From a virus (Duplodnaviria > Caudoviricetes), in IMG/VR virus record IMGVR_UViG_3300030606_000007, positions 1 to 60,348 of that record: a DNA stretch of 60,348 bases, one strand, 5' to 3'. The position numbers and the translations under genes are program-made. The stretch's first letter is position 1. Every line of letters begins with the position of its first letter. Shown one piece after another: positions 1 through 60,348 of this stretch. Below the pieces are notes generated by a model, which saw only the letters and a program-made list of their open reading frames with translations, was not told where the DNA came from and made no database searches.

Positions 1-249
1 CCTCGTTCTCTCCGGCCGACGCCGGGACCAACTTCACCGAGGGCAGCCCCACCGATGTGGTGCTCACGCAAGCAAGCCTCGCGAATGCCGCGGGGAGGCA
101 GAGCACGAAGGCCGATCTCGGGGCCAACCGGGCCGCACGCTACGCGGTACACGCGGCCGTGGATTTCACCGACGAGACGCCGACGGCCGGCAACCGTGTC
201 GACTACTATTGGGCTCCGAGTCCGGTAGCGACCGCAGGCTCGGGCAACG
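1..249 (+). repeat. Terminal direct repeat, copy 1 (matches 60100-60348)
   Basis: 123-249 is identical to 60222-60348 (127 bp); 1-122 differs at 10 nt, all synonymous. Confidence 0.95.
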
Positions 250-521
250 TCGCCGGCAACTCAGGCGCGGACGGTGCCGCACCTGACGGCGCGCTCGGTA
301 CCATCACGCTCGCGGAGTTCTTGCTCCAGTGCGAGTTCATCGGCTCGCTCGTCGTACATGACGGCGCGAGCGTGCAGAACGGCTTCGTCGGCGTGCTCGT
401 TCCGACGACTCGTTACGGGCAGCTCATCGTGGTCAACAACTCGGGCGACGCCTTCGAGGCCGACGACGTGGAAATGGCTGTGTGGCTGACGCCCATGGTG
501 GACGACGTTGCGGCTAGCTAA
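3..521 (+). CDS. Virion/fibre-module protein, 3' part (gene starts at 60048 and wraps across the junction)
   Basis: Same frame as MPDITLEQGTQLRFCVTASF... at 60048; Ala/Gly/Thr/Asp-rich beta-type composition; in the fibre cluster. Confidence 0.75.
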   Translation, partial: SFSPADAGTNFTEGSPTDVVLTQASLANAAGRQSTKADLGANRAARYAVHAAVDFTDETPTAGNRVDYYWAPSPVATAGSGNVAGNSGADGAAPDGALGTITLAEFLLQCEFIGSLVVHDGASVQNGFVGVLVPTTRYGQLIVVNNSGDAFEADDVEMAVWLTPMVDDVAAS

Positions 522-2109
522 GCCCTCACGCTGGAACGTCCGTCGCGGGCTCGTCGTCCCGCGTGCGGCCGGCCTATGGAGGGGCCTCGGCTTCGTGCTG
601 CCGTGCTGGGAGGGCGGCGGCGTGCCGACCGACATCGTGGCGGGCGTCGGGGGCACCATCACGGGCACGGCGAGCAACTTCACGTGGGAGCCCGAAGCCC
701 CGGGCATCACCTACCGCCTCGCCAACGCCGCTACCGGCAACTACGCCTCGTACGGCCCGGCCGGCGGCTACGACCCCGGCGGCGATGAGATCACGGTCGC
801 GTGCCTGTGTACGCCGAGGGACTTCTTCGGCGAGGGCGCGAGCCGCTTCCCCGCCGACAACGCCGGAACCGCCAACACGAGCGGCTGGCGGCTCATCGCG
901 ATCGGCAGCTCGGAGGAGTTCCGCTGGAGGCTGCCGGCGGGCAACCTGAACATCGACACCTCGGGGTTCAGCTGGGCCGACGACGACGTGCTCCTGCTCG
1001 TGGGCCGCTACTTGGCACCTGACGGCACGCTCGACGCCTACAATCTCACCACGGGCGTCACTACGCACACGACCGGCTCGGCGGCGGGCGCGCTCGCCTC
1101 GACCGACCAGGCCATGCGCCTGTTCCACCCGACGGCTGCGGAGGGCGCCGCCGTGTGGGAGGGCTCGCTCGGCCTGCTTGCGGTCTGGGACAGGGACATA
1201 GGCAGACGCGCGGCGGACACACTCGCCGCGGACCCGTTCTGCCTGGTGCGCTACGGACGGAGTGCGCGCGTCGGTGTCCCGGCGGCGGCTGGCGACCCCG
1301 TCCTAACTGCCGAGTCCGGCACGTTCAACGTCACCGGCACGGCCGCCAACCTCGAACACCACCGCGTGCTAGACGCCGGGGCCGGTGCCTTCGCCGTAAC
1401 CGGTACTGCTGCCGGGCTTGTGCAGGACTTCGCGGTCGCGGGTGAGGCCGGCTCTTTCCTGGTCACGGGGACGGACGCGACGCTCACGGTGAGCGCCAAC
1501 GCCGTGCTCGCAGCCGACGCCGGAGCTTTCGCTGTCACCGGGACGGCCGCGAACCTCGAACAGCACTCCGTACTGGTTGCCGCGTCCGGTACGTTCGCGT
1601 GGACCGGCACCCAAGCCACGCTCATCTACGACTCGGTGGTCGAGGGCACGCCCGGTGCGTTCACGATTACCGGCACCGCTGCAACGCTCCGGCAAGGGTT
1701 CACGCTCGCTGCCGCTGCCGGAGCTTTCGCTATCACGGGCACGGACGCCGACCTCTTGCAGGACCGGCGTCTCGACGCCGCGGGTGGCACGTTCACCGTC
1801 GTGGGCACGGATGCCACGCTCACCGCGACCGGGGCAATCGAGCTCGTAGCGGACGGCGGAACCTTTGCCGTCACGGGTGCCGCTGCCGGGCTGTTCCAGG
1901 GCTATTCGCTGGACGCGGAAGCCGGAGCGTTTGGCGTCGCGGGCACCGTGGCGGGCCTGCTATACGGGCGACTGCTAGACGCCGAGGCGGGCGCCTACGC
2001 CTGGACCGGCACGGCTGCGACGCTATCGGTCGCTTCCGCCATCACACCCATCCCCAAGTACACGTTCGGCCCGATCACCATGTACCGCACCCTCGGACCC
2101 CAGGACTAG
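508..2109 (+). CDS. Fibre protein: N-terminal LamG/ConA-like domain plus 11 tandem ~22-aa repeats (LxAxxGxFxVTGTxAxL)
   Basis: Repeats visible from PVLTAESGTFNVTGTAANL to RLLDAEAGAYAWTGTAATL; LamG-like ending WEGSLGLLAVWDRDI. Confidence 0.8.
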   Translation: MRLAKPSRWNVRRGLVVPRAAGLWRGLGFVLPCWEGGGVPTDIVAGVGGTITGTASNFTWEPEAPGITYRLANAATGNYASYGPAGGYDPGGDEITVACLCTPRDFFGEGASRFPADNAGTANTSGWRLIAIGSSEEFRWRLPAGNLNIDTSGFSWADDDVLLLVGRYLAPDGTLDAYNLTTGVTTHTTGSAAGALASTDQAMRLFHPTAAEGAAVWEGSLGLLAVWDRDIGRRAADTLAADPFCLVRYGRSARVGVPAAAGDPVLTAESGTFNVTGTAANLEHHRVLDAGAGAFAVTGTAAGLVQDFAVAGEAGSFLVTGTDATLTVSANAVLAADAGAFAVTGTAANLEQHSVLVAASGTFAWTGTQATLIYDSVVEGTPGAFTITGTAATLRQGFTLAAAAGAFAITGTDADLLQDRRLDAAGGTFTVVGTDATLTATGAIELVADGGTFAVTGAAAGLFQGYSLDAEAGAFGVAGTVAGLLYGRLLDAEAGAYAWTGTAATLSVASAITPIPKYTFGPITMYRTLGPQD

Positions 2110-2119
2110 GAGCACCACG

Positions 2120-2485
2120 ATGGCACGCAGGCTAGTCTGGCTCATGTCCGGCGGCGAGACGCTACCGCTCGCTCAGAGCCTACGCGGCGACATGGAGACG
2201 TCCGACACGCTCACGGGCGAGACTCCGGTGGTCGAGGTCCACCAGAAGCAGGGCGGCTCCTACGTGGACGTGACGGTCTCGAAGAACTTCACCGTCGCGA
2301 GCGTTGCCGTGAACACCGCGGAACTCACCGACCACAAGGGCAACGCCATCGCCATCGGGGACGGCGTGCAATTCAAGTTGACCGCCGGAGACGTGGGCGA
2401 GTACAAGGTCCGCATCAAGTGCCCCTCGTCGGATGGCCTGCGGCCTATCGCGGAGGTGGACCTGATCGTCGGGGACACCGTGTAG
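2120..2485 (+). CDS. Small Ig-like virion protein, putative fibre adaptor
   Basis: RBS AGGAG; alternating beta pattern (VQFKLTAGDVGEYKVRIKCPSSDG); last gene of the fibre cluster. Confidence 0.55.
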   Translation: MARRLVWLMSGGETLPLAQSLRGDMETSDTLTGETPVVEVHQKQGGSYVDVTVSKNFTVASVAVNTAELTDHKGNAIAIGDGVQFKLTAGDVGEYKVRIKCPSSDGLRPIAEVDLIVGDTV

Positions 2486-2520
2486 GCCAGGAGCTGAGCT
2501 ACACCACCATCCCGAGCCCC

Positions 2521-3129
2521 CTACTCGAACGAGTACCCGAACCTCGCCAGATCATCCGCGAACCGCCGCGTGACGATCTCGACGGCGCCCGAGTCGTACA
2601 TCGTCCGGTAGTCGCCCCTGGACGAGCGCTTGAGATGCGGAAGCTTCACATCCCTACCGAGCGCTTCGCACACCCGCGAGAAGTCCTCGCCGAGTGACTC
2701 GAACCGTCCGACGAAGCGCACGACCATCTCCTTGTTCTCGTCCGTCAGCCAATCGGTCTGCGCCATGAACATCTTCGGCTGGTCGTAGTAGCGCGGGTCC
2801 TGCTCATCGTAGGCGAGCCGCACCCATTCGTTGAAGCCGACGGGACGTTCCCCGAGCCCGGTCTGATTCGTCTGCACCCGGTAGGCGTAATGCGAGGCCA
2901 CCTTGTCCCACGGGTTGCGGACGAACGAGAAGCTAAACCGCTTTTTCCACTGCCTGCGTCCGATCTCTTCCAGTACTTCCTTGGCCGTCTGGAGACGGTG
3001 CGGGATGCCAAGCGCCCGCTTGATGGAAGTCCCGCCCGTCTTGTTGATGTGGATGAAGAGGAAGTCGGGAAGGCCGTGTCCGGTCAAGCGGGCCCGGTGC
3101 CTGCGAATCCTCGTTTTCAGCGCGATCAT
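2521..3129 (-). CDS. Sulfotransferase (Sulfotransfer_2-like), moron
   Basis: 5'-PSB motif FIHINKTGGTSI, 3'-PB motif FSFVRNPWDKVASHY, VGRFESL, C-terminal DLARFGY. Confidence 0.9.
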   Translation of the reverse strand: MIALKTRIRRHRARLTGHGLPDFLFIHINKTGGTSIKRALGIPHRLQTAKEVLEEIGRRQWKKRFSFSFVRNPWDKVASHYAYRVQTNQTGLGERPVGFNEWVRLAYDEQDPRYYDQPKMFMAQTDWLTDENKEMVVRFVGRFESLGEDFSRVCEALGRDVKLPHLKRSSRGDYRTMYDSGAVEIVTRRFADDLARFGYSFE

Positions 3130-3349
3130 TCGGCACTCTCGCGGTTGGGATAAGCGCCCCAAAGTAACATGCGGGAGCGGGCGGCGCGGGAGGGGGACCG
3201 GCGGCGGCCCGAAGCACCAGTCTCGCCTGCCCGACCGGGGTCCTTCGAGATTAAAGGTTGCTTGTTCACGGCTGCGTGACCCATCATGCAATAGGGGTCG
3301 GGGGGGCTCCGTCTCACAGCCTGCCAATCCCTGCCGGGAGTCCCGCCAG

Positions 3350-3595
3350 ATGCCCGAGCCGCGAATCGCCGCCCGCTACGTGCTCGACCGAAGTACGCCG
3401 CCCGAGATCAGGGAGGAGTTGGCGAGGAGGCTGGGGGCGCGGGAGGGCGACTCGATAGCCCTGTGGTCGGATGGGGTGGTGACGCTCGCGCGCATGGCCT
3501 CCGACGATGACGCCCGGGCCATGCTGCCTAGTCTCTGTCGCGAGCGAGCCGGTGGACCTGATCGACGCGCGGGTCACCTTCGGTTGGTGGAGTAG
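3350..3595 (+). CDS. Small hypothetical protein
   Basis: ATG after GGGAG; protein-like composition ending HLRLVE; overlaps the 3' end of the repressor gene convergently. Confidence 0.45.
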   Translation: MPEPRIAARYVLDRSTPPEIREELARRLGAREGDSIALWSDGVVTLARMASDDDARAMLPSLCRERAGGPDRRAGHLRLVE

Positions 3596-3974
3596 CGGCA
3601 CCCTGAAGCGCACGGCGCACCTCTAGCGCCGCCTCCAGGTCGTCGACGGTTCCCCTCATTTCGCGGACGGCCCGCTCCAGGCCCCACAGCACCCCCGGAT
3701 CCGGCAACGAGGCAATTGCTTCACGGACGGCGACGTTCGGGCCACGCGTCGGCACCGGCTTGTCCAAGAGCTTCCGCCACCCGGTAACGGTAGGCGGCGT
3801 CACGCCCAAGGCCAACGCTAAGTGCTTGTCCTGAAAGCGGCTGTCCGCGTCCTTCAACGCGTCGAAGCGGGCGACGAGCGACCGCAGGGCCTCCACCGGG
3901 TCGCGCGCCCTCGCATCATCAGGCTTGACAGACGTAATTAAGTCTCCGTAAGTTGCCAGAGTCACGAGGCCCAT
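3528..3974 (-). CDS. HTH protein, putative immunity repressor (start uncertain)
   Basis: HTH-like QDKHLALALGVTPPTVTGWRK; divergent from the HTH gene at 4000. Confidence 0.6.
   Translation of the reverse strand: MGLVTLATYGDLITSVKPDDARARDPVEALRSLVARFDALKDADSRFQDKHLALALGVTPPTVTGWRKLLDKPVPTRGPNVAVREAIASLPDPGVLWGLERAVREMRGTVDDLEAALEVRRALQGAATPPTEGDPRVDQVHRLARDRD
3925..3954 (+). promoter_or_regulatory. Sigma70-type rightward early promoter
   Basis: TTGACA-N18-TAAGTT in an AT-rich patch with repeated TTAAG words (possible operators) upstream of 4000. Confidence 0.65.
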
Positions 3975-3999
3975 TAAGGCCTCTTAAGCCCTCTGGAGA

Positions 4000-4233
4000 A
4001 TGAGCGGAGACATGGCCGATAGCAACCACGCGGACCGGCTGTGGACGGCGGATGAGGTCGCGGCGTTCGTCGGCCTCCACGTCCAAACCGTGTACGCGAA
4101 GGCGAACGCGGGGGAAATCCCGTCCATCAAGCTCGGAAACCGCCGTCGGTTCCGGGTCCGAGACGTTGAGGCCTGGATCGAAGCCCAATCGGCTGCCGAG
4201 CCCGAGCCCGTGACGATCGAGGGGGAAGGCTGA
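4000..4233 (+). CDS. Excisionase/AlpA-like HTH (HTH_17) DNA-binding protein, Cro-position gene
   Basis: LWTADEVAAFVGLHVQTVYAKANAGEIPSIKLGNRRRF. Confidence 0.85.
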   Translation: MSGDMADSNHADRLWTADEVAAFVGLHVQTVYAKANAGEIPSIKLGNRRRFRVRDVEAWIEAQSAAEPEPVTIEGEG

Positions 4234-5408
4234 TGGCCGACCAAACCATTGATGTCGCCATCGGCGATGTCGAGATCCGCGACCGTCATCGGAAGGATCT
4301 CGGAGACCTGGGCGGACTCGCGGCCTCGATCGAGGACGTGGGCCTCCTGCAACCGATCGTCCTGACTTCGTCGCTCCGACTCGTTGCTGGCCACCGCCGC
4401 TTGGAGGCGTGCCGGAAGCTCGGCTGGAAGCGCATCGCCGCCGTGGTCGCGAGCACGCTGGACGACGCCCGCCGGATGCTCGTCGCCGAGTACGACGAGA
4501 ACACGCAGCGTCTGGAGCCGAGCCTGTTGGAGAAGGTGTCGATCGGCGTGGCCATCGAGGCGGTAGAGCAGCCGAAGGCGAAGGAGCGGCAAGCGGCTGC
4601 GGGACCGAGCGAGGGGCGAGGCAAGAAGACCGGTCCGGGAAAAATTCCCGAACCGGTCGGCACCGGCCGCGTCCGCGACATCGTGGGCGAGGCGGTGAAG
4701 ATGTCGGGCAAGTCGTACCAGCGCGCCAAGGCCGTGGTCCAGGCCGCCACTGACGACACCCTCGCGCCCGAGGTGAGGGCGGTTGCCACGGAGGCGCTTA
4801 GCGACATGGAGACGACCGGCAAGGTCGCGCCCGCATACAAGAAGCTCTGTGCCGCGAAACAGGCCGCCAAGGCCGCCGCCGCGACGAACGGCAAGCCTGC
4901 CAAGAAGAAGGCCGGTGCGAGGCGGAAGGCTGTGCAGGGAGAGAGTGTGGAATCCCGCACGCGCCGCGCGATGGCGATAGGCGGCGACGGCAACGAAGCC
5001 CGCAAGACCGTGGGCCTTCCGCAATCCACGTACAAGGAATCCCGGTACCTCGTCCTGTTGGCCGACGCCGAGCTTGACGGCGCGGACCGTTCCGCCGCCT
5101 CAGCCGCCCTCGCGGCGATGAATGAGGACGGGCACACGGGCCGCGCGTATCCGATGGTTGAGCGGCTGGTCAACGCGATGTGGGGGGCACCCACGGAACG
5201 CTCCCGCGCCAGGCCCGACAGGCTGGCGACGAGCCGCAAGAAGGATTTCGAGCGCGCATACGATGCAGTCGTGCATATCTGCACGTGCGCTGCCGCCATC
5301 ACGATTCCGCTCCTGTCCCTAGAAGATCGAGAGCGTTGCGTCTCCGAGCTCGACGCTGCCGCAGACCAGGTCCGTGCATTTCGCGATCGCATCAAGGAGG
5401 CCGTGTGA
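4233..5408 (+). CDS. ParB N-terminal domain protein
   Basis: LAASIEDVGLLQPIVL...LVAGHRRLEAC...ENTQR; HTH-like VGEAVKMSGKSYQRAK. Confidence 0.88.
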   Translation: MADQTIDVAIGDVEIRDRHRKDLGDLGGLAASIEDVGLLQPIVLTSSLRLVAGHRRLEACRKLGWKRIAAVVASTLDDARRMLVAEYDENTQRLEPSLLEKVSIGVAIEAVEQPKAKERQAAAGPSEGRGKKTGPGKIPEPVGTGRVRDIVGEAVKMSGKSYQRAKAVVQAATDDTLAPEVRAVATEALSDMETTGKVAPAYKKLCAAKQAAKAAAATNGKPAKKKAGARRKAVQGESVESRTRRAMAIGGDGNEARKTVGLPQSTYKESRYLVLLADAELDGADRSAASAALAAMNEDGHTGRAYPMVERLVNAMWGAPTERSRARPDRLATSRKKDFERAYDAVVHICTCAAAITIPLLSLEDRERCVSELDAAADQVRAFRDRIKEAV

Positions 5409-6199
5409 GCCAGATGAAGCAGAAGGATTACCCGATCAAGTGGATTGCTCTGAATCGGCTGAGCGTCGTGTGGCTGGACGCCCAACGTCCGCTGAACCTC
5501 CGCGAAGCGCGACGAATCGCGGACAACTTCGACCCCGACGCAATGGACCCCCTGACCGTCACGGTCGCGGACGGTAACGGCATACATCACATCATCGACG
5601 GCCAGACCCGACACGCAGCCGTTCGCCTGCTGTGGGACGATGACAGCCAGCGCGTGCCGTGCCGGGTGCTCGACACGAAGTCCCGGCAGGAGGCCGCGAA
5701 TATCTGGTTGACCATGAACAGGGGTCACAAGACACCCAAGGCCATCGAGACGTTCTTGATCGCGGAGACAGCGGGCAGGCCGGACGAAGTCGCCATCGGC
5801 CAGATCGTGAGAGAGATGGGGTTCAGGATCGGCCTGGACTCACGGGAAGGCTTCATCGCAGCCGTCGGTGCCCTACTGACTGTCTTCCGCAGGCACGGAG
5901 AGTTCGGCCTCAGGTGGGCGCTCAGCACCATCGAAGACACGTGGGGGCGCGACAGAGACGCGTACCAGGGCGGCATCATCCAGGCGTATGCCGAGCTACT
6001 CGGCAAGCATGAGTCGGTCATCGACCGCAAGAGGCTCGTGAAGGTCGTGGAAAAGCAGTACACCCCCGGCCGCCTGCTGGGTAAGGCGAAGGCCGTGCGG
6101 GAAGCGTACAAGGGCACGTTGCCGGCGAACGTGGTGACCATTCTTGAGGCAACGTACAACCAAAACCTGCGCACCGGTGCCAGGCTCGAAGACGCATGA
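5405..6199 (+). CDS. ParB/sulfiredoxin-fold protein (DUF6551-like)
   Basis: AQRPLN...IADNFDP...HHIIDGQTRHAA motif. Confidence 0.7.
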   Translation: MSQMKQKDYPIKWIALNRLSVVWLDAQRPLNLREARRIADNFDPDAMDPLTVTVADGNGIHHIIDGQTRHAAVRLLWDDDSQRVPCRVLDTKSRQEAANIWLTMNRGHKTPKAIETFLIAETAGRPDEVAIGQIVREMGFRIGLDSREGFIAAVGALLTVFRRHGEFGLRWALSTIEDTWGRDRDAYQGGIIQAYAELLGKHESVIDRKRLVKVVEKQYTPGRLLGKAKAVREAYKGTLPANVVTILEATYNQNLRTGARLEDA

Positions 6200-6990
6200 G
6201 CACCGCCCTCACCGAGCCCCAGCGCCGGAAGCTGAACGACCTGGAGTCGATCATCGAGAAGGGGCTGACAACCTTCGTCGAGGTGGGTGCCGCACTCGCC
6301 ATCATCCGCGAGCAGAAGCTGTACACAGGGGCGTACTCGACTTTCGAGGCGTACTGCCGGGCCAAGTGGGACTGGACCGAGCGCCGCGCCCGCCAGCTGA
6401 TCGCATCCTCCGAGGTCGTCACGAGCATGGGCGACACCGGAAAAATTCTTCCGCCGACGAAGGAGTCGCACGCGGTCGCGATGGCCGACGTTCCCGCCGA
6501 GAAGCGGGCCGGAGTCTGGACGAAGGCGGTCAAGGAGTCCGGCGGCAAGCCGAAGGCGAAGGACGTTCGCCGCGCCGCCGCACCGCACAAGCCTCCCGCC
6601 AAGCAGAAGTCCCGCGAACAGGAAATGCGCGAGCAGCGGGAACGCGACGTAGCCGAACGTGAGCGCGCCGCCAGGGCCGCACGCAAGGCAGATGAAGCCA
6701 CCAAGACCGAAGGGGGTGATGCACCTGATCGAGGACAACACACTCCCACCGATGTGACTGTGGGGGAGTCGGGCGAGCCCGGGTTGGGAGTTCCCGGCCG
6801 AAGTGGTACTCGCGAGTCGTCCGGCTCCCCTACTTCCGACAAGGACGAACGCCTCCCGTACCTACTGACTGCCGAAAGCGCACTCGCGCACGCAGCGTCG
6901 TTCCGAGGACTCGGCCAGTCGGCCGTGCAGGATGCGTTGGACAGGGTGCGCGAGGTTGTCGAGCTGCTGCGCAACGAGGAGGCCGCGTGA
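6196..6990 (+). CDS. Phage protein with conserved N-terminal helical domain
   Basis: FVEVGAALAIIREQKLY...YSTFEAYCRAKW, a motif common in phage early genes. Confidence 0.65.
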   Translation: MSTALTEPQRRKLNDLESIIEKGLTTFVEVGAALAIIREQKLYTGAYSTFEAYCRAKWDWTERRARQLIASSEVVTSMGDTGKILPPTKESHAVAMADVPAEKRAGVWTKAVKESGGKPKAKDVRRAAAPHKPPAKQKSREQEMREQRERDVAERERAARAARKADEATKTEGGDAPDRGQHTPTDVTVGESGEPGLGVPGRSGTRESSGSPTSDKDERLPYLLTAESALAHAASFRGLGQSAVQDALDRVREVVELLRNEEAA

Positions 6991-7268
6991 CGCACCGGGG
7001 CCCAGGGCACCACGCATACAGGCACGGGCGTAGGGTGACCCGTCCGTCCTGGGGCATCGCGTGCCCTGAGTGCGATGACCTGCACAGCCGCGTGCTTGAT
7101 ACGCGCCAGCGCCAGAAGCGCATGATCTACCGGCGCCGCGAGTGCCCGAACGGTCATCGCTATTCGACGCTCGAAGGAGTGGCGGAGTCCCGCAAGCGGA
7201 ACCTCGGCGTCGGCCATCGCAAGGACATCGCAGACCGGCTGGATGAAGTCCTGGGAGGCACGTCATGA
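6987..7268 (+). CDS. NrdR-like N-terminal zinc-ribbon protein (no ATP cone)
   Basis: CPEC...SRVLDTR...YRRRECPNGHRYSTLE. Confidence 0.75.
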   Translation: MTHRGPGHHAYRHGRRVTRPSWGIACPECDDLHSRVLDTRQRQKRMIYRRRECPNGHRYSTLEGVAESRKRNLGVGHRKDIADRLDEVLGGTS

Positions 7269-10118
7269 CCCCCGACGCACTCCATGCCCACACCCGCGCA
7301 GCAGCCAAGGCCGACGCACGCAAGCTCTGGACGATGGCTCTGGAGGACGAGCGCAGGCGCAAGGCGGACCGGAGAAAGGGCGACAGACGGGCCCAGGACC
7401 ACACGCGCATCATCGTCATCCCGCCGCTCGACTGCCAGCCTGGGGGCACCTACGCCGACATGGTGGAGGACACTGAGCACGCTGATGAGCCTGAGACGGA
7501 GGAGGAGTGAGATGGCGGGACATACGAAGGGGGAGTGGGAGGTCGCGTGGTACTCGGGCGTAGGCTCGGACATCCCGTATGCGGCTGTGATCTCCAGTCC
7601 CCGCCGGACCATCGCGCAATTCAACATCGACCTCACCGCGCGTGAGGAGTGCGAGGCCAACGCCCGCCTGATAGCCGCCGCGCCGGACCTACTGGAAGCA
7701 CTGCGGGCGTGCCACGCCATGCTCAATGGCGAGACGGACCGGCAGGCCGACGACGACACGACGGAAATGGTCCTCGCTGCCATCGCGAAGGCCACCGGAA
7801 CCGAGGTCCCCGCATGAGCCCCGTGGTGGAGCGCGCGCAAGGCTACTGGACCTGTGACGGCGAAATCCGCCACGCCGATGACTTCGACGACGGCGTACCC
7901 GACTACTGGGAGCCGGTGACGCACTGCGGCTGGTGCTACCGAGAGATGGACGACAACGAGTCCTCGTTCCACGCCGGCTGTGTCGATGTGGCTCGGGCTC
8001 ACGGTCAGATAGAGCAAGCGAGGCTCGACGCGCTGGTGGAGGAAGGTCGGTGAGCATGACTACGGATAGCGCGCAGGTTGCGGAACGCGCCACCAATTCC
8101 ACGCACGAACGTTACCCGAAGGAGGGCTGAATGAGCGTCAAGCGAGACAAGCGGAAGAAAGCGTTGGCCGAGAAGAAGGCCAGGAAGCGCGCCGGCTTCA
8201 AGCGGCCCGGCAAGAGCAAGTACGCGCTCAAGAAGCGGGCGCAGGGCAACGGCAAGTACAGCCCGCGCTCCCCGTTCCGCGTCGAAGTCACCGTGACCGA
8301 AACGGACGAAGCCGCATGAGCACCCTACGCCGCACCCACCCGCGCTACGCCGACCAACTGCGCAAGGACTCGGCCAAGGCCCTGGCTTCCACGGCACGCA
8401 TGGGCAAGATCCGCGCTCAGGTGTTCGGGCTCTGCCCTTCGGACGAGAGCCGTCAGGTGAACGCCAGGACACCGGGCGTGGTCGGTCGGTTCTACGAGTA
8501 CGTGGCGGCCGCCGTGCTGGAGGACAAGGCCGACGCGGGTGAGCTCATCGCGCGTGCGATGGTCGTAGCCGAGGAAGCCGCGTACACGCTCGGTCAGGAC
8601 GAGTGCAAGCGCCGCTGGCTACGCGCGTGTGCTCAGGAGCAGGTCTTCCAGACGAACGAGGACCTGACGACGCACGACGCGCTGATAGCGGTCCTGGAGG
8701 AAGCTGAGCGCGAGCGCGAAGCCCTGGAGGCTCAGGACGACGCGCTGTGCTCTGAGAACGGCGTCCACTTCGATGTCATCATCTACAACCGGGCGTACCG
8801 GCAGCATCGCGGGTGGCGTGTCGGGCCGGGGGAGCGGAAGTGAGCGCGACCGAGAAGTGGGTGCTCGACCCGCCCGAGGAGCAGAACATCCTGTACGGCG
8901 GCTACCACGTCATCTACACCGGCAAATCGAACAACTCCCGCATCACCGGCTTCATGACGGATGAGGAGGCGCATCTGATAGCCGCCGCACCTCCCCTGTA
9001 CGAGGCGGCGGAACTGATCTGTGACCTGCTGGAGCGAGACGAACAGATCCGGCACGGCGAGATCCGCAAGCTCCGCGCTGCTCTGTCTGCCGCCCGGCCC
9101 GCACCCACGACAGCCACGGAGGCGAAGTAGATGAGTGAGCGAACCGGCACGACGATATCGTGCGACCGCTACGAGTGTGACAGCACCGCCTACGGTAAGG
9201 CCGAGGATGAGGCGAGGGCGGACGCCCGCGAGCGAGGGTGGGAGCGGACTGAGGACGGTCGCGACTTCTGCCGGCAGTGTGTGGAAATTCGGGCGCGCCG
9301 CAAGAAGGTCGCGGACTTGGTGCCCAAGGGAGTGCGGCTGCTGACCCCGTTCGAGGCGGCGGAAGCTGCGGGCTTCGAGAAGCGCGACTACGACGAGAAG
9401 GAGGGCGTCGCGCACTTCTACTGCTGCGGCACCGAGGTCGACGTGTCGGCCCTCATCGGCACGCCCTACGGCGCTCGCTGCACCATCTGCGCAAACGCCA
9501 TCGCGGACGTGCTCGGACCGAGTTTCGGCAACGGCCACGTCGCGATGGCCGACCCCGACAAGGTGGACACCGAGGACCCGCGCAGTTGGGTGGTCGTCAA
9601 AGAGTACGAGGCCCTGTGCAGCACGGAGCGCACTCCATGACCGCCCTCGGCGCCCCACTCCTCCACGACGCCACCGACAACAGGATGGCCACGTACGCCC
9701 GAGTCTCGGCACGTGCTGAGGTCGAGAGGCTGATGTACGAGTGCGAGCGGGCAGCGGTGCAGGTCGTCCGGACGAAGTACGCTGGCGAGGTCGAACACGC
9801 CGAAGCGAATGCCCGGTACGCGGCTCTGCTCAAGGCGCGGGCTGAGGCGCTGGACAGGATGAGCGGGAGGGAGAGGTGAGCGACTGGTGGATGGAGGATC
9901 CCGGCTCGTGCGAGGACTGCGGAGAGTCCTACGAGTGGGTGCGGCCCGGCAAGTCCCAACCAACGTGCCGGTGCGACGCGATCTGCCCCACCCACGGGCC
10001 TGAGAAGATCGTCTACCACGGGCCGGGGGAGTTCGCTGCCATCACCGGCTACTTTTGCGCCGACTGCGCTGACGAGTCGGGTTGGCCCAGGCCAGCACCC
10101 GACCCGGAGGCAACGTGA
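7265..10118 (+). other. Array of small coupled hypothetical genes (7265-7510, 7512-7817, 7814-8053, 8131-8319, 8316-8843, 8840-9130, 9131-9640, 9637-9879, 9876-10118)
   Basis: Overlapping stop/start junctions (ATGA/GTGA) with GGAG RBSs; two carry the phage LIAAAP motif; several Cys-rich. Confidence 0.7.
9839..9881 (+). repeat. 43-bp exact direct repeat, copy 1
   Basis: GGGCTGAGGCGCTGGACAGGATGAGCGGGAGGGAGAGGTGAGC, identical at 10626-10668. Confidence 0.95.
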
Positions 10119-10666
10119 GCAGGGTGAAGCGCGAAGGCTGGGAGGACCCCGACCTGCTGATACAGGACGCGACCGAGGCCGCCAACCGCCTGCACGACGC
10201 CATCGAGGAAGGGGCCGGCACTGTGAAGAAGGACGACATCACCACCGTGATATCCGCGATCTACCATATGACGGACGAAGGGTGGTTGGCAGTCGTCTTC
10301 GGCCAAAGAGGCGGGAGGCGCGGAGGGCTCGCGCGGGCCAAGGCCCTGTCACCCGAGCGGCGTAAGGAGATCGCGCGTACGGCAGCCCTAGCACGATGGA
10401 GTAAGGAGAAGGGGGAGTCGGGTGGAATGGCTGACGCGCCGATGAAGGTCGGGATAATCCAGACGGACGGCACGGTCCCGGAATCGCCGTCCGGCTCCCC
10501 CACCCGGGCCGTTAGCTCAGTGGAAGCGCGCACCACTGGTGCGCCAGAGCAGCGGGCTTCTAACCCGCAGGTCGCTGGTTCGAGTCCAGCACGGCCCATG
10601 CCACACAACGCGCCCACCCTCGCTAGGGCTGAGGCGCTGGACAGGATGAGCGGGAGGGAGAGGTGA
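10115..10666 (+). CDS. Hypothetical protein with basic GGxARAxxLSPERRKEIA motif; frame stays open through the two RNA elements
   Basis: GTG after GGAGG; recognisable basic motif ending ARW; no stop until 10666. Confidence 0.6.
   Translation: MSRVKREGWEDPDLLIQDATEAANRLHDAIEEGAGTVKKDDITTVISAIYHMTDEGWLAVVFGQRGGRRGGLARAKALSPERRKEIARTAALARWSKEKGESGGMADAPMKVGIIQTDGTVPESPSGSPTRAVSSVEARTTGAPEQRASNPQVAGSSPARPMPHNAPTLARAEALDRMSGRER
10411..10504 (+). ncRNA. tRNA-like structured element (degenerate cloverleaf)
   Basis: GGGGGAGT/GCTCCCCC terminal stem followed by ACC; Leu-like D region GGTGGAATGGCTGACGC; CCGA/TCGG arm; CGGACGGC/GCCGTCCG stem. Confidence 0.5.
10506..10598 (+). tRNA. tRNA-Arg(UCU) with an enlarged D-loop; CCA not encoded
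   Basis: Acceptor GGGCCGT/ACGGCCC, D-stem GCTC/GAGC, anticodon arm GCGGG-CTTCTAA-CCCGC, T-arm GCTGG-TTCGAGT-CCAGC. Confidence 0.85.
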
Positions 10667-10668
10667 GC
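10626..10668 (+). repeat. 43-bp exact direct repeat, copy 2
   Basis: Identical to 9839-9881. Confidence 0.95.
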
Positions 10669-11904
10669 AAGAAAAAGGATGCGCAACCATTGGAAGCGCT
10701 GGAGCGGACCTACGCCTGGCTCATGGAGCACGGCGACCACAACCCGACGTGCAGCCGCCGACAACCGCTCATGGTGCCCGACGGCGCGTACCGCTCCGGA
10801 CTCACGAAGGACTGCGGCGGCCGCTACGCCACGGACGAGGAGCGTGCGAAGGTACCGTGCTCGTGTGGGTGGGACGAACTGATTGCGTTGCTCTGCACGA
10901 CGATAGAAGCCGCACGTCGTTCCGATCCCGTGCTGATAGAGGCTCGACGCCTACTGAGCCAGGCCGACGGGCGCGAGTACATCACCCGGCTGCGCAAGCG
11001 CGGATGGCGACAGCCCGACGCGGAGACGGCAGCCGGCCACTACTGCGACGGCCTGAACGCCGCCCTCCGAATACTTGCCAAGCTCAGCACCCCCGCTAGC
11101 GACTGACCCCGATGAACCCCCGCACCCAAGAAGGAAGGACGCCATGAGCAAGGTGGCGCACGCGCACCCGGTCGAGGACGCGATCCGTCGCAGCCATTGC
11201 TCGCACGACGACAAGGGCAAGCCCGACCACCGTTGCGCCGGGACCTGCACCATCAGCCCGAAGGGGATGACGCTGGAATGCGGGCTCTGTGGCGGCGACT
11301 TCGAGGCGTCGCACCCGTTCCACGAGTACGCGGGGCTTCGCGCGAAGGACATCCTAGCCGCCGCCGGCATCTCGTGGAACATGTTGTCGGACGAGGCACG
11401 AATGCGGGCCGCCGACGTGGTGCGTCGCACGCTTTGCCCCGGCTGTGGAGCGGAGACGACGCCACAACGGAACCAGTACAGCAGCTACACCTGCGTATGC
11501 GGCGAGTGGTGGTTCAGCGAACGATGGATGAAGCGACTGTGAGCCCCAACCCCCGCACCCGAGAAGCCCGCGACCGTGAGCGCACCGAGCTCGCACGCGC
11601 TGAGGGCAGGGAGCTGCTGTCGTGGGTGCAGGGGGCGCCGAGAGTCGTGGGTTTCGATGTGGAGTCGGATGGCTCGCCCGTGCTATGGAAGGCGCACAAG
11701 AGGCTCGCCGAGATGGCGGAGGACGGCGTGGGCGACAAGGGCGGGCGCTGTCTGTACGAGGCGCTGCTGGCTCACGAGGTGCGCGGGCTGCCGCTCATCG
11801 AAGCGTGTGAGGCGTGGTTGCGCGAGGTCGGTGAGCCGGAAGAGGAGGACTGGGAGACGGACGATTGGGACACAGAAGAGGACTGGCGAGAAGAGAAATG
11901 GTAA
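10663..11904 (+). other. Three hypothetical genes (10663-11106, 11144-11542, 11539-11904)
   Basis: RBS-preceded ORFs; Cys-rich; the last has an acidic tail. Confidence 0.65.
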
Positions 11905-11929
11905 CAACCCGCAAACGGAGGGCAACATA

Positions 11930-12511
11930 ATGGCTGTCTACGTATCCGATTCCGGCGGCGGCAACTTCACGCCGCACCCTGAAGGCCAGTACCCCGCGCG
12001 CTGCATCGACGTGGTCGACGTGGGCTGGGTCCGCACCGACTACGGGCCGAAGGCCAAGGTCCGCCTCACTTTCTTCTGTGGTGAGACGGAGGAGAAGACG
12101 ATCGACGGCGAGAAGGTCGTGATGCCGCTATGCGTGTTCTCGACGTTCGGGAAGACGCTGAACGAGCGTGGCAACCTGCGCCCGTTCTTGGAGTCATGGC
12201 GCAGTCGCGTCTTCACGGGCGACGAGCTTGGACGCTTCGACTTGGAGAAGCTCCTGAACGCGCCTGCGTTCATCCAGATCGTCCATCGTCAGAGCAACGG
12301 CAACATCTACGCGAACGTGAAGACGATCATGAAGCTGCCGCCGAACATGACGGCACCGGACCGGCCCGACGACTTCGAGCGGGCGTGCGAGCGCGAGGGC
12401 TGGACCGGCCCGGCACCGCATCCGGACGCGCAGCCGAGCGAGAACGGCGAAGACACGACCGACTACAGCCAGGTCGACCCCACTGACGAGAACGACGGGC
12501 TGCCGTTCTAG
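11930..12511 (+). CDS. Phage ssDNA-binding protein-like (OB-fold, DUF669-type)
   Basis: FTPHPEGQYPARCIDVVDVG N-terminus; acidic C-terminus ending DENDGLPF. Confidence 0.75.
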   Translation: MAVYVSDSGGGNFTPHPEGQYPARCIDVVDVGWVRTDYGPKAKVRLTFFCGETEEKTIDGEKVVMPLCVFSTFGKTLNERGNLRPFLESWRSRVFTGDELGRFDLEKLLNAPAFIQIVHRQSNGNIYANVKTIMKLPPNMTAPDRPDDFERACEREGWTGPAPHPDAQPSENGEDTTDYSQVDPTDENDGLPF

Positions 12512-12512
12512 G

Positions 12513-12938
12513 ATGAAGCGCACCCCCATGCCCCCCCGCAAGTCCCGCCTCGCCTCCGGCTCCGGCCCCGCACGCACGGCCAAGCTGAATCCCGTCAACA
12601 AGCGCACGAAGAAGCGCAGGAAGGACGCGGGCGAGGTCTACGGTCCCTACTACATCCTGGTAGCGAACATGCCGACGTGTGTGGTCGCTCGTGGTTGGGC
12701 GCTCCACCGCTGCCGCTACTACGAGGACAGACGACCCGAGGCGCACCACGTCACAAGGGTGGGGGCTGGTGGGAAGGACGCGGGGAACCTCGTAGACGTG
12801 TGCAACGCTGGCCATGATTGGATTCACGACACACCGGCTTCTCGTGTGGAGGCGATGCTGGGGTTCAGTCTGGCGGACGAGGCGGTGAGGCTGGCGAGGG
12901 AGATACCAAGGGAGGGGACGGATGCGCGCAATGCTTAG
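12513..12938 (+). CDS. HNH-like nuclease (Nin-region type)
   Basis: MKRTP basic N-terminus; EAHHV...GAGGKD.GNLVDVC..GHDWIH. Confidence 0.65.
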   Translation: MKRTPMPPRKSRLASGSGPARTAKLNPVNKRTKKRRKDAGEVYGPYYILVANMPTCVVARGWALHRCRYYEDRRPEAHHVTRVGAGGKDAGNLVDVCNAGHDWIHDTPASRVEAMLGFSLADEAVRLAREIPREGTDARNA

Positions 12939-15900
12939 GCGTCTGTTCGGCCGGCGGCAGCGCCCGCCTAGCCCAGAACCGCCGTCGTGCCGAGCGCAGC
13001 CCTTGGCGTGGCTCGACCCGCTGTGGTACCTAAGGCCGCGCTTAGCAGCGATCGTGGGCGCTGACAAGGTCAACGACGTGCTGCGGCTCGTCTACACCCG
13101 GCGTGCCCGTGACGAGCTTGTCGCAGCGTTCGCCCTGACGGATGGCTGGTGGCATGAGGACGAGGTGTCCGCAGACGACGCCTGGAGGGTTGCGCGCGAC
13201 GCCGTCGCGAAAGCCAGGGGGGAAGAACATGGGTGAGATAAGAATCCCTGGCTATTCGCTGAGCCTGTTTTGCGACGCGGGGGCGTGCGAGAACTCAGTA
13301 AGGGTTTACAACACTAGCACCCGGAGGGCGCGGGAGCAGGCCAGGAACCTCGGCTGGATGATGGCGGGCACCCTCCCGCTGGCGGAGCGCTCGGAGGGCT
13401 TGCCGCCTGCCTGGGTCTGTCCGACGTGCGCTAAGCACACGCTCGACGCTCGCGAAACCGCAGAGGAGCCACGATGAGCTTTTACTTGGGTGTCGGGCTC
13501 CGTAGTGCAGCCCTCGTGACCGCTATCCTGTCCGGCGCCTCTGCCATAGCAACGACGGGGACAGTGGCCGATGTCGTCATGTACACCTTCGCGTGCGTCG
13601 TATTCGCTACAGCCTTCGTTGTGACCGGCAAAGGAGGAGCATGAGTAGCATCGCGCTGCCCTGTCTGCCGAGCAAGACGCATGACCACCAGGAAGTCCGG
13701 CCCGTGGCCCCACGGGGATGCGACTACTCCGGCGTACCGGCCTGGGAAGCTGGCACGGTCCGGCTCCCGAAACACTTGGAGGTGAAATGGTGAGCGAGCG
13801 CGCCAGGGGGGACACGGACGTGGTGACGCGGCTGAGGCACCGTGCGAGGTGGGATGTGGATGGCGACACCGCTGCGCTCATGCGTGAAGCCGCCGCCGAG
13901 GTCGAGCGTCTCCGTGCGGCTGCCGGCGGAGCGAGCCAGAGGACGGAGCCCCGGTGCGTCCTCAAGGGGTGGGCGCAGTGGGTCGATGACGAAAACTGGC
14001 TGTTCGCGATCACGGACGAGCCGAGCATGGCGCAGGAGCCCGCGACACTGACCATCGAGCCGGACGTGGGAAACGATGACTGAGCGGGAGACGCCCGGTT
14101 ACTTCTACTTCGCCGATGCCCCCGGCGTTGCCATCCCTTGGCAGCACATCGCGAGGATGCTCAACGACGCCGGTCACGACGTGATGGCACAGCCGGGGTT
14201 CAGGCGTATCGCGCATCCGCTCGGTTATGTGGTGGTCGAGACAGCGACCATACCCGACACGGGAGAAGTCGCGCGATGGACGGTAGGCGCGACCGTGCAT
14301 CCCGACCGCGAATCCGCAGAAGCGTTGGCGGCCAAGATCAGGGATGACGACACGGCGCCATTGCACATAGTCGTCACCGTCCACGCCGTCGCTCCCGCCA
14401 CCACCGAGTCCCCATGAGCGCCCGACTACCCATGCACCCCACCGAGCGAGCCCTATGGACACAACGCGCCCTCGTGTGCGCTCTCATCTTCGGAGTCTAC
14501 GTCGCCGGCTACGTGACCTGCGGATGGCACTCGGAGCGCGAGCTGTCCGCTGCTGAAGCTGTCGTCCCCACAATGGAGACGCTGCTGTCGGTGAGCGAGC
14601 GAGCTGCTGAGGAGACGGAAGGAGCGCGCACGCTGCTACGTGAGGTACCGACCTGTTCGCCGCCTGCACGGATGGTGCCGGTGGCTACCGAGGAGGCTAA
14701 CTGAAATGAGCTGGCAAGAGCTGATCGGATTCGTGGCGGCGCTCGCGACCGTCGCGTTCATCTTCTGGACTGTGAGGGAGCCATGAGTGAGATGCCGAAG
14801 GAGGTCAGGGCGTGGGTGACGCGGGAAGGGTTGGCGCACGGATTCGGGTCATTCGGTGAAGCTCATGACCTGCGTGGCGTCCCCGTGCGCATCCTCCCAT
14901 ACCCGCCTGACGACCCGCCGCCGGAGTGGGAGCGAGGGCAGAAGGTGCGGATGAAGTACCGCCCGCACCGCACAGAGACCGTGTTCAGCGACATCTACCG
15001 GAACAGCCGCGACGAGTGGTGCTTCCAGAACGCGGGCAACCATGCGGAACTCTGCGCCTCATTCGAGCCCGTCCCCACCACGGAGAGCGTGACGCTCAGG
15101 TTCACGGGCGATCCAGAGCGGATTAAGCGGGTGCGGGAAGCTGGCGTGTGGGCTCCGTGGAACGGGCTGGATACGCTCACGGTCGAGGTGGTGGAAGATG
15201 CCTAAGCGCCCCACGGACCTGGAAGCCATCGTGAGCGTGCTGGAAGCTCTGGAATACGGTGAGCGGTGGGAGGAGTACATCCAACGCGGTGATGCGAAGT
15301 TGCACAAGGTCGAGTGCCGCCGCTGCCCGCTCTGCGCCGCACCCCCACCGAACCACACCCCTGAATGCGTCGTTCCTGGAGCTCTCTCGATCGCCAAGCG
15401 GCTCAGGGATGCGGCTGTCGAGGGATGGGTGCCGGAGGTGGCGAAAGGGCCGTGGTCCACGTGGTTCTCGCGCGGCCGCCTCTACCCGACCGATCGCCAC
15501 TGCCTGCTCATTCCGCTCGCGGCCGACCCGGAGAAGCCCGATGCCGACTGACATCCGCTGGGAGCTCCTACCCGTGTGGGCTGCTGTCCTGCTGGCTGTC
15601 GCGTATGGGCTGTCGAGGTGGGGACGGAGGCGGGAGCCATGAGCGTCTTCGATCGTGCGATGGAAGCGCACCGAAGGCTTGAGCCCGAGTTGTACGAGAA
15701 GGTGGACGCCATCGCGCGCATCATCGATCCGTCCGCGTTCGCTGAATGGCATGACTCGACAGACCCGGACGCACCGCCACGTCGTCCGACCGTACGCCAA
15801 CGCTACATGAGCGCGCACGCGAAGAACGTCGCCTACCAGATCCTGCAATATCTCGGCATCGCACCGGAAAAGACGGACTGGCTCGCAATCTTCGCGGAGA

Positions 15901-16210
15901 TGGACCGCACCCCACCGAACAGCAACCCCGAACCCTGGAACGGCACGGAGCGCAGGGACGGTGAACGCAGACGGAAGCCTGGGGGACGTGGGGGACGGAG
16001 CACTGACACGGGGAGGGGACGATGATGCACAGATGGGACGTGCAAGCAGGAGACAACTGGTGGTTGAGCTTCGGCTTCCACATCGACCACACCGACCCGA
16101 GCATCACGTTCCACCTACCGGGCATCATCGTGGCTTTCGGCAGACTCAAGCAACCTGGCTTCCGGTGGAGCATCCGGCGCATTGGCGAAACGGAGGAAGG
16201 TCATGGCTGA
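12922..16210 (+). other. Array of small hypothetical genes (e.g. 12922-13236, 13229-13477, 13787-14083, 14076-14417, 14414-14704, 14783-15205, 15198-15551, 15639-16025, 16022-16210)
   Basis: Tightly coupled + strand ORFs with RBSs; 14414-14704 has an N-terminal TM helix. Confidence 0.6.
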
Positions 16211-17192
16211 GCGAAACGTGGTGGACATCGGCCGCCACAAGCGACCGGACGGCAGTGAGTGCGATTACCTGGCGTACGCGATCCCCGTCCTTGCGTGCAA
16301 CAAGTGCGGATACGTCGAACAAGGAAGCGCCACCCCCGCACCTGAGCCGATCACAGACCCGAGGGCAGCCTACATGAACCTGCGGACGTGCGTCTGCGGG
16401 GCCGATGCCCGCGACCACACGGCGCTGTCGTGTGGTGGCTTCGACCCGGCATGGGGCGACGTGCGCGAGTGGGTGGAATCGCTCGCCGCCCCCGCACCTA
16501 CTAAGCCCGAGCCGATTAGTAGCGGATTAGTAGGTCGGGAGGCGGGGGCGCAGCACGACTGCGACCACTGGCGCGCTGAGGGAATCGGGTGCGCACGCTG
16601 CAATCCGATCGCCCGCGAGCTTGCCGCACCCGAGCCGGTGACGCAGGATGCGCCCCCCGGCACCGACTTGGTCGTCATCTGGAGCGGAGAGCATCACGCG
16701 TACTGGCGACCGGAAGGACGCGGCTACACGACGCAACTACTCGGCGCGGGAATCTACACGAGGGCCGACGCGATCCGCCGGACCGCTCACTGCGGCCCCG
16801 AGAAGGAGGTCGAGATCGCGGCGCTCGCGGAAATCAGCAGCGTCATCGTTGAGCCGGGCACTGTGTTCGAGCACTTCGCCCGGCTCCGCTCCCCCGAGTC
16901 CACCCGCTCAGGGCCGGGCGTGCCCGAGCGGATGTTTCCGATTCAGAAGGGCACGCCCGTTCCGTGGTCGCAGGCCGAGATCGCCTACGTCACGTACCGG
17001 CGGCTGTTAGGCGGGTCACAGACGCTCGAACGCCTGGCCGAGCGTGGTGGGTTCGGGGAAAATGAGTACCGGCTGCTTCGCGCGGGCAAGAACCCGATCG
17101 GCGGCGAGCAGGTCTGGGACCCGGACAGGTGCCCGACGTGTTACGCCCCGTCCGTAGGGCCGGGCGTGCCGGTGGAGAGCGAGGGCACATGA
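16203..17192 (+). CDS. Mosaic hypothetical protein of short domains joined by APAP/APEP and GPGVP linkers
   Basis: Repeated linkers; small CxxC modules; WSGEHHAYWRPEGRGYT and SQTLERLAERGGFG segments. Confidence 0.65.
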   Translation: MAERNVVDIGRHKRPDGSECDYLAYAIPVLACNKCGYVEQGSATPAPEPITDPRAAYMNLRTCVCGADARDHTALSCGGFDPAWGDVREWVESLAAPAPTKPEPISSGLVGREAGAQHDCDHWRAEGIGCARCNPIARELAAPEPVTQDAPPGTDLVVIWSGEHHAYWRPEGRGYTTQLLGAGIYTRADAIRRTAHCGPEKEVEIAALAEISSVIVEPGTVFEHFARLRSPESTRSGPGVPERMFPIQKGTPVPWSQAEIAYVTYRRLLGGSQTLERLAERGGFGENEYRLLRAGKNPIGGEQVWDPDRCPTCYAPSVGPGVPVESEGT

Positions 17193-17337
17193 TACGCCTC
17201 ATACGCACGGTCAACGGACACGAGCAGCCCTGCGGCTGGTGGCCTGACTCCAAGCGCGCCGATCTGGAGGCGTGGATCGGGCGGAAGGTCGGACAGCACC
17301 GGCCGTACCGGATCGAGGAGCGCGAGGAGCCAGCCCC

Positions 17338-18150
17338 ATGACGACCACGACGGCCGTCCGCGAGCGTCCCATCATCATGTCCGCGCCGATGGTGCGGGCG
17401 ATCATCGACGAGCGGAAGACGGTGACGCGGCGGGTCGTGAAGCCGCAGGCGTGGTCGTACAACACCGATGCGCTCGGACAGCCCGTTCTCTATCCGCGTT
17501 CCGGCCCCGAGGACTTCGGGGACGTCTCGCGGCCGATCCGCTGCCCCTACGGCGAGCCGGGGGGCCTGCTCTGGGTTCGCGAGGCGTGGCGTCCGTGGTC
17601 GTGGCATGAGGGCGAGCCAATCACGCTGGAATACAAGGCGGGAGGTCCGCGCCACGACTGCAACGACGCGTACGAGCACTCCGAGGATTGGGAGGAGCGC
17701 ATCTGGATCTCTGTGTCCGATGAGTTGAACACGAAGGGTGTCGAGGTCGACGAGGACGGGCTCTACCGATGGGAGGAAAGCCCGCTGCGGTGGAGGCCCG
17801 GCATCCACCTACCGAAGTTCGGCGCTCGCATCTGGCTCCGCGTGACGGACGTGCGGGTCGAGCGGCTGCAAGAGATCACGACCGAGGACGTGTTCGCCGA
17901 GGGCATTCAGATCCCGGTGAGCGAACCGAACCAGCCGCTTCTCCGAATCGCCAAGCCTGGCAAGTCACCGGCCGCCGCGTCCTACCTACCGAAGGGTCGC
18001 CTGCTGCCGGGACATGAGCCGCTGACGACGGACGAGTGGGCCCGCATCTACTTCGCCGAGAGGTGGGACAGTCTGAATTACCAGCGCGCGCCGTGGTCGG
18101 ATGACCCGTACGTCTGGCGCATCACCTTCGAGCGGACGGAGCGACCATGA
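17338..18150 (+). CDS. ASCH/PUA-like phage protein
   Basis: ERPIIMSAPMVRAIIDERKTVTRR...CPYG.PG..LWVRE...WRPGIHLP...VRVERLQEIT. Confidence 0.8.
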   Translation: MTTTTAVRERPIIMSAPMVRAIIDERKTVTRRVVKPQAWSYNTDALGQPVLYPRSGPEDFGDVSRPIRCPYGEPGGLLWVREAWRPWSWHEGEPITLEYKAGGPRHDCNDAYEHSEDWEERIWISVSDELNTKGVEVDEDGLYRWEESPLRWRPGIHLPKFGARIWLRVTDVRVERLQEITTEDVFAEGIQIPVSEPNQPLLRIAKPGKSPAAASYLPKGRLLPGHEPLTTDEWARIYFAERWDSLNYQRAPWSDDPYVWRITFERTERP

Positions 18151-18522
18151 CCGCCTCCATCTTCTTCGGTGTCCTGACCGTCTGGACTGCCGGACTCCTC
18201 GCTGGCTGGCTCATGCGTGGGTGGTCCGATGCCGCGAACAAGGCGAAGCGCCGCACGTCTCGGCTGCTGGAGAGCGTGGAGGCCAAGAGACGACGGGATG
18301 GGATGAGGGCCGTGCGGTGAACGAGTACGTGAACACCCGCCGCATCTCCTACGACGTAGACGGATGCGCGGCCGTGTTCGTGCCGGTGTGCGAGACGTGC
18401 GGCAGGTTCGCGAGGGCGGATGAGACGGTGCTGATCGGTGAGGAGGCGGGGCTGCATCCGGGGCCGAATGCGACTTGTAAGCGATGTGGGCGCGTCAGGA
18501 TGTTGTTCGAGGGGTTCATGCC

Positions 18523-18900
18523 GTGAGGGAGTCCGCCATCAGCAACGCAATCGAGATGACGCTGCCCATGCCCGCAAATCTTGGGAACGCAAGGCTTCAT
18601 TGGCGAGCTAAGTGGCGCGCCAAGCAGGACTTCTACCGGGCCTCGGACGAGCGCCAGCAATTCCACCTCGTGCCGGCGCCACCGAAGGAACGGCTTACGA
18701 ACGTGACCGTCCGCGCCCACTTCTACCTACACAACCGCATGGACCCCGACAACCTACACGCCCGCATGAAGCACGTTCTCGACTGGCTGGTGACACGCGG
18801 CTACCTGGTGGACGACTCACCAGAGCACGTCACACTCGACGTACAGCAGAGCATCGAGCGGCGAAACAAGCGGGTGGAATTGATTCTGGAGCCCGCGTGA
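18523..18900 (+). CDS. RusA-like Holliday junction resolvase
   Basis: MDPDNLHARMKHVLDWLVTRGYLVDDS matches the RusA D-x-DN...K...D...DD pattern. Confidence 0.75.
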   Translation: MRESAISNAIEMTLPMPANLGNARLHWRAKWRAKQDFYRASDERQQFHLVPAPPKERLTNVTVRAHFYLHNRMDPDNLHARMKHVLDWLVTRGYLVDDSPEHVTLDVQQSIERRNKRVELILEPA

Positions 18901-19132
18901 ACATCCCCCGCATCAGAAGCCTACGCGCTCAGGTAGCGGCGCTCGAAGCGTTCCGCGAAGCGATGTACGACGAGATGGACTCACAGGAGTTCGACGCGCT
19001 GGCGAAGCTCATGATTCCCACGACCGACCGCATCCTGCACGAGCTGGCGCGCGAAGAACAAGGCGAGGACTACGTGCCGTACCCGCATCCGATCGGGCAG
19101 GAATGGTGGAAGACTCAGGATCCGGAGCCATC

Positions 19133-19498
19133 GTGAGCATCGCGGACTCACTCGCCAGCCTACCGGGCTCGACCCGCATCGAGTCCGTCACGATAGGTAC
19201 CCGGGGCTCGACGGTGGACGAGATACGGGCGGCGCTGGCGAATGGTGGGCAGCCGGCCTACATCACGACGACCGAGGCTGCCAGGCGCTTCTCCTACTCG
19301 GCCGAGACGTGGGCCAAGTGGGCACCGGACATCCACGGAGCCTACAAGGACCGGATGTGGCGCTTGCCGCTCGCGGCGTGTGAGGCCCATGTTGCCGCGC
19401 TCGCCCGACCACGGAGGATGCGTGGCCCCTGGAAGGCCCCAAAGACAGCGACCGCACCGGCCGGACGTTCTCGGCCCCCGCATCTACAGGTGCGGTAG
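19133..19498 (+). CDS. HTH protein, putative excisionase
   Basis: YITTTEAARRFSYSAETWAKW; directly upstream of the integrase. Confidence 0.55.
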   Translation: MSIADSLASLPGSTRIESVTIGTRGSTVDEIRAALANGGQPAYITTTEAARRFSYSAETWAKWAPDIHGAYKDRMWRLPLAACEAHVAALARPRRMRGPWKAPKTATAPAGRSRPPHLQVR

Positions 19499-20474
19499 AT
19501 GGCACTCGGTCGACATGCGGCCCTGGGGGCTCGGCAGGTTGACGATGCGAGATCCGAGGCATCCCGGCTGGCCGGAAGCGGGCGAGCGGACGGAGCTACG
19601 CGACGTGGCCGAACGCTGGAAGTGGGCCTATGTGGAGCTCGCTCACTCAGAGCACCGGACGCGGGTGCTCGGGCGCTCGAAGCCACGCACGATCGGCGAC
19701 GCGAAAGCCGAGTACGTTCTGCACCGGAGGGGCGTGGTCGAGCCGCGTACGCTGGCCAACGACGTGACATCGCTCGCGCACCTGGTGAGGGACTTCGGCG
19801 CGGGCACGAGCGTCCACCGGGTCAACCTCCAGAAGACGGCCGATCGGCTGCTGTCGGAGCAGTACACGAGCGCCACGGTCCAGCTTTACGTGCAGACCAT
19901 CGCAACGTTCCTACGCTGGTGTGGAGCGAGCCCCGAGTTCACGCTGCCGAAGAAACAGCGACCCGACGTGCGGGTGTGGACGGACACGGAGATCGGGCGT
20001 CTCAGGAAGCACGCGGGCGACATGCTCATCGCCGTGGATTGCGGGTTATACATGGGGCTCCGACAGGGCGAGATCTACGGACTACGCTGGGAGGACGTGA
20101 GCCAGCAGACGGTGCGCGTGGTGCGCCAGCAGGGCGGCCGGCCGCTCAAGGGCAAGAGAGCGCGGACCGCCGTCATCCTGCCGGGCTGGAATCACGAGCG
20201 GGGCGAGGGCCACGTCTGCCCGCAGTTCGAGGCCACGCGCCAGCACTACGAGTTCCGGGCCATGCTGGTGGCTGCTGGGCTGGACGAGCCGGGCGTGCGC
20301 TTTCATTCGCTTCGCCACACCTACGCGCGGATGTTCCTGGAGGCCAAGCCCGAGATGCGCTTGCTCCAAGCGAGCCTCGGTCACGCATCCGTCACCACGA
20401 CGGAGCGCCTCTACAATTGGCTCCTACCGGACCGAGCGGCAGAGATGGCGAGGGTCGCGATACACGGGGGCTGA
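19422..20474 (+). CDS. int: Tyrosine recombinase/integrase
   Basis: GLRQGEIYGLRWED, FHSLRHTYA, LGHASVTTTERLY; GTG start with GGAGG RBS. Confidence 0.92.
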   Translation: MAPGRPQRQRPHRPDVLGPRIYRCGRWHSVDMRPWGLGRLTMRDPRHPGWPEAGERTELRDVAERWKWAYVELAHSEHRTRVLGRSKPRTIGDAKAEYVLHRRGVVEPRTLANDVTSLAHLVRDFGAGTSVHRVNLQKTADRLLSEQYTSATVQLYVQTIATFLRWCGASPEFTLPKKQRPDVRVWTDTEIGRLRKHAGDMLIAVDCGLYMGLRQGEIYGLRWEDVSQQTVRVVRQQGGRPLKGKRARTAVILPGWNHERGEGHVCPQFEATRQHYEFRAMLVAAGLDEPGVRFHSLRHTYARMFLEAKPEMRLLQASLGHASVTTTERLYNWLLPDRAAEMARVAIHGG

Positions 20475-20673
20475 GGTCAGTACTTCCGGCAGTGATATGC
20501 CGGAATCCCAATGCGCGCGCGGGTTCCACGCCTGGTAGTTGTAGGTCCACGCCCGGTTTCACACCTGCCGCACCCGCGTCCCTCCTAGACTCCGCTCGCC
20601 CCGCACGGCTCAATGCGGGCGCCGCGCCGGCAAGGTATGTGGCATCTCACCCCCCGTCCTGGAGGGTGCCGAC

Positions 20674-21288
20674 GTGAGCCGGATTTACTATCAGGACGAG
20701 TGGGTCACGCTGTGGCATGGGGACTGGCGGGAGGTGGTCGCCCAGGCCGACGTTCTGATTACCGACCCCCCGTACGGCCTCGGCGCGATCATGCAAGGTG
20801 GCGAGGTCAAGTGGCCGCTTTGGGAAGGACGGTCCCAGGCTGGCCTGCCGTGGGACGCGGCTACGTCCGGCTTCGTCCCGGACTTGGTGGCCCGATTCCC
20901 CAATGCGGTCGTGTGGGGCGGCCAATACTACGCGCTCCCACCGCGGCGCGGGTGGCTCGTGTGGGACAAGATCGTGCGCAACTTTTCGTCCGGCCACGTC
21001 GAGCTTGCCTGGACGACCCTCGATCAGCCGACACGGGCGTTCAGCTACGCCCATGGCCAGCTTGCCAGCGAGGGGAAGCACCACCCAACACAGAAGCCGC
21101 TCCCGTTGATGGAGTGGTGCATCGGCATGACTTCCGGCTCTGTGCTCGACCCCTTCGCCGGCTCCGGCACCACCCTGGTGGCAGCCAAGAATCTCGGTCG
21201 CAAGTCAATCGGCGTCGAGCTGGAAGAAAAGTACTGCGAGATAGCCGCCAAGCGTCTCTCCCAGGGCGTCCTGGAGCTAGGCGCATGA
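20674..21288 (+). CDS. DNA N6-adenine/N4-cytosine methyltransferase
   Basis: ITDPPY, HPTQKP, VLDPFAGSGTT. Confidence 0.92.
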   Translation: MSRIYYQDEWVTLWHGDWREVVAQADVLITDPPYGLGAIMQGGEVKWPLWEGRSQAGLPWDAATSGFVPDLVARFPNAVVWGGQYYALPPRRGWLVWDKIVRNFSSGHVELAWTTLDQPTRAFSYAHGQLASEGKHHPTQKPLPLMEWCIGMTSGSVLDPFAGSGTTLVAAKNLGRKSIGVELEEKYCEIAAKRLSQGVLELGA

Positions 21289-21959
21289 GCCGCACCCACC
21301 AGTCCCGCACCGAATGGCGCACGCCGGGGCGGGCGACGGTGCTCGACCTGTTCTGCGGAGGCGGAGGCGCGAGTGTCGGATACGCCCGTGCCGGCTACTC
21401 CGTGGTTGGCGTCGATATCGTTCTCCAGCCGCACTACCCGTTCCCCTTCGTTCAAGCCGACGCTCTCGCTCCGCCCTTCGACCTGTCTGGCTTCGACCTG
21501 ATCCATGCGAGCCCTCCGTGCCAGGCGTACACGCGGGCCGGGCGCCTGCGGGACGCACAGGGCGGCACCGTGGGAAGCAGCGACCTGTTGGCCGAGACGA
21601 GGGCGATGCTCAGGGCGAGCGGTGTGCCGTACGTCATCGAGAACGTGCCCGGCGCGCCGATGGACGGGGCCGTCCTGCTCTGCGGGAGCATGTTCGGGCT
21701 CGCGGTGCGGAGACACCGCTTGTTTGAGTGCCCCTTCGTGCTGTCCCCACCATGCGATCACGCGGCGCAAGGCCGGCCCGTCGGCGTCTACTACAACCTC
21801 GCTGACGAGATACCGAACGGCGGACGCACCGCACGCACCCTCGCTGAAGCCCAGGCCGCCATGGGCATCGACTGGCTCCCGTGGGACACGCTCAAGGAAG
21901 CGATTCCGCCGGCCTACACCGAGTGGATCGGCTCCCGCCTACTGGAGCTCACCCCATGA
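21285..21959 (+). CDS. DNA C5-cytosine methyltransferase-like (short phage type)
   Basis: LDLFCGGGG, HASPPCQ, IENV, RHRLFE, EAIPPAY. Confidence 0.88.
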   Translation: MSRTHQSRTEWRTPGRATVLDLFCGGGGASVGYARAGYSVVGVDIVLQPHYPFPFVQADALAPPFDLSGFDLIHASPPCQAYTRAGRLRDAQGGTVGSSDLLAETRAMLRASGVPYVIENVPGAPMDGAVLLCGSMFGLAVRRHRLFECPFVLSPPCDHAAQGRPVGVYYNLADEIPNGGRTARTLAEAQAAMGIDWLPWDTLKEAIPPAYTEWIGSRLLELTP

Positions 21960-23044
21960 CCCCACTCACCCGCACAGAGCTAGCCTGCGAGATGGCCGCC
22001 TACCTACGGCGCAAGCGGAAGCGCGAGCAAGCCGAAATACGCTGCGCGAGGACGGTGCCCGCCTTCGGGAAGGACAACAACTACGGCTTGAAATGGCGAA
22101 AGAACCCGGCGGGACCGTCGGACTACGTGCCGCCTTTCGACTGGGACGACGCGCATAGGGTTGGGCCGCTGTGAGCCAACAAAGGAGAAGAGCTGTGAGC
22201 GAGACGGAACCGAGTTACGACGAGTGGCCTGACCTTGCGAGGCGTCTTAAGAGGGCAATTCGCGCGAAGAAAACGGATGACGGTCGCGAGCATCACGTCG
22301 CGGCCGCATACAATGCCTGCTGCGTCTGCCGGTTGCTGTGGGCAATCACATACCTAGGCCCGGCTACGATCGTCATTGGCGAGCCATCCGATCCCGTGGA
22401 CCGCGTCCCTGACTGCCGCTCCCCCACGGATTCCCGCTACCGGAAGGCCCTGGAGGAGATAGCCAACCACGTCTACCACGGCACCAAGCTCTCCGGCTAC
22501 TACGAGTTGCAGCGCGTCGCCAGGGGTGCTCTCTCCCGCGAGGAGAGCCAACAAGGAGGTGAGATGTGAGGCGCGAGACGAAACACACGAGCGAAGTGGT
22601 GTTGCTCGACGCTGGGTGGGTCAAGGTAGTGAGGTGGCCCAACCTGCCGCGTGAGCTGGTCGCGCTTATTGGTGAGCACGAGGCTGTGGTGGGGCGCCTC
22701 GACACCGGGCGCTTCCTGCGGTTCCCGCGTGTCTCCCCCGAGGAAAAGCCGTGAGGCTCAACGACCTGGTCGTGAAACGCGCCACCGACGCATGGGTCGC
22801 GGCACACAAGTGGATCCGCCGTGCGCCGCGTCGCACCGGCACCGTGACGACGTTCACCGGCCCCACCGCCGACGAGATCATCACCGCGGCTGCGGGAGGC
22901 AGTCACGCGCTCTTCCGCGCGTACGAGACGGTAGTGGTCGAGCGGGCGCGGGAGAAGCTCGGGCTCAAGGCACGTGTCCGAAATCCCCACCGGATTGCAT
23001 CGGGTGCAGGAGTTTCCCCAGGCTGCGTGAGTCGCTTCGTCTGA
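21956..23044 (+). other. Four small hypothetical genes (21956-22174, ~22171-22569, 22566-22754, 22751-23044)
   Basis: Coupled ORFs. Confidence 0.5.
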
Positions 23045-23078
23045 TTTGCCACATCAACAACCCTGACGGTACCCGACC

Positions 23079-23411
23079 ATGAAGTCAGCAACCGAGACGC
23101 TCGACGTCGCGCCACCAGCGACGAGCAACCCATACACGGAGCTCCTGCTCACGGAGCGGGGTTTCTCCTACCGCGACTACCTGGCCAGTCCCGAGTGGCG
23201 GAAGAAGCGAGCGGCCGCGCTCGAGTACGCGGGCCACGCCTGCCAGGCCTGCAATTCTCCGCACGAGCTCGAGGTGCACCACCGGACGTACGAGCGGCTG
23301 TGCAGGGAGCGTCCGGCCGACCTGACCGTGCTCTGCCGCACGTGCCACACGCTGTTCCATGCTGGTGGCCGCATCCTCGGGTTGTACGTCGAGGAGGACG
23401 CGGTTACGTGA
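23079..23411 (+). CDS. Small HNH endonuclease
   Basis: YLASPEWRKKR...CQAC...LEVHHRTY...LCRTCH. Confidence 0.85.
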   Translation: MKSATETLDVAPPATSNPYTELLLTERGFSYRDYLASPEWRKKRAAALEYAGHACQACNSPHELEVHHRTYERLCRERPADLTVLCRTCHTLFHAGGRILGLYVEEDAVT

Positions 23412-24109
23412 GCGAGCGGTGGACGCCGATCTACGACCGGATGTTCGACCCGGACCACGAGCTCGCGAAGGGCGACCCAGCGTGTCAGCGATGGGCCTTC
23501 ATGGACCTCTGCCACATGGCGCAGTGGAAGGACGGCGCGAGGGTGGTAGGGGGCACGGTAATCAAGCTCCCACGCGGATGTTTTCTGGCCTCAGTGAGGT
23601 ACCTGGCGGAACGCTGGAAGTGGTCGAAGAACCGAGCCGACCGATTTCTAGCGGCCCTACAGCACCCGGAGGTCGGGAAGATCCGGCATGAGAGCGTGAA
23701 CCGATATGGGACAGTCTATCGCATTGTGAATTATGACGTTTACGCCAATCCTCGGGACACTCACGGGGACGCCAACGAGGACGCAAACGGGACGCAAACG
23801 GGACAAAGAACAACAAGTACAGTTGGTAACAACGTCGTCGCGCGCGCGGTGGGTGACTTCTGCGAACGGCTGGGATGCTCCTGGAAGCTCAACCGTGGCA
23901 TCGAGGAGTGGGTAGACGACCTACGCCGGGAGCCTCGTTACGCCGGGGTCAACCTCGAGGCCGAGATACGCGAATGCGCCGAGTGGCATGAGGGCAAGGG
24001 TAGGAAGCCGAGGGCGCCCGACCGATCCATCCGCAATTGGCTGAAGGTGGCAGCGAAGGATGCGAACCCGAACCTCGCCAACGGCAAACACTGGGCGGAC
24101 TCGCTATGA
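23408..24109 (+). CDS. Replication initiator/replisome organiser (N-terminal wHTH)
   Basis: LPRGCFLASVRYLAERWKWSKNRADRFL; internal iterons; precedes DnaB. Confidence 0.75.
   Translation: MSERWTPIYDRMFDPDHELAKGDPACQRWAFMDLCHMAQWKDGARVVGGTVIKLPRGCFLASVRYLAERWKWSKNRADRFLAALQHPEVGKIRHESVNRYGTVYRIVNYDVYANPRDTHGDANEDANGTQTGQRTTSTVGNNVVARAVGDFCERLGCSWKLNRGIEEWVDDLRREPRYAGVNLEAEIRECAEWHEGKGRKPRAPDRSIRNWLKVAAKDANPNLANGKHWADSL
23753..23833 (+). repeat. Iteron-like repeats plus A-rich tract, probable replication origin
   Basis: Five ~11-12 bp units (CGGGACGCAAA consensus) followed by AAAGAACAACAAGTAC, inside the initiator gene as in lambda O. Confidence 0.7.
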
Positions 24110-25467
24110 ACGACGTACCGCACTCCACGGAAGCCGAGATCGGCGTGCTGGGCGCGATGCTGATCGATCCGGAAGCCGTGAGCGAGGTACGGGTGGTGCT
24201 CATGCCGGCCGACTTCTACGCCGCACGTCACCGGCTGCTCTACGAGGCGATGGTGAGCCTGCACGACAAGGGCTCGGGTGTGGACGTTACATCCCTCGGT
24301 GCCCACCTGAATGCTCACGGCAACCTGGACGGTGCCGGTGGGTGGGACATGCTCGGAGCCTTGGTGGACGCCGTACCCACGGCGGCTGGTGCGTACCACC
24401 ACGCCTGCATCATCCGGGACACCGCGGCACGCAGGAGGCTCATCACCGCCTGCCAAGAGACGGCCCGAGACGCGATGGGGGGTGCGGACACGACCGAGGT
24501 GTTCCAGGCCGCGGAGAGACGGTTGCTGGCCGTCACCGACCGGAGCGGGCCCGCCTCGTTCTGCTCGTCCGGCGACTTGGTGCTGGACGCTATGGCTCTG
24601 ATCGAGCGGGCGAGCAACACACCGGACGGTATGGTCGGCATCAGGACCGGCATCCCGCATCTAGACCACCTGACGGCGGGCCTGGAAGCCGGTTGCCTGA
24701 CGATACTGGCGGGTAGGCCGGCGATGGGGAAAAGCGCGCTCGCCTGGCAGCTCGCTGAACGCGCGGCGATGGACGACAACGGGGTAGCGTATGCGAGCTA
24801 CGAGATGGGCCGCGGCCAGCTCGGGCGCAGGGGCCTGGCCCGGCTCACGGGCATCGACGCCGGAGCCATCCGCAGGGGCCGGCTAGACCGGCGTCAATGG
24901 GAAACGCTCGGCCAGGCCAGCAACCGCCTTGGCGTGCTCCCACTGTGGACCTGCGACCGTCCACCATCCCAGGTCGAGGGCCTACGCTCGCTCGTCCAAC
25001 GCCACCGCACGAAGCATGAGGTAGGCCTGTTGGTCGTCGACTACCTCCAGCAGATGGCGGGCCCGAAGAACGCTGGCAACCGCAACAACGAGGTCGAGCA
25101 CATCACCCGCAACCTCAAGCGCATAGCCAGCGAGCTCGGCGTCCACGTGCTCGCGCTCTCCCAGCTCAGCAGGAAGGTCGAGGACAGGAAGCCACCGCGT
25201 CCCATGCTCGCAGACCTACGTGACTCGGGAGCCATCGAACAGGACGCCGACAACGTGCTCCTGCTCTGGAGGCCTGAGGAGTACTTCGACGACGCTACAC
25301 CGGACGAGACGATGGCGCAGTGGCAGGGCAAGGGCGAGCTGATACTGGCCAAGCAACGAGACGGCGCGACAGGTCGGGTGCTGCTGAGCTGGGACGCGGC
25401 CAGGCTGATGTTCACGGAGGCGGCACGAGATGGGTTGGGGCTGAGAACCTCAGGAGCGTTGACCTGA
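24106..25467 (+). CDS. dnaB: Replicative DNA helicase
   Basis: PHSTEAEIGVLGAML, AGRPAMGKS, VVDYLQ, LSQLSR, DLRDSGAIEQDAD, KQRDG. Confidence 0.97.
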   Translation: MNDVPHSTEAEIGVLGAMLIDPEAVSEVRVVLMPADFYAARHRLLYEAMVSLHDKGSGVDVTSLGAHLNAHGNLDGAGGWDMLGALVDAVPTAAGAYHHACIIRDTAARRRLITACQETARDAMGGADTTEVFQAAERRLLAVTDRSGPASFCSSGDLVLDAMALIERASNTPDGMVGIRTGIPHLDHLTAGLEAGCLTILAGRPAMGKSALAWQLAERAAMDDNGVAYASYEMGRGQLGRRGLARLTGIDAGAIRRGRLDRRQWETLGQASNRLGVLPLWTCDRPPSQVEGLRSLVQRHRTKHEVGLLVVDYLQQMAGPKNAGNRNNEVEHITRNLKRIASELGVHVLALSQLSRKVEDRKPPRPMLADLRDSGAIEQDADNVLLLWRPEEYFDDATPDETMAQWQGKGELILAKQRDGATGRVLLSWDAARLMFTEAARDGLGLRTSGALT

Positions 25468-25487
25468 ACGCACGCGGGAGGGTACGT

Positions 25488-25781
25488 TTGGACGACAGCA
25501 GCGATGGCCGCCCAGGGGCGGCGCCACCCGGTAAGCTCGCCGGAGGCGCCGCCTTTTCGCGTTCAGGAGACCTGCTCTACGCGACCTGTCCCGAATGCGG
25601 GCAGCGCATCAGGGAGCCGTTTCACGTGGACGGAGGACCGCAGATCTACGTGCACCACCGCACCCGCCGGGGCCGTGACAGGCTGTGCCGGCTGATCATC
25701 GCTCCGGCCGGCCGTTGGGTGCGTTCTGTCCCGTCGGATGTGTCGCTCGAGGACGCCTTGGTCGAGGCGGTGGCGGGGTGA
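25488..25781 (+). CDS. Zinc-ribbon hypothetical protein
   Basis: CPECG...H...C; GGGAGG RBS before a TTG start. Confidence 0.45.
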   Translation: MDDSSDGRPGAAPPGKLAGGAAFSRSGDLLYATCPECGQRIREPFHVDGGPQIYVHHRTRRGRDRLCRLIIAPAGRWVRSVPSDVSLEDALVEAVAG

Positions 25782-26224
25782 GCGCTGCCGGTTCTGGGGC
25801 TGCGGCCAAGCGTCCGAAACACTGGGACAAGATGGTATCGGCAGCGTACTTGCGTATGCTCGGCGCCACCCAGAAAACCACGGCGAAAGCGGTGGGACGT
25901 ATCGAGCGGACGATCCGGCAGTGGGAGGCCGACGTCGAGACCTGGAACGCCGCACGAGTCGAGGCGCGGGAGCGGTGGTTCGCGGATGCCGATGCCGACG
26001 CACGGGCAGCGATCACAGCCAGGCTCCGTGCATGCGATGGCGATGTGGCGCGCTGGTTCTTGGAGCGGACTGACGACAGGCTGACTCCGCCGCGGGTCCG
26101 GGCCGAGATCTCGGGGCCTGGTGGCGGGCCGATGGAGGTAGCCGTTACCCGCCAGGTCGTGCCCGCGGCAACGAACCGCATCGCCGCTCACGCGAACGGC
26201 CGGAATGGCGACGGTAGCCCTTGA
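25778..26224 (+). CDS. terS: Terminase small subunit
   Basis: HTH ATQKTTAKAVGRIERTIRQWE, ARWFLER, EISGPGGGP; directly upstream of terL. Confidence 0.8.
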   Translation: MSAAGSGAAAKRPKHWDKMVSAAYLRMLGATQKTTAKAVGRIERTIRQWEADVETWNAARVEARERWFADADADARAAITARLRACDGDVARWFLERTDDRLTPPRVRAEISGPGGGPMEVAVTRQVVPAATNRIAAHANGRNGDGSP

Positions 26225-27509
26225 CATCCCCACCGCGGAGTGGGCGTTGCCGCTGCTCGAGCCGGCGCGCTACAAGGGCGCGGTTGGCGGGCGCGGTCGG
26301 GGCGCGTCGCATTTCTTCGCTGGCCTCGCGGTCGAGGAGATGGTCTGTGACCCCGACCTGCACTTCGTGTGCATCCGCGAGGTCCAAAGGGCGCTGCGCT
26401 ATTCAGCGAAGAGTCTCGTCGAGCTCAAGATCCGCGAGCATGGCGTCGAGGACCACTTCGCGATCCTCACGTCCGAGATCCGCCGCAGGGGCGGGCAGGG
26501 CGTGATGATCTTCGAGGGCATGCAGGACCATACGGCCGACTCGATCAAGTCGCTGGAGGGCTTCGGGCGCGCCTGGGTCGAGGAGGCGCACTCGCTGTCG
26601 GATCGCTCGCTCAGACTGCTCCGTCCGACGATCCGCGCGCCTGGCTCAGAGCTCTGGTTCAGCTACAACCGTGAGAGCCCCGACGACGCGGTCGACAAGT
26701 TCTTCGCCGAGCGCGCCGGCAACCCAAACGTCCGGCTTGTTCAAGCGACCTACCGAGACAACCCATTCCTGCCACCCGACATGCTCCAGGAGGCCGAGGA
26801 CGACCTGCGGATCGACCCGGAGATGTACGAGCACGTCTGGGGTGGCGGGTACTTCCTCGGCGGCTCGGGGCGCGTGTATGCGGGTTTCCTGAACAAGCCG
26901 TGGCCCGAGGGCAGCATCGACGAGAGCATCGAGGATCCCGGCGCCGGCGAGCTGCTCGTCGGCATCGACTTCAACGTCGATCCCATGTCCGCAGTGATCG
27001 CGGTCAGGGCGGTCGACGAGTGCCTGGTTCTCGACGCGATCAAGATCAGGTCTTCGAACACCGCCGAGCTCGCCGACGAGGTGAAGGAGCGTTACCCCGG
27101 CCGGCGCTACATCGCGTGCCCCGACCCTTCGGGCAACCAGCGCAAGACGTCGGCCCCCGTTGGAGAGACAGACCTCACAATCCTCAGGCGCGCGGGCTTC
27201 GAGGTCCGCGCTCCGAGCGCCGCCCCGCCCGTCAAGGACCGGATCAACAACACCAACAACATGCTGCTCGACAAGAAGACCGGCCGTCGTCGGTGCCGGG
27301 TGCATCCCAGGGCGAAGTATCTCGTGACGGGGCTCTCGAACCTCGTCTACAAGAAGGGCACCAGCCAGCCCGAAAAGGGCACCACCACCCAGCCCGAAAA
27401 GGGCAAGTACGGCCACGTCTGCGCGGCGCTTGGCTACCTGCTCTGGGAGGAGTTCAACGTGCTCACGGCGCCCCTCCACGGCACGCGCATCACCACCCCC
27501 TTCGGCTGA
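26205..27509 (+). CDS. terL: Terminase large subunit (PBSX-like)
   Basis: RYKGAVGGRG, CIREVQ, IKSLEG..RAWVEEA, TYRDNPFL, GIDFNVDP. Confidence 0.92.
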   Translation: MATVALDIPTAEWALPLLEPARYKGAVGGRGRGASHFFAGLAVEEMVCDPDLHFVCIREVQRALRYSAKSLVELKIREHGVEDHFAILTSEIRRRGGQGVMIFEGMQDHTADSIKSLEGFGRAWVEEAHSLSDRSLRLLRPTIRAPGSELWFSYNRESPDDAVDKFFAERAGNPNVRLVQATYRDNPFLPPDMLQEAEDDLRIDPEMYEHVWGGGYFLGGSGRVYAGFLNKPWPEGSIDESIEDPGAGELLVGIDFNVDPMSAVIAVRAVDECLVLDAIKIRSSNTAELADEVKERYPGRRYIACPDPSGNQRKTSAPVGETDLTILRRAGFEVRAPSAAPPVKDRINNTNNMLLDKKTGRRRCRVHPRAKYLVTGLSNLVYKKGTSQPEKGTTTQPEKGKYGHVCAALGYLLWEEFNVLTAPLHGTRITTPFG

Positions 27510-27517
27510 GGCGCACC

Positions 27518-29089
27518 ATGGCTTACTCGACCGGACTCGTGCAGGCGGCCAAGCGGACCGAGCGCACCGAGATCATCGTCGACCCGGCGAGCGACGACTC
27601 CAAGGACCGGCCGGATTACGAGTGCCAGTCCTACCGCGCGCAGCTGGAAGACGTCGTGCTGATGCGCGACGCGTCGGGTGGCACGAAGACGCTGCGCAAG
27701 GCCGGAAAGACGTACCTGCCGAAGCACCCGATGGAGGCGGACGAGAAGCACGAGGAGCGCCTGGAGATCGCGGTCGCGTTCAACGCGCTCGGCAAGACCG
27801 TGAGCGCGCTGACCGGCATGATCTTCCGGAAGGACCCGACCTACGAGAAGGTGCCGGAGCCGCTCGAGGAGCACCTGGAGAACATCGACCAGCGCGGCCA
27901 GGCGCTGCCGATCTTCCTGCGCAACGTCGCCGAGGACGCGCTGACCGACGGCCACACGTGGCTCCACGTCGACGCTCCTCGCCAAGATCCCGCGATCCGC
28001 ACCCGGGCGGACGAGCGCCAGGCCGGCATCCGCCCGTATTGGATCGCCGTCAAGAAGAGCCAGGCGATCAACTGGCGCTACATGCTACGCGCGGGCCGGC
28101 CGGTGCTCACGTTGTTCGTGTACCGTGAGGCTGTGAAGCGACCCGTTGGCGACTTCGGGGAGGAGACGGTCGACGGGCGCCGCGTGCTACGCGAACTGGT
28201 CACGCCCGACGGCCGTGAAATCGTTGGCCAGTTCTGGGAGTTCCAGGAGGCTGTGGACGCGCAGGGCAACCGCACGAAGAAGTGGGTGCGCACGGAGAGC
28301 TACATGATTGACATCGACGAGATCCCGGTCGTGATCGTGTACGCGAAGCGCACCGGCATCTATGAGTCCGAGCCACCGCTGCGCGACCTCGCGTACGAGC
28401 AAATCGAGCACTACCGCGTGCGCTCCGATCGCCAGAAGTCCATGACGTTCAGCTCGATCGCCGTGCCGTGGATGTTCGGCAGGGGCGTGACGGACGAAGA
28501 GGGCGTGCCGAAGGTCCGCTGGGGCCCGGACGGCATGATGTTGCTGAACGACCCCGAGGCCACGACGGGCATGCTCGAGAGCCAGGGCCACGGCCTCGAC
28601 GCGACCAAGGAGGAGCTCCAGGAGATCCAGGGCCGCATGGCATCGCTCGGCTTGCAGATGCTCGTGCGCAGGACCCAGGTCACCGCGACCGAGAAGATCC
28701 TGGACAAGACCGAGGCCGACGCCGACCTCGCCGCGTTCGCGATCTCGCTGCAGGACGGCACGAACCGGGCGCTCGAGATCCACGGCAAGTATCGCAAGGT
28801 GGACGTCGTCGGCGAGATTGTGCTCAACCGCGACTTCCACGCTCAGCTGATCGACCCGGCGCTGCTCCGTGTGCTGAACGACATGGTCACGGCCGACAAC
28901 CTGTCGCTGGAGGCGTTGCTCGCGGCGCTCGTGGCCGGTGAGGTGCTCGACGAGGCGTTCGACATCGAGGCCGAGGTCGCCAAGCTCAGGGCGCAGCGCG
29001 AGGAGCGGCTCGCCACCATGGAGAGCATGCTGGACGTCGGCGGTGGCGGTGAGGGTGACACCGGGGACGACGGAGCCGCGGCGGCCTGA
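27518..29089 (+). CDS. Portal protein (DUF4055/SPP1-like)
   Basis: AGKTYLPK..E...RL..A...N...TV..LTGMIFRK; NID..G; PPLRDLA; position after terL. Confidence 0.88.
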   Translation: MAYSTGLVQAAKRTERTEIIVDPASDDSKDRPDYECQSYRAQLEDVVLMRDASGGTKTLRKAGKTYLPKHPMEADEKHEERLEIAVAFNALGKTVSALTGMIFRKDPTYEKVPEPLEEHLENIDQRGQALPIFLRNVAEDALTDGHTWLHVDAPRQDPAIRTRADERQAGIRPYWIAVKKSQAINWRYMLRAGRPVLTLFVYREAVKRPVGDFGEETVDGRRVLRELVTPDGREIVGQFWEFQEAVDAQGNRTKKWVRTESYMIDIDEIPVVIVYAKRTGIYESEPPLRDLAYEQIEHYRVRSDRQKSMTFSSIAVPWMFGRGVTDEEGVPKVRWGPDGMMLLNDPEATTGMLESQGHGLDATKEELQEIQGRMASLGLQMLVRRTQVTATEKILDKTEADADLAAFAISLQDGTNRALEIHGKYRKVDVVGEIVLNRDFHAQLIDPALLRVLNDMVTADNLSLEALLAALVAGEVLDEAFDIEAEVAKLRAQREERLATMESMLDVGGGGEGDTGDDGAAAA

Positions 29090-30207
29090 TGCAGGAGCTG
29101 ATCGAGCGCGTTCTGTTCCTTCAGCACGTCGGCAACACGATAGGCCGGAGCCTGCGCGAGGCGCTGGCCGAGCTGTTCTTCGGCTTCGAGCGCGACCTGC
29201 GCCGGGCCGATCCGACCGGCGTGCAGGCGCGCTACCGCCTGGCCCGCCGTGAGGCGTTCATGGCTCGGACCCGCGAGCGCGTGCGCAGGTGGCTACCACC
29301 GACCACGGAGGGTCTGCGCGACGCGCTCACCGGCCTCGGTCGCCAGCAGGCGGTCGCCGTGCACGACGACCTAATCGCTACGCTCGGCACGTTCGACCTC
29401 GAGGGCCGCGTCAGGGAGACCCCGCTCACCCGCGCGAGGATGCGCGCGATACTCACGACCGACCCGTTCGAGGGCCGCGTGCTCAAGGACCATGGCACCC
29501 GCCTCGGGGCCAACATCGTCGACCGCGTTGGTGTGCAGGTCCGGCTCGGCATGGCCCGTGAGGAGCCGATCGACGACATCGTGCGGCGGATCCGGGGCCG
29601 CAGGGTCGCGGGATCCCGTGCGTTCACCGGCGGGGTGATGCAGACGACGACCAGGGACGCGGAGGGGCTGGTCCGGACGGCGGTCACGTTCACGGCCGCG
29701 AGGGGCATGCTTGAGACGTTCCGCGAGAACGCGAGCATCTTGGAGGGCGTGCAGTACGTGGCCACGCTCGACGACCGCACCACGCTGATATGCCTGTCGC
29801 TCGACGGGACCGTATGGGACCTGGACGACCCGGAGATCATTGTGCCGGGTGAGGCTACGCACTGGGGCTGCCGGAGCACGCTGATCGGGCTGCCGGACTG
29901 GAAGAAGCTCGGGCTCACGGAGCCGCCCGCTGCCGACCGTGTGGTGCGCGACCTATCTACCGTCTCGGACGAAGACTTGCTGCGCACGGTGCGCGCCCGG
30001 CGTCGTTCCGGGGGATTCGGAGACGTGGAGCGCATCTCGTCCAACACCGCCGCGGCCGAGTGGCTCCGGCGCCAGAGGCCGGCCGTGCAAAACCGGATCT
30101 TCGGCAAGGGCCGAGCCGAGCTTTTCCGCAACGGTGAGGTGACCCTGAAGGACCTCGTGACGAAAGACTTCCGCACGGTGTCGCTCGCCGAGCTTTCGGT
30201 GAACTAG
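29089..30207 (+). CDS. Minor head/head morphogenesis protein (SPP1 gp7/Mu F-like)
   Basis: VRTAV, YVATLDDRTTLICLSLDG, HWGCRS. Confidence 0.88.
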   Translation: MQELIERVLFLQHVGNTIGRSLREALAELFFGFERDLRRADPTGVQARYRLARREAFMARTRERVRRWLPPTTEGLRDALTGLGRQQAVAVHDDLIATLGTFDLEGRVRETPLTRARMRAILTTDPFEGRVLKDHGTRLGANIVDRVGVQVRLGMAREEPIDDIVRRIRGRRVAGSRAFTGGVMQTTTRDAEGLVRTAVTFTAARGMLETFRENASILEGVQYVATLDDRTTLICLSLDGTVWDLDDPEIIVPGEATHWGCRSTLIGLPDWKKLGLTEPPAADRVVRDLSTVSDEDLLRTVRARRRSGGFGDVERISSNTAAAEWLRRQRPAVQNRIFGKGRAELFRNGEVTLKDLVTKDFRTVSLAELSVN

Positions 30208-30384
30208 GGTGGCCCGCCGCCCGACGATCGTCAACGTGCCCATGCGTTCCGGTGAGCGTCTGCGGTTCGCGGTCCACGCCGATGGGACGTGCTACGAACT
30301 TCGGAAGGCCGGTCAGCGGAAGGTGCACGACGAACTAATGCGCCGCCGACTGGTGGCCTTCACCAAGGAGGGCAAGAAGACCAC

Positions 30385-30612
30385 ATGAGCCCCAAGAAGC
30401 TGCAAGTCCTGATCGAGCTCGACCTCCAAACCAAGCAGGTCACGACCACCGGCCCGATGGAGCACCCCGGCATCGTCGTCAAGATATTGGCCGCCGCGCT
30501 CGCCCAGGTCGGTGACTCCATCGCCGCCGAGCAGGATGCGCGCGAGAAGGAGAAGGCCGGCAAGCCGGACATCGTGATCGCGAGGCCGGGCCTTCGGGTG
30601 CCTCGCGCGTGA
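30385..30612 (+). CDS. Hypothetical protein
   Basis: AAGGAGG RBS, 75 codons. Confidence 0.55.
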   Translation: MSPKKLQVLIELDLQTKQVTTTGPMEHPGIVVKILAAALAQVGDSIAAEQDAREKEKAGKPDIVIARPGLRVPRA

Positions 30613-31199
30613 CGCACGCCGACCATCTCCGCATCACCGCCGAGGGCGCGCGCGTCATGCACGCCGAGGCGCACGCGATTCACGCGGTTGCCGCGCGGAT
30701 CCATCACGAGTTCGTGGCCGCGGTGCAGCTCCTACAGCGTGCCCGGCTCGTCCACGTCTCGGGCGTCGGCAAGTCCGGAGCGATCGCGCGAAAGATCGCC
30801 GGCACCCTGACCTCCACCGGCACGCCCGCCACGTTCCTGCACCCGACCGAGGCGCTGCACGGAGACCTCGGGCTCGTGTCCGATGGCGATGTCTGCATCC
30901 TGATCAGCCGCTCGGGCGAGTGCGAGGAGACGCTACGGCTCGCGGCTGCGCTGCTCGACCATCCCATTGTGGCCATCACGGGCGTGCGATCGTCCCGGCT
31001 GGCCCTAATGGCGACCGTCGTCCTGGACTGCGCGGTACGGGAGGACGCCTGTCCCCTGGGGATGGTGCCAACGTGCTCGACCGCGGCGAGTCTGGCGATG
31101 GGCGACGCGCTGGCGGTGGTGCTGATGGGCGAGCGTGGGTTTGGGGCTGAGGACTTCAGGGCGACGCATCCGGGCGGGGTGCTGGGGAGGGCGGGGTGA
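30609..31199 (+). CDS. kdsD: Arabinose-5-phosphate isomerase, SIS domain only (KdsD/KpsF/GutQ family)
   Basis: GVGKSGAIARKIAGTLTSTGTP..FLHPTEALHGDLG, PTCST, HPGG.LG; no CBS domains. Confidence 0.9.
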   Translation: MTHADHLRITAEGARVMHAEAHAIHAVAARIHHEFVAAVQLLQRARLVHVSGVGKSGAIARKIAGTLTSTGTPATFLHPTEALHGDLGLVSDGDVCILISRSGECEETLRLAAALLDHPIVAITGVRSSRLALMATVVLDCAVREDACPLGMVPTCSTAASLAMGDALAVVLMGERGFGAEDFRATHPGGVLGRAG

Positions 31200-31334
31200 G
31201 CGACCGTGAGATGACGCTTCTGAAGGCAGGGCTTCGGGCCGCAGAGGCCGAAATCAAGAAGCTGGCGCGAGAGGTTCGGAAGCTGAAGCGCATCCTTCGA
31301 GAACGCGATCGAGATGGATGGGGCGCGTAGGACC

Positions 31335-31682
31335 GTGAGTGATGCGCTATGGGTGCGGAGCTACCCCATTAAGCCGCGATACCGCCTTGACGTTGAGCGC
31401 GACCGTTGGATTCATGTGTGTTCCTGCGGCTGCGGGACGCATCTCGCCAACCCGAACGCTAGGTGGGCGACGGGCCACCACAATCGAGACCCACGGGTCA
31501 TCGCGGGGAGGAGGGATGCTTGGCACAGGGGGGCGCGGAAGAGTTGGGCCAGGCGTGGCCGATGCGAAGCGGTGACAGCAGCTGGCCATCGGTGCTCACG
31601 CGCCGCTTGGAGTGAGGGGCTCTGCGCGGCGCACCTCCAGGTGAGTCGTCGGCCCTGCGGCGTGGTTCGCGTGTGCCCGTGA
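31335..31682 (+). CDS. Cys-rich hypothetical protein
   Basis: CSCGCG and CEAVT..G.RC.......C..H zinc-finger-like motifs. Confidence 0.45.
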   Translation: MSDALWVRSYPIKPRYRLDVERDRWIHVCSCGCGTHLANPNARWATGHHNRDPRVIAGRRDAWHRGARKSWARRGRCEAVTAAGHRCSRAAWSEGLCAAHLQVSRRPCGVVRVCP

Positions 31683-32125
31683 TTACAGTTACCACCGTCC
31701 TACGCCTCTACCCGGAGCCCGACCGCACGCTCTACGTCCGCGTCCGGGTCCACCCGACCCTGAAGGCGATGCACGAGCGGAGCCGCGAGCTCACGGCCGC
31801 CGGGACCCACGAGCACCGAGCGCCGATGCGACACGTGCGCGGCTTCTGCACCGAGTGGAACGTCGTGAAATGCACGAAGAAGCGGGCCCGCCGCCATCCC
31901 TGCATCGCCGAGGTCAACTTCGCCGGCCGGTACTGCACCATGGAGATCGTCACGCACGAGCTCCTTCACGCGACGATGGCGTGGGCCCGGCGCGTGGGCT
32001 TCGAGTTCTCGCGGCTCGGTGACGATGACCATGTGAACGCCGAGGAAGAGCGCATCGCCTACGTCCACGGCGAGATGTGCCGGCAGTTCATGGTGAGGGC
32101 GAACACGGCTGGGGTCTACGCGTGA
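31673..32125 (+). CDS. HExxH metallopeptidase-like hypothetical protein
   Basis: IVTHELLHA...EE..AY. Confidence 0.55.
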   Translation: MPVITVTTVLRLYPEPDRTLYVRVRVHPTLKAMHERSRELTAAGTHEHRAPMRHVRGFCTEWNVVKCTKKRARRHPCIAEVNFAGRYCTMEIVTHELLHATMAWARRVGFEFSRLGDDDHVNAEEERIAYVHGEMCRQFMVRANTAGVYA

Positions 32126-32751
32126 CCATCGCGTGCGTCCTGAAGTCGGGTGGGGATTACAGCCCGCGGTGGGTCGGAGCGTTGGCGCGCGGCATCCTGA
32201 GGTACACGCCGGGAGCGCGCATCGTGTGCCTCACGGACATGCAGGTCGTGGAGCCGCACATCGTGGCGGTCCCACTCGGGCGCGACGCGTTCCCGGGGTG
32301 GTGGTCGAAACTGACGCTGCTGAGGCCCGGCCTCTTCCCCGCCGGCGAGCCGGTCGTGTACCTGGACCTGGACACGTTGCCCGTCGCCGACCTGTCCCCG
32401 CTCGCGGAGTTCACCGATCCGCTTATCCTGCTCAGCAGCTTCTACCGGCCCCAGCATCGCCAATCGGGCGTAATGCTGTTCCGGCCGGGTGAGGTGACCG
32501 AGCGGCTCTGGGAGACGTGGACGAAGAATCCTGACGCCTTCATGCGGCGCTACCGTGGCGACGGGGAATGGCTGCACGCGCACGCTCCGGCGGGCCCGAC
32601 CGTGCAGGCGCTCTTCCCCGGCGTCTACTCGTTCAAGGTCCATTGCAAGAACGGACCGCCGCCCGACGCCCGCCTGGTGGCGTTCCACGGGCGGCCTCGC
32701 CCCAACGATCCTGCCGCCGGATGGGGACACGAGGCGTGGAGGGCCGCGTGA
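32122..32751 (+). CDS. Glycosyltransferase (GT-A fold, phage type)
   Basis: ACVLKSGGDY, GWWSKL.L, YLDLD (DxD), FHGRPRP. Confidence 0.8.
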   Translation: MTIACVLKSGGDYSPRWVGALARGILRYTPGARIVCLTDMQVVEPHIVAVPLGRDAFPGWWSKLTLLRPGLFPAGEPVVYLDLDTLPVADLSPLAEFTDPLILLSSFYRPQHRQSGVMLFRPGEVTERLWETWTKNPDAFMRRYRGDGEWLHAHAPAGPTVQALFPGVYSFKVHCKNGPPPDARLVAFHGRPRPNDPAAGWGHEAWRAA

Positions 32752-33464
32752 AGCCCCTCCGCGTCTGGTGGCCGCGGTCCCCGAGACCCGGCAACCTCGG
32801 CGACGTGCTGACGCCGCACGTCCTCGGGTGGCTCGGCTACGATGCGCGGTGGGCGTCGCAGGGCAGCGCCGACGTGCTCGCCACCGGCTCGATCGTCCGG
32901 TTCGCCACCGGCCGCCACACCGTCTGGGGCTCCGGAGCGATGCGGGCCACGGACCAGCCGAGCCCTCGCGCGCGCTATCTCGCTGTACGGGGGCCGCTCA
33001 CCCGCAAGGTCGTGCTCGCCGCGGGAGGTGAGTGCCCCGAGGTCTACGGCGACCCGGCACTGCTGCTGGCCGGGTTCGTCACGTGCGACGTCCCGAAGGT
33101 CCACGACCTCGGCATCGTGCCGCACTACGTCGACCACGGGGCCATGACCAGGGCGCATCCCCGGGAGCGCGTGATCGACGTGCTCCGCGCCGACCCGCTT
33201 GAAGTCGTCCGCGAGATCCGGGAGTGCCGCTCCGTCGTATCGAGCTCGCTGCACGGGATCATCGTGGCGCATGCGTTCGGGATCCCCGCGGCCTGGGTGC
33301 GGTGGAGCGACCGGCTCAGCGGCGACGGGATCAAGTTCCGCGACTACGCGGCGTCCGTCGGCGTGGAGCTCCACCCTTGGTCGACGGTCGAGCAGGCCGC
33401 CGCCGCGCCGGTACTCGGCTCGTTCGATCCTGGACCGCTTCTCCAGGCCACGAGGGGGCTATGA
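32748..33464 (+). CDS. Polysaccharide pyruvyl transferase family protein
   Basis: GNLGD, GSI, VWGSG, AVRGPLT, GDPALL, SSSLHGIIVAHAFGIP, KFRDY. Confidence 0.9.
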   Translation: MKPLRVWWPRSPRPGNLGDVLTPHVLGWLGYDARWASQGSADVLATGSIVRFATGRHTVWGSGAMRATDQPSPRARYLAVRGPLTRKVVLAAGGECPEVYGDPALLLAGFVTCDVPKVHDLGIVPHYVDHGAMTRAHPRERVIDVLRADPLEVVREIRECRSVVSSSLHGIIVAHAFGIPAAWVRWSDRLSGDGIKFRDYAASVGVELHPWSTVEQAAAAPVLGSFDPGPLLQATRGL

Positions 33465-34030
33465 ACACGGCCGACGTGGTGATCACCAGCTTCTACACGA
33501 ACACCTGGCACTACGCCGACCACGCGCGCAGGCTTGCCGCGGAGTGTGACCGGCTCGGGCTCGAGCACCACATCGTTGAGCGGCGGGACGCGGGCGGCTA
33601 CCTGGCGAATTGCCGCCAGAAGCCCGTGCACATCGCCGAGACCCTGGAGGCGCTCGGTCGCCCGCTGCTCTGGGTCGACGTGGACGGCTCGGTGCTCCGC
33701 GTGCCCACCGATCTACCCGACGGGGTCGACTTCGCTGCCGTACCGATGGCGGGCATCCGGACCCGTACCTGGCATGTCGGCACGCTCTACTTTCGACCGA
33801 CGCGCGCCGCGAAGGAGCTGCTCGCGCTCTGGGTGGGTGCGCTCGGCCATGAGTCCGACGAGGCGGCGCTCGACGTCGCGTGGAAGTCGGGGCGCTGGCA
33901 CGGCACCCACGCTGCGCTCCCGACGACGTACATGTGCTACGGTCGGTGGGCCGACGTCGCGGACCCGGTCGTGATGCATCGGGGCTCGCACTCCAAGGCG
34001 AAGCGCATCTACCAGGCGGCGAGAGGGTGA
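33461..34030 (+). CDS. Nucleotide-diphospho-sugar transferase-like protein
   Basis: SFYT..Y, N...KP, LLWVDVD (DxD), GTLYF, DE..L. Confidence 0.7.
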   Translation: MNTADVVITSFYTNTWHYADHARRLAAECDRLGLEHHIVERRDAGGYLANCRQKPVHIAETLEALGRPLLWVDVDGSVLRVPTDLPDGVDFAAVPMAGIRTRTWHVGTLYFRPTRAAKELLALWVGALGHESDEAALDVAWKSGRWHGTHAALPTTYMCYGRWADVADPVVMHRGSHSKAKRIYQAARG

Positions 34031-34629
34031 GCGCCAGGAGGCGGAACGTGCGTCGCCAGGAGGCGCTCCTGCTCACCGCGCTCATCGAGCGGGGCGAGCC
34101 GCTCACCTACCGGATCGACCACGACAACGGCCGGGCGCGGGTGAACGGCCGCGCGGTCGGCCTCGTCCATCCTGACAGCTTCTTCGAGGCCTCGAGGCCG
34201 CTGCTGGACACGCCGAAGACGCTCGGCTTCTACTTCGCCGGCTACTTCGTGCCCGCCGGCGGCCGGCGGGAGATGCTGTCCCGGTGGAGGGGCGCGCACG
34301 GGGCGGTCATCGTGCAGAGCTCCGAGGGCAGGAAGCCCGATCACAAAGGCTCGTGGCACCCGGCGTACTACGAGCCGCTCGCGTCCGCGGAGTTCGGCCT
34401 CTGCCCGCATCACACGAATTGGCGCGGCCCCCGGGAGACGATGTGGACGTACCGCTTCGTCGACTGCTGCCTCGTCGACACGATCCCCCTGCTCTTCCGC
34501 GCGACGCCGCTCGGCGAGGAGTTCACCCGGGGCTTCCGGTTCGCATGGGACGATGACGAGGCGTTCGTCTACCGGCCGGAGGACGCCGCCCATAACCGCG
34601 CGCTCGCCGAGGAGCGGTTTCGCCTGTGA
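34027..34629 (+). CDS. Exostosin/GT47-like glycosyltransferase fragment
   Basis: FYFAG, YYEPLASAEFGLCP, WTYRFVD.....IP. Confidence 0.6.
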   Translation: MSARRRNVRRQEALLLTALIERGEPLTYRIDHDNGRARVNGRAVGLVHPDSFFEASRPLLDTPKTLGFYFAGYFVPAGGRREMLSRWRGAHGAVIVQSSEGRKPDHKGSWHPAYYEPLASAEFGLCPHHTNWRGPRETMWTYRFVDCCLVDTIPLLFRATPLGEEFTRGFRFAWDDDEAFVYRPEDAAHNRALAEERFRL

Positions 34630-35795
34630 ACTACGCGGGCCCCAAGTACGGGCGGGAGGAGATCGATGCCGTCGTGCGCGTGCTGGAGAACCCGGGGCAG
34701 ATCGGCGCGGGCCCCGCGGTCGCTGAGTTCGAGCGGGCGGTGGCCGCACTTTTCGCGAAGCCACACGGTCTGATGGTCAACTCGGGGTCGTCGGCGAACC
34801 TGCTGGCGCTCGCGTCACTCGACATCCCGGCCGGCTCCGAAGTGATCACGCCCGCGCTCACGTTCTCGACGACGGTAGCGCCGATCCTCCAGCTCGGGCT
34901 CCGGCCGGTCTTTGCGGATTCGTGTGCCGACACCCACGTCGTGGATCCGGAGGCGGTCGAGGCCGCGGTGACGCCGAGGACGCGCGCCATCATGATCCCG
35001 CTGCTGCTCGGCAACGTGCCGGACATGGCCGCGCTGCGGGCGGTGTGCGACCGCCACGGGCTCGCGTTCGTCGAGGACTCCTGTGACACGCTCGGCGCCC
35101 GCTTCGGTGGGATGCCGACCGGCGCGTTCTCGGACGTCTCCACCACGAGCTTCTACGCCACGCACATCATCACGTGCGCCGGGGGGGGCGGGCTGGTCTC
35201 GTTCCGCGATGAGCGCCACGCGGAGCGGGCCCGGCTGCTCACGTACTGGGGGCGCTCCTCCGTGCTGTTCCGTGACGGCTCCGACGACTTCGAGCGCAGG
35301 TACCAGGGCGGGTACGACGCCAAGTTCGTCTTCGCCGCCGCCGGCTACAACCTGCAACCGCTGGAGCTCCAGGCCGCGTTCGGGCTCGAGCAGCTCAAGA
35401 AGCTCCCGAGCTTCATCGCCACCCGACGCGCGCGGTGGCTGGAGCTCCTGGCGCGTGTGAGCCGCCACGCGGACGTGATCTCTACGGCAAAGGGGCTACC
35501 GGGTGCCGATCCCGTCTGGCTCGCGTTCCCGCTTCGGGTGCTCGATTCCGCTCCGTTCACCCGGCGGGACCTCGCGGCCTACCTCGAGGCCCACGACGTG
35601 CAGACGCGGCCGATCATGGCCGGCAATATCCTGCGGCATCCGGGCTTCGAGGGGCTGGCGTGTCCGGAGCACTTCCCCGGCGCCGACGCGGTCATGCGAG
35701 GCGGGCTCCTGATCGGAGCGCATCAGGGCATGACGCACTACGATACACGCTACGCCGGCGACCTGGTGGACGAGTTCGTGAGGCGGCACTCGTGA
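34626..35795 (+). CDS. DegT/DnrJ/EryC1/StrS-family PLP enzyme, 3-dehydratase type (RfbH/ColD-like)
   Basis: VNSGSSANLLA, EDSCDTLG, SFYATHIIT (His at the Schiff-base Lys position), GYNL, TRPIMAGNI. Confidence 0.9.
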   Translation: MNYAGPKYGREEIDAVVRVLENPGQIGAGPAVAEFERAVAALFAKPHGLMVNSGSSANLLALASLDIPAGSEVITPALTFSTTVAPILQLGLRPVFADSCADTHVVDPEAVEAAVTPRTRAIMIPLLLGNVPDMAALRAVCDRHGLAFVEDSCDTLGARFGGMPTGAFSDVSTTSFYATHIITCAGGGGLVSFRDERHAERARLLTYWGRSSVLFRDGSDDFERRYQGGYDAKFVFAAAGYNLQPLELQAAFGLEQLKKLPSFIATRRARWLELLARVSRHADVISTAKGLPGADPVWLAFPLRVLDSAPFTRRDLAAYLEAHDVQTRPIMAGNILRHPGFEGLACPEHFPGADAVMRGGLLIGAHQGMTHYDTRYAGDLVDEFVRRHS

Positions 35796-36367
35796 GCGGC
35801 GACTACCAGACCGCCCGGCGCATGGCCGCCAAGCTCCGCGCGATTCCACTGCCGGACCTCACCGGGAAGCGCGTGCTCGACATCGGATGCGACCACGGGG
35901 CTTTTTGCAAGCTCGCCTCCGACCAGGGCGCTGCCTACGTGCTCGGTCTCGACCGTGGACGGGGCGTGCGCGGGAGCAACGGCCGCGAGTTCGTGGACCT
36001 CGTCGCCAGGAACGCCGCCGAGGGTTGGCCGCGCTGTGAGTTCCGGGCGTTCAACCTCGGTGTCGAGTGGACATTGTTCGGCACGTTCGACGTCGTGCTC
36101 TTCCTGTCCGTCTATCACCACGTCTATGGCGAGACCGGCGATCACGGCCGCATCTGGCGCTGGCTCCGCGCCCACACGGCGGGGGTCCTGTTCTGGGAGG
36201 GTCCGGTCGACCACCAGGATCCGGTCGCGAGGATGCGGACGAAGCATCGCGTAGGCTACACGCGCGAGGCGATCCTGGCTGCTGCCCAGGCAAGTTTTCA
36301 CGTGGAACACATCGGGCCGGCGCTGCACCGGCCGCACCGGGAGGTGTGGCGATGCACGCCGAATTGA
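35792..36367 (+). CDS. Class I SAM-dependent methyltransferase
   Basis: GKRVLDIGCDHG, FDVVLFLSVYHH. Confidence 0.88.
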   Translation: MSGDYQTARRMAAKLRAIPLPDLTGKRVLDIGCDHGAFCKLASDQGAAYVLGLDRGRGVRGSNGREFVDLVARNAAEGWPRCEFRAFNLGVEWTLFGTFDVVLFLSVYHHVYGETGDHGRIWRWLRAHTAGVLFWEGPVDHQDPVARMRTKHRVGYTREAILAAAQASFHVEHIGPALHRPHREVWRCTPN

Positions 36368-36738
36368 TCCGCGGCGTCGTCGTCTCCGGGCAGGGCGGCG
36401 CGTCCCGGGCCATGGTGGGCGAGAAGCTCGCGGGCCGCTCCGAGATCGCGGGCGTGCCGCTCGTGCCCGGCACGCTGAACGTGCTCCCGCTGCGGGGCGA
36501 CGGGATGGCGGTCCCTATGCTCGGCGCGCCTGTGCACGAGAGCGAGGCGGACAGCCCGATCGGCGCGCTCCGGTGGTGGCCCGTCACACTGCGCGTCCCC
36601 GCGGCCGGGATCGACCGCCCGGCGTGGATCGTGCGTCACGAACGTACCGGCACGCGTTACCTCGAGGTGGTGGCCGACGTGGGGTTCCGGGATGCGGGCG
36701 TCCAGGACGGGATGGCTGCGGAGATCGAGCGTCGGTGA
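36352..36738 (+). CDS. CTP-dependent riboflavin kinase-like (DUF120) protein
   Basis: RGVVVSGQGGA...PGTLNV...LEVVA...RD..V.DG. Confidence 0.7.
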   Translation: MHAELIRGVVVSGQGGASRAMVGEKLAGRSEIAGVPLVPGTLNVLPLRGDGMAVPMLGAPVHESEADSPIGALRWWPVTLRVPAAGIDRPAWIVRHERTGTRYLEVVADVGFRDAGVQDGMAAEIERR

Positions 36739-36971
36739 GCATCCGCCTCCGCCGTATCGACGGCATCCTCGTTGCGCTCTGTGCCGCGCGCTCCGTCGCC
36801 AAGCCGGGTGACACCTACCTCGACGACGAACAGCACTACGCGCTCGCCTCGAAGTTTGCCGACGACTGGGACCGACGGACGGACGACGCCAAGCTACTCC
36901 GGGACGCCGAGGAATCGAACAACCCGAATCGCGAGTGGTGGGACAGCGTGTACGGAGCACTGGCCGAGTGA
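36735..36971 (+). CDS. Hypothetical protein
   Basis: Coupled ORF, ALCAARS...GD.YLDD..HYAL. Confidence 0.55.
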   Translation: MSIRLRRIDGILVALCAARSVAKPGDTYLDDEQHYALASKFADDWDRRTDDAKLLRDAEESNNPNREWWDSVYGALAE

Positions 36972-37537
36972 GCGCCGCGATTATCTGCGGCGGGGCCGTG
37001 GGCGTGTGGGACGAGGCGTCCGAGGCGCTCGAGCTATGCGAGGCCGCGGGGGTCGAGGTGGTGCGCATCGCCGTGAACGACGCCGGGATCACGCATCCGG
37101 ACCCGCTCGACCACTGGGCCACGCTCCACCCCGACAAGCTGCACCGGGCGCCCTGGGAGTGGATGGCGCGGCGTCGCGCGAACGGCCTCGCGCCGGCCGG
37201 CGCCGTCTGGAGCTGCACGCGCGTGCCCGGCGTTGTCGACCGGATCATCCGTGCATGGTCCGGGGGGAGTTCCGGCTGGCTCGCTGTCGGCGTCGCAACC
37301 GCCGGTCTGGGGATCCCCGCGATCCTGTGCGGGGTTCCCCAGGACAGTAGGATAAACGAGTTTACAGGTAAGCCGTGGGCATCCTATCACAGACACCGGC
37401 ACCCATGGAAGAAACACGCAGATCGGGTCCGACCGACCGTGCGGAGCATGGGTGGTTGGACACAAGAGTTACTCGGGGCCCCAGGGGTTGAATGGCTAAG
37501 GTCGTTGAGATCGTCGGCGAGGTGTACGGCCGACTGA
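36968..37537 (+). CDS. Rossmann-like protein, possibly Maf/sialyltransferase-like; paralog 1
   Basis: IICGG, VNDAG, DHWATLH, GSSG..AVGVA, LCGVP.D, GWT.ELLG.P. Confidence 0.55.
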   Translation: MSAAIICGGAVGVWDEASEALELCEAAGVEVVRIAVNDAGITHPDPLDHWATLHPDKLHRAPWEWMARRRANGLAPAGAVWSCTRVPGVVDRIIRAWSGGSSGWLAVGVATAGLGIPAILCGVPQDSRINEFTGKPWASYHRHRHPWKKHADRVRPTVRSMGGWTQELLGAPGVEWLRSLRSSARCTAD

Positions 37538-38172
37538 CGGTGCTGCGGAGGGAGGGGTCGATTCGCTCGAACGCCGCGTGGCGCTGCCGATGTCGGTGTG
37601 GCAATGAGATCGTCGTCCGGGGCATCACTCTGCGGAGCGGCAATACGAGCTCTTGTGGTTGCTTGGTCTCGGACCTGCTGGCAGAGAGGAACCGGAGGAA
37701 TCGCCGCCAAGTGCACGGCCACGCCGCTAGACTGTCGCCGGCGTATCGATCATGGATGGCCATGAATGGCCGGTGTCGCAATCCGAATGATCCGGGCTTT
37801 CACCTGTACGGGGGGCGCGGCATTACCATCTGCGACCGCTGGCGCGACTTTGTGTGCTTCCTTGAGGACATGGGTGACCGACCGCCCGGCACGTCCATCG
37901 ACCGCATCGACAACGACGGTAACTACGAGCCGGGCAACTGCCGGTGGGCCACGCCCAAGCAGCAGGGGCAACGCCGTCGGGCGCCCACATTCCGCACCCC
38001 GAGGATAGTCCACTGCGGCGAGGATAATCCGGCTGCAAAGCTGACCGAGGCGGATGTTCGAACGATACGGGAGGCCCGGGGAGCGCTCCGGGACATCGGC
38101 AAGCGTTTCGGTGTGAGTGCGTCCGCCGTCTGCAATATTCGCAAGCGAAACACGTGGGCACACGTCGAGTAG
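37492..38172 (+). CDS. Free-standing HNH homing endonuclease with C-terminal HTH
   Basis: YGRLTV, WRCRCRCG, SCGC, YGGRGITIC.RW, SIDRIDNDGNYEPGNCRWAT. Confidence 0.92.
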   Translation: MAKVVEIVGEVYGRLTVLRREGSIRSNAAWRCRCRCGNEIVVRGITLRSGNTSSCGCLVSDLLAERNRRNRRQVHGHAARLSPAYRSWMAMNGRCRNPNDPGFHLYGGRGITICDRWRDFVCFLEDMGDRPPGTSIDRIDNDGNYEPGNCRWATPKQQGQRRRAPTFRTPRIVHCGEDNPAAKLTEADVRTIREARGALRDIGKRFGVSASAVCNIRKRNTWAHVE

Positions 38173-38738
38173 GAACCTGCCTCGTACTCGGGGGCGCGTC
38201 GAGTCTCTGGCCCGACGTCGAGCGCGCGTCCACCATGGTGGACGTTTCGGTCTGCACGATCGTCGCGTGCAACGACGCCGGTATCGTGTGGCCGGGCACT
38301 CTCGACCATTGGGCCACCATGCACCCCGAGGAGATGGCGGGTCGCGAGAAGGAGCGCGCGCTGCTCGGCCACCCCGCAGGCTACACGACGTGGACCCGCC
38401 CGTACCCGTTCGGCATGAAGGACCGGGAGAAGATGTGCGACCGGCTCATCAGCGGATACAACGGCTCGTCCGGGCTGGTGGCTGTCGGCGTCGCGATCGA
38501 GACCGGCCACCGGCGCGTGCTGCTCTGCGGGATGCCGATGGACGCGCGCCCGCATTTCAACCGTGAAGGCGCGTGGACGGCCGGCATCGGGTACCGCGAG
38601 AGGTGGCTCGAGCTGGAGGATCAGCTCCGCCTCCGCTGCCGCTCGTTCAGCGGCTGGACAAAGGAGCTGCTCGGCGAGCCAACCGCCGAATGGGTTGACA
38701 TCGAAAAGCGCCCTCGCGTAGGTTCATGCTCAGCGTAG
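38154..38738 (+). CDS. Rossmann-like protein, paralog 2 of 36968-37537
   Basis: LVLGG, CNDAG, DHWATMH, GSSG..AVGVA, LCGMP.D, GWT.ELLG.P. Confidence 0.55.
   Translation: MGTRRVGTCLVLGGASSLWPDVERASTMVDVSVCTIVACNDAGIVWPGTLDHWATMHPEEMAGREKERALLGHPAGYTTWTRPYPFGMKDREKMCDRLISGYNGSSGLVAVGVAIETGHRRVLLCGMPMDARPHFNREGAWTAGIGYRERWLELEDQLRLRCRSFSGWTKELLGEPTAEWVDIEKRPRVGSCSA
38695..38724 (+). promoter_or_regulatory. Sigma70-type promoter for the scaffold/capsid operon
   Basis: TTGACA-N18-TAGGTT, same layout as the 3925 promoter. Confidence 0.5.
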
Positions 38739-38823
38739 GTGCAGCGCGACAAGTGCAACAGCCGCCCAGGGGCGGCCTTCGGCAGGAATGCCGGGGGCCG
38801 CCCTTTCGCGTCCAGCCAGGAGG

Positions 38824-39594
38824 ATGAGCTTGAAGCTCAAGTACCGGGTCGCAAAACTCGACGACGTGCCGGAATCCGCGCGCGAGTTCTACGTCGAGGA
38901 CGGGGACGGCTACCGGCTCGAAGCCGACGGCCTCGAGCAGAAGGACACGACCGCCCTCGAGAACGCGCTCGAACGCCTGAAGCGCGAGAAGCGTGAGCTG
39001 AAGGCCAAGCTCGACGGCGGCGCGAACCTGTCCCCCGAGGACGCCGAGGAGCTGAATCAGCTACGGGCCGACGCTCGGCAGCGCGAGGAGGACGAGGCGA
39101 AGAAGGCCGGCAAGTGGGACGAGGTGCGCGCCAAGCTGCAGAAGGATCACGACAGGGATCTGGCGGCCGAGCGTGCCAAGACGCAGGCCGAGGCCGAGAA
39201 GAACGCGCGCCGAGACCGCCGCCTGATCCGTGACAGCCTCGCAGCCCAGATCGCCAGGGTGGGCGCGAAAAAGGAGTACTTCGACGCCGTCGAGGCCATG
39301 ATCGAGCGCAGCCACAAGCTCGACGTTCAGTGGGGCGAGGGCGACGACGTGCAGGTGGTCGTCGTGGACGAGGTCCACGGTGACAAGTCGCTCGCCGACT
39401 GGATGGGCGAGTGGGCGAAGTCGGACGCGGCCAATCCCTTCATGCCGGTCGAGACCGGAAGCGGTGGCGGAGGTGGGGGTGACGAGGGCGCGGGACGCGG
39501 CAAGTCGTGGCAGGGAAAGAAGTTCTCCGAGATGAGCGACGACGAGCAGGTCGCGTACACCGAAGAGAAGTACGGCTCGGGCGCGGCTGCCTAG
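38824..39594 (+). CDS. Head scaffolding protein
   Basis: LKLKY...LDDVPE...FY.E....YRLE; coiled coil; GSGGGG near the C-terminus; precedes the capsid gene. Confidence 0.82.
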   Translation: MSLKLKYRVAKLDDVPESAREFYVEDGDGYRLEADGLEQKDTTALENALERLKREKRELKAKLDGGANLSPEDAEELNQLRADARQREEDEAKKAGKWDEVRAKLQKDHDRDLAAERAKTQAEAEKNARRDRRLIRDSLAAQIARVGAKKEYFDAVEAMIERSHKLDVQWGEGDDVQVVVVDEVHGDKSLADWMGEWAKSDAANPFMPVETGSGGGGGGDEGAGRGKSWQGKKFSEMSDDEQVAYTEEKYGSGAAA

Positions 39595-39742
39595 GGGCCC
39601 GCAGAAGGCCGCGCCCACGGCGCGGGAGTCGGTAGGCGCTACCGACTGAAAACATCCAAGCGCACCCGTCACGCCAACGGCGAGCGGGCGGTGCCAAGGG
39701 CACTCCGACGAAGTCATGTGACACGTACACGGAGAGTGCCAG

Positions 39743-40738
39743 ATGGCCACCACCACCAGCACCGACGTCAAGGTCTATCAGCCGCAGTTCCAGGGCGCGT
39801 TCGTCGAGACGGTTCAGCAGAACGTCGACGCGTTCAACGGGGCCTCGCGCGGCGCGATCACGTTCCGCATCCGTCAACTCAAGGGCAACTACGAGTACGA
39901 GGCGTTCATGGACGAGGTGTCGTCCATCGCCCGACGCGATCCGAGCACCGAGTCCAGCTCGACGCTCTCCAGCACAAAGCTGACGCAGGGCGAGTTCATC
40001 AGCGTCAAGCTGCACCGTGTGAACGGACCGTACGAGTGGAACATCAGCTCGGCGCATCTGGCGGGCTTCAGCCCGTCGAAGTTCAGTCTGACGGTCGGGC
40101 GACAAGCGGCCGTCGCCGTGCCGCAGGAGATGCTCAACACGGCGCTCACCGCGCTGGAGGCGAAGCTCGACGCGACGGCCGCGCTGGAGCACGACGCGAC
40201 GAACGGCACGATCGAGACGTCGGACCTGGTCACCGGGCTCTCGAAGTTCGGCGACAGGTCGGGCCGCATCATCCTCTGGGTGATGCACTCCAAGGCCTGG
40301 TTCGACCTGATCGCGAGCCAGTACGCCGCGACAACCCAAGTGTTCGGGACCGAGCCGTTCGGCACCTTGCTGTTCGCGGGCATGCCGGCGACGCTCGGAC
40401 GGCCGGTGCTCGTCACGGACTCCGCCTCGCTGATCTCGCTGTCCGATCAGTCTACGGGCGAGCCGGTCTACTCGACGCTCGGCCTAACGGCCAGGGCCGC
40501 GGTCATCGAGATGACCGAGCTGCCGCTCGCGGTCGCGGAGGGCCCGCTGACCGGAAGCCAGAACCTCTACATCCGGTTCCAGGCCGAGTACGGCTACAAC
40601 CTCGGCCTCCGCGGTTGCAACTACAAGACGGGCACGGGCGCGAACCCGACTGGGGCGCAGGTTGCCGACGGCACCAACTGGGAGACCCAGGTCGCGGACA
40701 ACAAGCTGCTGCCCGGCATCATCGTCAGGAGCGACTAA
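39743..40738 (+). CDS. Major capsid protein
   Basis: 331 aa; FNGASRGAI, KFGD, WVMHSK, LGRPVLVTDS; position. Confidence 0.88.
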   Translation: MATTTSTDVKVYQPQFQGAFVETVQQNVDAFNGASRGAITFRIRQLKGNYEYEAFMDEVSSIARRDPSTESSSTLSSTKLTQGEFISVKLHRVNGPYEWNISSAHLAGFSPSKFSLTVGRQAAVAVPQEMLNTALTALEAKLDATAALEHDATNGTIETSDLVTGLSKFGDRSGRIILWVMHSKAWFDLIASQYAATTQVFGTEPFGTLLFAGMPATLGRPVLVTDSASLISLSDQSTGEPVYSTLGLTARAAVIEMTELPLAVAEGPLTGSQNLYIRFQAEYGYNLGLRGCNYKTGTGANPTGAQVADGTNWETQVADNKLLPGIIVRSD

Positions 40739-40816
40739 CCCGGACGTGTGGGCGCGCGGGGGCCGGCGCCTTTGCTGGCTCCCGCGGCCCCGCCCTCACC
40801 GAAGGAGGACCCCGAG

Positions 40817-41212
40817 ATGGTCGAGGTATTCGCTCGCAGGCGCAACGCCGCTCACTCGGCAGCGCTCGTCGCCAAGCTGGAGGCCGAGGGCCGAGCCGCG
40901 CGCTCGAACGATTCCAAGTTCTTCGACGCGCGCCAGATCGACAGGAAGGTCGTGATGGTCTATCACGACGGCGAGGACCGGCGTGTCACCGATACGTACG
41001 ACGCGCTCGGGATCCCGTGCGAGCTGATTCCCGGGTTCGAGCCCGAGGGCGGCGTGCCCATTCCGGCGCCCGTGAGCGCGAGCCCGGGTGCAGGCACGAG
41101 CCGTGAGGTGCGACAGCGAGGCCGGTGGTGGACCGCCTACGAGAACGGCGAGAAGGTCGGCAAGTCGCAGCTCTCCGAGTCCGAGGCCTGGGCGCTGTTC
41201 GAGGGAGCGTGA
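40817..41212 (+). CDS. Hypothetical head-associated protein
   Basis: AAGGAGG RBS; follows the capsid gene. Confidence 0.6.
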   Translation: MVEVFARRRNAAHSAALVAKLEAEGRAARSNDSKFFDARQIDRKVVMVYHDGEDRRVTDTYDALGIPCELIPGFEPEGGVPIPAPVSASPGAGTSREVRQRGRWWTAYENGEKVGKSQLSESEAWALFEGA

Positions 41213-41583
41213 TGGGCGTCGCTATCCGTCATCCCAAGGACCCGAGCCGGCCGAGGGTCATCCCCTCGGCGCGCTTCGATCCGGCGCGGCACGAGTTGTG
41301 GGACGAGCCGCGCAACATGCCCCGCTCTGGCCTACCCGAGGACCTGCCCGGTCGCGTCGCGTTGATCGGTGCCGGGATCACGACGATGGCAGAGGTCCGT
41401 GCTCTCCGCGACTTCGACACCGTACCCGGCATCGGGCAGGTGACCGAAGCGCGGCTGGTCGCCTACCTGGAGCGTGCCCGGCCCTACGGCGAGACGGGAT
41501 CCGAAAGGCCCGGAAGCGCTGCCTCCGGCGCGGTTACGCCTACGGGGCCGGGCACAACCGGAGACTCCGATGCCGGATCTTGA
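41212..41583 (+). CDS. Protein with helix-hairpin-helix motif
   Basis: AGITT.AEV....DFDTVPGIGQVTEARL. Confidence 0.6.
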   Translation: MGVAIRHPKDPSRPRVIPSARFDPARHELWDEPRNMPRSGLPEDLPGRVALIGAGITTMAEVRALRDFDTVPGIGQVTEARLVAYLERARPYGETGSERPGSAASGAVTPTGPGTTGDSDAGS

Positions 41584-42082
41584 CGCGACCGTGGGCGGCG
41601 AAGATGCCAACAGCTACGCGCTGGTGGCGACGGCCGATGTCTACTTCGACGAGCGGCTCCAGGCGTCGGCCTGGACGGGCGAGTCCGATCCGGACGTGAA
41701 GGAGCGCGCGCTCATCATGGGCACCCGCCGGGTGGACGCGTTCCAGTTCGTCGGCTTCAAGAACTCGGCGGACCAGGCGCTCAAGTGGCCGCGGTTCGAC
41801 GTATTCGACGAGGACGGCAACGAGTACGAGACGACCGAGATCCCGACCGTCGTCCTGCACGCGACGTACGAGACGGCGCTCTGGCTGCTGAACCAGAACG
41901 CGGCCGCCACCGACCCGCTCGCGCCCGACGGTCTCGACCGCTTCACGCGTGCGAAGGTCGGGCCCATCGAGGTCGAGCCGAACCTGTCGAGCTCCTCGAG
42001 CAAGGTGCCCGACCACGTGCGGCGGTTGCTCCGTCACGTCCTTCGCGCCGCTGGGTTCACGGCGACCCTGGAGCGCGCCTGA
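41570..42082 (+). CDS. Head-tail adaptor (DnaT-like family)
   Basis: ANSYA.VA.AD.YF, QALKWPR, IP..V..A..E.A, KVGPIEVE. Confidence 0.82.
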   Translation: MPDLDATVGGEDANSYALVATADVYFDERLQASAWTGESDPDVKERALIMGTRRVDAFQFVGFKNSADQALKWPRFDVFDEDGNEYETTEIPTVVLHATYETALWLLNQNAAATDPLAPDGLDRFTRAKVGPIEVEPNLSSSSSKVPDHVRRLLRHVLRAAGFTATLERA

Positions 42083-42450
42083 TGGCTGTGCTCGACGGGC
42101 CGCTCGGCAGGGTCGCCACGAGCCTCGGGAAGGCCCTCGGCGGCACCGGCACGCTCACGCTCGAATCGGCCGGCACCTACAACCCGCCGACGGGCTCCGC
42201 GACACCGACCGAGACGGTCTTCTCCGTGCGACCGATGCCGGGTGGCAGGGACGAGCTGCGCATGTTCGCGGGCTCACTCGTCCAGCAGGGCGACCGCACG
42301 TGCGTCATCGCCGCGAGCGAGGTCACGACGCAGCCGAGACCAGGCTCCGCGAAGCTTTCCTGGCTCGGCAAGACGTGGCGCGTCGAGGGCGTCGAGCCGA
42401 TCACGACGGGCGACGCCGACGCCGCTTACGTGCTCCTGCTGAGGCGGTGA
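42082..42450 (+). CDS. Head closure/stopper protein
   Basis: GTYNP.TG, VQQGD, W.V..V, Y.LLLRR; position. Confidence 0.7.
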   Translation: MAVLDGPLGRVATSLGKALGGTGTLTLESAGTYNPPTGSATPTETVFSVRPMPGGRDELRMFAGSLVQQGDRTCVIAASEVTTQPRPGSAKLSWLGKTWRVEGVEPITTGDADAAYVLLLRR

Positions 42451-42451
42451 C

Positions 42452-42871
42452 ATGGCGCTTACCAACGTGCGGGAGTTCACGCTCGGGCTCGACGCGTTCG
42501 TCGAAGAAGTGGACGAGGCCAGGCGCGGTAAGACCAAGGCCGTGACGCTCCGGGCGCTCAGCGGCGTGGTGCTCGGTACACGCGTCGATACCGGCCGGGC
42601 CCGCGGCAACTGGCAGGTGCAGGAGGGCTCCCCTCCGGAAGGCCACGACCCGCTTGCCTACCATCCGAGCGGGGAGGGCATCGCGGGCGGGCATGTGGTC
42701 GTTTCCGACGACGTGGGCGAGCAGGTGATTCTCGGCGCCTCGGGTGACGACATCATCTGGCTGCACAACGGCGTGCCGTACATTCTGATCCTCGAGGACC
42801 TGGACGCCATGGTCGAGGTCACCGTCGAGTCGCTCAGGGCGTGGATCCAGAGCCAGGCGGGCAGCTCGTGA
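42452..42871 (+). CDS. HK97 gp10-like neck protein
   Basis: VDTGRARGNWQV, NGVPYI..LE. Confidence 0.8.
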   Translation: MALTNVREFTLGLDAFVEEVDEARRGKTKAVTLRALSGVVLGTRVDTGRARGNWQVQEGSPPEGHDPLAYHPSGEGIAGGHVVVSDDVGEQVILGASGDDIIWLHNGVPYILILEDLDAMVEVTVESLRAWIQSQAGSS

Positions 42872-43278
42872 GCGTGCTCACCTACGCGGACGAGCAAGCC
42901 GCGATCATGGGGCGCATCAAGTCCAACTGGGCGGGCACGGACGTGGCTTACCCGAACACGGGCTACGAGCCGGACCCCGACACCGCCTACATCGAGCCGC
43001 GCGTCGTCCGGGGCGAAGCGTTCAACGCCAGTGTCTCGGCCGTGAGCCGCCAGACGCGCCATCCCGGGGTGTTGTTCGTGCAGGTCCGGACGCCGCTGAA
43101 CCAGGGTGACCAGCAGGCGATGGACCTCGCCGCGAACATCGAAAACCTGTTCCGCAACGTCACGTTCGACGGCTGCACCTTCCGCGTGCCGACCGTCCGC
43201 GACTTCGGCCGTGAGCGCGTCTACTACCGCGCCGAAGTCGCGTGCCCGTACCACCGAGACTCCATCCACGACGACTAG
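42868..43278 (+). CDS. Tail terminator-like protein
   Basis: VAYPN, G...VQV.TP...G; position before the tube gene. Confidence 0.72.
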   Translation: MSVLTYADEQAAIMGRIKSNWAGTDVAYPNTGYEPDPDTAYIEPRVVRGEAFNASVSAVSRQTRHPGVLFVQVRTPLNQGDQQAMDLAANIENLFRNVTFDGCTFRVPTVRDFGRERVYYRAEVACPYHRDSIHDD

Positions 43279-43290
43279 GGAGATGCGCTG

Positions 43291-44223
43291 ATGGACAGCA
43301 ACCTGACCAACCTGGGCTACGTCGAGGAGACGGTCTTCGGCACCACGCCGTCGGCGAACCTGCAACTGTTCCGGCGCACCGGTGGAAACATCGTGCCCAC
43401 GCAGCCCTCGGTCGTCTCGCAGGAGATCCGGAGCGACCTCCGCGCGGGCCGGCCGGTGCGCGTCGGCCAGATGGCGAGCGGCACGATCAACATGGAGTGG
43501 AGCTACGGCACGCTCGACGACATCCTCGAGGGCATGCTCCTGGAGGCGTGGGACTCGACGGTGCTCGTCGACGGGACGACCAAGAAGTCCTACACGTTCG
43601 AGGAGCAGTTCGTCGACCCCGACATCAGCCCCAGCCAGTACAAGATCTACAAGGGCTGCCGCATCTCGCAGCTCTCCATGAGCCTCGGAATCGGCGCGAT
43701 CGTGACCGGCAGCTTCGGCATCATGGGCGCGACGCCGTCGATCGCCCAGGCCAGCTCGGGAACGGGCAACACGAACCCGACGACGACCGGCCCGTGGAAC
43801 ACCGTCGACATGGTGACCTCGCTCCTGGAGGGCGTCGCAGGTGGCTCGCCTGTCGCGCTCGGTAAGACGACCGGTGTCGAGCTCAACCTCAGCAGGAACC
43901 TGCGCGAGAAGCGCGAGATCGGGAGCCTCAACCCGTTCGACATCGGCGTTGGGCGCCTGCTCGTGAGCGGATCCATCCAGCAGTACTTCGAGGACGACGT
44001 GCTGATGGACGCGTGGTTCGCGTTCGAGGACCGGGAGTTGACGGTCGTGCTGACGGACGAGGACTCGAACGTGTTCACGATCGAGATCCCGAAGCTCAAG
44101 CTCGTCGGCGACGCCAACATCGATAACCCGGGCACCGACTCCGACCGGATCGTGACGGTCAACTTCGAGGCGTACGCGAACGCGGGCGACGCGGCGCTGA
44201 TCCGCTTCACCAACAGCACCTGA
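43291..44223 (+). CDS. Tail tube (major tail) protein
   Basis: YVEETVFGTTP, SQEIRSD, SYTFEEQF, G...VSGSI..YFED. Confidence 0.85.
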   Translation: MDSNLTNLGYVEETVFGTTPSANLQLFRRTGGNIVPTQPSVVSQEIRSDLRAGRPVRVGQMASGTINMEWSYGTLDDILEGMLLEAWDSTVLVDGTTKKSYTFEEQFVDPDISPSQYKIYKGCRISQLSMSLGIGAIVTGSFGIMGATPSIAQASSGTGNTNPTTTGPWNTVDMVTSLLEGVAGGSPVALGKTTGVELNLSRNLREKREIGSLNPFDIGVGRLLVSGSIQQYFEDDVLMDAWFAFEDRELTVVLTDEDSNVFTIEIPKLKLVGDANIDNPGTDSDRIVTVNFEAYANAGDAALIRFTNST

Positions 44224-44257
44224 TAGCACCTACTACCGAACAGGGGAAGGAAGGACC

Positions 44258-44746
44258 ATGGCAGAGACGACTTATAGGCTCGGAGACACCGGCGCGAGGC
44301 TCGACCTCGTGGCCGTGCAGCAGGGCGTGGAGCGCGAGCACTGGCACCGGAAGGGGCTGAAGGTGAGAGTGCTGCCGGCCGGCGACTTCAACCCGCGCTT
44401 CCGCAACGCATTCCGTGACCGAGCGATGGAGATCGGGGACCGCAACGGCTCCTCGGGCGAGGTGCCGAGCTGGACCGACGACGCGGCATTCGTCGCGACC
44501 GCGATCGTGGCCGACATGAGCGGCATCTACGATGCGGACGGCAACGCGGTGGCGTACACGCCCGCGGTCGGAGAGCGGGTGCTGTCCGATCCCGAGAACG
44601 CCGACCTGCTCGCGTGGATCGTGAGCGAAGCGCTGCAACACGGCTCGTTCTACACCGAGCGGGTCGAGAAGCAAGTGGGAAACTCACGGAGAGGCTCCGG
44701 TGGGAAGAGGGCTGGGGCCGCAAGATCCGCGAGGACGAGAAGCTAG
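44258..44746 (+). CDS. Tail assembly chaperone (G-like)
   Basis: Between the tube and tape measure genes; contains the slippery site. Confidence 0.75.
   Translation: MAETTYRLGDTGARLDLVAVQQGVEREHWHRKGLKVRVLPAGDFNPRFRNAFRDRAMEIGDRNGSSGEVPSWTDDAAFVATAIVADMSGIYDADGNAVAYTPAVGERVLSDPENADLLAWIVSEALQHGSFYTERVEKQVGNSRRGSGGKRAGAARSARTRS
44677..44683 (+). promoter_or_regulatory. -1 programmed ribosomal frameshift site G GGA AAC
   Basis: X XXY YYZ heptamer in frame; the -1 frame is open to 45045. Confidence 0.8.
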
Positions 44747-45045
44747 CGGCCTATGTGCGCTCAGGCCGCCCCTTCCCGCCGTGGGACCGCCGGCCCCGGT
44801 TGCGCGACGACGTGCTGTGGGCCTGGGAGGCGTTCGCCGACCTGTCGACCTGCCGGCCCGGGGGTGAGGGCGTGAGGGCGATCCCCTGGACGGCGCTCAA
44901 CGAGTACGCGCGCGCGCACGGCATCTGGGACGCCCATCGCTTCGAGCGGCTCATCCGAGCGATGGACTCGGAGTTCATGGCGTCGGTCGACCGTGCCGGT
45001 GCGGCGATGACGAAGCGTACGGTAGGGAGGAAGGCCGGTGCCTGA
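44677..45045 (+). CDS. Tail assembly chaperone frameshift extension (GT-like)
   Basis: WEAFADLSTCR......IPW.AL..YA...G; reached by the -1 shift. Confidence 0.75.
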   Translation, partial: GKLTERLRWEEGWGRKIREDEKLAAYVRSGRPFPPWDRRPRLRDDVLWAWEAFADLSTCRPGGEGVRAIPWTALNEYARAHGIWDAHRFERLIRAMDSEFMASVDRAGAAMTKRTVGRKAGA

Positions 45046-47551
45046 GGAGAAGGTCCTACGCCTCGGCGTCGACCCGCGCGCCGGCCTCAAGGGCCACGCC
45101 GAGTTTCAGAAGGCGAGCAAGGAAACGAAGCGGGTTGTCGACGAGCTCGCGAAGACGCTGGAGGACAACGCGCGCCGTGAAGCCCGCACGATGCGCGAGA
45201 TCGCCACGCTCGAGCGCGACTTTCAGACGCGGAAGCGTGCGAACGCTCAGCAGACGGCGATGGTCGCCGCTCAGGCTGGCCGCGAGCAGGCCAAGGCCCA
45301 GGTCGCCGCGCTCGAGGTCACGTTCCGCGAGTCGATCGCCAGGATCAAGGAGGGCCAGGCGCGTGGCTTCCTGACGCCCGCCGAGGCGGCCCAGGCGGGC
45401 CGTGAGAGCGCGCTGGCGTACAACCAGGCGGTGATCGGTGTCATCGATCGCTCGCAGGGCTCCAGGGCGCTCACAGGCGCCGGTGGCCGCGAGACCTACA
45501 CCGAGCTGGCGGGCTCGCTGAAGAGCCTCGACCAGGCCGGCCGGAGCTCCTCGCTCGGCATGCACCGGCTGAACAACAGCCTGGTCGTGATGGCGCGCCA
45601 GGCGACGAATACGCACCCCGTCGTGGGCCAGCTCGCCGACGTCGTCGGCACGTTCGCGATCGGGACCGCGGCGATGGTGCCGATCTTGGCGGGCATCGCC
45701 GCGATCGGTCTCGCGTGGCAGCGGCTGACGAGGGACGCGCGCGAGGCGAAGGAAGAGCACCAGCGACTGATCGACGTGCTCGAAAGCGCGGCCGAGGGTG
45801 AGCGTATCCGGCGGCTTGGCCCCGGCGGCGAGCTCGGGACGGGCATAGGCGCCGGCCAGCAGGAGCTCGCGGACCTCACCCGTAGGATCGAGGCCGAACG
45901 CCAGCGCATCGCGCAGACCTACATGAGCGCCGGTGCGTTCTCGGTACCGGAAGGTGCCACGTCCGGGCGGCTCCAGGCGCTCGAAGAGCAGTACGCGCGC
46001 CTCATCCCGATCGTGCAGCGCGGTGAGCAGGCGTTGGCCCGCGAGACCGCCGAGGAAGCAGAGCGCCGGGCCAAGGAATACGAGCGCGAAACCGAGCGCA
46101 TCATCAAGACGTTCGAGCACCGCGTAGACGCCGCCGAGCGAGCGAACACCCAGATCGAGCGAGCCTTCAACCGGCACTTCGACGAGCGCGCCGCGTCTCT
46201 CGGCGAGTTCGAGCGCCAAGTCCAGGAAGACTTCGAGCGGCAGATGGAGGCGTTCGAGCGTGCGCAGGCCGCCGCGGAGCGGGCAGAAGCGGCCCGGATA
46301 GCGGCGACCCTGCGGAGGCTGGCCAAAGAGCGCAAGGCCGAAGAGGAGCTCGCCCGAGCGCGTGAGCGCGCCAACCAGATGCTCGTCCGGCAGCTCAACG
46401 AGGTCGGCCGCGCGTACGGTGGCGTCATCGATCAGATCCTAACGCTCGCCGCGACCGTGCTCGCCCTGGAGCGCATGCCGATGGTGAGCGGCGGCGACAA
46501 GGCAAAGGCGTACGGGACGGCGGCCGGCATCGGCATCGGCGTCGGAGCCAGCACCGGCAGCCCGGCGATGGGCGCGCTGGGTGGCGCGGCCGCGGGTTTC
46601 TCGGTTGCCGGCCCGTACGGAGCGCTGATCGGTGGCGCCGCCGGCTTCGTGTCGGGCCTGATAGAGCAGGGCGAGCGGCTCGCGCTCGCGCGCAAGAGGT
46701 GGGAGGACAGCTTCGAGGGCTTCCAGCGGATGTTCAACCCCGGCTCGCCGCTCGACCAGATGCTGGAGCGGGTCAGTGACAGCTTCGCGCGTCTCGCGCA
46801 GGAGGCCGCGGCCTCGGTCGGTGTGAGCACGTCGATCACGACCGCGGAAGAGGCGCGTCGATTCATCGAGGCGTACGAGGCGAGCGCGTTTGTTGGCATG
46901 AGCGCGAAGATGCATGCGTTCGTCGAGGGGTTGAAGCTCCTGGAAGAGCAGTTCCGCAAGAACGAGGCGGCCGCACGCGCGTTGGCCCGGGAAGAGGAGC
47001 GGCGCTACGCCGACTCGCTCCAGGTGCGGCTGCTGGAAGCGCAAGGCCACGAGGACGAGGCCCGCGCGCTGCAACTGGCGATCCGCCACGAAGAGGAGAT
47101 GCGCCAGGCGATCGAGGCCAAGTACAACACCGAGACGCTCGCGCTGCTGGAATCGGTGCAGGCCGCCGAGAAGATGGCCGAGGCGGTGCAAAATGCGAAC
47201 CGTGAGATCGACAACGTCACGAACGCACTCAACTCCCCGACCGGGCTCAACATCGCACTCGCGCGCTGGCGCACGATCGAGGAGCGGGTCAGGGACGGAG
47301 CGCGGCCCCCGTGGGACAGGCCACCGAGACGTGAGCCGCACCCGGGTGAGGGTGATGGCGGCCGCCCGCCGCGCGACCCTGAAGACCGCGACCGCAGGGG
47401 TGACACCTACCAGGTGCAGGGCGACCTGACGGTGCAGGTCATCGCGGGGCCGGGCGAGGACGGTGAGCGGATCGCGCGCGGCGTGTTCGACTCGATCCGC
47501 CGGGTCACACGCCGCGGTGGCGGCAACCCGACCAGCGTGACCACCCGGTGA
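45038..47551 (+). CDS. Tail tape measure protein
   Basis: 837 aa, Ala/Glu/Arg-rich helical protein with Gly-rich hydrophobic segments; position. Confidence 0.85.
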   Translation: MPEEKVLRLGVDPRAGLKGHAEFQKASKETKRVVDELAKTLEDNARREARTMREIATLERDFQTRKRANAQQTAMVAAQAGREQAKAQVAALEVTFRESIARIKEGQARGFLTPAEAAQAGRESALAYNQAVIGVIDRSQGSRALTGAGGRETYTELAGSLKSLDQAGRSSSLGMHRLNNSLVVMARQATNTHPVVGQLADVVGTFAIGTAAMVPILAGIAAIGLAWQRLTRDAREAKEEHQRLIDVLESAAEGERIRRLGPGGELGTGIGAGQQELADLTRRIEAERQRIAQTYMSAGAFSVPEGATSGRLQALEEQYARLIPIVQRGEQALARETAEEAERRAKEYERETERIIKTFEHRVDAAERANTQIERAFNRHFDERAASLGEFERQVQEDFERQMEAFERAQAAAERAEAARIAATLRRLAKERKAEEELARARERANQMLVRQLNEVGRAYGGVIDQILTLAATVLALERMPMVSGGDKAKAYGTAAGIGIGVGASTGSPAMGALGGAAAGFSVAGPYGALIGGAAGFVSGLIEQGERLALARKRWEDSFEGFQRMFNPGSPLDQMLERVSDSFARLAQEAAASVGVSTSITTAEEARRFIEAYEASAFVGMSAKMHAFVEGLKLLEEQFRKNEAAARALAREEERRYADSLQVRLLEAQGHEDEARALQLAIRHEEEMRQAIEAKYNTETLALLESVQAAEKMAEAVQNANREIDNVTNALNSPTGLNIALARWRTIEERVRDGARPPWDRPPRREPHPGEGDGGRPPRDPEDRDRRGDTYQVQGDLTVQVIAGPGEDGERIARGVFDSIRRVTRRGGGNPTSVTTR

Positions 47552-49179
47552 GCTTCCTCACGATCGAGGGCATGGCCGTGCCGGTCAACGCCGGCGCCTC
47601 CTCCGACGTGACGCCGTTCGGTGACGTGGGCCCCGCGTTCAGCGGCCTCATGCGTTCCGACATCCGCGCGCATCACCGGATGCTCCAGGTCACGACCGTC
47701 GAGATGGAGACGGCCGACATGCAGGCTCTTCGGGCGATCCTGCGGAGCCCCGGTCCGCTGCTGATCGGCGGCGATTGGATCGGCCAGGACGCCTACTTCA
47801 CGCTGCTCGGCGGCGTTCGTGTCCAGCCGCTTCCCACGGCCGACGACTACGTGCTCCAGTTCACGCTCCGCGAGACGGCCGACGCTCCCGCGCTGCTGCT
47901 GTTCAGCTTCGACGGTGACGCGCCGGGCGAGTACACCTTCACGCGCACCGGAGCCACCGCCACCGAGATAGACGAGAACGGCGTGCTGTCCACAGTCGCG
48001 GCGAACATCCTGCGGACGGACCACCTCGACCTCGACGGCGACGGGATCCGTGGGGACGTGGCGGTGCCGCTGGAGCGAGGGACGACGAACGAGTTGTTCC
48101 CATCCGAGAACCTGAACGACGGCGTCCGCTGGACGAAGACGAACCTCGCGGGCGTGACCGTCAACCAGGCCGTTGGCCCGGACGGTGCTACCTCGCTCGA
48201 TGCGATCGTCGAGGACGGCACGAACAGCTCGCATGAGGTGAGCCAGGCCGTGACCGGCATGACCGCCGATGCCAACTACGCGCTGTCGGGATGGTTCATC
48301 GCGAGCACGAGGACGTGGGTGCGGCTCCACATCCTGGAGACCGCCGCGTCCGCCAACATCGTGCGCGCCTGGTTCAACCTCGCCACGGGCGCCGTCGGCA
48401 CCACCAACGCCGGTGGCACGGGCACGTTCCTCCGCGCCTACGTCGAGGACTGGACGGACGTTGTGGAGGGCCTCTACCGGTGCGTGCTCGTGGGATCGGT
48501 CGGCAACTCCGCTACGGCGATCACGGGCGTGGCGGGGCTCGCCTCCGGCGACGGCGTCGGTAGCTACCAGGGTGATGGGTCCTCGCGGATCTTCGGCGGC
48601 TACATGCAACTGGAGGACGATACTCCGGCAGCGACAACCTACGTCAGCACCACGACGGTCGCGGTGGCTCGCGGCGCCGAGGCGTTCAGCGCACCGTTCG
48701 TCCACGCGCCCCAGGCGATGACGATCTACGCGAAGCTGATCGAGCGCGGCAACTCAGGGACGGCGGGAGTCCTCCAGATCGGCACCGCGACCGGAGCGGG
48801 CGACGCACGGATCGGCCTGCAATTCAGTTCGTCCGCGTACCGCGCCATCTACAACAACGGCTCTGGCGCGAATCAGACGGTGTCGCCCTCCGCGTCCCCC
48901 TCCGTCGGCCAACCGTTCGAGTTGATGGCGACGATCGACGAGGCCGGAAACCTGGAGTTCACGCAGGTCATCGACGACGGCGCGCCGGAGGTGGAGACGA
49001 ACGCCACGGGAGACGCGCTGCCGGCAGCTTGGCAGTCGCTCCTGATCCACCTCAACGCCACCGGCACGAGTAACGTGGGACTGATGGCGGGCGAGGCAAT
49101 CAAGATCGTCGGTAGCGTCAAGACACTCGCCGAGATGCGCAAGATCGCCGGCGCCAGGCTGTTCGCGAGGGTCGCATGA
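47548..49179 (+). CDS. Distal tail-like protein with carbohydrate-binding/LamG-like extension
   Basis: Follows the tape measure; FTRTGATAT, LE...TN.L..SE, G.YRC, QLE....TTY..TT. Confidence 0.65.
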   Translation: MSFLTIEGMAVPVNAGASSDVTPFGDVGPAFSGLMRSDIRAHHRMLQVTTVEMETADMQALRAILRSPGPLLIGGDWIGQDAYFTLLGGVRVQPLPTADDYVLQFTLRETADAPALLLFSFDGDAPGEYTFTRTGATATEIDENGVLSTVAANILRTDHLDLDGDGIRGDVAVPLERGTTNELFPSENLNDGVRWTKTNLAGVTVNQAVGPDGATSLDAIVEDGTNSSHEVSQAVTGMTADANYALSGWFIASTRTWVRLHILETAASANIVRAWFNLATGAVGTTNAGGTGTFLRAYVEDWTDVVEGLYRCVLVGSVGNSATAITGVAGLASGDGVGSYQGDGSSRIFGGYMQLEDDTPAATTYVSTTTVAVARGAEAFSAPFVHAPQAMTIYAKLIERGNSGTAGVLQIGTATGAGDARIGLQFSSSAYRAIYNNGSGANQTVSPSASPSVGQPFELMATIDEAGNLEFTQVIDDGAPEVETNATGDALPAAWQSLLIHLNATGTSNVGLMAGEAIKIVGSVKTLAEMRKIAGARLFARVA

Positions 49180-51110
49180 GGACGACCACGGCCGCGCAGG
49201 ACATCTACCTCGCGGCGAAGGACCGCAAGAGCCTCAACAGATTCCATGTCGAGGACGCGGACGGCGTCATGCAGGACATCTCCGACTTCTACATCAGCGG
49301 AGAGATCAGCGCCGATGAGGACACGCCGATCAGCGCCGCCACCATCGTTCTCTGGCGCAAGCAGGACGGGGCGAGCCTGTCGCCGCTGATCGAAGGCTCG
49401 AGCCTCAACCGCGACTCCACGGGCGCCTACGCGCCGCTCGTGAACCCGTACCGACGGATCACGGTCGAGACGGCTCCATTGCTGCCGGGCGAGGAGGTGG
49501 TCGAAGGCGACTGGCTGCTGCTGTGGGAGGGCCTCGTCGACGAGATCGACTGGGGCGGCTTCTCGTCCCGGGTGGTCATCAACGCCCGCGACCCCATGGC
49601 CAAGCTGCACGACAGGATCATCGAGACGGTGAGCGAGTACGGCACCGAATCCGGCCAAGCGATCGAGGACGTGATGCAGGAGATCCTCGACGACAACTTC
49701 GGGTCCGAGTTCGTGCTGGTGACGATCGGCGACCCGGACTTCGTGATCTTCACCTACGAGCTGGGCAACGTCAGCGTTCTCGACGCGCTCAAGGAGCTCG
49801 CCGACCTGATCGGCTGGAACCTGCACTGGAGGTGGCTCGACTCACCGGGCGAGTTCGGGCTGGTGTTCTACGAGCCGGACCGGGACAACGTGACCTCGGC
49901 CTACACGTTCGGACCCGACGACTACTACGACGTGGCCAGGGTCGGGCTCGGAGTGCACGGGATCCGGAACGCGGGCGAGGTGCTCTTTTCGGACAACAAC
50001 GACGAGCAGCAGAGCGTCACGGACGACCGCTCCAACTCCATCGCGATCTACGGCCGCAGGTTCATCAGGCTGGACGAGCGTAACGGGCCGATCTTCAACG
50101 GCACGCTCGCCAGTGAGCTGCTGAGCCGTGTCCTCGACGACCTCGAGGAGCCGTCGGTGCTCCAGGAGATCGAGGCGGCGTTCCACTTCCCGATTGAGCT
50201 CGGCGACCTCTACACGTATTTGGCCAACGGTGAGCACTACGACACCGATCAGGACTGGGCGGTGTTCGGCTACCGGCACATTCTGACGCCGGACCGGTGC
50301 AGGACGATCATCAGCGCATCCGGCAAGGCGTCTGGTGGGTTCGACCGGTGGCACCGGCGGGAGGGGACGGGGAGCGGTGGACGGGCCGCCTTGGCCAGCG
50401 TGGAGGTCACGTTCGACGCGAACGGCCAGGCTGTCGTCTCTGTCACAGGCGCCTCTGACACGTCCGCGATCTACGTCACAGTAGGGGACGGCACGGAGCC
50501 GGCCGATCCTACGTCGGTGGCGAACAACGGTGAAGTATTAGGGCGTAGCGGCACGATCGAGACGGGCGTGAAGGTCACGACCGGGAGAGACGCGTTCGTG
50601 AAGGTGGTCGTGGAGGACGGTACGGGCGCGATCGGGCCGGTGTCGAGCGCCAAACAGGCGCGGCGGCTTGGCCCCTTTCACAAGGACACGAGCTCCCGAT
50701 CGCATACCGGCGACACAGTCGAGACCACGCTCGATACCATCGCAATACCTGCCGGCGTGCTCGGCACGAACGGAGGGATGCGTTTCGGATACTTGATGAC
50801 GCTCAACCCGAACGCGACCGCTGTCGTACGGGTGAATCTCAACGGTGAGCTCTTGGCGCTCGCCACGTTCGGCGGGTCTGCTGTGAATCGGTTATTTGGC
50901 GAGGTTCTCATCTTCAACGACGGCGCGACCAACGACCAGCGCATCATCAATTTCACAGTCAGTAACGACGGGGGGGCCACCGCGGGGGTCACCAATCAGG
51001 CGGAGGACTCGACTGCGGACATGGACATCACGGTCACGATCGAGCTGGGGTTGTCGACTGACACGGCGACCCTGAGCACGACTTTCGCCGAGCTGATCGG
51101 GACGGATTAG
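49176..51110 (+). CDS. Tail hub/baseplate tip protein
   Basis: WEG.VDEI, I.ARD..AKL, S...YGRR, IELGD; beta-rich C-terminus. Confidence 0.65.
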   Translation: MRTTTAAQDIYLAAKDRKSLNRFHVEDADGVMQDISDFYISGEISADEDTPISAATIVLWRKQDGASLSPLIEGSSLNRDSTGAYAPLVNPYRRITVETAPLLPGEEVVEGDWLLLWEGLVDEIDWGGFSSRVVINARDPMAKLHDRIIETVSEYGTESGQAIEDVMQEILDDNFGSEFVLVTIGDPDFVIFTYELGNVSVLDALKELADLIGWNLHWRWLDSPGEFGLVFYEPDRDNVTSAYTFGPDDYYDVARVGLGVHGIRNAGEVLFSDNNDEQQSVTDDRSNSIAIYGRRFIRLDERNGPIFNGTLASELLSRVLDDLEEPSVLQEIEAAFHFPIELGDLYTYLANGEHYDTDQDWAVFGYRHILTPDRCRTIISASGKASGGFDRWHRREGTGSGGRAALASVEVTFDANGQAVVSVTGASDTSAIYVTVGDGTEPADPTSVANNGEVLGRSGTIETGVKVTTGRDAFVKVVVEDGTGAIGPVSSAKQARRLGPFHKDTSSRSHTGDTVETTLDTIAIPAGVLGTNGGMRFGYLMTLNPNATAVVRVNLNGELLALATFGGSAVNRLFGEVLIFNDGATNDQRIINFTVSNDGGATAGVTNQAEDSTADMDITVTIELGLSTDTATLSTTFAELIGTD

Positions 51111-51124
51111 GCATGACCACAAGA

Positions 51125-51553
51125 TCAATCAGGGATGAGCGGATTCGGCAGCCTACGCTCCTCGGAGCAAGAGGTCCAGGCCGGATGCGTGTGCTCCGGA
51201 GGCTCGTCCGCGCCGAGCCAGGCGTGCAGCATCTCGTGTCGCGCGGCGTACCACCAAGGCTGGTCATAGATCCACCGCGACAGGTAGATGTCCACCGGGC
51301 GGTCATGGCAACCGAAGGTCCGAAGGTGGAAGTCGCCGCACATGAAGTAGTCCGCCTCGACCCTGCGCCAGCGCAGATCATCGACACGTACCGGAGGGAT
51401 GACGCCAGCGCACTCGGACAGGGTTTGCCACAGCGAGTCCGCGACCGCGGGGGCCTCGACCTCGGTCGAATACACGTAGAGGCTTCCGTCAGCGGGACCG
51501 ATGACGTCCCCGCATCCGGAGAGCACGATCAGGGGGAGGGCGAGCGTTCGCAC
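51125..51553 (-). CDS. Lipoprotein with HExxH motif (moron)
   Basis: GGAGG RBS; signal peptide with lipobox LSG-C; RHEMLHA; several Cys. Confidence 0.75.
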   Translation of the reverse strand: MRTLALPLIVLSGCGDVIGPADGSLYVYSTEVEAPAVADSLWQTLSECAGVIPPVRVDDLRWRRVEADYFMCGDFHLRTFGCHDRPVDIYLSRWIYDQPWWYAARHEMLHAWLGADEPPEHTHPAWTSCSEERRLPNPLIPD

Positions 51554-52057
51554 GGGGACCTCCGTTCAGCGGATACCGCCGTCGGATCGACGGTGAAATC
51601 GCGGGCCATTTCGTCCCGCCGCTCTTTTCCTGCCTTCTACCTTCTCTTTCCTACCCTTCCACCTTCGTTGGTGAGGCTTGGTGCCGAGGCAGAGCGATCC
51701 CTAGGGAATCGAGCTACCTCGCTACCTTCGTCGGAGCCGGCCCGGCGACACGAGGGCGGGGCAGCGGTCACGCTTCCCGCTTGGCAGTTTTGCCGAGTGA
51801 CCTCGACCCTGACCGGGCTATCTGCCTTTTGCTCTGCCCTCGCCGGCTTCGTCCCTGGTAGCCAGCCCGCTCGCGCTGCAAGGCCAGGCGGTTTCACCCT
51901 CCCCCTTGCAGGCTTCGCGTGCAGGCAAAAGAGAACGCCTTGCACGCTAGCAATCATTGTCGCTGGCTCCGAAACACGACATGTCCGGCGCAGGGCCGGA
52001 AAGCGTACAAGGCGTTCTCTACAGCTTTTGTCGTGTTCCCGGAGCCCATCGATTGCT
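51554..52057 (-). ncRNA. Large structured RNA / 5' leader (~500 nt), family unknown
   Basis: Many long complementary segments whose mismatches are G-U pairs only on the minus strand; starts at the predicted TSS. Confidence 0.7.
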
Positions 52058-52063
52058 GAAAGG

Positions 52064-52092
52064 ATGATACACGCCACGCCGGCAAAGGTCAA
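52064..52092 (-). promoter_or_regulatory. Sigma70 promoter TTGACC-N17-TATCAT, TSS ~52057
   Basis: -35 at 52092-52087, -10 at 52069-52064; the +1 A is the first base of the first helix. Confidence 0.75.
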
Positions 52093-52248
52093 CCTGCACG
52101 GAGGCTCCCGTGTGTGAGGTGACCAGCGAGATCAGGCGGAAGCCCTTTGTTGGGCGGTGGTTGGTCGAAATAGCCCGCGACTCCAAGGAGATCGTGCGGA
52201 AGTGCAGGGAAGTGATGGAGCTCAAGGAACCCCAGCCCGAGGTGGACA

Positions 52249-52545
52249 ATGGTGGGTCCGGAACGCAGCGGCGTGCCTGATTCCTGGGCCGAGGGGGCGA
52301 TCCGGGAGGCGGCCGAGGGCGTCAAGGAATTGCGGAGGTGGTTCCTCGGCAACGGCTCTGAGGGTGTGGCGGCAAGGTTCGCGCGCATGGACGAGCGGCT
52401 GAAGGCGATCGAGGCGAAGATCGATGGTCTCGAAAGGGCCGGCGGGCGCGCAACAGAGGCGGAATGGCGCTTTTGGGCCAAGATTGTCGGGGTCGCGTCG
52501 GTGGCTGCCGGCGCGATAGAGGGCATCGCAATCCTGATCAGATGA
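52249..52545 (+). CDS. Coiled-coil protein with C-terminal TM helix (holin/XhlA-like)
   Basis: GNGSEGVAARFARMDERL...; hydrophobic C-terminus. Confidence 0.55.
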   Translation: MVGPERSGVPDSWAEGAIREAAEGVKELRRWFLGNGSEGVAARFARMDERLKAIEAKIDGLERAGGRATEAEWRFWAKIVGVASVAAGAIEGIAILIR

Positions 52546-52556
52546 GGAGACGCATC

Positions 52557-52754
52557 ATGGACCACTACTACTGGTGGAAGGGCTCGGACCTGCTGGCGAA
52601 CGGCTTCCTGCCGATGATCCTGAAAGAGGGCGCGGAGAACCTGCGGATCGATTTCCATCCACAGGACGGGATGCTGGTCATCAAGGACGCTGCCACGGGC
52701 GAAGTCTGTGGTACCTACAACCAGAGCCACACCTGCCCGCCGGATTGCCCGTGA
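52557..52754 (+). CDS. Small protein ending in NQSHTCPPDCP (CPPxC motif)
   Basis: AGGAG RBS, 65 aa, coupled to the next gene by GTGA. Confidence 0.7.
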   Translation: MDHYYWWKGSDLLANGFLPMILKEGAENLRIDFHPQDGMLVIKDAATGEVCGTYNQSHTCPPDCP

Positions 52755-53254
52755 TCGAGCTCGCCCACTACTCCGCGCTCGCACCATTGGCATTTCTGCT
52801 GGCGTTCAGGAGGGACGTGCGCGCGGCTTATTGGATCGTCGCCATCGCGTTCTCGGTCAGCTTCTTCGCGGACACGGCAGCGGCGTTCATGGGTGGGTCG
52901 TGGGCTCCGTCCGCGGTCTACCCGGTGGTGCAATTCGGGTTGATCGCGCTGGCGTTCGGCGGCTACGTGTGGGGGCTCGCGGTGGCTGCCGCGGTGCTCC
53001 TCACGGTCACGGACGTACCGCCCGCCCTGCCCTATGCGCTCGGCTCCGTGGCGGTCATGTGGCTGGCGCGTGAGCACAAGCTTGCCGCTCCGGTGCTCGT
53101 TTATTTCGGGCTCGGAACCGCGCTCTACCTCGGCATGATCCGCCACGCCACACCGGAGGCTTACGAGCCGTTCATGCGCTGGTGGTACCCGTATCAGACT
53201 GCACGGCTCAGCGCGTTCGGCCTGTTCATGCACGTGGCCTGGAGGGAGGCGTGA
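52751..53254 (+). CDS. Multipass membrane protein
   Basis: About 6 hydrophobic segments. Confidence 0.75.
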   Translation: MIELAHYSALAPLAFLLAFRRDVRAAYWIVAIAFSVSFFADTAAAFMGGSWAPSAVYPVVQFGLIALAFGGYVWGLAVAAAVLLTVTDVPPALPYALGSVAVMWLAREHKLAAPVLVYFGLGTALYLGMIRHATPEAYEPFMRWWYPYQTARLSAFGLFMHVAWREA

Positions 53255-53604
53255 TGTCCCATCACGAGAACGACACCCACGTCGGGCGGCTCCTCGCTCA
53301 GGTCCCGCCGGAGAAGCTTCCACGAAAGTGGTTCCGCACCGCTGGTGGGGTGGCGCTCTTTCTCTTTGGCTCGGCCGTCTCCGTCGCGTCGTTCATCGCC
53401 CCGATCCTGATGATCGAGCGTGGCGGCGAGATTGGCGTGTGGACGGTCGTTCTCGCGCTGGTGCCGTTCCTCGGCGGGCTGCTGTGTGCCGTGCTCGGGG
53501 GCAGCGTGTGGTCGGGCGAGTTGATGTGGGCTCAGGCCAAGGACCTGCTGCGTACCGCGGGGAACGTGCTTCGCATCTTCCGGCGCAACGGCAACAGCAA
53601 ATGA
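53254..53604 (+). CDS. Two-TM membrane protein, holin candidate
   Basis: Two hydrophobic helices, basic C-terminus; near the endolysin candidate. Confidence 0.55.
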   Translation: MSHHENDTHVGRLLAQVPPEKLPRKWFRTAGGVALFLFGSAVSVASFIAPILMIERGGEIGVWTVVLALVPFLGGLLCAVLGGSVWSGELMWAQAKDLLRTAGNVLRIFRRNGNSK

Positions 53605-53765
53605 GCCTCGAAGACTTGGAGAGCTACGCCGTGGAATGCGAGAAGCTCCTGGCCGACATCGAGCGTGGGAAGGCTCCTACGCCCGCGAAGCTCGTGCGCG
53701 TGCTGAGGGACGCGGCGCACGCGCTCAGGAACGCTCAGAACGTAATCGGACTGGAGAAGGGTTGA
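53601..53765 (+). CDS. Small hypothetical protein
   Basis: Coupled ORF MSLEDLESYA... Confidence 0.45.
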   Translation: MSLEDLESYAVECEKLLADIERGKAPTPAKLVRVLRDAAHALRNAQNVIGLEKG

Positions 53766-54241
53766 TGCTGAACCTGGAGCTCTCCCGCTACGGCTTCGGG
53801 CTGGACTCGACGCTCGGGCGTCTCTACCTGTCGGGCGACGAGCGCGCATTCGAGTGCTTCACGTTGGAGGACGAGCGCCGGCGCGTGAAGGTCCAGGGCG
53901 AGACGGCGATTCCTCCGGGCACCTTTCCGGTCACGCTCAGGACCGAGGGCGGCATGCACGTCCGCTATTCCGAGCGCTTCGCCGAGCTGCACCGCGGGAT
54001 GCTCTGGCTCCAGAACGTGCCCAACTTCGAGTGGGTCTACCTCCACGTCGGTAATTCGGACGAGCACACCGAAGGCTGCATCCTCGTGGGCCAAGTGCCG
54101 GTCATCTTGCCCAACGGTGAGTTCGAGATTGCCAAGAGCGCCGACGCCTACGTGCGGCTGTACCGGCGCGTGATCGAGGCGATGGACGCCGGCGAGAAGG
54201 TCGCCATCCACATCCACGACACGACGGAGGCGTTCGCATGA
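53765..54241 (+). CDS. DUF5675-family protein, putative endolysin
   Basis: STLGRL, CFTLED, GETAIP.G, LHVGN...HTEGCILVG. Confidence 0.82.
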   Translation: MLNLELSRYGFGLDSTLGRLYLSGDERAFECFTLEDERRRVKVQGETAIPPGTFPVTLRTEGGMHVRYSERFAELHRGMLWLQNVPNFEWVYLHVGNSDEHTEGCILVGQVPVILPNGEFEIAKSADAYVRLYRRVIEAMDAGEKVAIHIHDTTEAFA

Positions 54242-54645
54242 TCGCTCGCAAGCCGCACCCGATCTTCGCCCTCTGCTGGGTCGCATGGTCCGTCTACATG
54301 CTCGTGTGCGTGTTCCTCGCCGGCTGGGTCTACGACGTGATTCTCTGGACGTCGTGGGCTGGCATCGAGGGCTCCGGCGTCCTGATCAACACCGGGATGC
54401 GCGACACTCAATCCGAGATCGCGACATGGACCCACCGCAAGCTCGCCAAGGGTCCGTTCGCGACGGTCCCGGTTCGGGGATGGAACGCGATCCTGTTCGG
54501 TCCTTACGTCGGCTGCATCGGCCTGAACCTCTTCCAGCTTACACAGGGCCGGGGCCTCGTGATGGAGGGCTTCGGCGTGCTGGTGGCGTGCTCGGTCTGC
54601 GTCGGACTCTGGGATCACTGGACCGCGCCGCAGGTGCACGGCTGA
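54238..54645 (+). CDS. Membrane protein
   Basis: Several hydrophobic Trp-rich helices. Confidence 0.6.
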   Translation: MIARKPHPIFALCWVAWSVYMLVCVFLAGWVYDVILWTSWAGIEGSGVLINTGMRDTQSEIATWTHRKLAKGPFATVPVRGWNAILFGPYVGCIGLNLFQLTQGRGLVMEGFGVLVACSVCVGLWDHWTAPQVHG

Positions 54646-54653
54646 TGCGCGCG

Positions 54654-54968
54654 CTACTTCCCCGCCAGGGCTCGCATCTCGGGCATCGTGCGGGCGCCGG
54701 GTGCCGTGATGGTCATGTAATCCACCACGCCGGTGAGCGGTCGGCCATCGCTCGCCACGTCGTAGGTGATCCGGTCGCCCACATTCATCCCCGTGACAGA
54801 GGGGCCACCGAGGAACACGCTGAGCGTGCGGTCGCCCTCAATCGGGAAGCTCGCGCGGATCCAGCGCATGGCCTCGGGCTCACTCGCTTCCGCCGGCAGC
54901 GGCAGGTCGAGGAACCACGTCGCCAGGCCGGCGAAGATCATGCGGCGGATGAAGGCGCGGCGGATCAT
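54654..54968 (-). CDS. Small protein with twin-arginine-like signal
   Basis: MIRRAFIRRMIFAGLATWFL..AEA. Confidence 0.5.
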   Translation of the reverse strand: MIRRAFIRRMIFAGLATWFLDLPLPAEASEPEAMRWIRASFPIEGDRTLSVFLGGPSVTGMNVGDRITYDVASDGRPLTGVVDYMTITAPGARTMPEMRALAGK

Positions 54969-54991
54969 GCCCCAATCTACGGAGCCCGCCC

Positions 54992-55621
54992 ATGACCCGC
55001 CACACCCCCCTCCTCGCCTTCGTGCTTGGCGTCGTCATCTGCTACTTCGCCGTGCAACTCCGCGCCCCCGACACCGCCGTAGCCGACGCGCACGCAGCCA
55101 CCGCCGACAGCCTACGCGACGTCGCCGGGCACTGGCGCACCCTCGCCGCCCGCGATTCAGCAGCCAGAGAGGCCGAGCGTGCCGCCTACGCCGATTCGCT
55201 GGCCTCGTGGGACGCCCAGCGTGCTCAGCTAGCCGACAGGGCCCACAGAGCCAGCCAGGCCGCCTCACGCCTCGCCACCGACCTACGTGCGACGCTGGAC
55301 GCTCAGCAGGCCGCTTCGCTCGACTCGCTGCTATCGGAGCACACGGCCGAGGTCGTGGCCGTCACGGAGGAGCGGGATACCTGGCGGGCCGAGGCGTTGG
55401 CGCTCCGGGTCCACGTCGCCACGGACTCGGTGCTGATCGCCGCGCTCTGGCGTCGCGTCGAGGTGGGCGACGAAGGGTGGGCGGCGGCGACGCGGGAGAC
55501 CGAGGCGTTGCGGGATGTGATTCGAGGGCAGGGAACGCAGAACAACGTACTGAGGGCCGTCATAGGTGTCGGGCTCGCCAAGGCGGCATACGATTTCTTC
55601 AGCCCGGACAAGGGAGGGTGA
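54992..55621 (+). CDS. Spanin-like (Rz-type) coiled-coil membrane protein
   Basis: N-terminal TM, long Ala-rich coiled coil, hydrophobic C-terminal segment; lysis region. Confidence 0.55.
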   Translation: MTRHTPLLAFVLGVVICYFAVQLRAPDTAVADAHAATADSLRDVAGHWRTLAARDSAAREAERAAYADSLASWDAQRAQLADRAHRASQAASRLATDLRATLDAQQAASLDSLLSEHTAEVVAVTEERDTWRAEALALRVHVATDSVLIAALWRRVEVGDEGWAAATRETEALRDVIRGQGTQNNVLRAVIGVGLAKAAYDFFSPDKGG

Positions 55622-55623
55622 GC

Positions 55624-56052
55624 ATGGCAGCGAGAAAGCCCAAGGTCGGCGACCGGGCGATCATCGATGGGGTCGAGCTGACGGTCACGGCCGTTGAGCC
55701 CAACGGCAAGGCGAAGGTCGTCTTTGCCGACAAGGAAGCGGTGGGTCGGCCGGCGGCGGTTGCCGCGGTCCGAGCGAGGGCCGCGAAGAAGGGGACCGAG
55801 CTCGCCGCGGCCTTCAAGGTCGCGATGGCCGAGCCCGAGAAGGCCAAGCGCCGCGCGGCCACGGCCCCGCTCAAGGTGGCGCTGTTCTCACACAACAACG
55901 CCATGGCTGCCGCGCTCGCGCTGGTACCGCGCGGAACGACGGTCAGCACCGCGCTGAAGGATGTGGAGTTCGTGGAGGCCGCAGGCGCGTGGAGCGTCCG
56001 GGGTCGCCTGCTGTCGTACCAGGATCGGGTGAGCCAGAGGAGGGCTCGATAA
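55624..56052 (+). CDS. Hypothetical basic protein
   Basis: GGGAGGG RBS; MAARKPKVGD... Confidence 0.55.
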   Translation: MAARKPKVGDRAIIDGVELTVTAVEPNGKAKVVFADKEAVGRPAAVAAVRARAAKKGTELAAAFKVAMAEPEKAKRRAATAPLKVALFSHNNAMAAALALVPRGTTVSTALKDVEFVEAAGAWSVRGRLLSYQDRVSQRRAR

Positions 56053-56053
56053 C

Positions 56054-56470
56054 ATGGCTGCTTTCAATAAGTTCGAGAGTTTCGTCGACGAGCTGTGCAG
56101 TGCCGGGCACAACCTCGACGGAACCGACACGCTGGAGGTCTACCTGAGCAACGCCGCGCCGTCGGCGTCGGCGGACTCGGTCAAGGCGGACCTCGCGGAA
56201 ATCACGGCGGAGAACGGGTACTCCGGTCCGCAGGATACGCTCAACACCGGCTCGGAGACGGCCGGCGTGTTCACGGTGGCGGGCACCGACGTGGTGATCT
56301 CGGCTACCGGGGCGGTCGGGCCGTTTCAGTACGTCGTGCTCCAGAACACGACGCCGACCACACCGGCAGATCCGCTCATCGGGTGGTGGGACTATGGCTC
56401 GGCGGTGACACTCGCGAGCGGTGAGACGTTCACCATAGACTTCGGGGCCAGCATTTTCGTGGTATCTTAA
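56054..56470 (+). CDS. Small virion fibre structural protein
   Basis: FNKF..FV, L.N.AP, EI...NGY, GPFQYVVL, LIGWWDYGSAVTL..GETFT.DF, a pattern common in phage fibre modules. Confidence 0.75.
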   Translation: MAAFNKFESFVDELCSAGHNLDGTDTLEVYLSNAAPSASADSVKADLAEITAENGYSGPQDTLNTGSETAGVFTVAGTDVVISATGAVGPFQYVVLQNTTPTTPADPLIGWWDYGSAVTLASGETFTIDFGASIFVVS

Positions 56471-56496
56471 GTGGCGACAATCACTTAGGAGATGCC

Positions 56497-56976
56497 ATGA
56501 AGATGTCGGATTTGTACTGGCTGGCCGGTCTGCTGGAGGGCGAGGGCGCCTTCATGTACTCGAAGGCGTCGCCTGAGGTATCCCTACAGATGGTCGACCG
56601 GGACGTCGTGGCGCGCGCCGCCGGCATGTTTGGCGTGCCGCTCCGGGCGCCGTACACCCCCAGGGGCGAAGGGTATCGGCCCGTGTGGTGCGTGCGCGTC
56701 CACGGCTGCCGCGCGATCCAGTGGATGCAGACGCTGTATGTGCTGCTCGGGGAGCGCCGACAGGCAAGGGTCCGCGAGATTCTGGCGAAGTGGCGCGTAA
56801 CGAACTACATGCCGCGCGCGCCGCGGGGCGAGCGGTTCATGGCCATCTGCCACCCGAATCGTGTTAGGGCCGGCCATGGGCTCTGTGACGGCTGCTACAT
56901 GTACCATTGGAGGCGCAAGCCCAAGGGGGTGAAGATGCGCGACTACCTAGGAAGGCAGGGAGTGGCAACGCTATGA
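56497..56976 (+). CDS. Free-standing LAGLIDADG endonuclease-like protein
   Basis: WLAGLLEGEGAF; C-terminal CHP.R...GLC..CY zinc motif. Confidence 0.82.
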   Translation: MKMSDLYWLAGLLEGEGAFMYSKASPEVSLQMVDRDVVARAAGMFGVPLRAPYTPRGEGYRPVWCVRVHGCRAIQWMQTLYVLLGERRQARVREILAKWRVTNYMPRAPRGERFMAICHPNRVRAGHGLCDGCYMYHWRRKPKGVKMRDYLGRQGVATL

Positions 56977-57490
56977 GCGCCGACCGTGTGGTGAGAATCG
57001 AGGACGTCTCCGGCTTCTCCGAGGTCGAGACCGTGCGTGCCACGGCTCACGAAGTCGGTGGCGTGCTCCAGTGGCGCTACGAGCGCGACGTGGCGCTCCG
57101 TGCTGGCGACGCGATGGAGAACCCGCCACCGGGCGGCAAGGCGGGCGACGTCTGTACGCTGCGCATCATCCGTGGGTATGCGGGCCTGGAGAAGCCGGAC
57201 GCGGCTGAGGCGTGATGGACACTCGTACTCCTGAGCAGCTCGCGGCGGCGGGCATCACCATCAGGGTGGACGAGCGCGGTAAGCGTCATATCACGATGCG
57301 CGCCGATCCGTTCGTCATGCTGCGCGGGGGACCCCGGACCGTGCAGTGTGACTGCGGCGCCGAGCACACGTTCACGGTATCGGGACCGACCGAGGGATGG
57401 GTGCCGCCGCACCCTGGCGTCCGAGGGTGGACGTGTCCGGCGTGTCGGGGCAGTCTCGCACCGCTGAAGCTTGGAGGCGCCCGTGGCTGA
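56973..57490 (+). other. Two small hypothetical genes (56973-57215, 57212-57490)
   Basis: Coupled ORFs; the second has CxCG...CxxC. Confidence 0.5.
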
Positions 57491-58064
57491 GCATCCACCG
57501 ACCTACATCGTGACCGGCTTCGCACGCTCCGGCACGTCCATGATGATGCGCGCGCTGTACGAGGGCATGGAGCGCGAGGTCGACATGGTGGTCAACGACG
57601 AGCGCAAGGCCAAGCTCAACTCGGGCGAGCACCTGCCGAACCATGAGTATCTCGAACCATCGCTGAGGGACTTCGAGACGCCCGAGTTTCCGCGCTTCCA
57701 CGAGGGCAAGCTGCTCAAGTGCCTCATGGCCGGGATGCATCCACTGTGGCCGATGCGCGGCGGGATCCACGTCGTCCAGATGTGGCGGGACCCGAAGCTG
57801 ATCCGCGAGTCGTGGGAGAAGTGTACGACGATGGGCCCGCCGCCCAAGTGGCTGCCGGACGGCTACATGGTCCGGGCTGCTGCGTGCAGTGCGATGCTTC
57901 GGAACCGCAAGGACGTGCTGTCACACACGGACCTGTACTATCCCGAGGTCGTGGCGGGTCCGCTGGGCGCGTTCGGGAAGGTGCGTGAGGCGGGCTGGCC
58001 GCTCACCGACATGGACAGCGCAGTAGCGGTGGTCGAGCCCACGAAGATGCGCATGGTCGGCTGA
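57483..58064 (+). CDS. Sulfotransferase-like P-loop protein
   Basis: IVTGFARSGTSMMMRAL, V.MWRDP..I.ES, Y.EVV..P. Confidence 0.72.
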   Translation: MAEHPPTYIVTGFARSGTSMMMRALYEGMEREVDMVVNDERKAKLNSGEHLPNHEYLEPSLRDFETPEFPRFHEGKLLKCLMAGMHPLWPMRGGIHVVQMWRDPKLIRESWEKCTTMGPPPKWLPDGYMVRAAACSAMLRNRKDVLSHTDLYYPEVVAGPLGAFGKVREAGWPLTDMDSAVAVVEPTKMRMVG

Positions 58065-58903
58065 TGCTGCGTAACTACACGCTTCGACTCCGTGGGCCGG
58101 TCGATGGGGTGTACTCGCTCCAGGCGAGCGCGGGGGTGTTCGCTTGGACTGGTACGGATGCCACGCTGAGCGAGGGCGGCGGGGGTGGCGAGGTCCAGCC
58201 CATCTTCTCCGACGGCTTCGAGACAGGCGACTACAGCCATGCGGAGAACGGCTATGACTGGAACGCCGCGTCGGGCACGCCCGATCAGGCTGGTAGCATG
58301 TCGGACGGCGCGTCTCCACACGAAGGCAGTTGGGCTGGCCGGTTCCGGCAGACCGGATCGTCCGAGAACCGACTCCTGGAAGTCGGCGGACCGTCCCTGA
58401 ACGAGTACTGGTGGGAATACTACATCAGGGTCCCGACGAACTACGACCACGTAGACAGCCCCTCGTCCGACAACAACAAGTGGGCCGAGTTCTTTCTTGG
58501 TGCGAATCGTGGCGCAACGCTCGTGTGGTCGGAAACGGAGCGTAACGCTGCGCAAGACGGTGGATCCAGGTGGCGCATCAATTGGGGCGCGGACGAGAAC
58601 TTCAGCCACACGACCGCGACCGATAACGGCATCGTGCTGCCTGACGACCTCGGCGTGTACATGCGGGTCCGCTACCACATCCGCATCCAGGATCAGGGTG
58701 GAGGCACCGCCAACGCCTACATCCAAATCTGGAAGAACAACACCAAGATTTTCGACGACACGTCCGACACTTGGCCGTGGCAGGGCGAGAGCATGGTCCA
58801 CAATCGCTGGCAGGTCATGGGCTTCAACAACGGCGAGTTCGCCGAGACGATCACCTGGTACGTGGACTCGGTGAAGCTCTACGACACCGATCCGGGGTGG
58901 TGA
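58064..58903 (+). CDS. Tagged cargo 1: shared N-terminal leader plus ConA-fold polysaccharide-lyase-like domain
   Basis: MLRNYTLRLRGPVD leader, one fibre repeat, GGGG linker, IFSDGFETGD, WEYYIRVP.NY, NNKW, IQIWKN, WYVDSVKL. Confidence 0.65.
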   Translation: MLRNYTLRLRGPVDGVYSLQASAGVFAWTGTDATLSEGGGGGEVQPIFSDGFETGDYSHAENGYDWNAASGTPDQAGSMSDGASPHEGSWAGRFRQTGSSENRLLEVGGPSLNEYWWEYYIRVPTNYDHVDSPSSDNNKWAEFFLGANRGATLVWSETERNAAQDGGSRWRINWGADENFSHTTATDNGIVLPDDLGVYMRVRYHIRIQDQGGGTANAYIQIWKNNTKIFDDTSDTWPWQGESMVHNRWQVMGFNNGEFAETITWYVDSVKLYDTDPGW

Positions 58904-58906
58904 GCT

Positions 58907-60034
58907 ATGCTCCGTAACTACACGCTCCGCATCCGCGGACCCGCTGACGGGGTGTTTTCGCTCACGGCCGAGGGTGGCACGCTCACCGTCGCCGGATCGG
59001 CCGCCACGCTGAGTGTGGCCGTCAACTTCACCGCCGGGCTGGCTACGCTCGTTTCTGACTTCGGCTGGACGATGATCACGAAGGACGAGCCGATGACGCT
59101 CGCTCACCTGACGAGCATGGTGAGTGGCTACGTGCGAGAGGAGGCGCCCGGCGACGCGTGGGCGTACAACGACAACGCCATCGCGCTCCTGGCCGATACC
59201 ATCAAGTTGGTCTACGGCGGTGACGGCTCGGACTCCGACACGTCGCTTCGCGACGCGTTTATCTCGCGGATCCGGACGCCGCTAGGCTTTGAGGATGGCG
59301 GGGGGTTCAGCCAAGACGTCACCAACTTCGAGCGGCTACGCATCTCCTGCCGGGACTTCGCACGCATCGGGTGGTGGTGGGCCAACCGTGGAGATTGGAA
59401 CGGCTCACAACTCATTGATGATGCGTGGTTTGACATCTTTACTGAGGTACAAGTGGCGGGCGCGCTGCCTCGTACGACCGACACAGATCCGAACGGAGAC
59501 TATTTGGGCGTCGGGACGTACGGCGGCGGGTCCGATCAGACGGCCTTCGGACCGGGTGTCTACGGGTGCGGTCTGTGGCTCAATGGCTTCGTGGCCGGTG
59601 GCGAGACGAGGCTGCTGCCGGACGCGCCCTCCGACGCGTACATGGCCGACGGCCACTTCGGGGTGGAGGTCATGGTCATCATTCCGTCGCTGTCCATAGT
59701 GGCTGCGGTCGATGGCTCCGTGGGAAACGAGTTCAACGCCACCTACAACACCAACGTCAAGCGGCTCGTGGACGCCGTGACGGGAGCGGGCAGCGTGAGT
59801 GCCACGTTTCCGGGCGTGTCGTGGGATACCGCGACGGACGCCGAGGCCGGTCTGGACACGACGGAGCTCGACGGCTTCGTCACGGCCGTGGGTGGCGACG
59901 GGGTGATCACCCGGCACGGGCACATGGTGCGCTCGTGGGGGAATTTCGACGGCGCGGCGAAGGATTGGGCCTCGGCCGGTAAGCCCGTGCTCGCGACGAT
60001 GGTCGCGTTCGCGATCGACGAGGGGTTGATTTAA
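58907..60034 (+). CDS. Tagged cargo 2: shared leader plus circularly permuted beta-lactamase-fold serine hydrolase
   Basis: TLAHLTSMVSG, PG..WAYND, S.RDFARIG, G.WNG.QLI, IIPSL.IV, with the SxxK (SAGK) segment at the C-terminus. Confidence 0.82.
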   Translation: MLRNYTLRIRGPADGVFSLTAEGGTLTVAGSAATLSVAVNFTAGLATLVSDFGWTMITKDEPMTLAHLTSMVSGYVREEAPGDAWAYNDNAIALLADTIKLVYGGDGSDSDTSLRDAFISRIRTPLGFEDGGGFSQDVTNFERLRISCRDFARIGWWWANRGDWNGSQLIDDAWFDIFTEVQVAGALPRTTDTDPNGDYLGVGTYGGGSDQTAFGPGVYGCGLWLNGFVAGGETRLLPDAPSDAYMADGHFGVEVMVIIPSLSIVAAVDGSVGNEFNATYNTNVKRLVDAVTGAGSVSATFPGVSWDTATDAEAGLDTTELDGFVTAVGGDGVITRHGHMVRSWGNFDGAAKDWASAGKPVLATMVAFAIDEGLI

Positions 60035-60047
60035 ATGGGAGGGATAG

Positions 60048-60348
60048 ATGCCTGACATTACGCTCGAACAGGGCACGCAGCTACGGTTCTGCGTGACCGC
60101 CTCGTTCTCTCCGGCCGACGCCGGGACCAACTTCACCGAAGGCTCGCCCACCGACGTGGTGCTGACGCAAGCAAGCCTCGCGAATGCCGCGGGAAGGCAG
60201 AGCACGAAAGCCGACCTCGGAGCCAACCGGGCCGCACGCTACGCGGTACACGCGGCCGTGGATTTCACCGACGAGACGCCGACGGCCGGCAACCGTGTCG
60301 ACTACTATTGGGCTCCGAGTCCGGTAGCGACCGCAGGCTCGGGCAACG
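60048..60348 (+). CDS. Fibre-module protein, 5' part (continues to 521)
   Basis: GGAGGG RBS, ATG at 60048, open to the window end. Confidence 0.75.
   Translation, partial: MPDITLEQGTQLRFCVTASFSPADAGTNFTEGSPTDVVLTQASLANAAGRQSTKADLGANRAARYAVHAAVDFTDETPTAGNRVDYYWAPSPVATAGSGN
60100..60348 (+). repeat. Terminal direct repeat, copy 2
   Basis: Matches 1-249. Confidence 0.95.

What the first reader, a model, noticed from the sequence alone, without database searches (positions are those of the whole stretch)
51554..52092. Promoter-driven ~500-nt structured RNA with a long 5' pseudoknot/switch, upstream of a lipoprotein moron
Seen in sequence: a minus-strand promoter TTGACC-N17-TATCAT puts +1 at 52057, the first base of helix P1. 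P1 pairs AGCAAUC/GAUUGCU, GGCUCC/GGAGCC and GGAACACGACA/UGUCGUGUUUC (52057-52029 with 51981-51949). The P1 loop holds a hairpin (UCCGGC/GCCGGA) and a 19-nt segment (52020-52002) complementary to the 19 nt just 3' of P1 (51948-51930, then UUU). This A-B-A'-B' order gives either a very long pseudoknot or two exclusive folds. Downstream are nested helices: GCCUGC/GCGGGC, CUGCAAGG/CCUUGCAG, AGCCGGC/GCCGGCU, GAGGGC/GCCCUC, GGUCAC/GUGACC, GAGGUAG/CUGCCUC and CCGUCG/CGACGG, plus a ~40-nt purine tract. The mismatches I checked are G-U pairs only on the minus strand. Inference: an unrecognised ncRNA or riboregulator (attenuator, antisense target, RNA primer or ribozyme) expressed in the lysogen. I do not recognise the family.
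Basis: partly seen in the sequence, partly recalled or inferred. Interest (0 to 1): 0.8.

Follow-up and report, generated by a model that had tools for sequence, protein, structure and literature searches.

The report
Two-state leader RNA of a phage lipoprotein gene
An uncultivated soil phage carries a strong stand-alone promoter whose transcript can fold in two mutually exclusive ways, one of them a terminator-like hairpin, in front of a lipoprotein gene; this looks like an undescribed on/off leader RNA, known so far from only two phage sequences.

Summary
The promoter, every listed helix and the A-B-A'-B' order are in the sequence. TTGACC-17-TATCAT is the only 10-of-12 sigma-70 match on either strand of the 60-kb phage record. 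Region 51554-52109 is non-coding. Rfam gives no match, even at E<=10.

Only one relative carries the element (L002, an IMG/VR contig). There the promoter is kept. The 18-bp B:B' stem and its U-rich tail are kept, and all 3 substitutions preserve pairing. The 5' helix A:A' has an unrelated sequence but still pairs. In both phages it starts at the predicted +1 and ends directly against B'.

A full pseudoknot is sterically implausible, so the two folds exclude each other. My best reading (about 0.45) is a promoter-proximal terminator/antiterminator switch. It would give a short RNA of about 131 nt and a read-through mRNA for a lipoprotein moron beside the tail-fibre gene. The sensor is unknown.

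The downstream 370 nt is only patchily conserved: one two-tier hairpin and a few sequence islands. Nothing supports a ribozyme, a primer or a single 500-nt fold. Two sequences and no RNA data limit every claim. Interest is moderate.

The parts
52064..52092 (-). Sigma-70-type promoter TTGACC-17-TATCAT (-35 at 52092-52087, -10 at 52069-52064). Predicted +1 is the A at 52057.
   Evidence: the only 10-of-12 site in the window on either strand. L002 has the same two hexamers and the same spacing. 38 of 40 bases are identical over 52097-52058.
52029..52057 (-). A: 5' strand of helix P1 (the proposed antiterminator). It starts at the predicted +1.
   Evidence: Only 16 of 30 aligned bases match L002, yet each phage's leader is complementary to its own A'.
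52002..52020 (-). B: 5' arm of the terminator-like stem.
   Evidence: (I2). 17 of 19 bases are identical to L002.
51984..52000 (-). Small hairpin UCCGGC-N5-GCCGGA inside both folds.
   Evidence: L002 has CCGGCC-UCAC-GGCCGG at the same place.
51949..51981 (-). A': 3' strand of P1. It lies inside the loop of B:B' and ends directly against B' with no spacer.
   Evidence: Only 7 of 22 aligned bases match L002.
51927..51948 (-). B' (51948-51930), the 3' arm of the stem, running into the U-rich tract UUCUCUUUU (51935-51927). The predicted 3' end of a short RNA of about 131 nt is here.
   Evidence: This is one of only 3 nine-mers with 7 or more T on the minus strand of the whole window. 23 of 26 bases over 51948-51923 are identical to L002.
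51865..51926 (-). Hairpin H2 (GCCUGC/GCGGGC, CGCG/CGCG, CUGCAAGG/CCUUGCAG) with the conserved apical block AACCGCCUGGC.
   Evidence: window z = -3.20 (1 of 200 shuffles as good); L002 only z = -1.00 (32 of 200). Sequence is 41 of 52 identical.
51745..51864 (-). Middle part of the leader. Helices are predicted but are not the same in the two phages.
   Evidence: 59-64% identity with many gaps.
51685..51721 (-). Two-tier hairpin (CGAGGUAG/CUGCCUCG around CGAUUCC/GGGAUCG).
   Evidence: z = -3.31 (3 of 200 shuffles as good). The L002 counterpart at 4107-4068 has z = -5.82 (0 of 200) with a different outer stem (ACGGCAU/AUGCCGU, my reading). Only 17 of 43 aligned bases are identical. It is more stable on the minus strand (-22.7 against -17.3; -27.6 against -26.3 kcal/mol).
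51610..51674 (-). Small hairpin UCACC-N6-GGUGG and a purine-rich tract with repeated GGA/GAAGG. In L002 this tract holds the ribosome-binding site and ATG of the lipoprotein gene.
   Evidence: hairpin z = -1.9 and -1.5, weak.
51125..51553 (-). Lipoprotein gene (142 aa, lipobox LSGC, invariant HExxH): the gene that the leader precedes.
   Evidence: GC3 is 0.81 in this frame.
52110..52280 (+). Divergent 56-aa gene that bounds the module on the promoter side.
   Evidence: The protein is identical in L002, with 8 base differences of which 7 are at third codon positions. Contigs of relatives keep this gene but become unlike the window at 52095-52098.

Best explanation
This is the 5' leader of a self-contained, opposite-strand gene cassette (a 'moron') in a probably temperate phage. 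A strong sigma-70-type promoter starts transcription at about 52057.

The first 131 nt can take either of two folds.
- **P1 fold.** The very 5' end (A) pairs with A'. This closes a helix that begins at +1 and ends directly against B'.
- **Terminator-like fold.** B pairs with B' over 18-19 bp and runs into a U-rich tract.

A' sits inside the B:B' loop and B sits inside the P1 loop, so the two helices exclude each other by topology and not by sharing bases.

Inferred mechanism: P1 forms first during transcription and acts as an antiterminator, so RNA polymerase reads on through about 370 nt of leader into the lipoprotein gene. Whatever occupies or removes A or A' lets B:B' form and stops transcription at about 51927, giving a short RNA. 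The candidates are a protein, an antisense RNA such as the phage's own plus-strand late transcript, or the short RNA itself.

Shown: the promoter, the two folds, their conservation in one relative, and the non-coding nature of the leader. Inferred: termination, the order of folding in vivo, and the effector.
For: 1. **Promoter.** It is the only 10-of-12 sigma-70 site on either strand of the window. L002 has the same hexamers and spacing.
2. **B:B' stem.** 18 pairs, 36 of 36 cells paired. 16 pairs never vary, one changes G-C to G-U and one changes U-A to C-G, so all 3 substitutions keep pairing.
3. **Islands of conservation.** B is 17 of 19 identical and B' plus the U tract 23 of 26. The surrounding leader is 32-64% identical, and the flanking genes are about 95% identical.
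4. **U tract.** The U-rich 9-mer is one of 3 on this strand in 60 kb.
5. **A:A' complementarity.** In the window the leader-to-loop duplex is -39.3 kcal/mol; 1 of 1000 and 0 of 1000 dinucleotide shuffles are as good. In L002 it is -35.0; 13 of 1000 and 5 of 1000. The swapped pairs give -22.7 and -23.4, which is the shuffle mean. So the two strands changed together.
6. **Same geometry.** In both phages P1 starts at the A 7 nt after the -10 hexamer and ends with no spacer before B'.
7. **Folding order.** In stepwise folding, P1 is the best fold before B' exists in both phages.
8. **Energies of the two states.** Window: -56.6 (terminator) against -51.4 (P1). L002: -60.6 against -44.0.
9. **Strand.** The G-U pairs (one in B:B' in the window, two in L002) would be A-C mismatches on the plus strand. 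The 5' element is 4 kcal/mol more stable on the minus strand in both phages.
10. **Not coding.** The leader has flat GC at the three codon positions in both phages.
Against: - Only two sequences exist. The tool's own shuffle control has no power here: 270 of 500 shuffles reach the observed covariation.
- The terminator is non-canonical. It has a 42-53-nt branched loop and A-U/G-U pairs at the base of the stem, and the pattern scan did not call it.
- No effector, ligand-binding core or conserved leader peptide was found. The AUGs near the 5' end open frames of 31 and 6 codons that are not alike (my reading).
- In L002 the P1 state is 16.6 kcal/mol less stable than the terminator state. Read-through there would rest on folding kinetics alone.
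- Across the whole GC-rich window, chance 60-nt segments reach -39 to -41 kcal/mol against the leader (3 among the 7 best of about 6,000 segments).
- The plus strand of the whole region folds as well as the minus strand.
- There are no expression data.
Confidence: 0.45

Rival explanations
1. An independent small RNA gene. The promoter and the B:B' terminator define a trans-acting RNA of about 131 nt (about 113 nt in L002), with the variable 5' segment A as its seed. The lipoprotein gene is a separate matter, reached by leaky read-through or from its own unrecognised promoter.
For: - A promoter, a long hairpin and a U tract are the usual anatomy of a bacterial small RNA.
- In the terminator fold the 5' 32-37 nt are largely unpaired.
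- The prophage RNA IsrK shows that a short terminated form and a read-through form can coexist (PMC4825925, abstract and passages read).
Against: - No outstanding target for A elsewhere in the window. Apart from its own antisense, the best sites are at the level of A' itself (-41.1 to -39.2 kcal/mol).
- The short RNA pairs with the start region of the lipoprotein gene no better than with shuffled versions (94 of 100 and 83 of 100 shuffles as good or better).
- It does not explain why A and A' changed together.
- No second promoter-like site lies between 51925 and 51554.
Confidence: 0.2
2. A structured 5' untranslated region that acts after transcription. P1, flush with the 5' end, protects the mRNA from 5'-end-dependent decay. 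The long perfect helices are RNase III sites or set translation efficiency. The U tract does not terminate.
For: - P1 begins exactly at the predicted +1 in both phages. From established knowledge, 5'-terminal stem-loops stabilise bacterial mRNAs (recalled: the ompA leader).
- Stems of 18-29 bp have the length RNase III cuts (recalled).
- A hairpin UCACC/GGUGG covers a Shine-Dalgarno-like GGUGG just upstream of the L002 start codon.
Against: - It does not explain the conserved, genome-rare U tract placed right after B'.
- It does not explain why two exclusive folds are kept.
- The small hairpin is weak (z = -1.9 and -1.5).
Confidence: 0.15
3. An ON-type riboswitch. P1 closes an aptamer formed by B and the small hairpin, and a small molecule stabilises it against the terminator.
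For: - A variable but pairing P1 around a sequence-conserved interior, followed by a terminator that uses part of that interior, is the usual riboswitch layout (established knowledge).
- B is 17 of 19 identical between the two phages.
Against: - No Rfam family matches, even at E<=10.
- In the P1 state the local folds of B differ between the two phages.
- The conservation of B is already explained by its pairing with B'.
- A phage lipoprotein gene gives no hint of a ligand.
Confidence: 0.08
4. No RNA function beyond a promoter. The region is a fast-evolving or recombinant spacer, perhaps the remains of a lost gene, in GC-rich DNA that folds well by composition.
For: - The plus strand folds as well as the minus strand.
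- The middle of the leader is poorly conserved, and its predicted helices differ between the phages.
- The relatives found in sediment runs lack the module altogether.
- GC-rich segments reach similar duplex energies by chance.
Against: - Dinucleotide-preserving shuffles fold worse.
- All 3 substitutions in B:B' keep pairing.
- A and A' were both replaced and remain complementary around a conserved centre.
- The U tract is kept.
Confidence: 0.1

Closest known systems
Terminator/antiterminator transcription attenuators. Examples: the B. subtilis trp leader with TRAP (PMC3064811, abstract seen) and the general scheme in PMC3369936 (abstract seen). The countertranscript-driven attenuation of the pT181 repC leader is recalled, not read.
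   Same: - A promoter-proximal leader.
- A stem followed by a U tract.
- An alternative helix that forms earlier and excludes the terminator.
- A switch that would be set by whatever binds the 5' strand of the antiterminator.
   Different: - The two helices share no bases. They are interleaved (A-B-A'-B') and exclude each other by topology.
- The terminator loop is 42-53 nt and branched.
- No effector is identified.
- Termination is not shown.
IsrK of the Gifsy-1 prophage and the seqA/CI RNA immunity of satellite phage P4 (PMC4825925, abstract and passages read; the P4 papers are seen only as its references 45-47).
   Same: - A prophage-borne promoter gives a short terminated RNA and a read-through mRNA.
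- Alternative folds decide the outcome.
- In P4, an RNA made from the same transcript pairs with complementary sites upstream and downstream and causes early termination.
   Different: - No sequence or structure match to any Rfam family, even at E<=10; that the library holds isrK and C4 families is recalled.
- The downstream gene is a lipoprotein, not an antiterminator or a replication gene.
- No complementarity between the short RNA and the start region of the gene.
- No evidence of processing.
The lambda late promoter PR' with its short terminated 6S RNA and terminator tR' (recalled; the role of Q is summarised in PMC4825925, passage read).
   Same: A strong constitutive-type promoter, close to the lysis genes, is followed within 100-200 nt by a terminator that must be overcome for downstream expression.
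   Different: - It points away from the lysis genes, toward a single lipoprotein gene.
- The element carries its own RNA antiterminator helix.
- No Q-like protein or binding site was identified.
Superinfection-exclusion lipoproteins encoded beside receptor-binding genes: Llp of T5 and Cor of T1 (PMC11990801, passages read).
   Same: The regulated gene is a small lipoprotein gene placed directly after the tail-fibre gene. Its mature part and the tail-fibre C-terminus both differ between the two phages.
   Different: - The window's lipoprotein has an invariant HExxH motif, and its weak fold matches are zinc proteases.
- No exclusion function was tested.
- No long structured leader is reported for Llp or Cor, as far as I recall.

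Membership tests
Intrinsic-terminator attenuator (leader with terminator and antiterminator) | Lies between a promoter and the regulated gene, on the same strand. | tested here: met
   The promoter is at 52092-52064, the element at 52057-51927 and the gene at 51553-51125, all on the minus strand.
Intrinsic-terminator attenuator (leader with terminator and antiterminator) | A stable stem directly followed by a U-rich tract. | tested here: inconclusive
   An 18-19 bp stem is followed by UUCUCUUUU (7 of 9 U; UUUUCUUUU in L002). But the loop is 42-53 nt and branched, and the pattern scan does not call it.
Intrinsic-terminator attenuator (leader with terminator and antiterminator) | An alternative helix that excludes the terminator. 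| tested here: met
   P1 (A:A') and B:B' are interleaved. Both states were computed in both phages. The complementarity exceeds shuffles.
Intrinsic-terminator attenuator (leader with terminator and antiterminator) | A sensor: a ligand, protein, tRNA, antisense RNA or leader peptide. | tested here: not met
   There is no conserved leader peptide (my reading), no plus-strand promoter-like site for a countertranscript and no Rfam aptamer. A protein effector cannot be tested with these tools.
Intrinsic-terminator attenuator (leader with terminator and antiterminator) | Regulated termination observed. | not testable with these tools
   No listed holder of the stretch is on record as RNA.
Rfam families, including the prophage RNAs isrK and C4 and the large phage-linked RNAs GOLLD, ROOL and HEARO (that the library holds these names is recalled) | A match to the family covariance model. 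| tested here: not met
   cmscan of 51000-52600 at E<=10 gave 0 matches. The whole window at gathering scores gave only a tRNA.
IsrK-type dual-isoform RNA | The short isoform pairs with the long isoform near the start of the regulated gene. | tested here: not met
   The duplex of the short RNA with the start region is no better than with shuffled versions (94 of 100 and 83 of 100 as good or better).
Riboswitch | A conserved ligand-binding core across many lineages. | not testable with these tools
   Only two sequences were found.
Retron msr-msd RNA | A reverse transcriptase gene directly downstream. | tested here: not met
   The downstream gene is a 142-aa lipoprotein with no Pfam or PHROG match.

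The most novel reading that the evidence does not exclude
The element is a self-titrating RNA switch with a phage-specific 'address'.

In the terminated short RNA, A is free at the 5' end and A' is displayed in the loop of B:B'. These RNAs could pair in trans with the complementary A' or A of nascent transcripts. That would stop P1 from forming and force termination. Expression of the lipoprotein cassette would then be capped by the amount of its own short RNA.

Because A and A' differ completely between the two phages while staying complementary (the swapped pairs are at background), each phage would answer only to its own RNA. This is comparable to the specificity of P4 or plasmid antisense immunity, but it needs no separate antisense gene and no processing.
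Probability: 0.1. Interest if true: 0.75.

Novelty: new variant of a known kind. Interest (0 to 1): 0.5.

Why it matters
- **For phage gene regulation.** Morons are usually drawn as promoter, gene and terminator. A built-in RNA decision point would show that they can carry their own conditional control.
- **For RNA switches.** It would be an example of two long helices that exclude each other by interleaving and not by competing for the same bases. The antiterminator starts at the first transcribed base.
- **For the cargo.** The promoter, leader and signal peptide are shared by two phages, but the mature lipoprotein and the tail-fibre tip differ. That suggests a reusable expression platform for exchangeable surface-acting cargo.
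- **Limits.** The family has two members, no host and no RNA data. For now it is a well-defined hypothesis and not a result.

Tried and rejected
**Searches for more homologues**
- IMG/VR scans gave only the L002 contig. The queries were the B'+U-tract pattern, the leader block CTCACCAANGAAGGTGGAAGG, the promoter 29-mer and the neighbouring 98-aa protein, alone and as an alignment.
- Species genomes: alignment A1 found nothing. A 19-base B' pattern found 3 sites, none with a complementary 5' arm or further similarity.
- `phages` collection by blastn: no match.
- The metagenome collection could not be searched. The machine gave no answer three times and the cap then counted as used.
- Relatives cannot be drawn for a virus record.
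- Loci L003-L011 share only the DUF5675 protein. They have 30-49% GC and no match by nhmmer or blastn.

**Expression**
- No RNA holder was listed among 12 runs.
- Contigs of 4 sediment runs do not cover 51896-52081. This is not evidence of absence.

**Structure transfer**
- About half of each phage's predicted pairs survive mapping to the other through the MAFFT alignment (73 of 142 and 76 of 138). Apart from the 18 forced B:B' pairs, only 4 column pairs are common to both folds.
- RNAalifold reports 8 of 80 pairs with changes on both sides, but it selects for such pairs.

**Readings considered and dropped**
- Trans targets: none stand out.
- A coding reading of the leader, including the 151-aa ORF, the 334-aa plus-strand ORF and the L002 173-aa ORF: rejected on GC3 and frame breaks.
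- attP or a replication origin: the integrase and the DnaB and ParB genes lie 25-45 kb away.
- I did not build a covariance model, because two near-identical B:B' arms would find only what the patterns already found.
Full report
**Setting**

The window is a single IMG/VR virus record of 60,348 bases. It is classed linear and about 86% complete, with 63-71% GC in 1-kb windows. My GC3-based gene list has 61 ORFs, 54 of them on the plus strand. The two minus-strand ORFs of 100 aa or more with a coding-type GC profile that I followed up are a sulfotransferase-like gene (2521-3327) and the lipoprotein gene (51125-51553).

The record carries these recognisable genes:
- ParB-like, cytosine methylase, DnaB helicase, large terminase and portal;
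- a tail protein;
- an integrase-family ORF at 19242-20474, so the phage is probably temperate.

The finding lies between the tail-fibre-like gene (49176-51110, plus strand) and a run of small plus-strand genes that leads to a DUF5675 protein.

Yes.
- The promoter TTGACC-17-TATCAT is at 52092-52064 on the minus strand. With the same criteria applied to the whole window and both strands, only two sites exist and this is the only 10-of-12 match.
- The A at 52057 lies 7 nt after the -10 hexamer and is the first base of helix P1.
- The 504-nt transcript folds better than dinucleotide shuffles (z = -3.67, 0 of 100). So do its first 133 nt (z = -3.84, 0 of 200).
- The plus strand folds as well (z = -4.59), so energy alone does not give the strand.

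**Coding or not?**

Region 51554-52109 has flat GC at the three codon positions (0.55-0.70). The lipoprotein gene shows 0.75-0.85 at its third positions over 51070-51609, and 0.81 for the whole ORF.
- The 151-aa minus-strand ORF (51637-52092) begins inside the promoter. It has no Pfam or PHROG match.
- In the relative L002 that frame is broken by indels that are not multiples of three. The ORF from the same start there is 61 aa.
- The L002 leader is equally flat (GC3 0.65), and GC3 rises to 0.78 from the lipoprotein ATG onward.

**Known RNA families**

Rfam 15 gives nothing for 51000-52600 at E<=10. For the whole window at gathering scores it gives only a tRNA.

**Relatives**

One IMG/VR contig (L002, L012 and L013 are parts of it) has the same neighbourhood.
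- The 56-aa and 98-aa plus-strand genes are about 95% identical in DNA.
- The 56-aa protein is identical, with 8 base differences, 7 of them at third codon positions.
- No other sequence with the element was found (listed under tried and rejected).
- Contigs from sediment metagenomes keep the 56-aa gene at about 94% identity, but become unlike the window at 52098 (run X3) and 52095 (run X5). That is just outside the -35 hexamer.

The promoter, leader and lipoprotein gene therefore behave as one insertable module. Its right edge is at about 52095 and its left edge is the end of the tail-fibre gene.

**What is conserved in the module**

| Segment | Identity to L002 |
|---|---|
| Promoter region, 52097-52058 | 38 of 40 |
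| A | 16 of 30 aligned |
| B | 17 of 19 |
| Small hairpin | 11 of 19 (the stem is kept) |
| A' | 7 of 22 aligned |
| B' + U tract | 23 of 26 |
| Remaining leader | 40-79%, with many gaps |

Conservation drops sharply at +1 and returns only on the two arms of one helix and its tail.

B:B' has 18 pairs and all 36 cells are paired. The three substitutions are one compensatory U-A to C-G change and one G-C to G-U change. With two sequences the tool's shuffle control cannot discriminate (270 of 500), and I do not claim statistical covariation from it.

**The 5' helix**

A and A' are essentially different sequences in the two phages, yet each leader is complementary to its own loop.

| Leader paired with | Duplex energy (kcal/mol) | Shuffles as good |
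|---|---|---|
| Window leader, own loop | -39.3 | 1 of 1000 (leader shuffled), 0 of 1000 (loop shuffled) |
| L002 leader, own loop | -35.0 | 13 of 1000, 5 of 1000 |
| Window leader, L002 loop | -22.7 | at the shuffle mean |
| L002 leader, window loop | -23.4 | at the shuffle mean |

In both phages the helix begins at the A 7 nt after the -10 hexamer and ends with no spacer before B'. Both strands were replaced around a conserved centre (B and the hairpin). That is hard to explain by a single insertion and points to selection for pairing.

A caution: among about 6,000 segments of 60 nt in this GC-rich window, 3 unrelated ones reach -39 to -41 kcal/mol against the window's leader.

**Two states**

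- A full pseudoknot would need 8 nt to cross a 19-bp stem and 0 nt to cross a 29-bp stem. I regard that as impossible (inference).
- Stepwise folding shows P1 as the best fold before B' is made, in both phages.
- With B' present, the terminator-like state is as good or better: window -56.6 against -51.4; L002 -60.6 against -44.0.
- B' runs into UUCUCUUUU (UUUUCUUUU in L002). Nine-mers with 7 or more T occur only 3 times on this strand in 60 kb.
- The G-U pairs in B:B' would be A-C mismatches on the plus strand. The 5' element is 4 kcal/mol more stable on the minus strand in both phages.

Together with the promoter, this puts the RNA on the minus strand.

**Downstream 370 nt**

Structure conservation here is patchy.
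- A two-tier hairpin (51721-51685) is significant in both phages: z = -3.31 (3 of 200 shuffles as good) and z = -5.82 (0 of 200). The outer stems differ, only 17 of 43 aligned bases are identical, and it is more stable on the minus strand.
- Hairpin H2 is strong in the window (z = -3.20) but not in L002 (z = -1.00).
- A small hairpin over GGUGG is weak.
- The middle 120 nt fold differently in the two phages.
- On the sequence alignment, about half of each phage's predicted pairs survive transfer to the other. That alignment is unreliable where indels abound.

I therefore do not accept a single 500-nt structured RNA as shown.

The purine tract holds the ribosome-binding site and ATG of the L002 lipoprotein. 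In the window a 40-nt insertion supplies a new GGAGG-N5-GUG start instead.

**How it most likely works**

I read the first 131 nt as a terminator/antiterminator switch in the leader of the lipoprotein cassette.
- P1 forms first and allows read-through.
- Anything that occupies A or A' lets B:B' form, ending transcription at about 51927 and leaving a short RNA.

The general logic is that of known attenuators (PMC3369936 and PMC3064811, abstracts seen).

A close prophage precedent is IsrK of Gifsy-1. There a short terminated RNA and a read-through mRNA coexist with alternative folds. The same paper describes P4, where an RNA from the same transcript pairs with complementary sites to cause early termination (PMC4825925, abstract and passages read).

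The effector here is unknown. I found:
- no conserved leader peptide;
- no promoter-like site for a countertranscript;
- no pairing of the short RNA with the start region of the gene.

The plus-strand late transcript, which must cross this region to reach the lysis-side genes, is a natural antisense candidate. That is pure inference.

**What is regulated**

The lipoprotein has a lipobox (LSGC) and belongs to a small family. phmmer found 17 proteins at E<=0.001 among 1.84 billion representatives, the query's own sequence included. H106, E107 and H110 (HExxH) are invariant in my alignment of 14 sequences, 13 of those 17 hits plus P0006.

A confident model (mean pLDDT 81.2) has no significant PDB match (best E = 0.75). 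Most of the weak top matches are zinc proteases.

In L002 the signal peptide is homologous, but the mature protein is a different chain that brings the ORF to 72 aa. The tail-fibre C-termini also differ.

A position directly after the receptor-binding gene is where Llp- and Cor-type exclusion factors sit in other siphoviruses (PMC11990801, passages read). This is an analogy only.

**Verdict**

This is a real, non-coding, promoter-driven RNA element with a conserved two-state 5' domain. It is absent from Rfam and known from two uncultivated phage sequences.

I file it as a new variant of a known kind, a transcription attenuator leader. The difference is that the two helices are interleaved and share no bases, and the antiterminator begins at +1.

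The main limits are two sequences, a non-canonical terminator, no effector and no RNA data. Supplementary files of the cited papers were not consulted, and none bears on these claims.

Noticed in passing
window 51125-51553 (-): The lipoprotein downstream of the leader has an invariant HExxH (H106, E107, H110) and conserved cysteines in an alignment of 14 family members of about 120-220 aa. A confident model (pLDDT 81.2) has no significant PDB match, but most of its weak top matches are zinc proteases such as HtpX, selecase/abylysin, serralysins and BepA. It may be a minimal zinc-protease lipoprotein.
   Followed up: partly
L002 3808-4026 (-) against window 51125-51553: The two phages share the promoter, the leader and a homologous signal peptide (…ALxLIVL[SA][GA]C). 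The mature lipoproteins are unrelated (142 aa against a 72-aa ORF), and the tail-fibre genes next door differ in length (644 against 979 aa) and in their C-termini. This looks like cargo exchange behind a fixed expression platform.
   Followed up: partly
window 51551-51569 and 52094-52112: A 19-nt inverted repeat, 16 of 19 complementary, flanks the whole promoter-plus-leader (I3). Both arms are translation start regions (ACGGAGG-N5-GTG): one of the 56-aa gene and one of the lipoprotein gene. The lipoprotein-side arm lies in a 40-nt insertion that L002 lacks. On the plus-strand late transcript the two arms could pair and cover the ribosome-binding site of the 56-aa gene.
   Followed up: no
window 10431-10598 (+): The only other sigma-70-like site in the window (CTGACG-16-GATAAT, 9 of 12) lies about 50 nt upstream of a 93-nt tRNA gene (Rfam 65 bits). 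ARAGORN could not assign its anticodon. By my reading, it has a perfect hairpin of about 21 nt inserted in the D-loop and an anticodon loop CUUCUAA (UCU, Arg).
   Followed up: partly
window 2521-3327 (-): The other long minus-strand gene with a coding-type GC profile matches a PHROG annotated as galactose-3-O-sulfotransferase, in the moron/auxiliary category (E = 4.7e-20).
   Followed up: no
window 52110-52280 (+): A 56-aa ORF with a GTG start is identical in protein between the two phages, with 8 base differences of which 7 are at third codon positions. It is a real small gene of unknown function, with no Pfam or PHROG match.
   Followed up: partly
window 52095-52098: Contigs from sediment metagenome runs X3 and X5 keep the 56-aa gene, but upstream of it they carry a different sequence that is similar between those two runs. 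The promoter-leader-lipoprotein module is therefore absent or replaced in those relatives.
   Followed up: partly
window 51610-51674 (-): A purine tract with repeated GGA and GAAGG motifs. In L002 three GGA motifs surround the lipoprotein start codon. From recalled knowledge, clustered GGA motifs are what CsrA/RsmA-type translational repressors bind. Not tested.
   Followed up: no
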